A stretch of 63,651 nucleotides of DNA, counting the filler, from Reticulomyxa filosa (Eukaryota; Protista; Foraminifera): the NCBI GenBank assembly GCA_000512085.1. It is 15 parts of 15 records of this genome, joined end to end, with 100 filler letters (N's around TTAATTAATTAA, not from the genome) between each part and the next. Parts side by side here need not be neighbours in the genome. Positions count along the whole stretch, not along the records: positions 38,019 to 43,664 come from ASPP01002583.1; 14 more parts are not named here. One strand, given 5' to 3'. A program made the translations under genes and the position numbers. The notes under the pieces were generated by a model that did not search any database, had not been told where the DNA came from, and saw only the letters and a program-made list of their open reading frames with translations. Every line of letters starts with the position of its first letter. Position 1 is the first letter of the stretch. Below, piece by piece: positions 1 through 63,651 of the stretch.

Positions 1-15
1 AAAAAAAAAAAAAAG

Positions 16-1158
16 GTGTTAGAGTTGAGCAATCAACTGGCTCAATTGAATTTAGATATTAATGTGATGAAGCAACAAAATAATGAAAGCAGATATTCGC
101 GTGAATCAATTAAATGAGACATTTTCAACACAATCCAACCAACTCCAAAGTTGTAATGAAGCAAGAGACCACCTGAAACGTCAATTTTCAGAGCTACAAA
201 GTCTCGTACAAAACCTCCGTTTTGAAAACAGCCAATTAGTAGTCACCAATAAGTCTGTGCAACAAATGTGCAACGAGCTGAAAGACAAAATGGAACAACT
301 CCAACAAAACTCTGTTTCTCTGTACAAATACCAGCAAATGGATGAAAAGACTTCCAAATTGTCTAAAGAATTAGACGAATGCTATGTCACGATCGAAAGA
401 CTTTCACTGCAATTGGATAATGTCAAAGCGCAAATTGCAAATCTTTCCACCACTACAGTGCCTGTAGATTCATTTGAAGATGTAAATCAACAGCTGAGCA
501 TTTCTAGCATTTGTTTATCGAAAAATAAAAAAAATTGTTCTCATTCCTTGTAGCGTGTATAAATAACTCTTTTTTTTTGGTTTGATTATAACTGTCATAC
601 AATGCAGAGTAACTAAACTTGAATCCGAAAACAGAGTCTTAACATGTCAATCTAATCGGATTGAGAAAGAAAATGAAAAACTTTGCAGGCAGGTTAGTAC
701 TTTAAAAAATTCTTTGAATGAAAGTATTTGTGATCAAAATGCACTTCGTGAGCAAATCGAATCATTACGAGATTCCATGAACACCTTGAGTTCCTCCAAC
801 CACGTCTTAGAACAAGAAAAACTCACTTTCAAAAAAAAATATAATAAAATTAAAAAATCCTTGGATAAGTTACATTCGATGGCAGACATCAACAACGAAC
901 TAATTCGTTCCAATCAATTGTTGAGACAAGAGATATCCAAACTCGTATGCGTCTAATTCTCTAAATTATCTCTGCCCTTTTTCTTTTTTTACATTAATCC
1001 TCATAAATAGTTACTCAAAATGTCACTTCACATAGGTCAACCAAGAACCTGTCACTTTCACACGAAAATGTGGAAATGAAAAATGTAATAATAGACAAGG
1101 CACTTTTTTAAAAATTGACCAAAAAACTTTAACACATTTAAGAAAAACTTGTAATTGA
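16..1158 (+). CDS. Coiled-coil protein, 3' portion (multi-exon, 5' partial)
   Basis: ORFs 83-553 and 582-956 are heptad-like and rich in Q/E/L/K/N. There is an A-run/AG acceptor at the contig start. A donor GTATGC after KL and an acceptor CATAG at ~1036 give a last exon. Exact boundaries are uncertain. Confidence 0.6.
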
Positions 1159-1508
1159 TTTCAAAATCTTTTTATTTTCTTTATTGCCACAACTAAAGTA
1201 AATAGTTCAATATATCCAAATTCATCTTCGTAGGTTTTTATGACTTTCTCAGACTTACTGCATACAGACGCAACTAGTTTTTGCGCAAATTTTAATTGCT
1301 TGAATTTGCACGTTTAATGAAAACAGTTCGTTTTTATATGTTTGTGAATTAAACGTAAAAGAAGATCAAAAAATGCACAAAATTGATAAAATGATCGGTT
1401 ACCTTTATTTAAGACACACTTTATCAAACCAAGTATACACACCAAAAGAAAGGACAAACTTCACCAAAAAAGATTTGCTTTCAAAACGTAAAAACAGCCA
1501 AAAAAAAT

Positions 1509-3165
1509 TTAATGGTTAGACTGGGGTTTACTCCAATCAAAACAAATTCCAGGAAAAATGTCCAATTCGTATAGAATAAGGCTGGACGGGCTCAATTTAG
1601 ACAGTAGAACCAAAGAGCAAGAATCATACAGATAAATAATGTGCCCGGCACCTTTAGGAAATGTAGTTTGCACGATATCATCCAACAAGAAAGTTTGAAT
1701 ATTCTTCATATCCGGCTCTTTTTCGTAAGGAATTTTCATCGCACTGTTGGCTTGTTTATGAAAAGAAAGAGCAAAAGGATTTTTTCAAGATATTAAAACA
1801 AAACAAAAAATTTGTGTATTGTATAAGTATACCCATAAGAGCAATCAGAGAGCTGGAAATTTCATCAAAATAGAAAAGCTGAATGGATCGATTGAGACGC
1901 ATATTTAGTTCTTGAGGGCCTGTGAATAAAGGCAGCGTAGAAAACTTTCCGCTTTTCGAACCACAGAAAAATTGGCCTGCTCTTGTCATCGCAAGAATCG
2001 TCTCGTTTTGTGCATCAAAATACGCACCAATGCAAGTAGACGCCGATAACAACATTTGCGAAGTCGCAGTTTCCCAATTACCTTGCCAAACTGAATTGGC
2101 ATAAGGTAGTAATTCGTCTCCCTTCCATTTCTCATCCTTACTTTTTTTTTCTAAGCCATCGTCTTCAATTTCTGAAGTTTGCGTTTCTTTAAGCCACTCT
2201 CTCCTGCGCAGCTCAATTTCAAATACCTTTTACAATTTTTTTTTATGTGTTCACGTATAGTTTTGTTGTAAATCACACGTTTGGATAAATTTATACAAAT
2301 GATGAATTTTGGTTTTAATTTTGTTTTGCTTGCTTATGCTGTGCCATTTCTTTATTATTGCTGTTCTCATCACTTTCTCTCTTTTTTCTCAATACAATAA
2401 ACTAGGTGTTAACTGCTGGCTTAGTCGTCAAGACGTATACTTTATTTTCTTGTGCCCATATCAGTACGACATGAGAAATATTGTCTTGCGGTCCTAACAA
2501 ACGCACTGAATTGTACGATCTGGTGTCATCCGTATCTTTGGACTTTTGGTTCGTTTTTTTTCTTTGATTTGCTCTTGGATAAATGAATTGGTATGATTGA
2601 AAAATAATCCTTCGTTTGTGACGTATACACAATATGCAATATTCGCTTTTTGACAATGCTGCAACACGACACCTGATGCCACTGATTGTGGAATTTCATT
2701 ATTTCCAGTTCCTGGGAAAATTATACACTCAGAATGCAATTCCCAACCAAACTTATGTGTTAACAAAAACGGGTGGTGCATATGCTTTGATATATCAAAA
2801 AAGTTTTTTCGATCAGCTATCGCACAGATAGGCAATGGCAACTTTAAATCGTACTTGTGACTGCCTCCTCTTATATTGTCTTCTCGTATAAAATGAACTG
2901 GGAAAATGTCACCAATTGACATTAAAAGTATATCAACACCATGTAAATTGTGGGTAACTTGGCGAGAGATATTAATTCGGCGATCAAAACCCATGTACGT
3001 TTGGATCAGTACGGTCAAAAATTCCAACAAAAAGGCTGGGTTCATCACCCGTGGATTTTGTTGTGCAAGTAGCCCCACCAATTGTTCATAATCTCCTCCT
3101 TCTTCGTCTTCAGCGTTCCTGTCTGAAAATTTTTTCAACAACCGCTCGTATCTTGATTCAGACAT
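1509..3165 (-). CDS. Uncharacterised protein, probably one spliced gene
   Basis: ORFs 2494-3165, 2402-2656, 1756-2055 and 1509-1739 can be joined by GT-AG introns (e.g. ATG G|GTATAC...ACAAG|CC) plus two 1-nt shifts in A-runs (~2560 and ~2130). No family was recognised. Confidence 0.5.
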
Positions 3166-3445
3166 CTATCACAAAGGGGTTTCACAAAGTTTTTTTTTTA
3201 AACTTTTAACTGTGAAAGTAGTGTTTGTTGTTGCAGAAATTTCACTTTTTTTCCTGGCTAAAAAACATTCTAGTAATAATTTGTTTGACTGAAAATTAAA
3301 AATGTTTTGAGCAGTTTTTAGGAAGTGTTTGCAAAATGGTTTCTAACACCCAGAGTTCCACTTGAAAAGAAAACAATTAAAGCGAAAAACAATAAACAGG
3401 CACACTTCTCAAATTTTAATCATTTAGGGGGAGGTAAATATTGGT

Positions 3446-3461
3446 GGTGTTGAAAAACACC
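3446..3461 (-). promoter_or_regulatory. Histone mRNA 3' stem-loop (SLBP-type)
   Basis: The minus strand reads GGTGTT-TTTC-AACACC followed by ACCAA, 30 nt after the H3 stop. The 6-bp stem opening with GG, 4-nt UUUC loop and ACC(C/A)A flank match the known consensus geometry. Confidence 0.85.
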
Positions 3462-3491
3462 TGGAAAACTAACTTTCCTCCACAAAGTAGT

Positions 3492-3899
3492 TTACTTGTC
3501 GCCTCTCAATCTACGGGCAAGGGCTACATCTTTAGACATAATTGTCACTCGTTTTGCATGAATTGCTGCCAAGTTAGTATCTTCAAATAAGGAGACCATG
3601 TATGCCTCAGTTGCTTCTTGAAGAGCTTGAATGGCGCTTCCTTGGAAACGGAGATCTTGTTGATACTCTTGAGCAATTTCACGTACCAAACGTTGAAATG
3701 GGAGTTTTCGAATCAACAATTCGGTAGATTTTTGATATCTTCTGATGTCACGTAATGCGACTGTTCCTGGACGGAAGCGGTGAGGCTTTTTAATTCCACC
3801 GGTCGCTGGGGCGGTCTTTCTGGCGGCTTTTGTTGCTAATTGTTTTCTTGGAGCTTTTCCTCCGGTTGATTTTCGCGCAGTTTGTTTCGTTCTTGCCAT
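3492..3899 (-). CDS. H3: Histone H3 (divergent variant), intronless
   Basis: It has the [27 protein letters not shown] tail and a complete histone fold ([20 protein letters not shown]...[10 protein letters not shown]). Confidence 0.98.
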
Positions 3900-5140
3900 T
3901 GCTTTTTTTTTTTGGAAGTTGTTGTTATAAAATGAAAACGAGGAAAGAAAGATGATTAAAAAAAAATATCAAAGAAGATCATAAAAGACGCTATTTACAA
4001 TAATAATATTATAAAAACTAGGATAGCAAATTTCATTGGACAATAATAAAAAGTGTCCTTTTTTATTTTTTTACAAATTTTTTGTTGGAAAAACTTTTAA
4101 AATCGGTTAGTTTAAAACAAAGCCGTGCTCTTTTTTTTGTGTAATATGAATTACACTTGGAAGTTTTTAGGGCTCTTTCTTATGTTTTGCCCCTTCAAAA
4201 AAAGTTCAATTAATTTCAATTGTAGTAAACTGATTACTATTGAATAAAAGATTAAATACATTCAACTGAACAATAATGCAGAAAAATATTAACTCTGGTA
4301 TCACACTTATGTCGAAAGTCCTCAAAATCTAACGTTGTTGACGTTTTCACGTGGGGCTGTTGTTACGCACTTATGTGCAAAACCAGTAAAGCAAGTGATG
4401 AACTGTTTGTGCAGAAATTTTTATTTGAATTGCTAAGTGTCATTGTCCGGAGATTGTCTTGTCCCAAAAATCTCCAAAATGGGCAACACGTGTCAATTTG
4501 CCATCATGTTACTCAGCCCACAAGAAATTTGTTTCGATAGGCTTGGATTGAATATTTTCAAGAGCCCATTTTCTTCGCATGTATACCACCATTATTGATT
4601 TTTTTTCGGAAATTGTTAAAATTTTAACTACTTACTCCTTCATCCATTGGAGCTCTTGTCATTAGTTTTTGTGACCTTTCTAAAAAAATCATTTTTATTG
4701 TGACATAAACCGTAAAACATCTTAACCCCATCAGATGTCAAGAAAATAAAATCTTTTATATGATAACGTTTTTTTAAAACAAGGTCTTTAACAAAATTTT
4801 CCAAGGAACTTGAACTGACAAAAATTATCAAGTTAGCACTTTTTTAAATCGTGGTTCATTTTTATGTAGTCTTTTTAATGTCAAGGGACCGTTGTTATTT
4901 CTATTATAACAAAATTGCTGACTGCTTAATGAAAGGTGGTGCCTCGTGGTCATGTTTGGTTGAAATTGTTGTGACGAATTGTATTTGTTCAACAATTGTA
5001 TTTATTTCAATAAAAAAAAAGGTATCCAGAAAGTTCAAAAAAGACGAAAACACAAAAACGACCCACAAAAAAGTCGAATCATGGATAGTATATTTAATTA
5101 AAAACGAATCCCCAGCGTCGATGTAATATCCATTGTCTCA

Positions 5141-5569
5141 TCAAAATTGGTTGTAGGCTGCAGAAGATTGATTGAGCCGGCGCCTCCATCGAATCGCCAC
5201 AAAGGTGAAATAAAAACCAAAGAAAAACCAAAGAAAGGCCGCTATCCAGCAATACACAATAAATGTTTCCCCTTTCTTTAAAAGGGCCCCAAAAATGTAG
5301 GCCGCAATGACCAGCAGGTGGGACAAAGGGGTACCGAGTGAATAAAGTCTGCTCTGTCGTTTTGCTCTTTCTTCGTTTACCAAGGTTGAGATCCAGCCAA
5401 TTATGCCAGAGAAAATAACAGGAAAGAACGCGACTATGCCAGGATCGAGATCTCCGTTGGAGACGTTGATGAACGCCCAAGCCCAAAAAGCACCGGCAAT
5501 AATAATCTGCGCCGTGCTTTGGTATCTTATGTGACGACTTATTACTTCAGTTGGTGTATCCGTGCCCAT
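5141..5569 (-). CDS. Small 4-TM membrane protein of unknown function
   Basis: Intronless ATG-to-TGA ORF of 142 aa with four hydrophobic segments and a basic juxtamembrane tail (RWRRR). Confidence 0.7.
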   Translation of the reverse strand: MGTDTPTEVISRHIRYQSTAQIIIAGAFWAWAFINVSNGDLDPGIVAFFPVIFSGIIGWISTLVNEERAKRQSRLYSLGTPLSHLLVIAAYIFGALLKKGETFIVYCWIAAFLWFFFGFYFTFVAIRWRRRLNQSSAAYNQF

Positions 5570-6115
5570 ATTATTTCGTTTTTTTCTTTTTGTTTGGGGG
5601 AATCGTGTTAAAAAATCGTTGTCCCTTTAGCAAAAAAGACAAGTTGTAAGAAATCAATAGTTTTTACTTTTTTTGAGTTTTAAAGTCTAAGTTAAGCGCT
5701 CTTAATTCAGTGGTATGTATCACATGTACCTAGAATAGTCCTTAGTTGTGGAATATTGTAGTAATTTAAGGAAAGAAAAAGTAATTTCAATAGGTTACTA
5801 GTGCAAAATATGCTATCACAAAGAAGTAAAATGAACGGCAAAAGGGTGCAATTGTTCCATCTCAAACGGAGAATTTAAACCAACAAAATGCCGATTGCTT
5901 AATCACAATCAAATCACTGAAGCTGTGCAAAAAAGAATGTTAGCTTTGCGTAACGAGTCTCTTTCATGCAAAAGACGTATGGAAAAGAAAAAAAAAATCA
6001 ATAAAAAATTCCATATCAAAACATTTCTGGTGTTGTGCACTGACAACCAAAACCTGTTGTTTTTGTTGTTGTTGTTGCCGTTGTAAGAGTGTTATCTTAT
6101 AGTTTTGTTGCTTCG

Positions 6116-7657
6116 TTATTTTTCATTTGTTGAACTTTTGGGCGGTAATGGTGGTATCTTGTTCGTATTTGTAATGGGCCAGTGTTTTTGTAAAAAAGGC
6201 AAGTGGTTCGTCACATTTTGTCGTATTTGGTGGGGATGGCTGTAAGCGCTGGCTTGTGCTTTCCCCATAGTTTTATTCGTAAGAGTCATGAAAGAAGGTT
6301 GATAGGACACGGATTGAACCACATTGGGGGCCATGTTGTTCAAACACATGTGGCCATTGTTCGCGTCTTCCGAAATGCCATCGGCACTGATTGCTTCGCC
6401 AGTCTCTCCTGAGCAACACGGTGGTAACTTTCTTGATTGAGTGATCGGGTAAGATTGTGTAAAGTGTTCTTTCAAATTTAACGCATAATTAGCTTCTACA
6501 TCTGACCATAAAAATGTGTAAGACAACCAATTTTTTATATTTTTAACAGTGTATAAAGCAAAGCAAAGACAGAGTAACACTTTCACCTTTTCCACGGATA
6601 TCAGGGGTCCCAAAGGGAGAGTCTGTTTCAAACAATGATAAGCCGGTATTGAAATTGGAGCTATGAACAATGTGATCATCGTCATTACTGGTATGATCAA
6701 TGCTGCTGACGTCATTTCCATGTCCACCTCGATTGGGAACAGAAGAAAATGACTGCTGCAGCGTGGGAATACCAAGAAATGGTCCTGTCGAACTGCCTTT
6801 GTCATTCGCCGAGGAGGAATACCTCATCGCCAAACCTTTTGTGTCAAAATTGTTCATAAAGCCAGAGTTATTGGTGTTGCCACCACTGCTACCGCTATTG
6901 CCATTGCTATTGCTATTGCTATTGCTATTGCTATTGCCATTGCTATTGTCACTCGGTTTGTGCGACGTTGTGCCGTCGTTTGTCGGATTACATGGCATAC
7001 CCTTGTAACATTGTGAACCTAATGCAAAAAAAATCAAAACATTACATATACATATATACATATATAGTCTTTATTTCGTGTGATAATACAGTAGTCATAT
7101 TACCTTGCACATTAAATGGATACTGTATTTTGGTGTTAAATCCTGGAAAGGAATTAGCAAATGGGGGCAATGTCCCAGTCTCGAGTGGGCCTGTACTGGC
7201 AAAGGGTGAAGTGAGTTGATTTGAATTGGTCGGGGACATAAAGCTGGTCAGCGAATTTTGAGAAAGCATCGGTGCGGTTTTGGGAAGGACTGAGGGCGGC
7301 TTGGTCGTTGACGTGTCTCCCAACGTGCTGTGGAAAGGATTAGCCATGACTGGAGGAGTTTGGAGAGTCTTGGGTCCACCGATCTTGCTGGTGGTCGGAA
7401 TGGAAGGCGATCGGTGTGTGCCTGCGCCCATTTTTTCAGGAGAAAAGTCGTTGGGATGCAAGCTGTGGCCATTGGCAGATTTCATGGTATGGTTGTTGGT
7501 GAAGCCGCCAAGAGCGCCATTCGACAGTTCGTTGTCGGTCGAAGGCATAGCAGACTGACCGGAAGGACGTAATCGTTGTTGCGGAGGTTTTGGGACTCTG
7601 CCTGGTCCACCTGCGGTAAGAAGTGGTGGAACATGCGACTGCGCGGACATGTGTTGC

Positions 7658-7703
<46 letters not shown>

Positions 7704-7889
7704 GCTGCTGGTAATACATTTTCTGATATTGTGACATTTGAGGATAAGGATACGACGACCACGGAAATCCTGGAGTCATATGCGACATCATTTGTTGTCG
7801 TTGCAAATCATATCCTTGAGAAAGAAGTTTTGAATTGTCTGATGTTTTATTGTTGTTATTGTTGTTATTGTTGTTATTGTTACTATTAC

Positions 7890-7929
<40 letters not shown>

Positions 7930-8609
7930 GTTGCTATTGTTATTAGTATTGTTGTTATTGTTGCCATTACTATTGCTATTGCTATTGTTGGAAGTCATTT
8001 GAGTGAGTGCAGTCGTGTCAAACGCGTTGGGCGCATTGCCCATATTTGCACTTGCGTTGTTCGTGGTGGAATGTCCCTGGCCGGCACTTGGGCCATAAAA
8101 AAAGAAGCATTTCCCAAAAAGCCTTTATTGGCAGAAAGCGCATTATTGGAAAACGTGGACGACGTCTGGCTATGATGTCCTCCATTCACATTGGCGCCGG
8201 CGTTGGCTGACGCCGTTGAAAAGGTAGAAAGTGCGTCTGCATTTGTGTGGAGGCCTGTGTTGCCGCCATTATTCATTGGCGCCATGGCCGAGGAGGCATT
8301 ATGTCCGAGATAGCCCCTGTTGTTAAGCAGCTGTTGTTGCAGCGCAGAGTGGTGATACCCTGAGTAAGACATCATGTTCTGCTGATGCTGTTGTCCAGTC
8401 CAGCCCATCGTGTTTCTCCCTCCATTCATACCCATATTTGCCGCCATTGCCAGTCGCATGTTCGGTGTGTTGTAGCGCATTTGTGCTTGGTACATGGAAG
8501 GCGTCGTCATCATATTCGACGCTGCGCCCTCTGTTCCGGACGTGTGCAGAGGAGTGTGGCCAGAGACAGATAATTTTTGAGCTTGTGCTTGTGCTTGTGC
8601 TTGTGCTTG
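6116..8609 (-). CDS. Low-complexity N/Q/G/S/M-rich (prion-like) protein, 5' partial, spliced
   Basis: ORFs 7995-8513, 7042-8043, 6543-7061 and 6116-6805 share this composition and contain poly-Asn and poly-Gln. There is an intron at ~7010-7100 and a 1-nt shift at a T7 run near 8100. It ends PPLPPKSSTNEK. Confidence 0.65.
7652..7709. repeat. (TTG)n/(CAA)n trinucleotide repeat encoding poly-Gln
   Basis: The tandem repeat is directly visible and lies in the coding frame of ORF 7042-8043. Confidence 0.95.
7847..7990. repeat. (ATT/GTT)n repeat encoding poly-Asn
   Basis: The tandem repeat is directly visible. Confidence 0.95.
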
Positions 8610-8709
8610 NNNNNNNNNNNNNNNNNNNNNNNNNNNNNNNNNNNNNNNNNNNNTTAATTAATTAANNNNNNNNNNNNNNNNNNNNNNNNNNNNNNNNNNN
8701 NNNNNNNNN
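8610..8709. other. Artificial contig spacer (44 N + TTAATTAATTAA + 44 N), first of 14
   Basis: The same 100-bp structure occurs at 8610-8709, 13147-13246, 19196-19295, 22673-22772, 26747-26846, 29343-29442, 33392-33491, 34556-34655, 36445-36544, 37919-38018, 43665-43764, 46427-46526, 58241-58340 and 62496-62595. The 12-mer gives stops in all six frames, a standard pseudomolecule linker. Confidence 0.99.
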
Positions 8710-9239
8710 TTCACTTTATTCACCATTTCATTCAGTGCCAAATGACATTGGATTCGCACTGTTATTTCATTCATCTTCACCTTGAAATTTTTTAATTGAT
8801 TGCAAAACAATCTTGTGCTGTCTCGATGGAGACCGATTTGTATCTGTATATGCAAATGTTGCGACTTGCCGTCATTTTTTGTTTTTTGGTTCTTTTTGTC
8901 TTTCACTCCGTTTTCGTGTTCATTTTCGTATCCTTCTTCGTCTGCTTCTGCTCCTTTTTTACTTGCGTTTCTTTCATGCATACGCTTTCTTGTCATTGTT
9001 ACTATTGTTTGTAACGCTTGTGCCGTGTTCAACTTATCCAGGCCGTTGATTTGCCTCTCGTTCAACACTTGCAACAATATCGTACGGTCCAAGTCTGCTT
9101 CTCGCAATAAAAGCTCGAAAACCAACTTCTCTTGGATCTCATCATAACGTTGTTGCGTTGAAGAACTCCGCAAATTTCCAGCAACTTGAGAAGAGGAAAA
9201 CGTACTATAAGTTTTTTTTAAAAAACAAAAGTTCTGCAT
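8710..9239 (-). CDS. Uncharacterised protein, 5' part (3' truncated by contig end)
   Basis: Open frame with a helical segment (ELLLREADLDRTILLQVLNERQI) followed by a charged linker; it runs into the gap. Confidence 0.45.
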
Positions 9240-9956
9240 TGTCCGCAGAAGTTAGCCATGCCAATTAGTAAAAAATACAAGCTTAACCAATTGTACTGCA
9301 GTTGTTTGTGCACAGTTTCAGTGCATGCGCTTTATGGAAACATCAGTTGAATTATTAACCTTAAACACATAAAGGAAAAAAAAACCAATCATCTTCCCCA
9401 GTTTGCAATATCAACAATGTACTGTCCTTTCTGTTCCACAACGTAGGCCTCCAAAGTTCCTACAACTGAACATAAAAAAAACTTTGTAATATACATTTTT
9501 CTTTTTGATTCTTTCAATTTTGATCTATGTTTTCTTTTCAAAACCATTCTCAAAAACGTACAAAGAAAAAAAGAAACTGTTTTATTATTTTCGATCTTTG
9601 ATGAAATATGACCTTATGACAAGAGCTCTGGCGAAAAATACTTTTACTGTCGGTTCAACTTAAATAAATTGGATGCAAATGTTATTGTTACTTGTCAAAG
9701 CAAAGTATCAAATGACGATTATATCAAAATCACTTTGCTTGGAGTGATAAAACAATATTTCATGGCAGTCACAAAACGGTAAATGCATAATTATCTTGAA
9801 AAACAAAAAAACAATGACGATAATGATGATTGGGCATCCAAAAAATATGACGAAACGTTGAGCAATTACTTTAAATTAGGCTTGAAAATGTGCTCTGTTA
9901 AAATTGAACAAGGGCTGTTGGTGTTGCTGATGTTATTGATATTGTTTTTATTTATT

Positions 9957-10250
9957 TCAGTCACTCGCTAACCACGCTCTGGTCCTTCGCCCATCAATGA
10001 TTTTTTCAGGATGTTCCAAGGCGTTATTAGCGCCTTGTACAGTTTTGAAAACGACAAAACCATAGCCTCTGCGTCACCGTTCGAGACAAAGCCACAGGGA
10101 GAAGCAGTCTTCCAATTCGCCATACTGCGAGTACACATTGACCAAGGTTTCATCGTTGGTGGTATATGACAGACTGCTCATAAAGATGCGTCTTTTTTCC
10201 AAGGGTTCCCCGACGCCGAAGACGCGAGTACATTGGCGAACGGGGTCACA
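9957..10250 (-). pseudogene. RRM RNA-binding domain with an in-frame TGA (missing from the ORF track)
   Basis: One frame reads KRRIFMSSLSYTTNDETLVNVYSQYGELEDCFSLWLCLER*RRGYGFVVFKTVQGANNALEHPEKIIDGRRTRAWLASD*. RNP2 (IFMSSL) and RNP1 (RGYGFVVF) are intact; the stop is at 10074-10076. Confidence 0.8.
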
Positions 10251-10640
10251 GAAGAGTTCGAGAAGGAAGGGAAGAAGATGAAGAACAGCGAGAAGGAGGA
10301 AAAAAATTGTATTATCTCACAAAACAAAAAATTTCAGCACGTGAACGGACTTTATGTGACACGTTTCTTGTGTACCTTAGAAAATTATGTATCATTTTCC
10401 CTCTTCACTACAATGAATGCCCAGTCAGTTGGGTGGATCCAGTAACCACAAATGGCAAAGTATCAAACAGAGCATCTCCACGTTTTGTAAAAATGCGAAG
10501 AAGATAGAGACATAAAATCTGATGAACTACATGGCTTTAAGATTTGTGTGCTGGATTTATCAAAAAAAAATGAACACCTTTTTTCTCAAAAGCTGTTCCA
10601 CCAAAATGAAAAGTTTAAAAAATGAACTATAAAAAATCAT

Positions 10641-12510
10641 TTACTTGAAAACACAGTACAAAATTGTAGCTACAATGCAAACGGTAAATACCATTGAAAC
10701 CACACAATAGCAATGGCAACTACAGGAACAACAGCAAAGAAATATAAAAGAAAGATGCTCCCAAAATTTAAGGACAATTTTTTCAAAACAATTAGGCGAG
10801 GAGGCTTGCATGAACTCTCCTTTCGAATTAATATACATTTTTGCTTTTTCATTTCGAATAAACCAATTGTAATGCGACAACGTTTTGTCCAAGTAGTTGA
10901 TAAGCCCAAACAAACCAATAACGTGTGTTATTAGTGAGACGAATAATTTCAATAACTTCCACTGTTTGTCGGTTTTTTGAACGCAACATGATGTTTCCGT
11001 TTCTGCAATGTCGCATGCAATGATCCTGTTCGTTCCACTGACTTGATCTGCGACATGTTGTTGAACACGTTGTAAACACTTATCCAACAAAGCAATACTT
11101 TCTTCCCAATACTTGTCCATTATTTCCTTTGTGTGATTTATTTTCACTTTTTCTTTGCTTTGTTTTCTCTTTTTTTTTTTTTTTATGTTTTAAAAAGTGG
11201 GAAAAAAAAATTTGACTTGTTGTGTAAAAGACTGCTTTTTTGGATAAGAAGAATCACAATGATTTGATTTGGGACCATTGAAATTATTTTGAGAAGGATT
11301 GTCTTGGAAACATTGTGTGAGAACATCTCGGAACATACGCTGTTCAAATTGAATATTTTCATGTTGGATCCATTTGGTAATGCAAGGATGATCAACACAA
11401 TATTTGACCCATAATCGATGCATAGCTTCGTGTTTCCACCACAGTTGTTGTTTGTTGGTTGGTTTGTCGCTTTCGTAATACAATTGATTTGTTGTGCTAG
11501 CACACGTTTCACGTTTGTGTGAGTTTTCAAAATATGGATCTTTTTTGTGCTGACGACTGATTGCGAGCATTGCAATATTGAGCACTTTCCACGGAAACAC
11601 ACGAGGGTATTTTACACTGCAAAAACACTGGTTTGAAATTGCTCAAACACAGAGTAGAAGTTGCAGTGACAAAGTTAATCACTTGATTGGTTTGTGGGCG
11701 AATCACCACAATCAATGATCCAGTGGTCGCCGTAGTTCGAATGGGACCATAGTTGTGATGCATACACACATCCAAACCAATCCATCCTCGATGACAAGGA
11801 TAGTCTCCCAATGAAAGTCCATATCTTTCTTCCATAAATTTTTCATACGTTTCTGTGAATTTCGATGGATCTACTGTTTCGTACGGTTGAGATGGGTCGC
11901 TTTTTTGTTCTTCTTCCTTGGATGAAGAGTCTGTTTGATTATAATAAAAAGTAGATGTGTCAAGTGATTCAAATCGATTTGTTTCAAATTTGTTTGGATT
12001 CATAAAGCTTCGGCATTCGTGACCTCGTAATACATACGAAGCTATTTGGCATGCAGTTATTGCATTTTCTTTTTGTAAATACTCTAATTTGCTTTTCACA
12101 ACATTACGACGATGTTTTCCCCAGCTCCAATATCTATTAATTTTTCATTTATATATACATACATGTCTATTATTATCATTATTATTATTACTGTTATCAC
12201 AGTCAAGTGATAGTAAATATATTGGAAATACCCTTCAACATAAGTTCCAAAATGATTTTGCATGTCCCAATCGGGTGAGTCCAAATCCAGTCTATTGTAT
12301 TCACAATAATCGGTCATATCTGGTGACACAATATCAAAAGGTGCCTTCAAACAATACACATTGGATATCACATGAATACCCGCTTGGTACTTTTTTGCAA
12401 CATACCATTGATCGACTGACTCCACAATCCAACATTCTTTGCTGTCTATACATTGCACACGATCATGCGTTTCCAAAATATCACAAATGCAATGAGTGAG
12501 AGAAAATAAA

Positions 12511-12541
<31 letters not shown>

Positions 12542-13135
12542 TACAATAACAATGATTACAAAGTCAATTAATACCGACAATCATAAAAGACGAATAATAT
12601 GTCATTTGCTGCTGCCATTGCAAGCTGAAATCGGTGGTGCTTTGTGACTTATTCTTTTTCTTATTACAGTTAACGTTATCGCTAATGACGTCATGTTCCT
12701 GTGTTTCCATGGTCTTTTTGTTTGTTTTTACACCAATCTGAGAGTAGTTGGATAACAGATAGGTTATGACTTTTACTGCATCCAGTGCACTATCACCAAA
12801 CATCAATCCCAAACGGACCATATCCATGCCTGTTAGCACTTGATGTGTGCGTGACGTGTTGCCATACAAAAGTGGGAGTTCAAAAAATGAACTCACTTCC
12901 GTGCTTTTTTTATTGCTAAATACTGCCTCGTTTCCAATCACCACACCACAATCATTGCTCCCCATCTCCGCACCCCACATCCACACCGGTTTACATAACA
13001 CACATCTGTCCCGTTGCACAACGTTACATTTTTAGTATTTGTTTTACATTTGCATTCACTCTTTTTTAAAAAAATTTACTTTATGTATGTTTCTACACTG
13101 CGTATTCAATCAATTGGGCTTTGCAACAGTACTTT
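10641..13135 (-). CDS. Secernin / peptidase family C69, multi-exon, 5' partial
   Basis: Recognised motifs are KPVWMWGAEMGSNDCGVVIGNEAVFS, LTGMDMVRLGL, YYSSFMI, VCMH...TATTGSLI, CLSNFKPVF and LWWKHEAMH. The N-terminal catalytic region is not on the contig. Confidence 0.88.
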
Positions 13136-13246
13136 TTTTTTTTTTTNNNNNNNNNNNNNNNNNNNNNNNNNNNNNNNNNNNNNNNNNNNNTTAATTAATT
13201 AANNNNNNNNNNNNNNNNNNNNNNNNNNNNNNNNNNNNNNNNNNNN

Positions 13247-13283
<37 letters not shown>

Positions 13284-13308
13284 TGTACATTTATATATTT
13301 ATATATAG

Positions 13309-15044
13309 CATTATTACTTGGAGAAGAAGACGATACATTAGTGAGTATCCACAAATTTGAAAGCCTTGTAAAAGTGATGGACACGAAACAAAAACCGAGA
13401 AAACTAAAGATCTTGGGAACGGACGGCTTGAGCTACCAGTTCTTACTGAAGGGTAGAGAGGACTTGCGACAAGACGAGCGTGTGATGCAGTTATTTGGTT
13501 TGGTGAACAATTTGTTGTCGCACTTGGGCTTGAACATCCACGTGTACAGCGTGATCCCCTTAGGCATAAACTGCGGCATGATCGAATGGATCCCGAATAC
13601 CGACACGCTACATCAACTGATCCAAGAGTATCGAGAATCAAATGGACTCATCTTTGGCATCGAACACGCCCTGATTCGTGAGGAGTACGAAAACTTTGAC
13701 GAACTGTCGATGATACACAAGCTGGAAATCTTCAATCGCATATTGCCCCAAACAAACGGAGACGACGTCGCTAACTTGATGTGGAACAAATCGCACTCGG
13801 CGGAACTGTGGCTCAATCGACGCATCACTTATACCCGCTCGTTGGCTGTTATGTCCATGGTGGGATATATCCTCGGTCTCGGAGATCGACATCCAAGCAA
13901 TTTGATGATCCATCGCTACTCTGGAAAACTGATTCACATTGATTTTGGAGACTGCTTCGAGGTTGCAATGCGAAGAGACAAATTACCGGAAAGAGTTCCA
14001 TTCCGATTGACTCGAATGCTTATTACTGGTTTGTTTGTTTGTTTGTTTGTTTGTTTGTTTGTTGTTTTTAAATTATTAATAATTTAAAACCAATATAATA
14101 ATAATAGTAATAATAATAATAATAATTTTTTTTAATACAAAAAAAAAAAGGCAATGGAAGTAAGTGGTATTGAAGGCAATTTCCGAATAACCTGCGAAAA
14201 TGTAATTGAATTGCTCCGATCACACAAAGAGTCGCTGATGGCGGTATTGGAAGCGTTTGTGTATGATCCATTGATCAATTGGAAACTACTCGAAGAGGAT
14301 GTGCCTTCGGCAATTACCGCGCCTGCCAATTCCAATGTGGCCGATGTCGTCGGTGCCAATGAAAACATGGACGAGCCCATAGTGGCGTCGAATATCGCAC
14401 GACAATCCACTCCCAATTCCCAAGCCTCCTCATTGGATGTGAATGAAATGAAAACGACGCCCAACATAAGTCACACGATCACAAACAGTTACAAGAAGAA
14501 TATCCAAGTTTTGGAAAGAAAAAGTACAAAAGGTCTGAGTGGGGTCCACATTGGCTCCATTGGCGGACACTTTACTCCTCCTCATTTGTCCGAAGAAAAG
14601 TCATTCGAAAATGCCACTGCTACCAGTATTCATCGCATGTCTTCGTTTGGAAGATCTCGCGTCTCTCGAATTTATTCGAGTATTTTGGCCGGTGCTTTGC
14701 AATTCAATCTCAATTATTTGACTGATAGTGACGAAGAGGAAATGATTGGCGTTGGTGCCGTTGGAGTCAAAGGCGATGATATGCAAGGAACTAACGACAG
14801 GGGCATTGCCAATGGCAATGAAAGTAACGAAAAAGCCAAAGCCGTCATTCGAAGAGTGTCTTTGAAATTACGAGGGAAAGAATTTTTAGACGACGATATG
14901 CTCTTACTCAGTGATGAAACGCACCGAAAATTCAACAATTCCAACGGATATAATGTCAAAGAACAAGTTAGCAAACTGATCATTGAAGCTACTAGTCCAG
15001 AGAACTTGTGTCAAGCTTATCTGGGTTGGTGTCCATTGTGGTAG
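13309..15044 (+). CDS. TOR: Target of rapamycin kinase, C-terminal part (PI3K/PI4K catalytic domain + FATC)
   Basis: Motifs are [75 protein letters not shown] and terminal [14 protein letters not shown]. There is one intron at ~14029-14150. Confidence 0.96.
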
Positions 15045-16267
15045 TCACTCTAGCTTTTTTTTCCCTTTGCACATCTGCCATGTGGCTCTTTTTGTACAAG
15101 TTTCACCTCCAAGTGTTTATTGTGCGTTTTCTGTTTTGTTTTCCTTTGGTTAATTTTGGCCTTGGCTTCTTCTCTTCACTTTGTTTGATCGGACTTTTTT
15201 TTCTATAAGACATTTACATTTTTTTTATGTCAATTGAACCAAGGTTAAACGATGTTGACAATGAAAATATAATTTTTGTTGAGTGTAATTTTTCCCTTGA
15301 TTGTGTCTTTTTAAAAAAAAAAATAAAACAAAGAGCAGAGTGTTTACAGATTGTACGGAACCTATCGTCCTGCTTTTTTTTCTCGACTTTTCCTCCTTTT
15401 CTTTGGAAAACACATTATATTTGATGATTTTGAAACAAAAGCATATTTTTGAATCTTTCGAGTTTCTTCTTTCGCTCTACTTACATAGGGCATTCATAGT
15501 TTTTCTAGTTTTCTTTTCAATGATCTTCGAAAAAACGCAAGTATCGAATGTCGAAAACAGAACAGTGTCCATACAAAAAATACATTGACGCAAGCTATGT
15601 CCAGAAATTTGGAGATTGCAAACAAAAAAAAAATGATTCAACTTTGCAGAAGGTAACATTTATAATGTTATTAAAATCATCGATTCATTCCAGTCAGTTG
15701 AGTTCATTCAAAAAGTCTCGAGCTAAATCATGTAGTTTTTAAATATCATTTTGACTTTTTATTTTATCACAATACCTTATTTAACAACGATTGTTTAATA
15801 GTTTTACTATTAGGAAAATAACGTTTCCTGGTCATCGAAAGTATATTTTTTGTATTTTATAAAATAGCAAAATACCAAGAATTTAATTTTTAAGTTTACT
15901 CTGATCGTCTTCCTTTCCATTTTCTAACATATTCATTGCATTAATGTTTTTTGCGAAAATATGCCAACCACATCATTTTTGCAAAAGATCAACAGTAAGT
16001 CCTTAACAAATTTTTCAATTGTTCGTATATTCTCGTAAAAAAAGAAATATCTAACCTGAATTACAATTAAAAAAGATTCCAACCACGATCAAAACCAACA
16101 GAAAAATGTCCAACATTTCACAAAAAAAGTGGTATATTTTCGAAAAATGAATCATTCTTTGAAACTATGGACCTGTTAACCATTTTTAAGAAAAGAAACA
16201 AACTTAAAACCCAAGTCAAGAGTTTCAGTAACAAGTTTTTTTGGTTAAACGAGTACCCTTTTCAAAA

Positions 16268-17874
16268 ATGTGGGACTGGAAACTTTGTTATGTGTTGTTT
16301 CTTTCGTTTGTGGTGTATGTCAAAGGTACACTCATATTTCCCACGGGGAACTATAACTTTAGTTTGATTCTCGGCGAAAAGAAGACAGCCACCCAGGCAC
16401 AGCTAGACGCAGTCTATTACGTTCAGTACTGCGAGAAGACATTGTGCACGAGTTACCAAACCTTTCGTGGACGCAATTTGACAGAGTCAGGTTATTTTAT
16501 GCATTTCGCTGATGTTTCGAGCCAGTCATTTGAATACATTGGTAAAAATCCAGAAGCGTTGGTATTGACAACGTTTACAACCGAAAGCATAAACGTTTGG
16601 GCAGCGACTTGGAATGACTTATACGTATTAAATATGAGTGCACGAGGGTATATACCTATAGGTGCTGACTTTGGCTTACCTTTGGATATTAGAGATGGTT
16701 CGTGTATGCAGCTGCGAGTCTCAAGCGCAAATGAAACGTTCAACATTACGATCTTAAACGAGACCGATTGTCGTTACTTCACGAACCGACAAAATCGGTT
16801 CAAGCCGTCCACTCTTGGCAAATGTTACATATACACACATGTACATATGTTTGTTTTTTTTTTGTTTAATTTTTTCTCCCTTCAAGAAATAAAAAAATAA
16901 ATTATATATGTACGCATGCGTATGTGTATGTGTGGGGAATATACCAATATGGATATACGTGCACGTAAAAAATTCAATGAAAGCTGATCTTTATGGACTG
17001 ACGCTGTCTTATCAGCAGATCGCAGGCGACTTCCCGGAAAAGAACAGAACTTATTTTGTGCATTTCGCATGACTTTGTCTTGTGCCTTAAATGCTTCCCA
17101 GGTCAGAGTTTTTGTTAACATTTCACATCTATGTACATATATGTAGGTACGCATATAAAATGAAAAGTACTTTTATTTTTATTACACATACATATACATG
17201 TATACATATATGCATATACATGTACATATATATGCATATACATGTACATATATATGCATATACATGTATATAAAGTATAACCTATTCATTGGCTAAGGAC
17301 ACATTCACACATACAAATCAAGTAAATAATGGCAATACATTCAATACACATTGTACAGTACACTGTGGAAGTCACAACTTCGACAGTAAAGCTGATAACC
17401 AGTGACGCCGTTGCGTTTAAACGCATGATGGATTGGATGTGCACGAAAACATATGACAATGTACTGTTCTTGAAAATTGAGGGAAAATACAATCGCACAC
17501 AATCAGCATGTTTTGAATCCCTGCCTCCCGCTACTTGTTTTCACATTATTGCTGGACTGACTCCAACAAAGTATTTCGACTTTATTGGTACCACTTCTTC
17601 CACTTCTCTCTACTCTAACGCGTCCGATCCTAATGCGGTCATTAACGATCAAACCCCAGGAAGGGCTCTGTTTGTTCAAAATCCGCTGTTTTGGGGGCTT
17701 GCCATTGCAATGGGGCTGGTTTTAGTTGTAATTGCTACCTTCGGCTATTGGTACTTGCAACGTCAGAAGACGCTTGTACTGATTGAAAATCTTAAAAAAG
17801 CTGGCACTGAGGTTATTGTTGTTCATCAAAAGTCTTTGGAAAATAAAATCAAACGTAAACGCTCCGAAAAGTGA
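16268..17874 (+). CDS. Type I single-pass membrane protein of unknown function (spliced)
   Basis: It has a signal-like start (MWDWKLCYVLFLSFVVYVKG), an ectodomain with several N-x-S/T sequons, a C-terminal TM (LFWGLAIAMGLVLVVIATFGYWYL) and a basic tail. The introns contain (CATATA)n-type repeats. Confidence 0.65.
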
Positions 17875-18180
17875 CCATATTTTTTTCGTTTGGAATTTTG
17901 TTTTTTTTTTGTTTGGCTCTTTTCTTTTGCCTAGTTTTTCTTGGGTCTTTGTAGCTGTGCATCTAAACTATTCGCAATCACTTTTTTTTTTTCTCTTGTG
18001 TTTGTTTCTATTTTTCAAAACTAAGAGTGGAGAAAAAGATTGCAACTCCACAGAATTTGCTCGTCTTGTTAAAAAAACTTAAAAGTAGGACTAAGGGGGG
18101 GGGAGGGGAACTTTGATCAAACCAAATCCTGATTTCGAACTCGAAAAACGATAATAAGGGAAAAAAAGGATTAGGCAAAT

Positions 18181-18592
18181 ATGCTGACACCATCCTTTTT
18201 TTTAGCAGCTTGCTACTTGCAGCTCTTGTGTTGTCCACTCCACTAATAGGGTATATGATGTATTGTTACGTGAAACACAGAAACGAGCGTTACTTTAAGA
18301 TGCGCGGCCCTCAGTTGATAGATCTGCAGCTGGCGGCACTACTGTTTGCCATGTACATCTGTTGTTATTTTTTAGGACTGGCATTAAAGCCTGCAGAGGA
18401 GACACACACTGCAGTGCATGTACAACGTGCAATGGACTTGATGAGTGTAGGTGCATGGTTTTTGGTATGGAAATTATTTTTAATGCGGACTTATTATATA
18501 TTGGTTATGACGCAATATAACAAGGCATTGGCAAATCAAGAATGGCGTTTGTACATGCGTACCGGAGGGACAGCTGCATCCAATACTACTAC

Positions 18593-18648
<56 letters not shown>

Positions 18649-19195
18649 TATTAATGGTATCAATGCCAACAAACATAGATTCAACCAATAATCTGCCATT
18701 AATGACAGCAAACAACAGTAACAGCAATGGCGATGATCCAAGCGACAAGAACGGGCGAGTGAGCAACCTGTTTGCCAGGGCCAGTGGGAAGGGACTCGCG
18801 GCGTTGACAAAGATGCAGGAACTGAGTCGAGGAAGAGAAGTGGGTGGGATAGAGAATGCCATTGAGATTCAGATGGACGAGTCGCGCTTGGAAAAAGCGG
18901 AGAAAAAGATAATCGAATTCCGACAGACAGTCGAAAACTTGCATTGGTTTTTCATCCGCAACGGATTCATTTCTTTTTGTCTAGACTTTGGTACCTTTGT
19001 TTTCCTCTATTACTATTTCTTACAACGCGTTTGGATCGCTTGGTTTTGGTTTCTCTTTGTCGACTTCTGTTTGGCCTGTGCTATCTTTTATTTTTGGCGC
19101 AAGTTTCCGAGATTTCATGACCAGTTTCAAATTAGGTATGTCCCAAGGGAGGGGGGGGGGTAGAGTTATATATGGTGTATGCGTATTTTTCCCCC
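18181..19195 (+). CDS. Multi-pass 7TM receptor-like protein (7TM-RGS / GPCR-like), 3' partial
   Basis: TM1 is followed by HRNERYFKMRGPQL, then further TM segments, a poly-Asn loop and FPRFHDQFQIR, resembling the D.F.IR.E loop of 7TM-RGS proteins. No RGS domain is visible because the contig ends. The start needs a 1-nt correction at a T8 run. Confidence 0.5.
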
Positions 19196-19295
19196 NNNNN
19201 NNNNNNNNNNNNNNNNNNNNNNNNNNNNNNNNNNNNNNNTTAATTAATTAANNNNNNNNNNNNNNNNNNNNNNNNNNNNNNNNNNNNNNNNNNNN

Positions 19296-19912
19296 AAAAT
19301 AAAAAAAAAAAAAAAAAAAAAAGGGAAAGAGGGCAATAAAAAAGAAAGCAAAGTGCAACGGGTACGTAATGCACTGAAACTGGAGAAAGACAAAACGACG
19401 GGCAAAGGGAACAAAACGCCGCGATTGGAGAGATGGGAAGAGTGGCCGGACCAATTCAAAGACTGCTTGAAACAATCCGAGGACGACATAGCGCTGAATT
19501 ACATGTTGGACTTTTTGAAAACGTTGGAGATGGACAACCAGTCTCGTTTGTATCAGCGAATGTGGATGGACACTGAGCTCCTCAAGTTGGTGTGCGATCG
19601 CATTTTGGATATTAGCGAACCGAAGCAAAACGACGGCATTTGCGAATGGCTTTACCATTGCTTTGGAAATAATGACACCAAGTTTTCGAACGACATGCTC
19701 GATGAGGAGCAAGACGAAGACATTCAACGCGAAGAGGATGACCCCGATGTCGAGTTCAATGACGACACTGGCGACGACGATGACCATGACAGTAACAGTG
19801 ACAACGACAACAACAATACTCATACCAACAAATACAAACCTTTGAAGAAAAAACAAAAAAAAAAAAGAAAAGAAAGCCCGTAAAAAATAAAAATGAGAAT
19901 GATAACAATGAT

Positions 19913-19945
<33 letters not shown>

Positions 19946-20129
19946 TAGTAATAATAATAATAATAACACTGGCAATGATAAAAAGCAAGACCAAGAAGAA
20001 AAAGAAGAGTTGTTGAAAATCGATTCCAAAAATGAACTACAAACACAATTGAAGAAATCTAGACCTGATGTTTGCTCTTTTTTTTTTTTTTTTTTTTGTT
20101 TGTTTGACATTGATATCATTTTGTACATC

Positions 20130-20161
<32 letters not shown>

Positions 20162-21599
20162 TGAATGAATTAAATGTGATTGAATTGTTTGCCGTGCAAT
20201 TCATCCCGGTACTCGTGTGGTGCATTTACAATCGTGATGCCCGATGTGTGAGTGGAATGGTAGCAGTGCTGCTGTCACTGTATAAAAAACAAAAGTATGA
20301 TTACAAAGGCCAGTTTTCTTCCAATGTCTCAAGCTCAAATATGAAAAAAAATATTGCTGCAATTTTCAACAACTATCGCTTGCCCGATTTGGATTTTTCC
20401 AGCGTCTTTCACAATCCGAAAAATACAAATCCCAAAACTTGGTTGGAATACACTCGCATCCAAGACCAAGACGCTGTGATTTACCCCTCCTCTTTGCCCT
20501 CCATTCACGTCAAACCCTTTCCGGCTCATTTCCACCCCAACATCCAGTCCGTTACAAATCGTCATCATCCCAACCCTTTACTCTTCAACAACGCCAACTC
20601 CTTCGATCACGCCACTACCAATGCCATTAAAAACAATGACAATGGTACCATCGATATTCACACCGCCATGCATCAATACAAAGAGCATGCCAATGTTGTG
20701 TATGTCAATCTGTTGGCTTTGTTTTTTTTTTTTTCAAACTAGCAAATGTTAATTGTTAACCAAAAAAAAAAAAATTTATATATATATGTATATACATATT
20801 TATTTATTTATTTATTCATTCATTTGTGTATTTCAAAAAAAAAAAAAAGAAATCGTCGTGCCCGCAAGTCTCATCAATTTTATATGGATGATATCACGTC
20901 TGCCAATGTGACGGGTGGCACAGTGATGGACCACAATGCTTCTTCGAAGGACAAAAAAGAAAAGGATGGAAACAAGGACAAAGACAGGTTCCAGAACGAC
21001 TTGCTATCCTTTCATTTCCCAACTCTCCAACAGGCCAATTGGGCCGCTAATTTACAATTAATCCATGTGTCTTTACAAGTTTTTAATTATTACATTTCCA
21101 AAATGAATCACATTGTTTTGGAGCAATACTGTGCTGTCATCGCCAAAATTTGCTCTTCGGGCTTGGACAACTCTGATCGATGCGAATTCCCTGATCACAT
21201 TTCTCAGTCTTTCATCGCCTGTCGCAACTGGAAATGGTACGGGCCTAATGACACCACAAAAAAGCGTTTCGTCATCCCCTCTGAAATTTTGTGCCAATTT
21301 TTAACTGGGCTGAGATATTCATTGTTAATTTTATTTATATTTTATACACATATATACATATATGTACATATATTTGTCTTTTTTTAAAAAAAAAAAACTT
21401 TGAAAAAATTTTTTAGTTCTTGTTTCTTTGATCTCCTTTCCTCTCTCTCTCTCTCTTTTGCAGAAATGTTGAAAAAGTAAAACTAATTGCACTATTTGCA
21501 CTAGCTCAAGTACACAAACGTGGACACTTGGACACGATACCCGAAGTCATCTTACAAACAATGTCCATGATGGACAATGTCGGTGAATTTGACCATTAA
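19296..21599 (+). CDS. Hyccin / FAM126 family protein (PI4KA complex subunit), multi-exon
   Basis: Ordered blocks match hyccin as I recall it: ICEWLYHCF; FAVQFIPVLVWCIY...GMVAVLLSLY; YRLPDLDFSSVFHNP; FNYYISKM...YCAVIAKICSSG; RFVIPSEILCQFLTGLRY; ALAQVHKRGHLDTIPEVIL. GT-AG introns include 20070-20160. Confidence 0.8.
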
Positions 21600-22039
21600 A
21601 AAAAAAAATCTGAGATCCACACACAAATAAATAATATTGGTAATCAGCATTATGATTCTGTACTTCGTTTTTTACTGCTTCTGCTTTTATGAGGATTTGT
21701 ATGTAATATTTCTTTCCAGTTTGGGTCTTCGGTCTCCAAATTCAGACATGTCTCTTTTTTGCTCGTTTTGAGGCTACAGCGAACTGAAAGTTAAAGCTCC
21801 TCAATTTCGCTTGCTCTTCTTCCTTTTTACTTAAAAAAAACAAAATACTTTTGCATTGACGGTGAATTCATTTATACATTTTCATAATTGTAAACTCATT
21901 TTTTATATAAATATTGAACATGCTCACTAGTATTGTGTTGTCTCAGTTTTTTATGAACGAACAACTTGAAAAGTACTTACAGTCCAGTTTGTGCGTGCAA
22001 AGGTTTTTTGTAGAGGATTTTTTTGGATAAAGGTGTGAG

Positions 22040-22672
22040 ATGAATACAGTAGCCTGGACAAATGTGCGCGAAAGTAACGATGGTCCAGCTTCGTTGGACA
22101 TGTTGGAGCGCTGCTTCCTTGATTTCCAGTTTTTCCTGCCCTATCATCCCGACTTGCCAAGCCGAGCAGTGGCAATTCAAGAGTCAATAGCAACCGAGCT
22201 TCAGGTATATACACATGGTTTTTTTTTTTTAAAGGGGAAAGATTCATTTTTTTTCAACAAAAAAAAAAAGAGGGAAAAAAAAATGAACAGCTGGAAATGA
22301 AAGACGTGCACATACGGGAATGTGTCCGTCATCCAACGCAACGAGTGTTTGTAACAGGTTGGATCGAGACACTAGAAAAGTTCCGGAAGGGTCTGATGGA
22401 AAAGTTTCACTTGTCATTGCAGAAGCAAAGTTTATCGCGTCGAATAACCGAGATTACGAAGATCGAAAATCCCCGACTGGGAGTGTCGCAGTTGATAATG
22501 AACTACACAACCGCGAACAATGGAAAGCAGTCTGAAATACAGATTCCAGAAACGGGACCCGTTCAATCTGCGGTCAAAAAGGATAAAAAAGATGCGATCG
22601 AAAACAACGCAAACCAAGAAAAAGAAGAGACAGTAGCAAATAAAACCGCAAGACAAAAGGAAGACGAAGAGG
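22040..22672 (+). CDS. Uncharacterised protein, 5' part
   Basis: ORF 22040 exon (…ATELQ|GT) joins via CAG|CTG to ORF 22297 in frame, then runs into the gap. Confidence 0.55.
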
Positions 22673-24698
22673 NNNNNNNNNNNNNNNNNNNNNNNNNNNN
22701 NNNNNNNNNNNNNNNNTTAATTAATTAANNNNNNNNNNNNNNNNNNNNNNNNNNNNNNNNNNNNNNNNNNNNAAAAAAGTTGGTAAGTTTCATGGTTACG
22801 ATGTATGCACGATTGTCAACTTTTTCTCGAAAATTTTCAAACATGAATAAAATATTCAAATTTTTTAAACAATTAGGAAAGATGTAATATTTAAAAACTA
22901 CGAGATTTGTAGATATTTTTAAAAAATTAGGTCTGAATGTTGTTTTTTCATGTAGAAAATCAATTATCTCTATAAGGTGCCATTTTAGATTTAAACTTTA
23001 CTTTGCATTCTACTGTATTATATCATCTCTTGCATTTATTTGAAAGGCTACACATTCAATTTTTTTAGTGGCTTTTACAGTATGCCTTTTTTTTGTAACA
23101 AAATTTTTGTAATTAAATCTATGTCAAACTGTAAAGAAAAAATAATATATTTAACAAACGTTTACACTTGTGTTTAAAAGAAGCTTTTATGTGGTGCAAA
23201 AAACTAGATTCAAAACTCCAATGTTTGACAAAAAACAGACAAAAATTTTTTTTGCAGAAAAATCAATAGGAAATTTAAAAAGACAGTTCAAATTCTCGTT
23301 TGATTTCATACGAAAAGATTTGACTGTTGAATGTTTAATTTGAAGTTTATAGATAAAATTATGAGTTGTGTATGATTTTGATGATATTATTTGGAAATAC
23401 AGTAGCTGAAATAAATTTTGAACAATTGCAGTTAAAATTTTTGTTAATGATTTTATTTTTAGATGTGGTGATTTGTTTCATGATTGTGAAATTTGTTAAT
23501 TTTTTTTATCAGTGTGTTCAACATATATGAAAAAAGGTATCAATCAAAATAAATACTAAAATTTCAAAAATATACTAAACAAAAGGTGTGATCATTAAAT
23601 AATGAAAATTCAATGTTATAGTATGTTAATTGGATAATTGCATTTATTGATTATCTTTGATATCCCAAAAACGAATGCATTGTCTTTTGATGCAGAACAC
23701 GTTACATTACGACGATGATTATAATTTCATTAAGTACTTCACAAAATACATATAATGTAAATATTATTGAAGTTATTTGTTAATCTTTAAATTCATATAC
23801 GACTATTGTGTCACCTGACTCGAAATAAATTAATTGATTGCATATATTGAATGATAATAACAATTATAAATTATTTCGATATTTTGATTTAAATTAAATG
23901 AAAGACAACAAATTATGAATTTTGCATAAATTTTTTTAAAAATTCAATACTTTCTGATTTGAAAATACAAACTAGCAACCAGGTTTTGTGTGATGTGCTT
24001 GAAAGAGTAGCATTTTTTTACGCAGTTATATCTCAGTCGATTTTTAAATTAATACAATTCGATTTTTGATCAAATAAGAAAGAATTGTATATGTTAAAGT
24101 AAACTTGAAAGAAGGTGCTAGAACTAATTGCCTTAAATTTGTTCAATTAAGAAAGAAAGAAATAATGATAATGATTAGGTATTAATTTGTTATGGTTCCC
24201 GTAGCAATGACCAGCATTTCAAAAATATTATAGGTTTTTTAAGCGTATTGGCTTTTTCGACATTTTTTTTTTTAAAGATCTTTAACTTAATGCTTGTTAT
24301 TTGTGTAGAGAATGTTAAAAACAATTTTTTTACAGAACTGTTTGTCTCATTGTTCTTTCCTATAATGTTTATGTTAGCTTTACACAGCGTGCATAATTTT
24401 TTACAAAAATTTGATAGAAACGTTTAAAAATTACACAAAAAATCATTTGAGTTCTCTGAGTTCTATAAGATTTTTCTTTCAATGTTTGGATTTAAATTTG
24501 TTGAATTGATTTATTTGTTGCGTGTACAAAAAACGAAGTTTTCAAAGTGAGTTTTTAAATCTGTCCTTTTTACTTTGCAAGCATTTTTGCTTTCTTTGAT
24601 ATTATTATTTCATGTATGTCTGTACTTTTATTTTCTCTGTAGCAATAAGTTGTAATTATTGTTAATTTTGTGACCTAACAGCAACGCAATAAGAAACA

Positions 24699-25046
24699 AT
24701 GAAGCTCTACCTTATCCTTTCGGTGGTGGCAATATTGCTTTGCATGCCAACGCAAGCTGGACTGTTCGGATTCCTTTTCGGCGCTGTTGGTGGATATGCC
24801 GCTTGTCAGACTGCATGTAATGCTGGTTGGGTGGCATGTTATGGTGCAGCAGGCCTTACTGCGGGTATTTCCATTTTTTGAAACTGCCAAGATGTGATAA
24901 AAACGTTTGATGTGTAATTGTTTATAATTTTTTTGACAATAGGTGCAGCTACCGGAGGTGCCGCACTCCCAGCCGCAGCGATGGCCTGTAATTTAGTACA
25001 AGGTACATGTATGGCCACTTGCGCCGCCACTTTTTTAGTTGTCTAA
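24699..25046 (+). CDS. Small secreted Gly/Ala-rich 6-Cys protein (89 aa; two exons, intron 24865-24942)
   Basis: The spliced product is MKLYLILSVVAILLCMPTQA-GLFGFLFGAVGGYAACQTACNAGWVACYGAAGLTAGAATGGAALPAAAMACNLVQGTCMATCAATFLVV*. It resembles the fungal/oomycete/algal cysteine-rich (zygote-specific class V-like) small protein family. Confidence 0.85.
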
Positions 25047-26007
25047 TAGAAATGCTCGAACTTTTTTCTTCAAAAAGTTTGTTGATCCACTCAGTCGGTC
25101 ATTTTTTTTTATTTGCACTCGATACAGTGCTTTATAGCTCTGAGTTTGGTGTTTGACCACTTGAAGCATGCCTTAATTATATTCTTTTTTTTTAGTTTTG
25201 AAAAAAAATTGTGATTTGGTGTGGCAATGAGATACAATTAAAAAAGAATAACTACGTATTACCTTTTCCGAAAATTTGAAAACAAAATCACAAATTGTTT
25301 GCACCAATGGCATTTCATTTTTGCAGTACAACCGCTGCACTTTATAAACAACAAGTGATCTCAATTCTTTGATATTAGGGCTGTCACACAATTAATGTTG
25401 CTTGATTTTTCAAGAGTTAGTGCCTTCCAACGATTTCATAAGATCATTGCGATCTAAATCTGTGACAAATTACTAGGAGAAGATATTTTTCCTCAAATAC
25501 TCCACAATATGGATATCAATCTCTGAAAAGGAGTTGTGTATTTCGCTTACCCATGTTGTTAATGTTACTGATTTTTTTTAAGCGGTGACATAACCCTTTT
25601 GAAAAAACAACAAAACAGGTGTTTTACGTTGCAACAAATTACTAACACACAAAACAGTACCCATTGCCAACGCAAAAAAAGCTTTGAATATAAATAAGTA
25701 CGTGGATGTAAGCTTTCTGCGATGAAGAGAAATAAAATATTTTATCAGCAATTCGCAATTATTTCTTAATAAGGAATAAAATTACTACATAAGATTCAAA
25801 GGCTACCTCAGCGACTAAACGCTCCGCACGAAATAAAAAAAAGAAGCTAAACTTTCCCATTTTTAAAGTTTGTGCACAACCAATAATCTAAACAGTGTCA
25901 AAATTAAACTTTGTGTTACAAAGTAAACAAAAGTTGTAAAACGGACTAGATTTTGGTTGTTTGTGTCGGCCCCTTTGAATGTTGGCATATTTTTTTTGCC
26001 AAATATC

Positions 26008-26714
26008 ATGGTAGTAAATTCTCACCTTTTGAATATGCACTGTCATGTGGCAAAGTTAATAGATGATGCAGTACAACAAAAAGACCTCTTAGTGTTATTA
26101 GCAGAATTAGTGGAGCTGCATGAACTGAAATCGCTGTTGAAAGAAAAGCTGAACAAGATCCTTGGCCACATGGAAGAAGAAAAAATCCGCAAGATATATA
26201 TGCGAGTCTCATCAATCGACAGAATTTTACCAAATAACATGAAATTATACATTATGTCGTATTTGGAGGCGGGATCTTATCCCATCTTATCCATTTTATC
26301 TCGTTCCTTTTACGAGCTGTTGATTTCCTCTCCTCTTTTGTTCAAAACGTTCAAAAAAAAAAAAAAAAGTCAGGAGAGAGAGAGAGTGTGAAATTGTTTT
26401 CAATTTTTTTTTTTTTTTTTTTGTATCTTTTCATTTTAAAAAATAATAATAAGTACACATTGGAATTGTCGAGTTTCATATCCGAAAAAATTTCGAAAGA
26501 AAACGTTAAGTTGTATTTGCAAGTGAAGCACGCGCAAGAAATTATAAAAATTTCTTATAGCCCGACTATCATATTGCCAGGCTTCCGAGAGATTTCGAGG
26601 TCCCAATTTCCTTGGAATTGCATTCGTCGATGGCAACTCACTGGCACGAGTTAAAATTATTGCAAGGATTTTCTTGGTCAGCAAATAGGAAAAAAAAAAG
26701 ATATGTTGTTATAA

Positions 26715-26746
<32 letters not shown>
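26008..26746 (+). CDS. F-box-like protein, 3' partial
   Basis: DRILPNNMKLYIMSYL...LSILSRSFYELL matches the F-box LP..(I)..I.SYL...L...S+.F pattern. There is an intron at ~26349-26453. Confidence 0.6.
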
Positions 26747-26846
26747 NNNNNNNNNNNNNNNNNNNNNNNNNNNNNNNNNNNNNNNNNNNNTTAATTAATT
26801 AANNNNNNNNNNNNNNNNNNNNNNNNNNNNNNNNNNNNNNNNNNNN

Positions 26847-27262
26847 GCTGTGGCTGTGGCAGCTGTGGTAATGCTATCATTAGTACTTTGGTCGGGTAGT
26901 GATGGGTTGTTGACGGTGTTAGTAGTTGCTTGCAGAACGACATCCGAAATGGATTTGATCTGTTCGTCATTATTGGTTTCGCCCGCTTTACGTAAGGCGC
27001 GCTTCGATGGTACTTGCTTTCGACGATTCAACGCGACACGCGACTTGCGTGAATTCACTGCAGTCGCGTCCGATGCTTCCGCTTTCGTCGCCTCTGCGTC
27101 TATCTCCGTCACTTCCAATGGTTGCTCGTCCACATTCTTCACCTCCTCTGTCACTGTCGCCTCACTCTTCGCTGCTTTGCTTCGCTTGCCGCGATCGCTT
27201 CGACGATTGCCTGACGCTCCTGTCTCCAACACTTTCCATTGCGTTTCTACTTGAGTTGACAT
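26847..27262 (-). CDS. Uncharacterised low-complexity protein, N-terminal part
   Basis: ATG-initiated ORF rich in T/A/E/K with basic clusters; it runs into the gap. Confidence 0.55.
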
Positions 27263-27933
27263 TATTTTTGTTCTTACTACTCTTACTCTTTCTTTACTCT
27301 TCTTTTTGTTTGTTGTTGTTTTTCCTACTCTTTGCTATAAACTCACTTTGTCTTTTTTTTTCTTTCACTACTTTTTTTTTGGATTAAAAAAAAAATAACC
27401 ACTGAAGGAAAAAAATAAACTTCTTTCCAGAACACAGTAGAATAAACCAGGGAGAAAAAAAGAAAAAAAGATTATTACAAAAAACTAAAAAAAATAATGA
27501 GTGGATAGAAAAAAGAAATGATAATATCAACACAAATGCGTACAAAAACTAATCAACTTCCTCCCCCTTTCGTGACACTTCAACTTACCGCCCTTTTTTT
27601 TCTCCTCCCTTTGCAAAAGGGGAGGCAGGGGGGGAGGGCTTTCCAAAGTGGTTTTTGTGCATGTTAAAAAGGTATGACATAATAGAATGTAAAGCTTTTT
27701 GAAATAGCATGAGAAGAGATCGTTTTTGTTTTTTTTTGTGTAATTAACAAATTGTGGCAAGTTAATGGTATAATAGAGGAACAGACTGAAAAGAAGAAAA
27801 TACAACCAAAATAGATACCATATTGTCCACACATTCGTTGTTTGATAATTCATATATAGAAAGCAAAAAGAAGGTGGAAAAAAAAAATAAACAAATAAAA
27901 TAATGTTCTCCTTGCTTCTTATGATTGTCCGGT

Positions 27934-29342
27934 TTATCCTTGGCGATTCTTTTTCTTTTTTGATTTTTTTTTCTTTTTTTTCTTTTGAGTGTTTTCGCTG
28001 TGATCGTGAGTATCAGCTTCTGGTTCATTTTTGTCAGTTTCCGCAGTTTGCTGTGGGTCAGCTGTGTCCTCTTCGTTTGCATCCGACTCATGTCCCGCCG
28101 AGTTCTTCACCTCATCTTTTCCTTCTTCCAGAGGCTTTGCGTCCGCCGCAGTGTCTTGGTTCTTTTCGCCCGCGTTTTGTTCATCGGTCGGTTGTTCTTC
28201 TTTTTCTTTTTGAACTTCAGGCTCATGGGTTTCATGGGTCTCGTGAACTTCGTGAGCTTCGTGAACTTCATGAGCTTCGTGAACTTCATGAGCTTCATGA
28301 ACTTCGTGAGTTTCATGGGCTTCATGTACTGGTTCAATCTCCTTTGCCTCGGTGGTATCTTGTTCAGCCTTTGCTTCCTCACCACCATGTGCGTGATGCT
28401 CTTGTGCATTGGATTCGACTGGCTTTTCTGCCTCAGGTTCGACGCGGTTCTCAGGCTCTTCTGGCTCTGGCTCCGGCACTGATGCTGGCGCTTCCTCTAA
28501 TTCCCGTTCTGGTTGTGGTTCCGGGTGTGGTTGTGGATCTGGCTCTGCTGGCTTCTCTGCTTCTATTTCGGCCGGCTTTTCTCCTGGCTCTGCTGCAGCA
28601 ATCTCTTCCTTTGCTTCCACATTGTCAGACTGTTTCTCTGGAACTTTTTCTTGTTCTTGTTCTTGTTCCTTTTCGTTTTCGTTTGCAACTGCTGCTGAGT
28701 CGACAGCCTCGGTGGCCACTTGCTTCACCGACTCTGCTTCGGTTGCCTCTTCCGCCTTTTTTTCAGATTCGGTCACGACGGCCTCGGTCTCTTCCTTTTT
28801 GTTATCTTGTTCTACTTGCTCGGGCTGATTTGGTTCGGTTTTTTGTCCATGATCATGTTCATGATTATGTTCATGTTCATGTTCATGCTCATGCTCATGT
28901 TCTTGCTCGTGCTTGTGTGCATGGTCATGGTCATGATCGTGATCATGTTTATGTCCGTGCTCATGCTCGTGCTCGTGCTCGTGTGCATGATCATGTTCAT
29001 GTTCGTGGTCATGATCATGCTTGTGACTGTGCTTATGATCGTGCTCGTGTTTGTGTGGATGTTCATGATCATGTGCATGGACGTGCGCTTGTGGTGGATC
29101 CTGGGCCTCTTGTGGTTGTTGCGCTGGCTCTTGATTGGCAACGGCGGAAGTGTCTCCGGGCTCGTTATTGACGTCCGAGTGTGTGTCGTCTTGTTCGCTT
29201 TTGCTTATTGACTTGCTGCTTGCTATTTCCTGCGCGGTGCGTTCGTCGACCTCCTTTTGCTGCGACTCCACAGCGGCCAAAGCACCTGTCGTGGTCGTAT
29301 CTTGGCCAGTGGTTTCTGCTTCTTCTTTTTGTTGGATTGGGG
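27934..29342 (-). CDS. Acidic, histidine-rich disordered protein, 5' partial, polybasic C-terminus
   Basis: Open frame of more than 448 aa rich in E/H/A/P, with an (HX)n block and an HE(A/V/T) block. It ends KKKKKKSKKKKNRQG. Confidence 0.8.
28222..28327. repeat. 9-bp tandem repeat encoding HE(A/V/T)
   Basis: Units of the form (T/G)(G/A)AGCTTC / TGAACTTCG are visible and translate as HEAHETHEVHEAHEV... Confidence 0.9.
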
Positions 29343-29564
29343 NNNNNNNNNNNNNNNNNNNNNNNNNNNNNNNNNNNNNNNNNNNNTTAATTAATTAANN
29401 NNNNNNNNNNNNNNNNNNNNNNNNNNNNNNNNNNNNNNNNNNCACTTTTTTTTTTTTTTTACAAAAAAAAAAAAAAGGGTAGAAAAGAGAGGGTAGGGAC
29501 AAAGTTGCGAAGAGGAACAACTAAATTTTTTAAAAATAAATAAATAAACACCTCGAATAACGTA

Positions 29565-32500
29565 GCCAGATTCGTCACACACCAAAAAAATACTCGAACG
29601 AGTGCTGGACAACATTCACGTGGCGATAAAACGCGTCCACGTTCGATACGAAGATTCGACCAAAAGTCGGAACTTCAGTTTGGGGATCAGTATCGAGTCA
29701 TTGGTAGCGACGACAACGAACGCGAACTGGAAGCCTGAGTTCATCGTGAAGAGAACACAAGTGGTCCAAAAAAAGGTGGAGCTTACCAAGTTCACAGTGT
29801 ATTTGAACACTTTGAGCAAAGTTGCCGATAAAGAGTTGTTGTCCAAGTACTTTGATTTCGATGACAAAGGTATAAATGAAGGGAGGAGGAGGGGAAGGGG
29901 GGGGGGGGTTCAATCAATGATGAGACGTTTTTTTTTTTTATTAATCATTATTGTTATTATTTTTGAAACAATTAGATTGAATGAACAAAATACAAATAAA
30001 AACACGAAAGATGAAAATGGACATTAACGATAACAAATAATAAATAAACAATAAATAATAAATAACAAATAATGATTACAGGCTTTTGGGATGGCTTTGA
30101 AGTTCGACAATACATAATAAAACCAACGAATGCGGAAATGTTTCTCACACTGAATAAAGATGTTGCCAAAGATCTGTATCAAAAACCACAAGTCCATATC
30201 AAAGGGATTATCGGGGACCTGTCCTTGACATTGGGCCAAGACCAATTTCGCGATCTTTTGTCCATTCTCAGCAACATCTCCATCGCTGAATCTTACGGAA
30301 AATACTTGGCTTGCAAGCCACAAGAATCCCTCACTCCAAAAACAGCCAAGCCTTATTGGCATTGGGCTATTGGCTGCGTCGTGCGTGACGTCGCCAAAAA
30401 GCGCAAACTGCATTGGAATAAGTTTAACTCGTTTTTCCAAGATCGAAAGAGATATATCGAGTTGTATTGTCAAAAACTAAATGCGCCATGGCTTTCAGGT
30501 TTTTTTTTTTCATGAACATGAGGAAAAGGGGGGGGGGGGAGGATCATTTTTAATGAACAAAAAAAAAATTTTTTTTTTTTTTGGGGGGGATGTATGAATG
30601 CTGGATGCACATCACAGATTTGGGCAAAAAAGACAGTCAAGAACTCAACGATTTGGAAGACAAGTACGACTACAATGATGTGGTGTATTTCCGCAATTGC
30701 GCAGTTGCACTGACTAGAAAGCAGTTTAGAAATCAGCCCGTTATTCTACGAAGTGAAATACCAAAGCAATCGAACCGGTTTTCACGATGGTTTGGAGGTA
30801 AGAAAAAAGAAGATATTAAGCCAGTGTCATTAACCGACACCGAAGTTGCCTATTTGTTTTTACGAGTGGGTTCTGGAGAAGAAATTGTTTACGATGAAAC
30901 CGAATCCAAAGAAAAACTTCCACTGGATTTCAATCAAATTCAAGTTTGTTTTTTTTTTTTTTTTGTTTTGGTTGTTGCTGTCCCCTTTTTAATTGATAAA
31001 AAAAAACAAAAAAAAAACTCATACTTCACTGATAAAAAAAAAAAAAAAAAAAAAATGTCACAAAAATAAGTTTGAATTTTCGATCGAACAAATCCTATTG
31101 AATCTGGTCGACGAAATTGAAAACAAAGACGAAAATGCGAAGAAAATTGTTCAAGTGGCCTTGAAGAAGGCGAATATGGTTACCTTGATGCGTCCTCAAA
31201 ACTCGCTGGTGACTCGTCTGTCGTTGCAAGCGATGGACTTGGAAGACTTTTACACGTCGAACACGTCGGACCGGTTCATGATCATGACGGCAGAAAGCAA
31301 TAGGGACAAGCCTTTGATGGAGATTGTGTTTGAAACAAACCCGTTGGACAAAGTCGCCGACAGCAAGTTGCAAGTGTCAATCCAAGACTACATTGTCGAT
31401 TTGCATATTCCTTTGTTTTTGAGATTGGGTGAGTTCTTTGGCCAAGAAAAGCAAGTCGACCTGCATGCATTCGAGCGAGCTGCTATGTTGCAATTGGAAG
31501 CAATGAAAAAGTTGAGTCATTCAAATTATCAAACAAAAAAAGTGTTTATTTATAATAATAATAATAATAATAAAAAATAAATAAATAAATAAATAATAAT
31601 AAATAACAAAATATACGAAAGTGCAACCCAAGCAGCATTAACAGATGCAGTGTCCTTACACAAGACAATTTTCATGGATGTGTCATTGCAAGCGCCAAAG
31701 ATACGACTTCGCCAAGACGTATCAAAAAAAAACTCGCTTGCGCTGATAATCGATTTAGGCAAACTGAGTGTGAAATCCAACTTGAACAAATCGCAAGCGG
31801 CGTTGATCGAAACGAAGCAAGAATCCAAAGCCACTATCGAGTCGACGAGTTCCACCGATCCGTCACTCGTGGTGGACGTGTTCAAAGATCCATCCTCATT
31901 GACCGACTATTACGATCTGTATGTGATCACTGTCGAAGGTGTTAAAATCTACATCGATCAAGACACAGAAGCCACGCGAATATTGCAACCACTCGATTTG
32001 ACTTTGAATCTCTGGTCTTGCATTTTCCCGACCCAGCCCAAATATCCCACCGTCGTATGCACCGGGGAATTGCCGCAAGTCAACTTGCGAGTTTCCGCGC
32101 TGAACATTCGCAAGGCCATGCTACTCATCGACAGTCTGCTCGCCGTTGTCATCGACGAAATGGAGACCTTGGAAAAGGAAAAGGCACGGCGAACCGAGAC
32201 CAACAAAAAGAATGCACAAGAGCCCAAAGTCAATCCTGCATTGAAGTCACATCATAACATGTCTGTCGCTCAAAGCAAAGTTGCCATAAAAGTTTTGAAT
32301 TGAACATACTTTTTTTTTTTAAATTACATACACTTGTGTTTGTGGTTTGTGTAGAAGCAAATGGAAAGAGAGCTCTTCAATGAAAAAACCCAATCGCAAT
32401 TATTGCATAAAGTAAACTTTTTGTTACGCTTTACCATCAACACTGTTGGATTTCAATTGGTTGATGATACCCACGACAAACCGCAATTGCTATTGCAAGG

Positions 32501-33351
32501 ACACATTGACTATACTGAGCTGGGTATCGAAATGCGAAAATGGGATCAAACTATAAGTTTCTTCATCGAGCAAATGGCGATTGAAGATTGTATCTGTCCA
32601 AAGCTGGGCACTGAAGGATCCTTGTACTTGTTGATGACAAAAGGATTCCGTCCTCAAAATGCCAAAGGTGAATAATATACATTATACGTGTGTATACATA
32701 TATGTTATACACGGATACAAATAAAACAAATCATCAGCATCGAAGCCTTTGGACCACGAAAAATCATATTTCCGGATTACATTGAAGACGATCGACTCCG
32801 ACTCTCCACAATATAAAAAAGTCGATCAAATCATCGATATCTATGCTGGGTCGTTGTACTTTTTTGTGCGTCCAGAAACCGTGTATGGCATGGCTGAGCT
32901 ATTGTTTAAAAATTTGTTCCCTGCTGCCACGGAAGAGGATCGAAAACAAGCACGCCATTTGGGCACTCCGTTGATGACGGAAGCAAAGATGGACGTCGAC
33001 CATGAAGATGAAATGGTGAAAAAACGAGAAGAAAGATTGAAGAAAATGCTGCAATCGCAGCAAGACGAACTGTCGAAAATTGAAAAGCAATCACTCGAAC
33101 GAAAGGCTGTTGTCAACATCCGCCTTTTGGTGACATTGCAGTCAATTGAAGTTGTGCTGTGCGCCGAACAGTATTTTTTGGGTCACGCCGGCATTGAGGG
33201 CCTAACTGCCAATGTCGACGTTTATCCGTACAGTATGGACGCTTGTGTCGATCTTGCGTCCGTTACCCTTGTTGATGTCACCAACACGGCCAAGCAGATT
33301 TCCACTTATGCGAACATTTTGCCCATCAAGTTCATTTTCCCTTCAAAATCA

Positions 33352-33391
<40 letters not shown>
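29565..33391 (+). CDS. VPS13: VPS13 family lipid-transport protein, N-terminal region (partial both ends, at least 7 exons)
   Basis: Motifs are LDNIHVAIKRVHVRYED, FSLGISIESL..TTNANW, YWHWAIGCVV, R.RYIELY, LNDLEDKY, W-FGG, FETNPLD, LIIDLGKL and YYDLY. Six canonical in-phase GT-AG introns were checked by eye. Confidence 0.9.
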
Positions 33392-33491
33392 NNNNNNNNN
33401 NNNNNNNNNNNNNNNNNNNNNNNNNNNNNNNNNNNTTAATTAATTAANNNNNNNNNNNNNNNNNNNNNNNNNNNNNNNNNNNNNNNNNNNN

Positions 33492-34540
33492 TGACTTTAG
33501 TGGCAGCGAGAAACGGGACCCGAACTCGATAATTGATGAGTCGATGATTATGGTGGAAGAAATACTCCAAGTTCACAACAACAGTAAAAAAAGAATATAC
33601 TTACCTTGTGTTGTCATATTTGTGTGTGTTTCAATACAGTGTACCGAAAGCAGTGAATCTTGTTCGCCGACGTTACGGGCAAACATAATAGTGAGTGAAA
33701 AGCATGGAAAGTGCTTATCAACAAAGGATCATTGCAGAAAGATCGGACCGAAGTGTTGGGCAAAAAGAAAAATTCAAATAAGAGATTCACCATTTGGAAA
33801 AATCTTCTCCTTCAAATTTGCAAGACTTAGCTCGTGAAAAACGATGTGATGAAAACACTCGGCCGCAAACAGAAACAATGACGAAAGATCTTTGGATGGT
33901 ATCAAAAAGGCGAAGAAGAATCAGAAGTAAATGAAAATGAGGAGGAAAACGAAAACTGAGACAAAGACGACAAGCCAAAAATGGACGCATAAAAAGTATG
34001 GTGAATTTCGTTGTCGTGGCTGTCGATGATCCGAGTTTGAGTCAGAGAAACTAGGGCCAGTGGTATAATTCATTTATTTGCTTTTGGAAAAAAAAGTCAT
34101 TGATTATTGTTGGATTCTGTTTTTGATGTTAGAAAGCAAACTGCAGGCAACAACGATAACAATTTCGATGGCGAAGACGAGACAACAACACCTCCGCAAG
34201 CACCATAACCGAAAACGCAATTCAAGATCGGAGATTACGTGAAGCTATCTCGAGGAAAAGTAGAAGTAAATTGGAGAAATCGATTTGATCGAGTTGGAGT
34301 TGAACACATAAAATCCTTACGGCGCAATGGCACATCGTGAAGAAAGAAACATTTTGAGGCCAATGTATGTCGTGGCCATTTTACTCGAGATGCTCAAATA
34401 GTGATTCCTTTGGTGTAGCCATTAAAACCCAAAGTTGTATCGTTTTCGTCAGTGGAGGGACGACAAGTATTATAAAGTATATTGGTTATCCTCCTTTTGT
34501 TGATAGTGAATTTATTTGCATTGAATTAGATTTGTTCTTT
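33492..34540 (+). pseudogene. Decayed gene with CAP-Gly domain remnants
   Basis: Frameshifted fragments read FKIGDYVKLSRGK, ELN..NPYG.NGT..KKHFEANVCRGHFTR and GRTSIIKYIGYPPFVDSEFICIELD. These resemble two CAP-Gly repeats, and the region has many stops. Confidence 0.55.
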
Positions 34541-35139
34541 TAGAAATAATTTTTTNNNNNNNNNNNNNNNNNNNNNNNNNNNNNNNNNNNNNNNNNNNNT
34601 TAATTAATTAANNNNNNNNNNNNNNNNNNNNNNNNNNNNNNNNNNNNNNNNNNNNCACAAACTTTCCAGAAGCGCAGCAAGTTTTTTATAGTGACACAAA
34701 TTTCCCTGAAGCACCAGCAAGTTTTTTAGAACCAAATTATTGGAAAACGTTAAAAAATTAACATCAAATCAGGTACTGTAATGATCAAAACAAAAAATAC
34801 AAGCAAAGGAATAATTTCAATACTATCTAGTATCTAAGGCCCAACAAAACAAACAATACCAATGAGCACTGGCCTGAAAGTTGGATCACTATCATGTTAC
34901 ACTCCAGAAAAATTTTAAAATGGCTTATTTTTCTCCGGTATATAATCATCGGATTTAGTTTCGAAAATTGTCAATACTATTGCATTCTCCGAAGTTATTT
35001 GATGCTTTCACTAAAAGGAGAAACGCATTTGAAGAACGAAAGCGAAAGCGTTTAAGAAAAAAAGTGCTTTTGGTATAACAAAAACGCTAATTCATATTTC
35101 ATTTTGAAAGAGATTAAATCTTTTGTGTAAAGAATCACA

Positions 35140-35744
35140 GACACTCTGCAAACACAAAGCAATCTATTTTTAACAGTTCATTTAATAACTTAAAATAATT
35201 GAAAATTTGAATACCTTCATGTTGATTGGTTCAATACTTCAAATAACATCGGAGTTTTTCGTTTGATACATATAGCTTGCATTCAGACATTCATACTTAA
35301 TTGCAACTGTTCCAATGTTCTCAGTTGTAATACAAAATTTCACTGAAACAAAAAATTATCAAGGTAACAATATTTTCTTTGTTTTGTTGTTGAAATAGAA
35401 ATGTTTCAATGCAAAGTCCTAGTAACACGCGAAAGCAATGTAATTTAATGCGACGATGAATAATTTTGGAAATCGCTTGTTCAATAATCGCATTCACTTA
35501 TTCATTTGCCAAAATAAACATTTTTTGTTTTTCAAACGCCAAAGACTTATAGACTGTTACTAAGCTGTGTTTCATAACACAATAGTAACTGATTTTCTTC
35601 ACACATTACGTTCGCTGAATAACTTTCGAACATAGTGGGCACGTAATCCACTGGGATTTCGTTGTTTATATAGATCACAAACAACGCTGTCTTGTATGAA
35701 TCCATGTCAACTATAGATACTAATTTCAATGTTCTTCTGTCCAT
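35140..35744 (-). pseudogene. Rho/Rac-family small GTPase pseudogene
   Basis: LKLVSIVDMDSYKTALFVIYINNEIPVDYVPTMFESYSANVM aligns to the Rho motif KLVVVGDGAVGKT...YVPTVF(D/E)NYSANV. The P-loop glycines are lost, a stop follows the eroded WDTAG, and downstream remnants include IG.VAIKYEC. Confidence 0.8.
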
Positions 35745-37270
35745 TTTTTTAAGATTTGAATCAATATGTCATTTTTATCCCATTTGGGGTGCCAATTTAC
35801 TGTTTTCGTGTTGAGTGAACTTGTTGTCAATCGGACTATTTAAAATCAGGCTAAGCATTTTTAAAAATAATTTCTTATGTTATAGCTTATCAAAAGATAC
35901 AGTCAAAAGGATAAATGGTATAAATATGTGAATATGTGGTTTTTTAATGTTCCAACAAATTTTCTAACGTATTGGGGCCAAACAATTTTGAAATAAAAAT
36001 TGTTAAATTTATTACACAAAAGCGTAGAATATTGAGAATTTGTCCGTTACATTTTTTAGCACAACAACTATAAATTTCATGAGCTGTATTTATAGTGTAG
36101 TGAAAATCTCAGACGAAGTGTTTTTTTTATCCTTACTTTTCCAGAAAATTCTGTGATGTTAAATGCCAAAAGTGTTAGGAGATACAAAGCTCAAATTTTT
36201 AATACAATCCAATCTTTAAAAAACAATCAAGTATTGCTTAAATTTTAAGCAATTTTGGAGATTTTAAAATTTTTGCTATTTTTATTGTTACTTGTGTAGT
36301 ACTCGTGATATCGTAATAAGTAATTCGCGCACTACAAGTGAACTTTGGAACCCTTTATTCTAAAAACACACTACTCACTTTCAAGACTTGTCTTTTCTCT
36401 TTCACTTGTTGAATCTTGTTGTTTATTGTCTCTTTTATTTAAATNNNNNNNNNNNNNNNNNNNNNNNNNNNNNNNNNNNNNNNNNNNNTTAATTAATTAA
36501 NNNNNNNNNNNNNNNNNNNNNNNNNNNNNNNNNNNNNNNNNNNNCATTGCATGAACACACTTTCTATATCAAATACCTATTCAAAATTTAGTTTGATAAG
36601 ATTAGAATAGATTAATGTTAGATAATTTAATTTTGACATAATAAAGTATAAAATTCATTTAACACATTACATTCAATTTTTTTTAATTTAAATAAATATG
36701 TTGATAGTTATTTCATTGAATTTCAAATATCTTACATCTACATTCTGTTGAGGATAACTTTAATCAATTTTTCTTGTTCGAAAACTTGAAAAACTGGACA
36801 TAATGTTTTTGTTTAGAATAATTCCAGTTTCGATTATTACACACCATTCAAACAGGAGCATTTTATCGTCATGATGCAATTCACTAATCAAACCTTTTTT
36901 CAATTGTATCTTAATTCAACAGAACAAGTCCATTTTTATCGATTTTATAAGTCCAAATTTCCAAAATTTATTAAAGATTTCAAAGAAATTGACAAAAATG
37001 GGTTTGATTTATTTTGACACTAATGTATTTCATTGTCAAGTCATCCATTCTTTGTCTCATATTTCTTAAATAAGAGTGTAAATGAAAATACTGATCTCAC
37101 ACTTTCTATCAAAAAATAAGTCATCAAAAAAAATTAACCTCTTCAATTCAAAGTTACTTTTAAATTGGAGTTGAACCTGTATCACTTTCATTTTAATATT
37201 TTTATTGAAAAAAAAGATTAAAAAAGTTCATAATTCACTCAAAGTCAAATCAGCCAACGTGACGTCTTCA

Positions 37271-37918
37271 CTATCCCCAAATACGAATCAAACCCTTAGA
37301 TGAACTGTAACACAAATTAGTACCACAGACAATATCATCATTGATTTTTCTCTTGTTTTTATTCTTTTTTAATTGTAAAAACTTCAAATACACTATTCCT
37401 CTTTCTTCATCATCTCCTTTGATCACATATAATTCATTCTTATTTGATCGAATATCCCAAAAACGAATTGTATTATCAAATGATCCAGAACATATCACAT
37501 TCGAATTATCAATATTATTCTTTATTACAAATGGTGAATATTCAACACACTGTACAACATTTTTATGTCCATTAAATACTTGAATTTGGTGATCAGATCG
37601 AATATCCCACAAACGAACACTTTTATCAGATGATCCAGATAATATTGTATTTAATAATTCATTTGATCCATATTTTACACTATTCACGTAATGTGTATGT
37701 TCTTTGAATACATTCAATTGTTTGGTTGTTTCAATATCCCATAGTCGAATGGTATGATCATATGACCCAGAACAAATTGTATATCCATTTCCACCAACCA
37801 CACCAATATTATTCATTTTATTATTTTTATTATCATTGCTATTATTGCTTTGTAATGGTGAAATATCAACACACCAAACAATATTTTCATGTCCATTGAA
37901 AACATGTAATGATTTTGA
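37271..37918 (-). CDS. WD40-repeat protein (expanded family), 5' partial
   Basis: Repeated GH...V..V...SGS.D.T(I/V)RLWD units, including GGNGYTICSGSYDHTIRLWDIETTKQ. Confidence 0.9.
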   Translation of the reverse strand, partial: SKSLHVFNGHENIVWCVDISPLQSNNSNDNKNNKMNNIGVVGGNGYTICSGSYDHTIRLWDIETTKQLNVFKEHTHYVNSVKYGSNELLNTILSGSSDKSVRLWDIRSDHQIQVFNGHKNVVQCVEYSPFVIKNNIDNSNVICSGSFDNTIRFWDIRSNKNELYVIKGDDEERGIVYLKFLQLKKNKNKRKINDDIVCGTNLCYSSSKGLIRIWG

Positions 37919-38169
37919 NNNNNNNNNNNNNNNNNNNNNNNNNNNNNNNNNNNNNNNNNNNNTTAATTAATTAANNNNNNNNNNNNNNNNNNNNNNNNNN
38001 NNNNNNNNNNNNNNNNNNATATGTTGTAATATCTTATCTCTTGCATTTATTTGAAAAGTTCTCCATACTTCTTTTTCATCAGGAGTTTAAAAAATTCAAT
38101 GTTTAAAAAACTATCTCACCAAACAAAAAAGTTTATACTGACTAATATTAAAGCATTTACCTGTAATAA

Positions 38170-39301
38170 ACACAGAAGAAAGCAGAAGCAATGTAATGAG
38201 TTTACAAAGGGAAGAGCTGTGCAAATATTTTTGAATGGAAAGTCTATGTGAAAAGTTGCAAAACACTTCGAGATTAGCGTGATAACGGTCCAAAATTGGA
38301 ACAAAGTGTTTTAAACAAACTGGAATATCAACAGAAAGCATGGACCAGGAGGAAAATCTATTTTGAGTAATGAAATGCGCAGTCGGGTGGTCAGGTGGTT
38401 GGTAACTGATAAGTGTGAAACTGCAAAGGACATACAAAGAGAACTGGAAAAAACAGACAATATATCCTTACATCACACATAAAAGCTTCTTTTAAACACA
38501 AGCGTGAACGTTTGTTAAATGGATTATTTTTTCTTTACAGTTTGATATCTATGTAATAAAAAACTAAATTCAAGATTATATTTAAACACTACACAATTTG
38601 TACAGCCAGTAGAATGAAGAAAGAAATTAAAAATGATATTCATTCCATCATCTATCTCGTGGAAGATCAACAATAAAAAATTATATCTAAGAAAATAAAT
38701 CGTCAAAACGTTTAACATTTACTATCAATTATATAAATTGGACAATTGAAGAATGGAAGAAAGAGTGTTGTCAGACGAAAGTAAGTTAAGTGTTTTTGAC
38801 TCAAATGACATGCAGTATTATGGAGAACAAATTCAAGATGTAATGTAATTCCAATAACAAAGCATAGTTTAAGATCTTTCATGACCTGGAGATATATTAC
38901 TTAGTATAGAGTGGGTTTTTGTGCAAAATCGATAATACTACATTATATCAAACAATTCTAGAGTATAAATTAATGAAAACATTAGAATGGTACCAAATGG
39001 AAAAACTTAATATCATTTTTCAACATCGAAATTTACACAAGAATGTATTTCAAAAAATAATATTCATGCTATTCAGTTGCCTTCACAGTCGCCAGATATG
39101 AATCAGATTTAACATTTGTTGAATGAATTAAAACGTCGTATTAAAAATCAAAAAATCACCTGACATCAATCTAAAGCTTGTGTGAGATTTTCAAGATGAA
39201 TGTGAAAAAATACAAGTATAATTTTGTCAGAAATTAATTAGCAGTATGCCAGATAGTGTTTTAGTACCGAATAAAAAAAAGGAGGTTATACAAAATAGTA
39301 G
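38170..39301 (+). mobile_element. Decayed Tc1/mariner (Tc1-type DDE) transposase
   Basis: Ordered remnants across frameshifts are the HTH (GKSM*KVAKHFEISVITVQNW), RQKRL.F...NWTIEEW, SDESK, KH...M.W...VG.LCKID, IIFQH, PSQSPDMNQI*HL.NELKRR, KLISSMP and GGYTK. TIRs were not identified. Confidence 0.88.
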
Positions 39302-40178
39302 TGTTTTTAAACATTTTTGACAGTAACTGTAATAATAATTTATTTATTTATTAAATTTGCAAATACATGAAAAGTCATTAAAGAAATAACAAACTTACCT
39401 CATCAAAGGACAAATGACCGATGTAACGCACGATCCTTGCGCTTTTTTGGCAGATGTTCACGCGACTGCAGACAGTAATGTGAAGAAACTACTTTGATTC
39501 TGGCGTTGATGTTTATTTTATCACATTGTGTTTACACCCCTTTTTCTTAACATTATTAAATTTATAAAAGGTAATTGAACAAGATGTTTTTAACTACCTT
39601 AATGGTAGTGAAATTACAATTTCAGAAACTTTACGTTGTTTCTTTTCTGCAGTTAATATTCAAATGAATAGTATGATCTATAGTGATGTGGACTAAGTGT
39701 AATATGAAAGGAATTTAGTTCCAAAAATCAAATTCAGTAAAAAGGAGTAAATTAACAGCAAATAATTACAGCACAATAAGGAGAACGAGTAAAACGAAAG
39801 CAAGTTGTGTTTGAAGAAGGTTTTAACCCACAGTTCCTTTATTACTTAAAATTGCATTATATTGACTTTCACTACAGATCTATTGTTTTTTTTCATTAAT
39901 AAAAAAAAAGCAATTGCTAGATGTTTTTTTAATTGAAAAAATTGTATTTTTTTTTTATTCAAGCAATGTGTTGCAAAAAAAAAGGTACAGTTACACATTC
40001 TCCATCTGACTCCAAGTTGTCATACAAAAAGCAAAGGACTTGAAGTAATTATATCAACAAAGCCATAATTTAGCCAATTTGTTTTTTTTAACAATTCTCA
40101 AAAGAACATTTTCTAATTTGAGCTTTAACTTTGGAATAATATCCAAGAAGACTGCACTTGCTCTTTTTTGAATGTGAG

Positions 40179-40492
40179 TCAACTATTGTTAAGTTCTTCA
40201 ATAATAGGCCAAACAACACCGAGCATAAATACTTGAATAGTTGAAGAAATCATATCAGTGCTAATTTGAAAGCCACCAATTTGCACACAGATAGGCAAGC
40301 TTTTGAGTTGTTTCACTAAAATTAATCTATCATCATCGTTTTCCTCAAAATATCCATATTCATAAAGCAAAGATGGCAGTCTGTCATTAACCCAATTCAT
40401 TCGGAGCAAGGCATCCAATATTAATAAGAACGAGCTGCAATTGAGTAAGTAAAAGCAGATAAATCGAGCCCAAGCAATTGTTCCTGTTGTTT

Positions 40493-40527
<35 letters not shown>

Positions 40528-41123
40528 TGAACGAATCGTCACAAGGACAAAAAAAAAAAAAACAAATTATATACAAACAAAAGATACCTTTTGGAGAATT
40601 GGGATCGTATACCAGATGCCAGCATTCAAAAACCCCAATGACAATGGCACTAAGACATCCACCAAAATAACAAATGATCAAGAAAGTGAACTGGCTGGAA
40701 GCGTAGCGTAACGTCCTTATCGCGTGCACATGCAAACGTAGAAATTTTTCGCTGGTGTCAATCACCCATGGATTGTCCTGTCCATCGCCTTGAATACTGG
40801 AACGCAAGAGTAGGAACTTCAACTGGTCCATTTTGAACAAATCTAAAAGCCACGGAGGTCCTTTAGGTTGGCCATTGGGATATGGATGCTGCAATGCAAC
40901 GACAGCCAAGATGCGGCAATACATTGTTTCATGGACCGAAATCACAGACTGCAAAGCATTGACACCATTATGTATCAGCACTGCTGTTGTGACTACTTCG
41001 CTAATGGAATAATACAATCCAATCCAAGAGAAATTCAACTGGAGTTTTTTGTCAGCACCACAGTCCTATATATATATATATATATATATATAAACATATA
41101 TATATATACACATACATATATAT

Positions 41124-41154
<31 letters not shown>

Positions 41155-41604
41155 TGTATACGTATACCCATCCTATCAAAAAAAAAAAAAAAAAAACAAC
41201 AACAACAAAACATCAAGCACCACAACAATGAGAATGACGACAGTAAAAGCCTTGTACAAATGTCCCCACAAACGCATCCTCATTCTGGTTGACACGATTT
41301 GAAAAGCGTCCACCATGGTTGGGAATTGCAAGAGCATACTTATTTGTTCCTGCAGTTTGCCTTGATAGATGAAGGCAAACAAAGAGACATACCAAAGCCA
41401 CGGGATCGTGCAGTACCACAAGCCATAGGCAAGATGCACCTTCGAGACACTCGTGCTCGACGAACGTGATATCTCTCCGCAAGGTGAAAACCCACCGCTA
41501 TCATTGCTTACAAACTGACGAATTTTGTTAATCCCTAAGCTCGTCACTCCCAGCAGCATCAGCCACATCTATTTCGCAAATACGTATCCACAAGCTCCAA
41601 AAAC

Positions 41605-41636
<32 letters not shown>

Positions 41637-41864
41637 CATTTGTTTTGTTAGAAAAAAATTCAAACTTAACCGATAACAAAGCCAACATATCAATAAAACT
41701 TTCAATTCGAGATGAAGTGTAGCCACGAAATTTGGGGAGGAAAAAATGTCCCAGTCCTGCCCAGCGCAATTTGAACCGCAATAGTTTGTGAACTTCCCAT
41801 AACTTTTCGTTGGCTTCTTTGGAAAATTCTCGTTCTTTTTTGACCACTCCATCTTTTGTTCCAA

Positions 41865-41899
<35 letters not shown>

Positions 41900-42280
41900 A
41901 GTGTCTGTGTACCATTTGGACATACAAGATTAGAGTGTGCAACATAAGAGTCCAAAAGAAGCAAACTGATAGTGGCCTTCACTTGAACTTGGACTAGACA
42001 ATTGGAATAAATCCCGGCGTCTTGTGCCAACTCGTTGTTTTCACACACTTCGAGCAAGTGGTCGTTCTCTTCGGGTCTTAATATAGTTTGGTCGTTCACA
42101 GAATAAATTGTCCTTTCTTCGATTCGTTTCTTTAAGTCCAGGATTGTATCGCCTTCTTTCAACTCGATGCTTATTGCACTGTTTGCTTCAAATGGTAATA
42201 TTTCCACTTCTCTGATGAGAGTCCATTTCAAACGAAAAAAAAAAAAAAAAAAAGCAAGTTGATACTTCTTTTTCAGTCAT
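40179..42280 (-). CDS. Ubiquitin-like domain + 7TM gustatory-receptor-like (7TMIC/GRL/DUF3537-like) protein, ~550 aa
   Basis: Exons ~42231-41913, 41852-41671, 41568-41212, 41065-40588 and 40483-40179 join via four in-phase GT-AG introns (1641 nt, 547 codons). The N-terminus is Ubl-like (IELKEGDTILDLKKRIEE...QTIL...LAQDAGI), followed by seven hydrophobic segments. The start (ATG 42280) is unresolved across a T19 run. Confidence 0.72.
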
Positions 42281-43079
42281 TGTGTATTATATTCGTCAAA
42301 CGAAGGGGTTTTTTGTTTTTGTTATCTTTTCTTCCCTTTCCCCCCATTTTCATCATTTAAATGAGGTTTTGGATGGAGTTGTGTGTCTTTACCGAATGTA
42401 TATGCGAGGCATATTAATTAATTCTCACATGGAGTTTTCTATCAGATTTTGTGTGAACGTTTGTGTTTTGTCTCTCCCTCTCAGTTGTCACCACACGCCA
42501 TATTCATGCATAACTTTTGGCTGCCATATCTGCTATCACCAGCTTAGCTTTTGGCCTTCTTAATCTTTGCATTTTTTTTTCTTTCTTATAGGCTTTATTA
42601 AAATGCCACCTTAAAAAACACTAGTTGGTTAAAAAAAATTTTCCTGGTTGAAGGCAAGCCGTTTCATTAAATTACTTTACGCGTTTTTGAAATAATTGCA
42701 TTTTGTAAAACAAAATTCTCAATATGTGAATTAAATGTGTTTATTTGGTGTCAAATGATGAACATTATTTTTTGCAAGATTTAATGATCGAATAAGTCAG
42801 GAACAAAGGTTAGTTTTCAATCGGTGATTAAAATAAAATTTGTCGTTCAAGGACTTGCAAATCTCAGAAGAGTAAAAGTGTCAACATCTTTCATTCACCG
42901 AAATAACCTCCAATGGTTCGGTTGGAGTAGTAATTTTATTTTTATGACATGAGAACATGGGAAGAGGGGCAAAAAAAAAAAAAAAAGAACTCAAAAGTCA
43001 AAGCTGTTCTTTTTGTCAAAATGTAGTGCTTTTGGTTTTGTTTAGTTATTGTTTGTATTGTTTTTGATGGTTGCTGCTA

Positions 43080-43562
43080 TTATATATTGGTAAAGGGCTC
43101 ACTGGATTTCAATGGATCAAGAGGTTTAATAGTTTCTCTTTGCACCCCCTTTTTGGTCACAACAGCAAGTCGGATGAGACCGTCACTGCTCGTGTCTCTG
43201 AGGAGGGCTAAAGACAAAGCCTTGATAGCAAATTGCTTGCATTTTTCTGCACTGTTGTACAACTCTTCATGATTTTTGAACATGCTATCGCAATATCCAA
43301 AAATGAAAGCGCTTCCACTGCCACCTGCAGAATAAGAAACTTTACGGAATTGCGTACCACCTAACGTCACTTCATACACTTGACCACCTTTGTATTTGTC
43401 CCAACCGCTAATGATCACACTCGCCTCGAGGCGCTGTTTATTCGAATAAATAATTTGTTGACACAGTTTTCGCCGCCAATTCCACTCTTGGACTTTCGTT
43501 CAATTCCGATGACAATTGTTTCAAGTAATATGCCACATAGTCACCAATGTTCTGTGTGTCCG
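43080..43562 (-). CDS. 20S proteasome beta-1 (PSMB6/PRE3-like) subunit, divergent, last exon
   Basis: It reads ADTQNIGDYV..YL, IISGWDKYKGGQVY, GGSGSAFIFGYCD and LALLRDTSSDGLIR. One extra A at 43467-43470 breaks the frame (error or pseudogene). Confidence 0.85.
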
Positions 43563-43626
43563 CTAAAATACCATTTTTTTTTTTTTTTTTTGTTATCATT
43601 TTCAAAAAAAAAATTTTCCAACTCCC

Positions 43627-43664
<38 letters not shown>

Positions 43665-44104
43665 NNNNNNNNNNNNNNNNNNNNNNNNNNNNNNNNNNNN
43701 NNNNNNNNTTAATTAATTAANNNNNNNNNNNNNNNNNNNNNNNNNNNNNNNNNNNNNNNNNNNNTCCTAGCTTGAAGCAGAAAAATTATGTGAGAGATGT
43801 CGAAAACATGTAGCTTTAGTTGCTTTTTTTTTTTTTTAATCTACGTCTCCCTAATAACTTCTTCAAAACAAGGTTTTTTTTTAAACCACGTTGGTTTGAA
43901 GTGTCTTTGTGTTTTTCAATTATATGAGTGTCGTGCATTTTTGAGGGAACAAAAGGACAACAGAATTTGTGATGGAATAAAAATACTAAACAGTTTGTTT
44001 GTTCCGATCCATAGAAATGAGATTGCTCTTACAATCGAAGCCAGCAAGAAAGTGAAATGTATTATTCATTAGAACAACAGCACGAATGAAATAATTGCAA
44101 AAAG

Positions 44105-44755
44105 TCAATTAAATAATTCAGTCCATTTCAAACAAGAGACGGAAATGTTTTGTGGTGTCGAGATCTGACAATCTGTGCATTTGCAGGAGAAGTTGTTACA
44201 AGCGTTGTGAGCACAACAAAACTTTGAAAAAATAATAACAATAACACTAAAAAAAAGGACGCTAACAAGTTGAATTGCATCCACGGCATGGTACTTGTCA
44301 GAAGCGAAACTCAACTCTTCCTTGATGTCTATGGAAATGCATACATATACATATATACATATATATTATTAGCTTTCACAATCACAAATGCATGGCAAAT
44401 ATATAAATATACATATATATATACATATATACATGTATATATATATATATATATATGTAAATGTATATGCACAAAATAAGATAACTTTAATTTGCATTTG
44501 GATATCATGTTGGATATCACGAATAGCGGAAGAATTTCCAGTGAGATTGTCAATGGCAATCCAATAGCGGATGAGTGAGCCTGTTCGATGATTCGAGCGG
44601 AAGAGCTCCAGCAGTTGATATTGCGTTTTCCATTGCGACAACTTGTGTCGCAATTCCTTTTGTCCATACAACGTTGTCAAGGAAACTGGTACATTGATAG
44701 ATTCCATTTTGATCTACAATTAGCATACAATAAACAAAATAGAAGCAACATTAAT

Positions 44756-44788
<33 letters not shown>

Positions 44789-46238
44789 GTATATGTATAT
44801 GTATATATAATTAATGAATATAATACCCGTTTCAACATCGCATTGAAATTCATAACATTGGAAGCATCATTTGCCCAAACGAGGAGATGACTATCTCTGG
44901 AGTCAGGATTGTCTTGATCAGATGACAGATTGTGAATGAGCACGTCGTAATGAAGCTCGAACAATTGTTGCAGGTTTTGAATTGCGTCGAGGGTATTGCC
45001 TTTTCTTTGAGCAAGGCATACTCCTTGCGTATCTTTGCATTTCCATACTCCAAATATAAACACAAATTCGAAGGTATGGTTAGCACCTGCATTTGCTTTA
45101 GTATATCGCGATACGTATAACCACTCGTTGGCACGTGATCACCATCATGTTCATGTTCTTGCGCTGGCAATTGCGATTTCTCTGTCTTGGCTGTTTTAAT
45201 GGGAAACAGACATAAGCACTGCTCCTTTTCGTTGAATTGATAGGAAAAATTCAGCTTCACGTGCTTTGTCTTTTCCAAATGCTGCAACACTCGAACCAGT
45301 AATTGCAATTTCTCAATCCCATTGGTATCGTCTGCTGTCACTTTTTGCTTTATATATATATATATACATATATGTATACACATTGTCAAACAGTTTATTT
45401 TTTCCTTAGATTTATATATACATATTTATAGTAACCATAAGTAATGAAGCGACATTATACTCCAATTGTGGATCGGACTGCCAAAAGGCAACAGAATCGA
45501 ATTGACCGGTTTTAAAGAGATGAAAGGCGGTGTTTGTGGAGTTGAACAAAGTAATCAATTCTTTTCTCTGTTGCTGACTAACATTAAAATTGCTTCGATT
45601 GAATTCACATAACATTACCTTCTATAATTACACACGTATAAAAAAAAAAAAAATTTTATAATACATTTGCACATGCACCAATTGCATGTAGCACATATAC
45701 ACACATAATATACATATATATACATATATGTATGTATATCAAAAGATGTAAGTACAAGCAGAATAATAACAAGAAGAAGAATCAGACATTTTCATAGAGT
45801 GATAAAAGGGTTTGAAATTTCTGGAAATTGTTATGCCAAGCAGAATGATGAGGATTATTATTATCATTATTATTGTTATTGTTATTGTTATTGTTATTGT
45901 TATTATTATCATTATTATTAGATGATTCTTTGAGGATAGTCGTGAGACAATTGTCTTGTCCATCTAAGCACCAAATGTAACGCGTGGGTCGGTGTAAGAA
46001 GATAAAGCACTGACATTGTTCCTTTGCTTGAGTTTGCAAGACATTCCAGAGTTGACAGTTGTTGGCTTGCAACAGGGCCAACAAGTGTGCGCTGACGGTG
46101 CATTGATGGCTGTGTTCGACGATTATCTGTTTCATGCAATGTTGCAATAGCAATTTGATGTCACTCACATCAGGGCATTGTTGCTTCATCCATTCGTTTT
46201 GATATGCCCACAATCGTCTCTCCACACTTCCCTCCGTT

Positions 46239-46272
<34 letters not shown>

Positions 46273-46426
46273 TCGTCGTCTTCTTCTCGTCGAACCAAAA
46301 TTTCCCATTGCTCCGCCATTCAATTTCGTTGCGATTCTGTTCCAGCTGCGGGATCAAATAGCCTTCTATCGCCTCACTCGTCCAAGGGGGTTCCATTGCG
46401 ATATACTTTTTCAATATATACATGTA
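44105..46426 (-). CDS. Uncharacterised multi-exon protein fragment
   Basis: A series of minus-strand coding-like blocks (45782-46423, 45412-45615, 44850-45389, 44755-45063, 44369-44707, 44105-44314) are separated by (TA)n/(CA)n-rich introns. No family was recognised. Confidence 0.55.
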
Positions 46427-48525
46427 NNNNNNNNNNNNNNNNNNNNNNNNNNNNNNNNNNNNNNNNNNNNTTAATTAATTAANNNNNNNNNNNNNNNNNN
46501 NNNNNNNNNNNNNNNNNNNNNNNNNNAAAAAAAAACCAAAATGGAAAAAATAATAAATAACATGTTGTCTCGATGTAACTTTGTTAATGAGAGAAAGTAT
46601 ACTTTACTTTTTTTTTATCATTAAGAATTTTGTTTTGTTTTGTTTTTTTTTTACTTTTTTATCTGTTGTTTTTTCCCCTTTTTTCTTCTCTTTTCTCTTT
46701 TAAAATTACTTCTTTATTTTTTACTTTCTTGCTGGCTCTTACATTGACTTGTTTTGTAAGGAATGCGGTGTGTTTGTGCAAGCATAGCAAAATGGAAGGG
46801 ATTTGTTTAGTCCCTAGTTTGCTTTGTATTTTTTTTTCTTTTGCTTCTTCAGTTTTTTGCTTTTGTTGTTGGGCATTTGTTGGCAGTCTTGAGTACATTT
46901 GATGATCACATTTTAAAATGAAACTAAAAAGCCTTTGACGTTCTCAATAACACAAGTTTTTCAAAAGGGCCGCATTTTCAACAAAAACTTCTTTTAAAAA
47001 TTTTGCACATAACAAACATCTACTTACTTCATTGACCAGAGAATTTTTTAGTCAAAAAAAATTTTCTAAATGAACACTAGCTTTTGTGTTAATAAAATTT
47101 TGTCCAAACGAATAAAAAACTTTTCAAAAGTGAAAATATTTTTCTTTTTCAACTATAAAAACTTCGCACCAAGCGTGGACACCTTATAGTTATTTCCTGC
47201 TAGTAGGTTGTTTATGTGATTACTTAATGTCTTGAATATTCACATTGAATTTCTGATTGTCACATTTTACTCGACGTATAATGTGATTGTTTCCACTATA
47301 CTGTTTTTAAAATAAACATAGAATTTCAATTTCTTAATTAAGTATAAAACAAAAAAATATTAAATTTACATTTTCGTCAACTCTCCAACTGTAAACGCAG
47401 AATCACATATTACTTTAATTTTTTTATCACAAAAACGATACGGACCTCTTACGAGATGCTGAATGAAGATTATATATGTTGTGTAAAATACATGTTATTA
47501 TATGTCATCTTGTTACAACGAACTGACATATAATATCAAATTAAATCAAATACATATATCCACAAACAAATACTAAAATTGAATATTTTGTAAAAATAAA
47601 TAAAAAAAGCAATATAAAAAAACAAATCATACTTACCTTTGTACACCATCTCATAAACGCAACTGTCGCTTTAGATGTAGTAATCGTTCAAAGTTAATCA
47701 ATCTTAATCTATTTCCCAAATATAAATCGCTTTTGTTATGATATGATGACTTATTGTCTTGTGTTATGTTTTTGTTGAAAGAGTTATATAATGGTTTTGC
47801 TGCACAATGTCTTCACGATCTAAGTTTTTTTTCGCAAAATTTAAACTATTTAATTCAACAAAAAATTATAAAAATACGTTTACATCGGGTAAAATCGTCA
47901 TTGCAATATCAAATGCAAGTGTTTCTCTTTGGATGTTGTACAGCTCAATGTATATGGAATGCTGACTATTTAAATTAGATTTTTGGTGTTTTTTTTTAAA
48001 ATCATCTTCGTCCCTTGATTCAATGATATCCGTATTTGTAAAATATAAACTATCTAGTTCCAATTGGAATTTATAAGAGATTTGTCATAAACATAATAAT
48101 TTTAAATAAAATTTTTGTTGCTTAATAGACAAAGACTTTGCGTTGAAAAATTTTTGCTTTTTTTTTTGTCAAAACAAAAATTAAGCATTTCGCATGACAA
48201 GCAAAAATGGAACAAAACGTTACTGTTTCATGTTTTTTTCCATTCCATTGAAATTTGAAATTTTTGAAAAATTCCAGCAGAAGACCACACAAAAGAAAAC
48301 GAAATTTATCACAAGCACATATCACATCATTTCTGTGCAATGTACAACATGAGGCAAAACAAAATTTGATATGACAAGGACGAACTCGCCAACTTAACGA
48401 TAACAAAGAGTCTCAATGATGTTGATAAGTGAGATATCTAAGGCTTACTTTTATTCCCAACTTGGTGAAACGTTGGCAAAGGAAACAGTGTCTGAAATTT
48501 GTGATATTCTTTTTGTGTATATTGC

Positions 48526-51500
48526 CTATCCTCGTCGTCTTTTGGATGAGCCTCCCGAGGATTGACCAGGAGGTGCAGGTCCTGGAGCTCCCGCTGGTCC
48601 GGGCGCTCCTGCTGGTCCAGGTGCTCCTGGTGCTCCTGGTGCTCCTGGTGCTCCTGGTGCTCCTGGCGCTCCTGGTGCTCCTGGTGCTCCTGGTAGTCCT
48701 GCTGGTCCCCACTGCGGCCCATGTGCAGGTCCGCCTGGAGGATGTGGGTTATGTGGAGGAGCTCCATGTCCTCCATCGTGATGATGACCTTTGCGATGCG
48801 ATTTGTGTGAATCGGGTGCTCCTTGTGTCCCAGCCATACTTCCGTCCCCACGTCCCGTCGCACTTGCATCCCCTCGTCCGGCCATGCTTCCGTCACCGCG
48901 CCCAGCTAAACTGCCATCTCCACGACCAACGTTCGGAGGGGTGGTTCCAACACGACTTGAACTCGAGGACTGTTTATTTGAATCATCCGTTTGCCCGCGA
49001 AGCGGATCATCTACTCGGTTTGATATACTGGTTCGGTTATTATCACTACTGGAATGTTTCGGTTCTTCTCGTTGCACAAGTACTGAAGACTGAATGTTAT
49101 TGCTGGTAAGAAAAGTTAAATAATTCGTGAAAAATTTCTTCTTTTCTGAAGATGGATCATTGGATCCAGAAGAATTACCGTGTTGTTTTCGATTGATATA
49201 CGTCTCCAGCCAACCGTCCCACCATTTCCAGTCACCACGCTTTTCCAACATGTAGGAACGATAGAGTTCATTTCGGATCATCAATTCGACTAAAAAGCGA
49301 ATGCATGCATAGGAGAATGGCTGATGTTTGGAGCGGTATACGTTAATGAAGTGCAGTACACCTTCCTTTGAGTGCAATTGATCCAATCGCTCTTCTTGCA
49401 ATGAGTCGTCAATATCAATGAAGCGTTCCATTATTTCCAAATAGGTTATAACTCTGTCAGCATCACTGCGGTCTACTCCATTAATTATGATACGACTAAT
49501 TTCGTCCGAGAATTTGTCATCCTCGTAAGACCAATGGCAAGCGATATCACACAGTGCTTTTAAGATAATCTTGGACGAATGCGCGTGGGAAACCATTTCC
49601 AAATAGAATTCTTTCGAATGTGGCAGCTTTTCATCTTGAGGATGTATTTCCATCAAATCATCCTCATTGTTAGCATCCTTGTGCAGCAATGAGGTTGCTG
49701 GGAATTTCAGTTTTTCCGTTGAATTCTTTTTTCTCAGATTTGCCAAACGCGTTTTTGTAACCGGAGTATGGCAAGCGCATATCAATAACGACAGGGTTTG
49801 TATTACAGGATCAAACTTTGGTGGATATGTTCGCGATCCCATTTGTGGGTATTGTTTGTTTGGCATATCCTTGGCATAAGGAGAACGATTGCCCAAATAT
49901 AAATGACCCAATTTTGCAATAAACCTTCTTTGGAGCAAAAAGGTACGTTGAGTCGTACCCATTTGTGCAAAATCACGAAATACGCTGAAAAAATGATAAA
50001 ACCGGGTCCAATATTTTGGAGCTAAATCAATAAAGGCTTCCAAGCATCCAATTACTTGTCCCGTACAGGTCACGCTTACTTCCTCTTCAATTTTTTTTTC
50101 TCGTCTTTCTTTGTTCGAATTACTCGAATTTTTTTTTGTGTCTTTAGTAAGTGTTCTTCTTCGAAAGGTTTTAATACTTTAAATATGTGGACCAACAAGC
50201 CACCACAAGCACGTGTCACTGCAGTGTCACGTGTTTCCAATAAATAGCTGAACAAATACTCACGTTTCTTGGTCAACAACAATAATAACCATTTGCAAGC
50301 GGGGATATTATCTAAGGAGATTGAAAGATGACAATTTTTTTTTTCTCCTCCTATTCTCCTCCTCCCCTCCCTCTCTCTCATACCAATAACAAAAGAGATG
50401 ACAAAACTGTCGAACAGCCATTTCAAATAGGCAACAAACTTGTCGAGAACGGATTGGCTATCTGCGGTTCTTGCAATGTATTGGAAGCAAATTCTGGAAG
50501 CTAATTTAATGAGAGGAAGGTCAGGATTTTTTTCGTCGGTAGGTCCGTATTCTTTGCATGGTGTGATAGGGGCCACTCGTATGAGATCAAACAAGAAATT
50601 GAAATACAACAAATTGAAAATTTGGCGATGACGCATAAATTCAATGTTATTTTTGACAATTTCATTTTTGATCTCTTGCGCCATAATTCTGCCCGGATCT
50701 GTATCCAAAAGATCCAGCACATTGACAAATTCTTCCTCTTTCTTTTCTTCTTGCCCTTTGTTCTGCAACGAAACCATGGAATCGTCAAAATGCTCCTGCC
50801 CTGCGTTCGGGCCATCCACATTCGCATCCGCAGCTCTCTTGTCTCCGTTGTTGGTAGTCTTGTTGTTTTTATCTTGGTCCTTTGACTCTTCCTTGTTGTC
50901 ATCGGCTTTCGCATCTCCCGCTGCGTCTGTTTTTTCTCTTCTGCCGGGGGTTTATCATGCTCTGGTGGGAAGAATTTGACACGCTCGTATACCAAAATGT
51001 ATCCACTGTTGCTACGCTCTTGGTCCCCCCAGTCACTTGCCCAAGGAGCGTTACTATTCTTTTGTGTTTTGCCTCCAAAGCACTCCTTGTCCAAATCCTT
51101 TGGATCAAGTGGCTTGATTAGTGTGTCGTTGAATTCATTCCATTCACCAGTCTTGCGATCTTTAATGAACGAATAGTAGTGACCTGCATCCGCACTTCCG
51201 GTATGTACCGTCACACCCGTCAATCTGAACTTGTAATACTCTGGAGAATGAACTGAGTATTGCTGGGGCACCTCGACGTTTGGATTGCTTTCTGCTATTT
51301 TGACTTTCTCCAATCGGTCCAACCCTTCCTTTGTGTATTGTTCCAAATCGAGTTCCTCCGGGAATTCAAATCGTTGATTGGATTTTTCATGACGAAAAGT
51401 CTCAAAGTTCAGTTCAAATCGCTATTGCAAATGTTCATACAAAGTAAGAGTATATTTGATTCGCTGAACAACAGATAATAAAAAAAGACCCAATCTTAAT

Positions 51501-54500
51501 GTCACTTTCGTTCTCCCCCTCCATCTCCTCTCTTTCTTCTCGATATTGAAAAGTACACATACCTTCAAATGGACAATGACACTATTGCCCAATTTGTACA
51601 ATACTTCACGTTTCAATGTAGTGCATTTTTTATTGCAAGCCTCACATTGCACGTCTTCCAATTGCTCCGGTTGAACATAAGCGTCTAAAGATTCTTTCAT
51701 GTTGGTTCGGTTTTTGATGGGTAGTGATATCATCACGAAGTCCTGTTGTCTTTCTCTCACCGACCCGCAGCCTCCTTGGCATATCATTTGGTTCACAACC
51801 TTACCTCCAAAGCAATCTTGCAACAAATATCGGAACTTGGTTCCTTTTAATTCGTTTTCAATTCGATCGGTCAAAATGTTGAAAAATTCTTGTACGTCTT
51901 GTTGAACTCTTACATCGATCGGTCGTCCCTGTAAGATTTTAAATGGCAAAAAAAAAAAAAAAAAAAAATTGTAAAAAAAAATAGCCAGGCTTTGATCGGT
52001 GTACAATATACAAACTGTTTCATCTTTATAGGATCTGCAAAATTCTCTTGTATTAAATGCTTGCCTTTCTGACAAGGTCAAGAAAGAAAAGGTTCGCATG
52101 ACTTGATACAAGGCGGAATCGGCTTGCTGTTCAGGTGTCATGTCTTTGGCTTTTTCTTTGCCACTGCAAATAATAGCATTCCGGAAGTGTGGCATCATAT
52201 AAAATTGCTGCAACAATGAGTTCATGTAACATGTGGAGCCCAAGTTTTCTAAGCCAACATATCCACGATTGGAGCGCGTGTTTTGGTCGGGAGAGTAGCC
52301 ATAACTAATAGGGGGTCTTACTTCTTTATGTAACGTTTGGATTAACTTTTCCAAGTGACCAAAGTTCTGAGGTACCTCCATGCACAATTGCACCAGTAAA
52401 CGGAAGCCTAATTTGCGATTCACATTTGTTTTGCATTTCGGCCAATTGTTTTCCTTTTCTTCATCCGTCTTTCCGGTGGCGAACAAGAAATATTTGAAAA
52501 TTTCTTCCACCAACCTGTTCCATCAAAAAATAAAATAAAAAAAAATTAACGCAATACTCACTCGCTAATTCGTCATAAACATATGTACATAAAACAAAAC
52601 AAGACAAGAACAAATAAAAATACCCGCTTTCCCCAGCTTGCTCACGGAAGGATTTATCACCAGATAACAGTACGGAAAGCAATGACATTGCGCCAGTTAA
52701 CACTTTGTCATTAGCGGGATTTCCAAATACTTCTCTGCTTTTATGTGCTTTCAATTGCTTGATCAAGTCTTTAAACAAATCGTTAAATTCGGAGACGGGC
52801 GACTTGTATTTTTCAGTATATTCTTGCATTAAAGAAATGAGCAAATAAAAGTGTTGTTCAGGATCAATTTCGTCTGTTCCACCTTCGGGAAGGTGCTTCA
52901 ACAAAATCTTATGCAAGAAAAAGCGCGTTACTTCCACTCCTGGCAGCTTCTTTTTCAATTCAGGCGTATATCGAGGTGACTCGTCCACGATTCGGCAAAG
53001 CTTGCGCAGTGACCCGGCAAATTCACTACCAATTTCTTTGTCCTTTGAATGAAGTGCGTCCAAGAGAATCGACGGATCCTTCTCCAACTTTTCAAACAAT
53101 TGCGGCAACAATGAGGGCTGCAAAAGTAATATGGAAATCCATAATCTCACCGCATATCTCACTACCCAATCTCTTTCTTGCGTGACTTGGGAATCCATGC
53201 TTGCCAACTTCAGAATATTAAGCAATTGCAACAACAGCTCGTCAAAATTGAGGGATTTAATCAAATCGTCGCTAAAGTCTTTCATTGTCGATCGCACTAA
53301 TTCGTTGAATCGAATCGATGTTTGTGTCACTGTGCGTGACGCTTCTTTTGATTCCTCCGTGGTCTCTTTGCCTTTGTCAGTTTCCTTCGTGGCCTCCGTT
53401 TCTGGCACCTTTGGTTGTTCCGATTTGTCTTTATCTGAAGACGTCACGTCGGCTACTTTTTCGTCTTTGTCTTCTTTTTCTTCGAGTTTTTTTGCACCGT
53501 CAGCGGACTGTTGTGGATTGGTTTCCGTCAATATGACCTTTGAAGCGTTCGTTTCTTCCTTTGCACTCGACAGATAAGCAGTGAATAAATCTTTTGGCAT
53601 TGGTGACACTTTGCTTACATCGTCTTCTAACTTTTTTTCCAATTGGGAAACAAAATTGTTTTCATTTTCGTCGTTATCTCCTTGTTCTGCCATTATATCG
53701 TCTCCAAAGTAATTTCCATCTAATGGACTAAAGTCTCCCCATTCTTCACTGTCAAGGTTGGATTCACTTGCACCTGGATCAATTCCAAGGTTTGGATTTT
53801 TCTTAAATATTCCTTCCGTTTTGGACTCGTTCTTCTTCTTTTCCTCCTCGGTTTCGGCGTCAAAAGAAGCATCTCCAATTTGTTCCACTACAGCTTCCAT
53901 TCCAGGAATGCAATCAATGGCACTCAAGAAGAAGAGATGAACCATTCGCAACAGCGATGCAATGGCCAATTTGCGCGTATTTTTAGTGACCACGTCAATA
54001 TCGGCTTTTTGACTCGAGGTTGAGGTATCACTCGAATTACTGTTCTTTTCATAATCAATGCTTTTCAATACTTTGATCAAGTGACTGAACCCTTTTTTTT
54101 CTAGAAATTTCTTGCGCCATTCCACTTTCTCTTTCAACACGTTGTCACTCTCCGGTGTCTCGGGTGTCATGGAGAATGACTCGCAAATGAGAAGAGAATA
54201 GACCAAGCGAAACAAATCGTCTGTTGGCAATAACTTGGCCCAATCCGTCTCTTTTTCAATCGTTTCCAAAGTGGATACATTTTTTCGCAATTTATCATTC
54301 GTTGGCAAGCGAAGAACCAGCCTCCACGCTGCTGACAATATCAATGGATCACCCAAATTGAGGCAATCATTAAAGAGCAAATTGAAATACTATTATGTAC
54401 ATACATATTATATTTTTACGTATAACATACATATAGTGTGAGAAGAGATTTTATCAGAAATCATTTTGCACTACATAAAGACAAGTTCTCTAATTTTTTT

Positions 54501-57500
54501 CGTTCTTTCTTCCCTCTGTTCTCTTTCTCAAAGTGTAACTTTGTCTTCATGTGCCAACATATAACGGGGTAACCTTTCTGGATTGCGTGCCAATAATTCC
54601 TCCTCTTCTTTTCGCACCACATCGACAAGTCTCAAATCTTGTCCGTATCCAAACACATATAAATCCTTCCACACATGGTCCGCTCGCTCAATCGAGGCCA
54701 GTTGATAAAAATTGACAAATCCGTCAGCGTCAAGATTCTCCGCTTCTCCAAACTGGTTGAAGATGATTCGAATTCGTGACTTGGACGCTGAGGCCGCCCC
54801 CGCACCGCACGCCAAGATGTAGTCTCTCATATCTTTTTGCGACATTGTTCCATCCTGATTTTTCGCAAATTGTTTGAAAATGTGTTGAAACGCAGCTTTT
54901 GCTCGCTCCACTAATTTCTTAGGAGCAGTGGATGTGACGAGAGGAACCCGCTGGGACTTGTCCTCTTTCAATGTTGCACGGAGATAACAGCCATCTCGAA
55001 TGTTCAATGATGCCACTGTGTTCGAGTTCTTATCTTCATCAAGTTTCGATTCCCCTGACAGTTGGACCATTTCCGGGGCACGATGGAGTTTGCTTGCCAC
55101 TGTGCACCGCAACTCCCACAGCGTGTCATTTTCGTGAATTGTCACTCGGAATCGTGAAGGTCTTGCATTGCGACCAGGAGAAATTTCATCGATAATGTTG
55201 ATGAACAATTTTTTGCCTCGAGATAATGCATTATGTGGTCGATGTCCCCCTAATCCTCTTGATTCGGTAGCATTCAAAAACTGATGGATCAAGTCCAACA
55301 CCCTGATACATTGATTTCGGGTCTCCGTGGTTGGTGTTTTTTTATGCGTGTCAATTGTTTGGGCCAGTTCTTTCATTGCTCGGTCGAGAATCGATTTACG
55401 AATGCGCCCTACTTGTGGTCTCAAATCAATTCCTAAGCGATTGCACACCGAATTCAAAAATGATATCGATTTTTGACTGACTGTTTCTTGGTGGGTATTC
55501 AAGACAATCAACCATAAATAATCGATTCCAATCAACTCATCAAAATTCGTAACATAAAAAGTTTTTTCATGTTCAATCACTTCAATGTTTCCTTTTCGTT
55601 GATTGACAAACAAGAAAAATTTTTCAAATGATTCGTATGCTGGCAGAGTAATCGATCCAGGGGGAATATCAGTCAAAAATTTATTGATAAACAAATGTTG
55701 AGGAAGGTCATCTCCCAATGATCTGAATCGCAACCCAGTCATCATTTTTTGGAACCATTTGAATGCCTCTTCTCTTTCGTCCGGAGTCAAACAATTGACT
55801 ACCATGGAATTCCAGATAATGTCAATTTCTTGTTTTTCCAAACGAAGATTCGAAAAGCCCAATATGAAATCCAAAAAGTCCAATCGCTCCTTTACTTCAT
55901 CCAAATAAGAAAATCGGGGACTACCCACGCTTTTCATTTGATTGACAGCAGCAAAATATTTGGCCGAAAGCTCTTTTTCGTTGTAAGCCGTTCGAATTTC
56001 CTTGGCTTTGGCACTCGCTTTTTCTTTGAAAAATTCAATGTCTGCGAAAAAGTGTTTCATCATTGCGTATTGAGTGTTCAATTTTGCAATGATCTCCCAA
56101 CGATGCAAATCGTCCATCATTGGTGGCATGGGCGAAGATGACGGCGTTGCATAGATTTGTAGCACTTTTTCTAACACTTGCAAGGAAATGATCACAGATT
56201 TGTGTTCGACCAAATTATCAATGCATCTTTTTAACAATGGCTCACGGAGCTCTCTTGCAAAATACGTTGTCAATACCTCTTTCATCAAATTCTTGGCTTC
56301 ATTGACCAATTTGTCATCCACAGAGCTTTCATCTTGGACTAATTTCCACAATATCTTTATCACTTTCCCCGCTGGACCACTGGCATTTTGTTGATGAGTT
56401 GGACGGGTCAGCCCCTTCATCAATTGTAAATGATGTTCCCGAAGTTCTTTCAACGACATATTCTCCAACTTTGAAAACAAAAACTCAAAGTGTTCTGGAG
56501 TGAAATAGTAGGCTATGTCTTCGAGGATTTTGCACACTGTTTGAAGTTCATTTTCAACATCATCCGACTTTTTCGCTGCTCTCTGTTCATTTTTTAAATA
56601 GTAAATAATTATTGTCATGTTTGCTTACATAGAATGGTGACAACCCATTGTAAAAGGTGATTAACTTCCAAAGCATTCCAAATAATGGACAAGTGATCAA
56701 TCGTCAAAGTAGATTCCATGCAAATGAATTTGAGTATTTCTGTTCCTTGTTTCATCAATTGTGGATGAGATTTTGGTCCAAAGATGATATCCAGCAACTT
56801 GTTTTCTTCGATCCATTTGGAGAGGAACTCTGCCGTTATAAATTTCGCCGAGTGACTTGGACTGCCCTTTCGAGTGTGTGCACATACCGATGCTATGTGC
56901 TGTACACCATTGACACGTCTTTCGATGGTTTGTGATGTCAGCCTTCGCAAAGCTAAGTTTATTTTGTTTTTTTTTTTTTTGTATTGTGTTCAGATACCAG
57001 AGAAAAAAAAACAACTTACCCATTGTCAATTGAAAGGTTTCCGTGATCTGGGCCACCTCTGCAATGCTCTTCTCTCGAAGCAGCAAATCTTCCATACATT
57101 CGACAATCCGACTTAAGAGTTCTTTTTTCAAATCACGCAATTCAATGTCAGTCATCGATTCCAAAGTAGTCCATACACGATCATGCAAAGGTAATATAAA
57201 TTTGCGATAGGCCCGACCAGTGAGGCTTTTCACTGACTTTGATAACGCAGACAAAATGGAGCGCATATTTTTCACCGGCATGTTGGGTTTATGGTTGTCC
57301 AGTCGTCGGAGCAATAAGTCGAACCCTCCTGCTCGACCAAATTCATTGAGTGCTTCCACCAAGTGAAACGACACATCACCCAATTCACCCTGATTGTAGG
57401 TAGTAACCGTTTATTTATTTATTTTTTTATTTTTACAGATGTCGACTTCCAAAAGGGGGGAGAGGAGTGGCAACTTAAAAAAAAAAAGGTAACTCGGTAA

Positions 57501-58152
57501 ATAGAAAAAATATCTTCATCGAGAGGATCGTCTTCGTCATCGACTTTGGTCAAGTTACGTACGTCACCAGGAGCACCACCACTAGTACGCCCACCTTTTG
57601 CCTGAGTCTTGTGTTTTTGAATTCGCACGTTATCCCTATAATCCAGGAAAGAGAAGGGTGGGGAGAATAGGATAAATGATCATTAATAAAAATTATCAAT
57701 AATATTTTTTAAAAAAAAAAAAAATGGTCAGTTTTGAATATGATTTGGAGAGTGTTGTTATGTGAGACTTGATTGAGTTCATTTGAGAGGCCAAACCTGC
57801 TTATCCATTCATCATATTTGGACTGCCATTCATCATAATTGAGTTTGATCGAGTTAAAATCATCGACCGCAACAACGTGACATGTGTACCATTTGTTTAC
57901 ACTATCCAAGCAATCACATTGAGAGCCTTGAACTAACTCCTTTCGCCATTTGGGTATGGTTGGGAATACTTTTGAGGTTTGTGTTCCTGGCGGGGCAAAA
58001 TTGCAAAAATGCTCTGGTTCAAACGAACATGAGTGCATTACTAGCTCATTTCCAGAGCGGTGTGGTAGACCTATTTGAAGTTGAATTTCCAATGTCGTTA
58101 TCGTTCCACCACTCGCTGTTTCTTGCTGTTTCACTTGTCTTACTGTACCGAC
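48526..58152 (-). CDS. Large ubiquitin C-terminal hydrolase, USP34/USP24/USP9 clade (peptidase C19), 5' partial, multi-exon
   Basis: It has a Cys box [33 protein letters not shown] and a His box [15 protein letters not shown]...W.EFNDT. The upstream helical region [24 protein letters not shown] is USP34-like, and there is a Ubl ([10 protein letters not shown]). The introns checked are canonical, and two 1-nt shifts fall in A-runs. Confidence 0.93.
48574..48708 (-). repeat. Collagen-like (Gly-X-Y)15 repeat in the USP C-terminal tail
   Basis: 9-bp units translate as GPA GLP (GAP)8 [15 protein letters not shown]. Confidence 0.9.
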
Positions 58153-58341
58153 CTATTTACAGTCACACAATCGATATCACGCTGCATGTTTTGTTTTGTT
58201 TTGTTTTGTTTTTCGATTCTTTATTATTATTATTATTATTNNNNNNNNNNNNNNNNNNNNNNNNNNNNNNNNNNNNNNNNNNNNTTAATTAATTAANNNN
58301 NNNNNNNNNNNNNNNNNNNNNNNNNNNNNNNNNNNNNNNNT

Positions 58342-59100
58342 GGACACACTGATGGTGTTAATGGAATTGAATTTTCACAATTTAGTGATGGTAGATATTT
58401 ATGTTCTGGATCTGGTGATACAACTATTCGTTTATGGGATATTGAAACATCAAAATCATTACATGTTTTCAAGGGACATGAAAATATTGTTTCATGTGTT
58501 GATATTTCATCATTACAAAGCAATAACAAAAATGATAATAATAATAAAACGAATGATATTGGCGTGGTTGGTGGAAATGGATATACAATTTGTTCTGGAT
58601 CATTTGATAATACCGTTCGAATATGGGATATTGAAACAACAAAACAATTCAATATATTCAATGGACATACAGATTATGTGAATAGTGTAAAATATGGATC
58701 AAATGAATTATTAAATACAATATTATCAGGATCAGGTGATGAGAGTGTTCGTTTGTGGGATATTCGATCTGGCCAACAGATTCAAGTGTTTAATGGACAT
58801 GAACATGTATTGTATGTTGAATATTCACCATTTGTAATTAAGAATAGTATTGGTAATTCAAATGTGATATGTTATGGGTCAAGTGATAGTACAATTCGAT
58901 TTTGGGATATTCGATCAAATAAGGAAGAATTATATGTAATCAAAGGAAGTGAAGATGAAGATGAAGATGATGGAATAAGATGTCTTAAATTTGTGTCATT
59001 GAAAAAGAAAGTAAATAATAATGAACAAAAATCAAAAGATGATTGTGGTGTTCATTTATATTATGGCTCAACGAACAGCCAAATTTGTGTTTGGAGATAA
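58342..59100 (+). CDS. WD40-repeat protein (same family as 37271-37918), 5' partial
   Basis: The frame is open from the contig start (GHTDGVNGIEFS...LCSGSGDTTIRLWD) to the stop at 59100, and it is near-identical in motifs to the other copy. Confidence 0.9.
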   Translation, partial: GHTDGVNGIEFSQFSDGRYLCSGSGDTTIRLWDIETSKSLHVFKGHENIVSCVDISSLQSNNKNDNNNKTNDIGVVGGNGYTICSGSFDNTVRIWDIETTKQFNIFNGHTDYVNSVKYGSNELLNTILSGSGDESVRLWDIRSGQQIQVFNGHEHVLYVEYSPFVIKNSIGNSNVICYGSSDSTIRFWDIRSNKEELYVIKGSEDEDEDDGIRCLKFVSLKKKVNNNEQKSKDDCGVHLYYGSTNSQICVWR

Positions 59101-62100
59101 ATTTTTTGTCTAAATTTACAAAATGTTTTTGAATTGAAAAGACATTATCAAAGTTTATTTTAATTTCAATTTTCAAAATTATTTATTTTAAAATTTGGAG
59201 TTATTTGATTTATTTATTTGTTTCCTAATGAAAAAGAACAATTCATTTATGAATAGGTTACTTGGTGTCTCAAATGGATTGAAAAAAGCAATTATTTGCA
59301 AATATCTTTTTTTGTATATCGAGCCAACTGGAAAGAGAATAAATTATTTTTTTAGTGTTTCGCACAAATTATAATTTATAATAGATAATATTTCATTTGT
59401 TGACTGGTCAAAAAAATGACAAATTTTAAATTTTGATGAATGGAAAGTTATGATTCTGGAAATAAAAACATTTACATCAATTTTACATTATTTTTTTAAA
59501 AATAAAATGATCTAAAAGATAATTTTTAATAAATTCAATGCAATCAAATTCGCCCTTTTCATTTTAACAAACTGATTGTTTTGAAATAAACACACTTTTG
59601 TATATCTTTGAATTTAATTAATGAATGCTTATTTGTGTTTGATAGAAATGATTTGTTTAAATTGGAACATTTTTTTGCAAACAATGAAAAAATTTGGATT
59701 GGATAAATGATAGATATTTGCATCAACTTTAAATATTATTTTGTATTGTATCACAAACCAAGACAAAGAAATACAAACAATAAACAATTATCCGAATTTG
59801 ACCAAGTTAATGTTATGCACGAATGCTAGCCTGAATTTTTGATAAAGAAAGAGCATGCACTCAAGTAAATGTGGACAAACGTTCTAAAGGTTTGTCATTT
59901 TTTGGTTTTGACAGAAAGAAGAATATCTAGATGATATAACAGATACAATTTTCACCAAAAGTCCTAAAATTATCCATATTCAAGAAAAAACACTATTTAA
60001 ATACAGAATGTAGACAAATTAAAGTATTAAAGGGATTTAATGCATCTATTAATTGTATTTATTTTGCAGATAAAGCAATTAGAATTTAGAGCAACGATAT
60101 GGTAAAATTGTCGATATGATTGAGACTAGTTTGGTAAAATGTATTTGAATATTGGAATTCAAAATGAAAATAACATTTAGGGAAACAAAAATTACTTATA
60201 AAACACATTGTTGTATATTTTGATTTGTTATTTGTTACTGACTATCCAAAGATTTTTACATGCTTCTAAAAAAAAAATTTCACAAGTAAGACAACAATTC
60301 AAATGTTCCTTGTTGTTGGTAAAAATGATCTCAACTACAAATAGAATATAGCATTTGCTTGAACCATAACACAAGTTTTTTAAGAGTTCAAAAGCATAAT
60401 TAATGAAAACTGCACTTTGAAAAGAATTAGATTGTATTTTTGTGATCTTATAAAACTTTATTCAAATAAATATTGAATGATTGCAGATGGAACATCAACA
60501 ATGTAAGGATTTATTAAAAGAGGACGAATTTATGACTTTGATGAAATGATTTCTGAAAATGTTAAATTATTTAACAATATAATATCAATTTAGTTTAAGC
60601 ATTTAAAGAAACGAAGAAATTCTATAGTTACATAATGAAAGAATGCATTTTAATCATAACAATTTTTCATTTAACATTTCATGAATATGTTTATTATATC
60701 AGATAATTGTTCAAAATTGAGTTTAAAGATTGATGATAGGATTAGGTAAAAAAGTTCAATTTTGATATAATAAAGTACAACACATTCAATTCTTTTGATT
60801 TTAAAAATGTGTTGATGTCAAAATTATTCATTAAATGATTGGAAAGTGTTTTTTTTTACATAAACACAAATCATGGGCTTAGCTTTGTTGTACACCAAAT
60901 AAAGAGCAAATCAGTAATTTGTTTTTAAGAATATTTTAAAATTGTCGAGCTAAGAAATATTTGTAAATTTCTCCATTCTTCTATGCTCAACCCTTTTCTG
61001 TTACTTATTTTGTTTCCACAATGGCATAACAAGCAAAGTATAAATTGTGCACAACATTAAATTAACTTTCAAATTCTTAAGTGCACACCATGTTGAGAAT
61101 AATTTTAATCAATTTTTCTTTTCAAAAACATAAAAAAGTAAAGCGTCCTAATTCAATTATTATATTATCGAAATTATGCAAAGCAAATATATTCTTCCAG
61201 ATATCATATTGTACAATATGTTTTTACATTACTTGGATATGTCAAGTAAATTAGATTTACAAAAATATTATTTTGACAATTGATTGTCCCTGATAATAAT
61301 TACATTTAATACAATGATCAAGTGATGTACAAAAAGAGAATATTTCAGATAGACATTGCATTATCTTTAATCATTGATGTTCACAATGTTAAGCAAATTT
61401 AATTACTGTAATTCTTTGTTATCTGTGTAAGTAAAAATGAGAAATGCTTTTGGTATTGATGTTGGTATAGCCTTAATCAATTAAACGTTACATATGTATG
61501 TAAAATAACACCTTTTCTCGGTACCACACTCAATAACAATATTGATTAGTTTTGTTTGGACTGAAATAAAGATCTTTTGTTGTAATATTAACTATGCTTA
61601 TTGTATGATAATTTGTGAAACAAACAACGACTTACTTATGATCCTCAATTGCTAAAAAATGCTCTTTTGCGTGGCAAAGTTTATTATTTTGCAACATAAC
61701 AATAAAAAATATTGACATGCAGCATGCCGTAATAATGCTTTTCCAAAGTTTTTTTTACAAAATGTTGATTGAACAGGAATTACAAGTTGCGTGACTTTAT
61801 ACAAAAGTTTTAAAACAAAAGAACACCAATCATTGTATAATGCAAAAGAGTGAAAAGGATAAATGGATGGAATTTGTTTAAGATATCATAAAACACTGTT
61901 TTTTTTAAATTTCACTAAAAAGAACTTGTTTACAAGTCTTAACACAAGGATTTTGTACAGACAAAAACTAAATGTGAATACAATTTAAAGTTACGCAAAG
62001 TGTAAATCATTTGAAAATTCTTAAAAACTGACTTTTACCTGTCATTTTTTAAGGAAACAAGTTCATTCAAAAGAAAGGTACAACACCCGAGTTTCCGATA

Positions 62101-62396
62101 CTTTGACCATTTCAAAAAGGACAGTGCCTAATTGCAGCCAGATTGTTACAAACTCAATCTTGGTTGATAGATAACAATGTTTAACAAATAGTATTACTTT
62201 TTCACTGAAAGCTTGATACAATAATTCAACCTTTCATGCATTTCAATTTCAATTGCTCAAATTATGTGCAATTATTTTGTTTCATTAACCAATAAAAAAT
62301 ATCAATGTAAAATATTTATTTTTTTAAAAAAAGGGGCTGTGACCTGACCCTTTTCGAGAAAACAAAACTTAAAAAAATTTCCTAAACATTAACAAC

Positions 62397-62495
62397 ATGA
62401 GCAATCAAACTACCCCCTTTCAAATTTTGAAGGAGTGCCACTCCACTTGCGCAATCTCAATGTGTACTACACAAACACGAACTCCTCATTTGTGG
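62397..62495 (+). pseudogene. Kelch-like family gene start, frameshifted
   Basis: It reads MSNQTTPFQILKE/..PLAQSQCVLHKHELLICG, with two 1-nt deletions relative to the copy at ~62665. Confidence 0.6.
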
Positions 62496-62654
62496 NNNNN
62501 NNNNNNNNNNNNNNNNNNNNNNNNNNNNNNNNNNNNNNNTTAATTAATTAANNNNNNNNNNNNNNNNNNNNNNNNNNNNNNNNNNNNNNNNNNNNCACCA
62601 CAAAAACCTCCCAAAACACTAACTGAACAAATTCAAGACTTGCTGCAATTAACT

Positions 62655-63125
62655 TTGAATTTTTGGAAGAGTTGCCTACTCCACTTGAGCAAGCTCAACA
62701 TGCGCTACACAAACACGAACTCCTCATTTGTGGAAGCCTTGAGAGAAGAGCTTATTATTCTTAAAAACGAATTCAAGTTTGTCTGTGAGTATCCAAGTAA
62801 TGTTGAATTACGGGCACTGTGTGGTGAAGTTGATAGATAACAACAAAGACAGCAATGAAATTACTTTGCTGTCTTTTGGTGGATCTAAATATACAAGACA
62901 TACATTGATGATGAAATATGTAAGTGTTTGGAGTAATGACAGTGATAATGTTAATACAACGAAAGTAACAAATTAACAATTACAATCAATGGATTCTTTT
63001 AACAGACTAACAAATAATTAACACAAAAAATGAAATAAAATTTGTTATCCAATATTGGATCCGAATTTAAAGATTAAATTAGGACGGATCGATGATTTTT
63101 ATCAAATTATTACCAAATACAGAAT
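62655..63125 (+). pseudogene. Kelch-like family pseudogene, probably internally deleted
   Basis: Fragments read LEELPTPLEQAQHALHKHELLICGS..*, KNEFKFVCEYPSNVEL, GHCVVKLIDNNKDSNEITLLSFGG, HTLMMKYVSVW, then EIKFVIQYWIRI.KIKLG.IDDF. There are several stops and frameshifts. Confidence 0.7.
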
Positions 63126-63651
63126 AAATGCCAATACAGAGATAATTGATTTTTCCATGAGAAGCGCAATTAAAGTAACTATACCGAGATAATAATTAAC
63201 AAACACACAAAGAGAATGAACTGCTTTTGAAAAATATTGTTGTAGGAACATCTAGAGTGATTAAATAAAGAATTCCAAATTAACTCAAAATTACGAACAA
63301 TTGATTAAAAAAATTAAATCATCAACACAAAAAAAAAAAAAGTTCAATCTTTACTTTATCACAATCAGCTTTGCTTTTCATTTACTTCATCATCCAAATT
63401 GCCTTTTTAAAAAAATAACAAATGAAAATTAAAAATGGCGATTATAATTTCAACTTGTGTTATGGCTCACAAAGGCAAAACTCGTACTTGGGGATAAGCT
63501 ATATTTTCCGACAATATGTAATTAAAAGGATACGGTCTTCAAAAAAATAAAAACAGAACTTTACATTATCTATCAATAGAGTTTTGACAGGAAAAAATTT
63601 GAGAAAACCTGTTCGACACAAAAATAAATGAAGTGGAATTAAATTCCATAT

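What the first reader, a model, noticed from the sequence alone, without database searches (positions are those of the whole stretch)
40179..42280. Hidden spliced gene: ubiquitin-like domain fused to an insect odorant/gustatory-receptor-like 7TM ion channel
Seen: five exons joined by four in-phase GT-AG introns (41912-41853, 41670-41569, 41211-41066, 40587-40484) give a ~550-aa protein. It has a ~85-aa Ubl-like N-terminus, an amphipathic LLRFKLRWAGL segment and seven hydrophobic segments. Known: 7TMIC proteins (insect Or/Gr, GRLs, plant DUF3537) have a cytosolic N-terminus, a long helix before TM5 and a split TM7 preceded by a beta-hairpin ending in GF. Here FLRLHVHAIRTLRYASSQFTFLII precedes TM5. 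The C-terminus RLILVKQLKSLPICVQIGGFQISTDMISSTIQVFMLGVVW aligns without gaps to the DUF3537 end as I recall it (RQALVTYL..N..GITV.GF.LDR..LH.IF..ELSLVLW). Inference: a rhizarian member of this chemosensory channel superfamily carrying a cytosolic Ubl, an architecture I do not know to be described. It might couple a ligand-gated channel to proteasome/p97 binding or regulated turnover in a chemotactic amoeboid protist.
Basis: partly seen in the sequence, partly recalled or inferred. Interest (0 to 1): 0.85.

Follow-up and report, generated by a model that had tools for sequence, protein, structure and literature searches.

The report
Ubiquitin-like domain fused to chemoreceptor-like channel
In the foraminifer Reticulomyxa filosa, two neighbouring database genes are probably one spliced gene that joins a ubiquitin-like domain to a seven-helix membrane protein resembling insect taste/smell receptor channels, but no RNA data or confident 3D model confirms this yet.

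Summary
The piece is Reticulomyxa filosa contig ASPP01002583.1. RFI_02673 (229 aa) is named 'Ubiquitin-like domain-containing protein' in UniRef. RFI_02672 (313 aa) is named 'Gustatory receptor'.

- **Gene model.** The five exons and four GT-AG introns keep the reading frame. Introns 3 and 4 match GenBank. Introns 1 and 2 hold all the homopolymer runs that GenBank translates as poly-F and poly-K. Merging the genes gives seven hydrophobic helices. TM1 is split across intron 2, and a conserved N-terminal family block lies inside the 'Ubl gene'.
- **Start codon.** The start is unresolved.
- **Ubl.** Sequence support is weak but consistent.
- **Channel family (7TMIC).** Support comes from protein-language-model neighbours (27 of 30 are 7tm_7 clusters), three family blocks seen by eye in a published alignment, and loop lengths. 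There is no HMM hit and no homologue among 1.84 billion proteins. The AlphaFold models were unusable.
- **RNA.** No RNA run was listed.

Verdict: partly supported. This is a probable new domain architecture of a known superfamily.

The parts
42278..42280 (-). It is out of frame (+1) with the Ubl exon as assembled.
42235..42253 (-). T19 homopolymer between the ATG and the Ubl frame. T18 or T21 would put the ATG in frame.
42212..42233 (-). 22-nt GT..AG 'mini-intron' that GenBank uses to join the ATG to the Ubl frame. It is doubtful, since the mean R. filosa intron is 87 bp.
41913..42231 (-). Exon 1 in the Ubl frame (open from 42276). The Ubl domain spans about 42210-41971 and has no C-terminal GG.
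41853..41912 (-). Proposed intron 1: 60 nt, GT-AG, T32 run, GC 0.20. It is in frame, so retention would only add 20 aa including poly-F.
41671..41852 (-). Exon 2: linker, the TM0-like family block LLRFKLRWAGLGHF (41743-41784), and the first 9 residues of TM1.
41569..41670 (-). Proposed intron 2: 102 nt, GT-AG, A27 run, GC 0.25. Its last codon TAG is GenBank's stop for RFI_02673. Splicing here fuses the two GenBank genes.
41212..41568 (-). Exon 3: second half of TM1, TM2 and TM3. Residues encoded by 41278-41568 are missing from GenBank RFI_02672, although the frame stays open (shuffle p 0.004).
41066..41211 (-). Intron 3: 146 nt, with a (TA)n repeat. Same as in GenBank.
40588..41065 (-). Exon 4: TM4 with a long extension, the long loop, the pre-TM5 helix block SEKFLRLHVHAIRTLRY (40688-40753), and TM5.
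40484..40587 (-). Intron 4: 104 nt, phase 1. Same as in GenBank.
40179..40483 (-). Exon 5: TM6, a TM7a-like helix, the pre-TM7b block PICVQIGGFQIS (40260-40295), TM7b and the stop TGA at 40181-40179. GenBank instead splices out 40183-40214 (32 nt) and adds a 42-aa tail of low GC.

Best explanation
One spliced minus-strand gene of Reticulomyxa filosa has been split in GenBank into RFI_02673 and RFI_02672. It encodes about 546-562 residues.

**Predicted protein.** A non-cleavable ubiquitin-like domain sits at the N-terminus, followed by a short linker. Then comes a roughly 440-residue seven-helix membrane protein of the 7TMIC superfamily, which includes insect Or/Gr, GRL and plant DUF3537 proteins. 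It looks closest to the DUF3537/GRL type.

**Inferred mechanism, by analogy only.** The membrane part would assemble as a tetramer through the cytosolic extensions of TM4-TM6 and TM7a, with TM7b lining a cation pore. The N-terminus, and so the Ubl, would face the cytosol. There the Ubl could act as a built-in ubiquitin-like tag that recruits ubiquitin-binding sorting or degradation machinery, setting the trafficking or turnover of the channel.

**Shown:** frame continuity, composition, the hydrophobic pattern, weak Ubl similarity, language-model and motif-level similarity to 7TMICs.

**Inferred:** splicing of introns 1 and 2, the start codon, the fold, oligomerisation, channel activity and the role of the Ubl.
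For: **Identity of the locus**
- The contig and the two GenBank genes were identified. UniRef names them 'Gustatory receptor' and 'Ubiquitin-like domain-containing protein'.

**One gene rather than two**
- GT-AG introns restore one frame.
- The 291 nt upstream of GenBank's Met in RFI_02672 stay open in its frame right up to the intron 2 acceptor. Only 0.4% of shuffles do this, and GC there is 0.43-0.55, the highest in the gene.
- GenBank's stop for RFI_02673 is the TAG of that acceptor, and the next codon is ATG. That leaves zero intergenic distance, against a genome median of 426 bp.
- TM1 is 9 residues in exon 2 plus 13 in exon 3, 22 residues in all with mean hydropathy 1.94.
- The family's N-terminal block lies in exon 2, inside GenBank's 'Ubl gene'.
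- All repeats sit in the four introns.

**7TMIC membership**
- ESM-Atlas features for RFI_02672 score 0.94, with 192-198 shared features. Of the 30 nearest clusters, 27 are 7tm_7 and the other 3 are unnamed clusters with no common Pfam family, mostly plant. Exon 4 alone scores 0.90 to 7tm_7 and 7tm_6.
- The pre-TM7b block matches 7 of 10 family positions, 38 aa from the C-end where the family has 36-39. Only 1.6% of shuffles match as well at that place.
- An ungapped match to the DUF3537 C-terminus shares R, L, V, L, G, F and W.
- Helix lengths in the AlphaFold2 secondary structure fit long TM4, TM5 and TM6 and a short TM7a.
- Loops on the presumed inner side are 31, 90 and 49 aa, against 35, 11 and 14 aa outside.

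**Ubl**
- Pfam ubiquitin E 1.5e-4, with three more ubiquitin-type or Ubl-like domain families as the only other weak hits.
- PDB ubiquitin variants E 0.005.
Against: - No RNA run was listed, so no junction or start is verified.
- The ATG at 42280 is out of frame.
- Introns 1 and 2 can be read through in frame, as GenBank does.
- No Pfam or NCBIfam hit for any membrane piece.
- phmmer of exon 4 against 1.84 billion representatives, and three word-based searches, found only the protein itself. The metagenome contig scan found no relative. There is therefore no conservation evidence.
- The TM7 motif (T/S)Yhhhhh(Q/K/E)(F/L/M) is absent.
- AlphaFold2 single-sequence models were unusable: pLDDT 39 and 37.5.
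- The Atlas's own model (pTM 0.57) matched only unnamed clusters, at TM 0.60-0.61.
- K+R density is equal on the two sides, so N-in is not independently shown.
- The block comparisons were made by eye and the pattern test is post hoc.
Confidence: 0.55

Rival explanations
1. Two separate genes, as annotated in GenBank. One is a small Ubl protein with a hydrophobic C-terminal tail (RFI_02673). The other is a separate membrane protein that starts at Met 41568 or Met 41277.
For: This is the GenBank annotation. Introns 1 and 2 are in-frame multiples of three with no internal stop before the terminal TAG. An ATG follows the TAG directly, and MWLMLLGVTSLG could serve as a signal-peptide-like start.
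Against: The distance between the stop and the next ATG is zero, against a median intergenic distance of 426 bp. The read-through products carry poly-F10 and poly-K8 from homopolymer runs. The membrane protein would lack TM0 and TM1 of the family it otherwise resembles, while a TM0-like block and half a TM sit at the end of the 'Ubl gene'. GenBank models on this contig need 22-, 31- and 32-nt mini-introns, which look like frame patches.
Confidence: 0.15
2. The gene is fused as proposed, but the membrane part is a lineage-specific orphan multi-pass protein. It is not homologous to 7TMICs, and its resemblance is compositional or convergent.
For: No HMM or phmmer link to any family. The TM7 motif is absent. 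Shuffled proteins reach an Atlas score of 0.9 in 4-10% of cases, and all ten best hits sharing a family occurs for a third of shuffles. The motif match reaches 7/10 somewhere in 17% of shuffles.
Against: Independent lines point to the same family: the score of 0.94 with 192-198 shared features, UniRef's rule-based name, three blocks in the right order with the last at the right distance from the C-end, and the helix-length and loop pattern.
Confidence: 0.15
3. The 5' part is not translated or the gene is decaying. The frame break at the T19 run is real, so the Ubl exon is a 5' leader or pseudo-exon, and any protein starts at Met 41568.
For: The ATG at 42280 is out of frame, and the Ubl frame has no ATG in exon 1.
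Against: The Ubl frame stays open for about 120 codons and still scores as ubiquitin-like. A 19-base homopolymer is a typical place for an assembly length error. The proteasome gene on the same contig shows a likely 1-nt indel as well.
Confidence: 0.1

Closest known systems
Plant DUF3537 proteins and unicellular GRLs (Class-A 7TMICs; Benton et al. 2020, PMC7746228)
   Same: The core is about 440 aa with seven hydrophobic helices, and the loops are longer on the presumed cytosolic side. It has a pre-TM7b block P-I-x-V-x-I-G-G-F-x-I-S and a Trp 20 residues after GF, as in Arabidopsis DUF3537. The C-terminus ends 9 residues after that Trp. It also has a pre-TM5 helix block and an N-terminal h-R-h-h..G-h block.
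   Different: The Pfam DUF3537 and 7tm_7 HMMs do not match, and no homologue was found by sequence search. It carries an extra N-terminal Ubl domain. It comes from a foraminifer, a lineage not named in the papers I could read.
Insect gustatory and odorant receptors (Pfam 7tm_7, 7tm_6; Orco PDB 6C70)
   Same: They are the nearest neighbours by language-model features. The N-terminal GLGHF resembles Orco's GVGHF in the published alignment. The helix pattern fits long TM4-6 and a split TM7.
   Different: The TM7 motif TYhhhhhQF is absent. There is no HMM match. There is no intron just before the TM7 exon, as animal GRL genes have. Fold similarity was not demonstrated.
7TMICs fused to cytosolic N-terminal domains: trypanosomatid GRL1 with MORN repeats and GrlHz with WD40 repeats (Benton and Himmel 2023, PMC9998090)
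   Same: A cytosolic protein-interaction domain sits N-terminal to the 7TM core.
   Different: Here the added domain is ubiquitin-like. No paper in the searched library pairs '7TMIC' with 'ubiquitin-like'.
Integral (type-2) ubiquitin-like domains, as in Rad23, Dsk2 or parkin-type proteins (my own knowledge)
   Same: A beta-grasp-like sequence pattern with no C-terminal Gly-Gly, placed at the N-terminus of a larger protein.
   Different: It is attached to a polytopic membrane protein. By my by-eye alignment, the Ile44-patch residues are only partly conserved (Leu at 44, Gln at 68 and 70), so binding to standard ubiquitin receptors is uncertain.

Membership tests
7TMIC superfamily (Or/Gr/GRL/DUF3537), criteria of Benton et al. 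2020 | Sequence similarity (BLAST or HMM) to a known GRL or DUF3537 member | tested here: not met
   No Pfam hit for any exon, for RFI_02672 or for its sub-pieces at E up to 10. phmmer of exon 4 against 1.84 billion proteins found only itself.
7TMIC superfamily (Or/Gr/GRL/DUF3537), criteria of Benton et al. 2020 | Similarity by protein-language-model embedding (used by Himmel et al. 2023 as family-wide evidence) | tested here: met
   RFI_02672 scores 0.94 with 192-198 shared features. Of the 30 nearest clusters, 27 are 7tm_7. Exon 4 alone scores 0.90. This is a lead, not proof.
7TMIC superfamily (Or/Gr/GRL/DUF3537), criteria of Benton et al. 2020 | Length about 350-500 aa | tested here: met
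   Exons 2-5 encode 440 aa. With the Ubl exon the total is about 546-562 aa.
7TMIC superfamily (Or/Gr/GRL/DUF3537), criteria of Benton et al. 2020 | Seven transmembrane helices | tested here: met
   Kyte-Doolittle windows on the exon pieces find seven segments in the merged model only, with TM1 split by intron 2. DeepTMHMM or TOPCONS were not available.
7TMIC superfamily (Or/Gr/GRL/DUF3537), criteria of Benton et al. 2020 | Intracellular N-terminus | tested here: inconclusive
   K+R counts are 21 on the presumed inner side and 7 outside, but the densities are equal. A cytosolic Ubl implies N-in only if the fusion is real.
7TMIC superfamily (Or/Gr/GRL/DUF3537), criteria of Benton et al. 2020 | Intracellular loops longer than extracellular loops | tested here: met
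   Under N-in, the inner loops are 31, 90 and 49 aa, the outer loops are 35, 11 and 14 aa, and the C-terminal tail is 9 aa.
7TMIC superfamily (Or/Gr/GRL/DUF3537), criteria of Benton et al. 2020 | TM7 motif (T/S)Yhhhhh(Q/K/E)(F/L/M) | tested here: not met
   The aligned positions read L, G ... I, E. The paper states that the motif is also largely unrecognisable in plant DUF3537 and that one of four positions is kept in chytrid GRLs.
[not shown]
   AlphaFold2 without an alignment gave pLDDT 39. Foldseek on that model was meaningless, with TM 0.1-0.2. Only the secondary-structure lengths fit. The Atlas's own model matched unnamed clusters at TM 0.60-0.61. The full joined protein was not folded.
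7TMIC superfamily (Or/Gr/GRL/DUF3537), criteria of Benton et al. 2020 | Homotetramer through the anchor and pore regions | tested here: inconclusive
   A complex job with four copies of RFI_02672 residues 25-271 gave 'no answer', score 0.00.
Pfam DUF3537 (plant 7TMICs) | Conserved C-terminal block ..R-Q-A-L-V-x-Y-L..G-I-T-V-Y-G-F..L-W.. | tested here: inconclusive
   Ungapped, 7 of 43 positions are identical (R, L, V, L, G, F, W), with the same GF-to-W spacing and the same distance to the C-end. The generalised block matches 7/10 positions, with p about 0.016 at that place. The comparison was by eye and post hoc.
Ubiquitin-like beta-grasp domain (Pfam PF00240 and relatives) | HMM match to a ubiquitin-family profile | tested here: inconclusive
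   PF00240 gives E 1.5e-4 and 21.9 bits, against a cut-off of 25.4, and covers profile positions 9-41 only. Sde2_N_Ubi, Crinkler N-terminal domain and OTU1_UBXL, three more ubiquitin-type or Ubl-like families, are the only other weak hits. PDB ubiquitin variants give E 0.005.
Ubiquitin-like beta-grasp domain (Pfam PF00240 and relatives) | Beta-grasp fold | tested here: inconclusive
   The AlphaFold2 single-sequence model has pLDDT 37.5.

The most novel reading that the evidence does not exclude
A foraminiferal ligand-gated 7TMIC channel carries its own ubiquitin-like tag. Channel abundance at the reticulopodial membrane would then be set by ubiquitin-receptor-dependent endocytosis or proteasome/p97 engagement, without prior ubiquitination. 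This would be the first Ubl-channel fusion in this superfamily.
Probability: 0.2. Interest if true: 0.7.

Novelty: new variant of a known kind. Interest (0 to 1): 0.5.

Why it matters
If the merged model holds, three things follow.
1. It corrects a split and truncated annotation. The GenBank 'gustatory receptor' lacks TM0-TM2 and the conserved C-terminal Trp.
2. It names a foraminiferal (rhizarian) candidate member of the Or/Gr/DUF3537 channel superfamily. I found none named in the papers I could read.
3. It adds a third kind of cytosolic domain fused to this fold, after MORN and WD40, and this one links a putative channel to the ubiquitin system.

The result is incremental for the field, which already reports thousands of 7TMICs across the tree of life. 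It is also unverified by transcripts or structure.

Tried and rejected
- **RNA evidence.** The look-up of sequencing runs listed no run, so read laying could not be used.
- **Homologue searches.** An exhaustive phmmer with exon 4 found only RFI_02672. Three word-based searches, with RFI_02672 whole, its residues 120-271, and the 220-aa Ubl ORF, found only the two GenBank proteins. A metagenome locus scan with RFI_02672 found no relative.
- **Family libraries.** Pfam and NCBIfam gave nothing for the membrane pieces.
- **PDB sequence search.** The membrane part gave only chance matches to the oxytocin receptor, E 0.4 over 35 residues. I reject this as evidence for a GPCR.
- **AlphaFold2.** The models of RFI_02672 (pLDDT 39) and of the Ubl exon (pLDDT 37.5) are too poor to use.
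- **Complex prediction.** Four copies of residues 25-271 gave 'no answer', which is evidence neither way.
- **Literature.** No paper mentions this protein's accessions, Reticulomyxa together with 'gustatory receptor', or 7TMIC together with 'ubiquitin-like'. Neither the protein's accessions nor Reticulomyxa appear in the supplements of the three 7TMIC papers. The genome paper was not held.
- I did not search, fold or run topology prediction on the joined five-exon protein. All searches used single exons by reference or the two database proteins. I also did not enter the published GRL/DUF3537 sequences into any tool, so no hhalign or profile comparison was made. Those comparisons are by eye.
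Full report
**What the piece is.** The 5,646-bp piece (window 38019-43664) is Reticulomyxa filosa contig ASPP01002583.1, from assembly GCA_000512085.1, in reverse orientation. GenBank annotates three genes on the window's minus strand:
- part of a proteasome beta subunit gene;
- RFI_02673 (P0002, 229 aa, window 42280-41569), named 'Ubiquitin-like domain-containing protein' in UniRef;
- RFI_02672 (P0001, 313 aa, window 41277-40054), UniRef X6P7D6, named 'Gustatory receptor'.

**The observation.** The four proposed introns all begin with GT and end with AG. They are 60, 102, 146 and 104 nt long, and their GC is 0.15-0.25 against 0.35-0.46 for the exons. Removing them gives one open frame from 42276 to the TGA at 40181-40179.
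- Mapping the GenBank proteins back to the DNA shows that introns 3 and 4 are the same as GenBank's.
- Introns 1 and 2 are read through by GenBank. That puts F10 and K8 runs into RFI_02673.
- Every repeat that Tandem Repeats Finder reports inside the gene lies in one of the four introns.
It does not fit the 22-nt and 32-nt mini-introns in the GenBank models.

One point fails. The ATG at 42280 is not in the Ubl frame, and the Ubl frame has no ATG in exon 1. A T19 run separates the two. The start therefore depends on a homopolymer length error, on GenBank's 22-nt mini-intron, or on an unseen upstream exon.

An assembly indel is plausible. In the proteasome gene on this contig, the Pfam profile continues from one frame (up to profile position 88) into another (from position 95) over contiguous bases. 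GenBank's model length implies a 31-nt intron at that spot.

**One gene or two.** Several observations favour one gene.
- The 291 nt upstream of GenBank's start of RFI_02672 remain open in its frame, exactly up to the acceptor of intron 2. Only 0.4% of shuffles do so, and the other two frames hold 6 and 3 stops. This stretch also has the highest GC of the gene.
- GenBank's stop for RFI_02673 is the TAG of that acceptor, and the next codon is ATG. Two genes would therefore have no spacer, against a genome median of 426 bp.
- Exon 2 ends with nine hydrophobic residues and exon 3 begins with thirteen. Together they make a 22-residue helix with mean hydropathy 1.94.
- Exon 2 is continuous with the Ubl exon whether or not intron 1 is spliced. 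It holds a block (LLRFKLRWAGLGHF) that resembles the conserved N-terminal re-entrant block of the family in the published alignment. Orco has GVGHF at that place.

GenBank's split would therefore cut the membrane domain between TM0 and TM1. No RNA run was listed, so this remains an argument from sequence.

**The 3' end.** GenBank removes 40183-40214 and adds a 42-aa tail from DNA with GC 0.24-0.32. That Trp aligns ungapped with the conserved Trp of Arabidopsis DUF3537 proteins, which end about 10 residues after it.

**The membrane part.** Profile and sequence searches are blank.
- Pfam and NCBIfam gave no hit for any exon, for RFI_02672 or for its sub-pieces.
- Among 1.84 billion representatives, exon 4 found only the protein itself. 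The word-based searches and the metagenome contig scan were also blank.

Positive evidence is of three kinds.
1. *ESM-Atlas features.* RFI_02672 scores 0.94 with 192-198 shared features. Of the 30 nearest clusters, 27 carry 7tm_7, 9 of them with Trehalose_recp as well. The other three have no common Pfam family, and the one listed is mostly plant. Exon 4 alone scores 0.90 to 7tm_7 and 7tm_6. The tool's own calibration says such scores arise by chance in a few percent of cases, so this is a lead.
2. *Family blocks.* I read the trimmed GRL/DUF3537 alignment of Benton et al. 2020. Three family-wide blocks appear in the right order: the N-terminal block above, a pre-TM5 helix, and the block before TM7b.
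   - In the pre-TM5 helix, SEKFLRLHVHAIRTLRY aligns in the same register as the plant ..SEHL+IRR.L+I.SHR(F/Y).. block.
   - Before TM7b the family has P-I-G-I-T-V-x-G-F-x-I-T, and this protein has PICVQIGGFQIS.
   - A pattern built from the other sequences matches 7 of 10 positions, 38 residues from the C-end where the family has 36-39. Shuffles reach that score somewhere in the protein in 17% of trials, but at that place in only 1.6%.
   - My hand BLOSUM62 sum for the 43-residue ungapped C-terminal alignment to one DUF3537 protein is about 24, or roughly 14 bits. That is suggestive only.
3. *Architecture.* The core is 440 aa with seven hydrophobic segments, and the long loops (31, 90 and 49 aa) all lie on one side. 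The AlphaFold2 secondary structure shows helices of about 54, 53 and 44 residues for TM4-6, then a 9-residue helix, a break and a final helix.

Against membership, the TM7 TY..QF motif is absent. The paper notes that it is also largely lost in plant DUF3537 and chytrid GRLs. The K+R bias does not establish N-in by itself, since the counts are 21 and 7 but the densities are equal.

The decisive fold test could not be made. Without homologues, AlphaFold2 gave pLDDT 39, Foldseek on that model was meaningless, and the tetramer job gave no answer.

**The Ubl.** The exon 1 piece matches Pfam ubiquitin at E 1.5e-4 (21.9 bits, cut-off 25.4) over profile positions 9-41. The only other weak hits are three more ubiquitin-type or Ubl-like domain families. 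Designed ubiquitin variants in the PDB match at E 0.005.

By eye, the C-terminal half (..LAQDAGIYSNCLVQVQVK) follows ubiquitin's ..LSDYNIQKESTLHLVLR pattern, which I take from my own knowledge of the ubiquitin sequence. There is no Gly-Gly end. It would therefore be a built-in Ubl domain, not a cleavable modifier. The AlphaFold2 model (pLDDT 37.5) says nothing about the fold.

**Mechanism.** Everything in this paragraph is inferred. By analogy with Or/Gr channels, the core would tetramerise through the TM4-6 extensions and TM7a, and TM7b would line the pore. The Ubl would sit in the cytosol next to the N-terminal re-entrant segment. There it could recruit ubiquitin-binding sorting or degradation factors and so set the channel's trafficking or half-life. 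By my by-eye alignment the Ile44-patch residues are only partly conserved, so the binding partner cannot be predicted.

**Comparison and novelty.** 7TMICs have been reported in unicellular eukaryotes, plants, bacteria and archaea. N-terminal fusions with MORN repeats (trypanosomatids) and WD40 repeats (GrlHz) are published. I found no mention of Reticulomyxa, this protein or a Ubl fusion in those papers, their supplements or the searched library. I file it as a probable new domain architecture of a known superfamily, in a foraminifer, resting on a corrected gene model.

**Scores.**
- Full statement (one gene, Ubl, 7TMIC core): 0.55.
- The parts separately: fusion about 0.8, 7TMIC membership about 0.8, Ubl about 0.85.
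- Interest: 0.5.

Noticed in passing
window 43080-43605, minus strand: This is the 3' part of a proteasome beta subunit gene. The Pfam Proteasome profile runs to position 88 in one frame and resumes at position 95 in another frame over contiguous bases near 43440-43455. That suggests a 1-nt indel in the assembly. GenBank's model length (162 aa in 520 nt) implies a 31-nt GT..AG mini-intron there, which would delete about 10 conserved residues.
   Followed up: partly
window 40183-40214 and 42212-42233: The GenBank models RFI_02672 and RFI_02673 contain mini-introns of 32 nt and 22 nt. These are far below the genome's mean intron length of 87 bp and look like frame patches made by the gene predictor. 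The 32-nt one removes the conserved C-terminal Trp and adds a 42-aa low-GC tail.
   Followed up: yes
window 43630-43664: The contig ends in a 35-base homopolymer. Long A/T runs (19-32 bases) and (TA)n arrays also fill the introns. Assembly breaks and length errors at such runs are likely throughout this genome.
   Followed up: no
window 43080-42280: The Ubl-bearing gene lies about 800 bp downstream of a proteasome subunit gene on the same strand. This is probably coincidence, but I note it because Ubl domains often bind the proteasome.
   Followed up: no
window 38019-40050: This stretch is AT-rich and has no GenBank gene, no Rfam family, no tRNA and only short ORFs. It appears to be non-coding.
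   Followed up: partly
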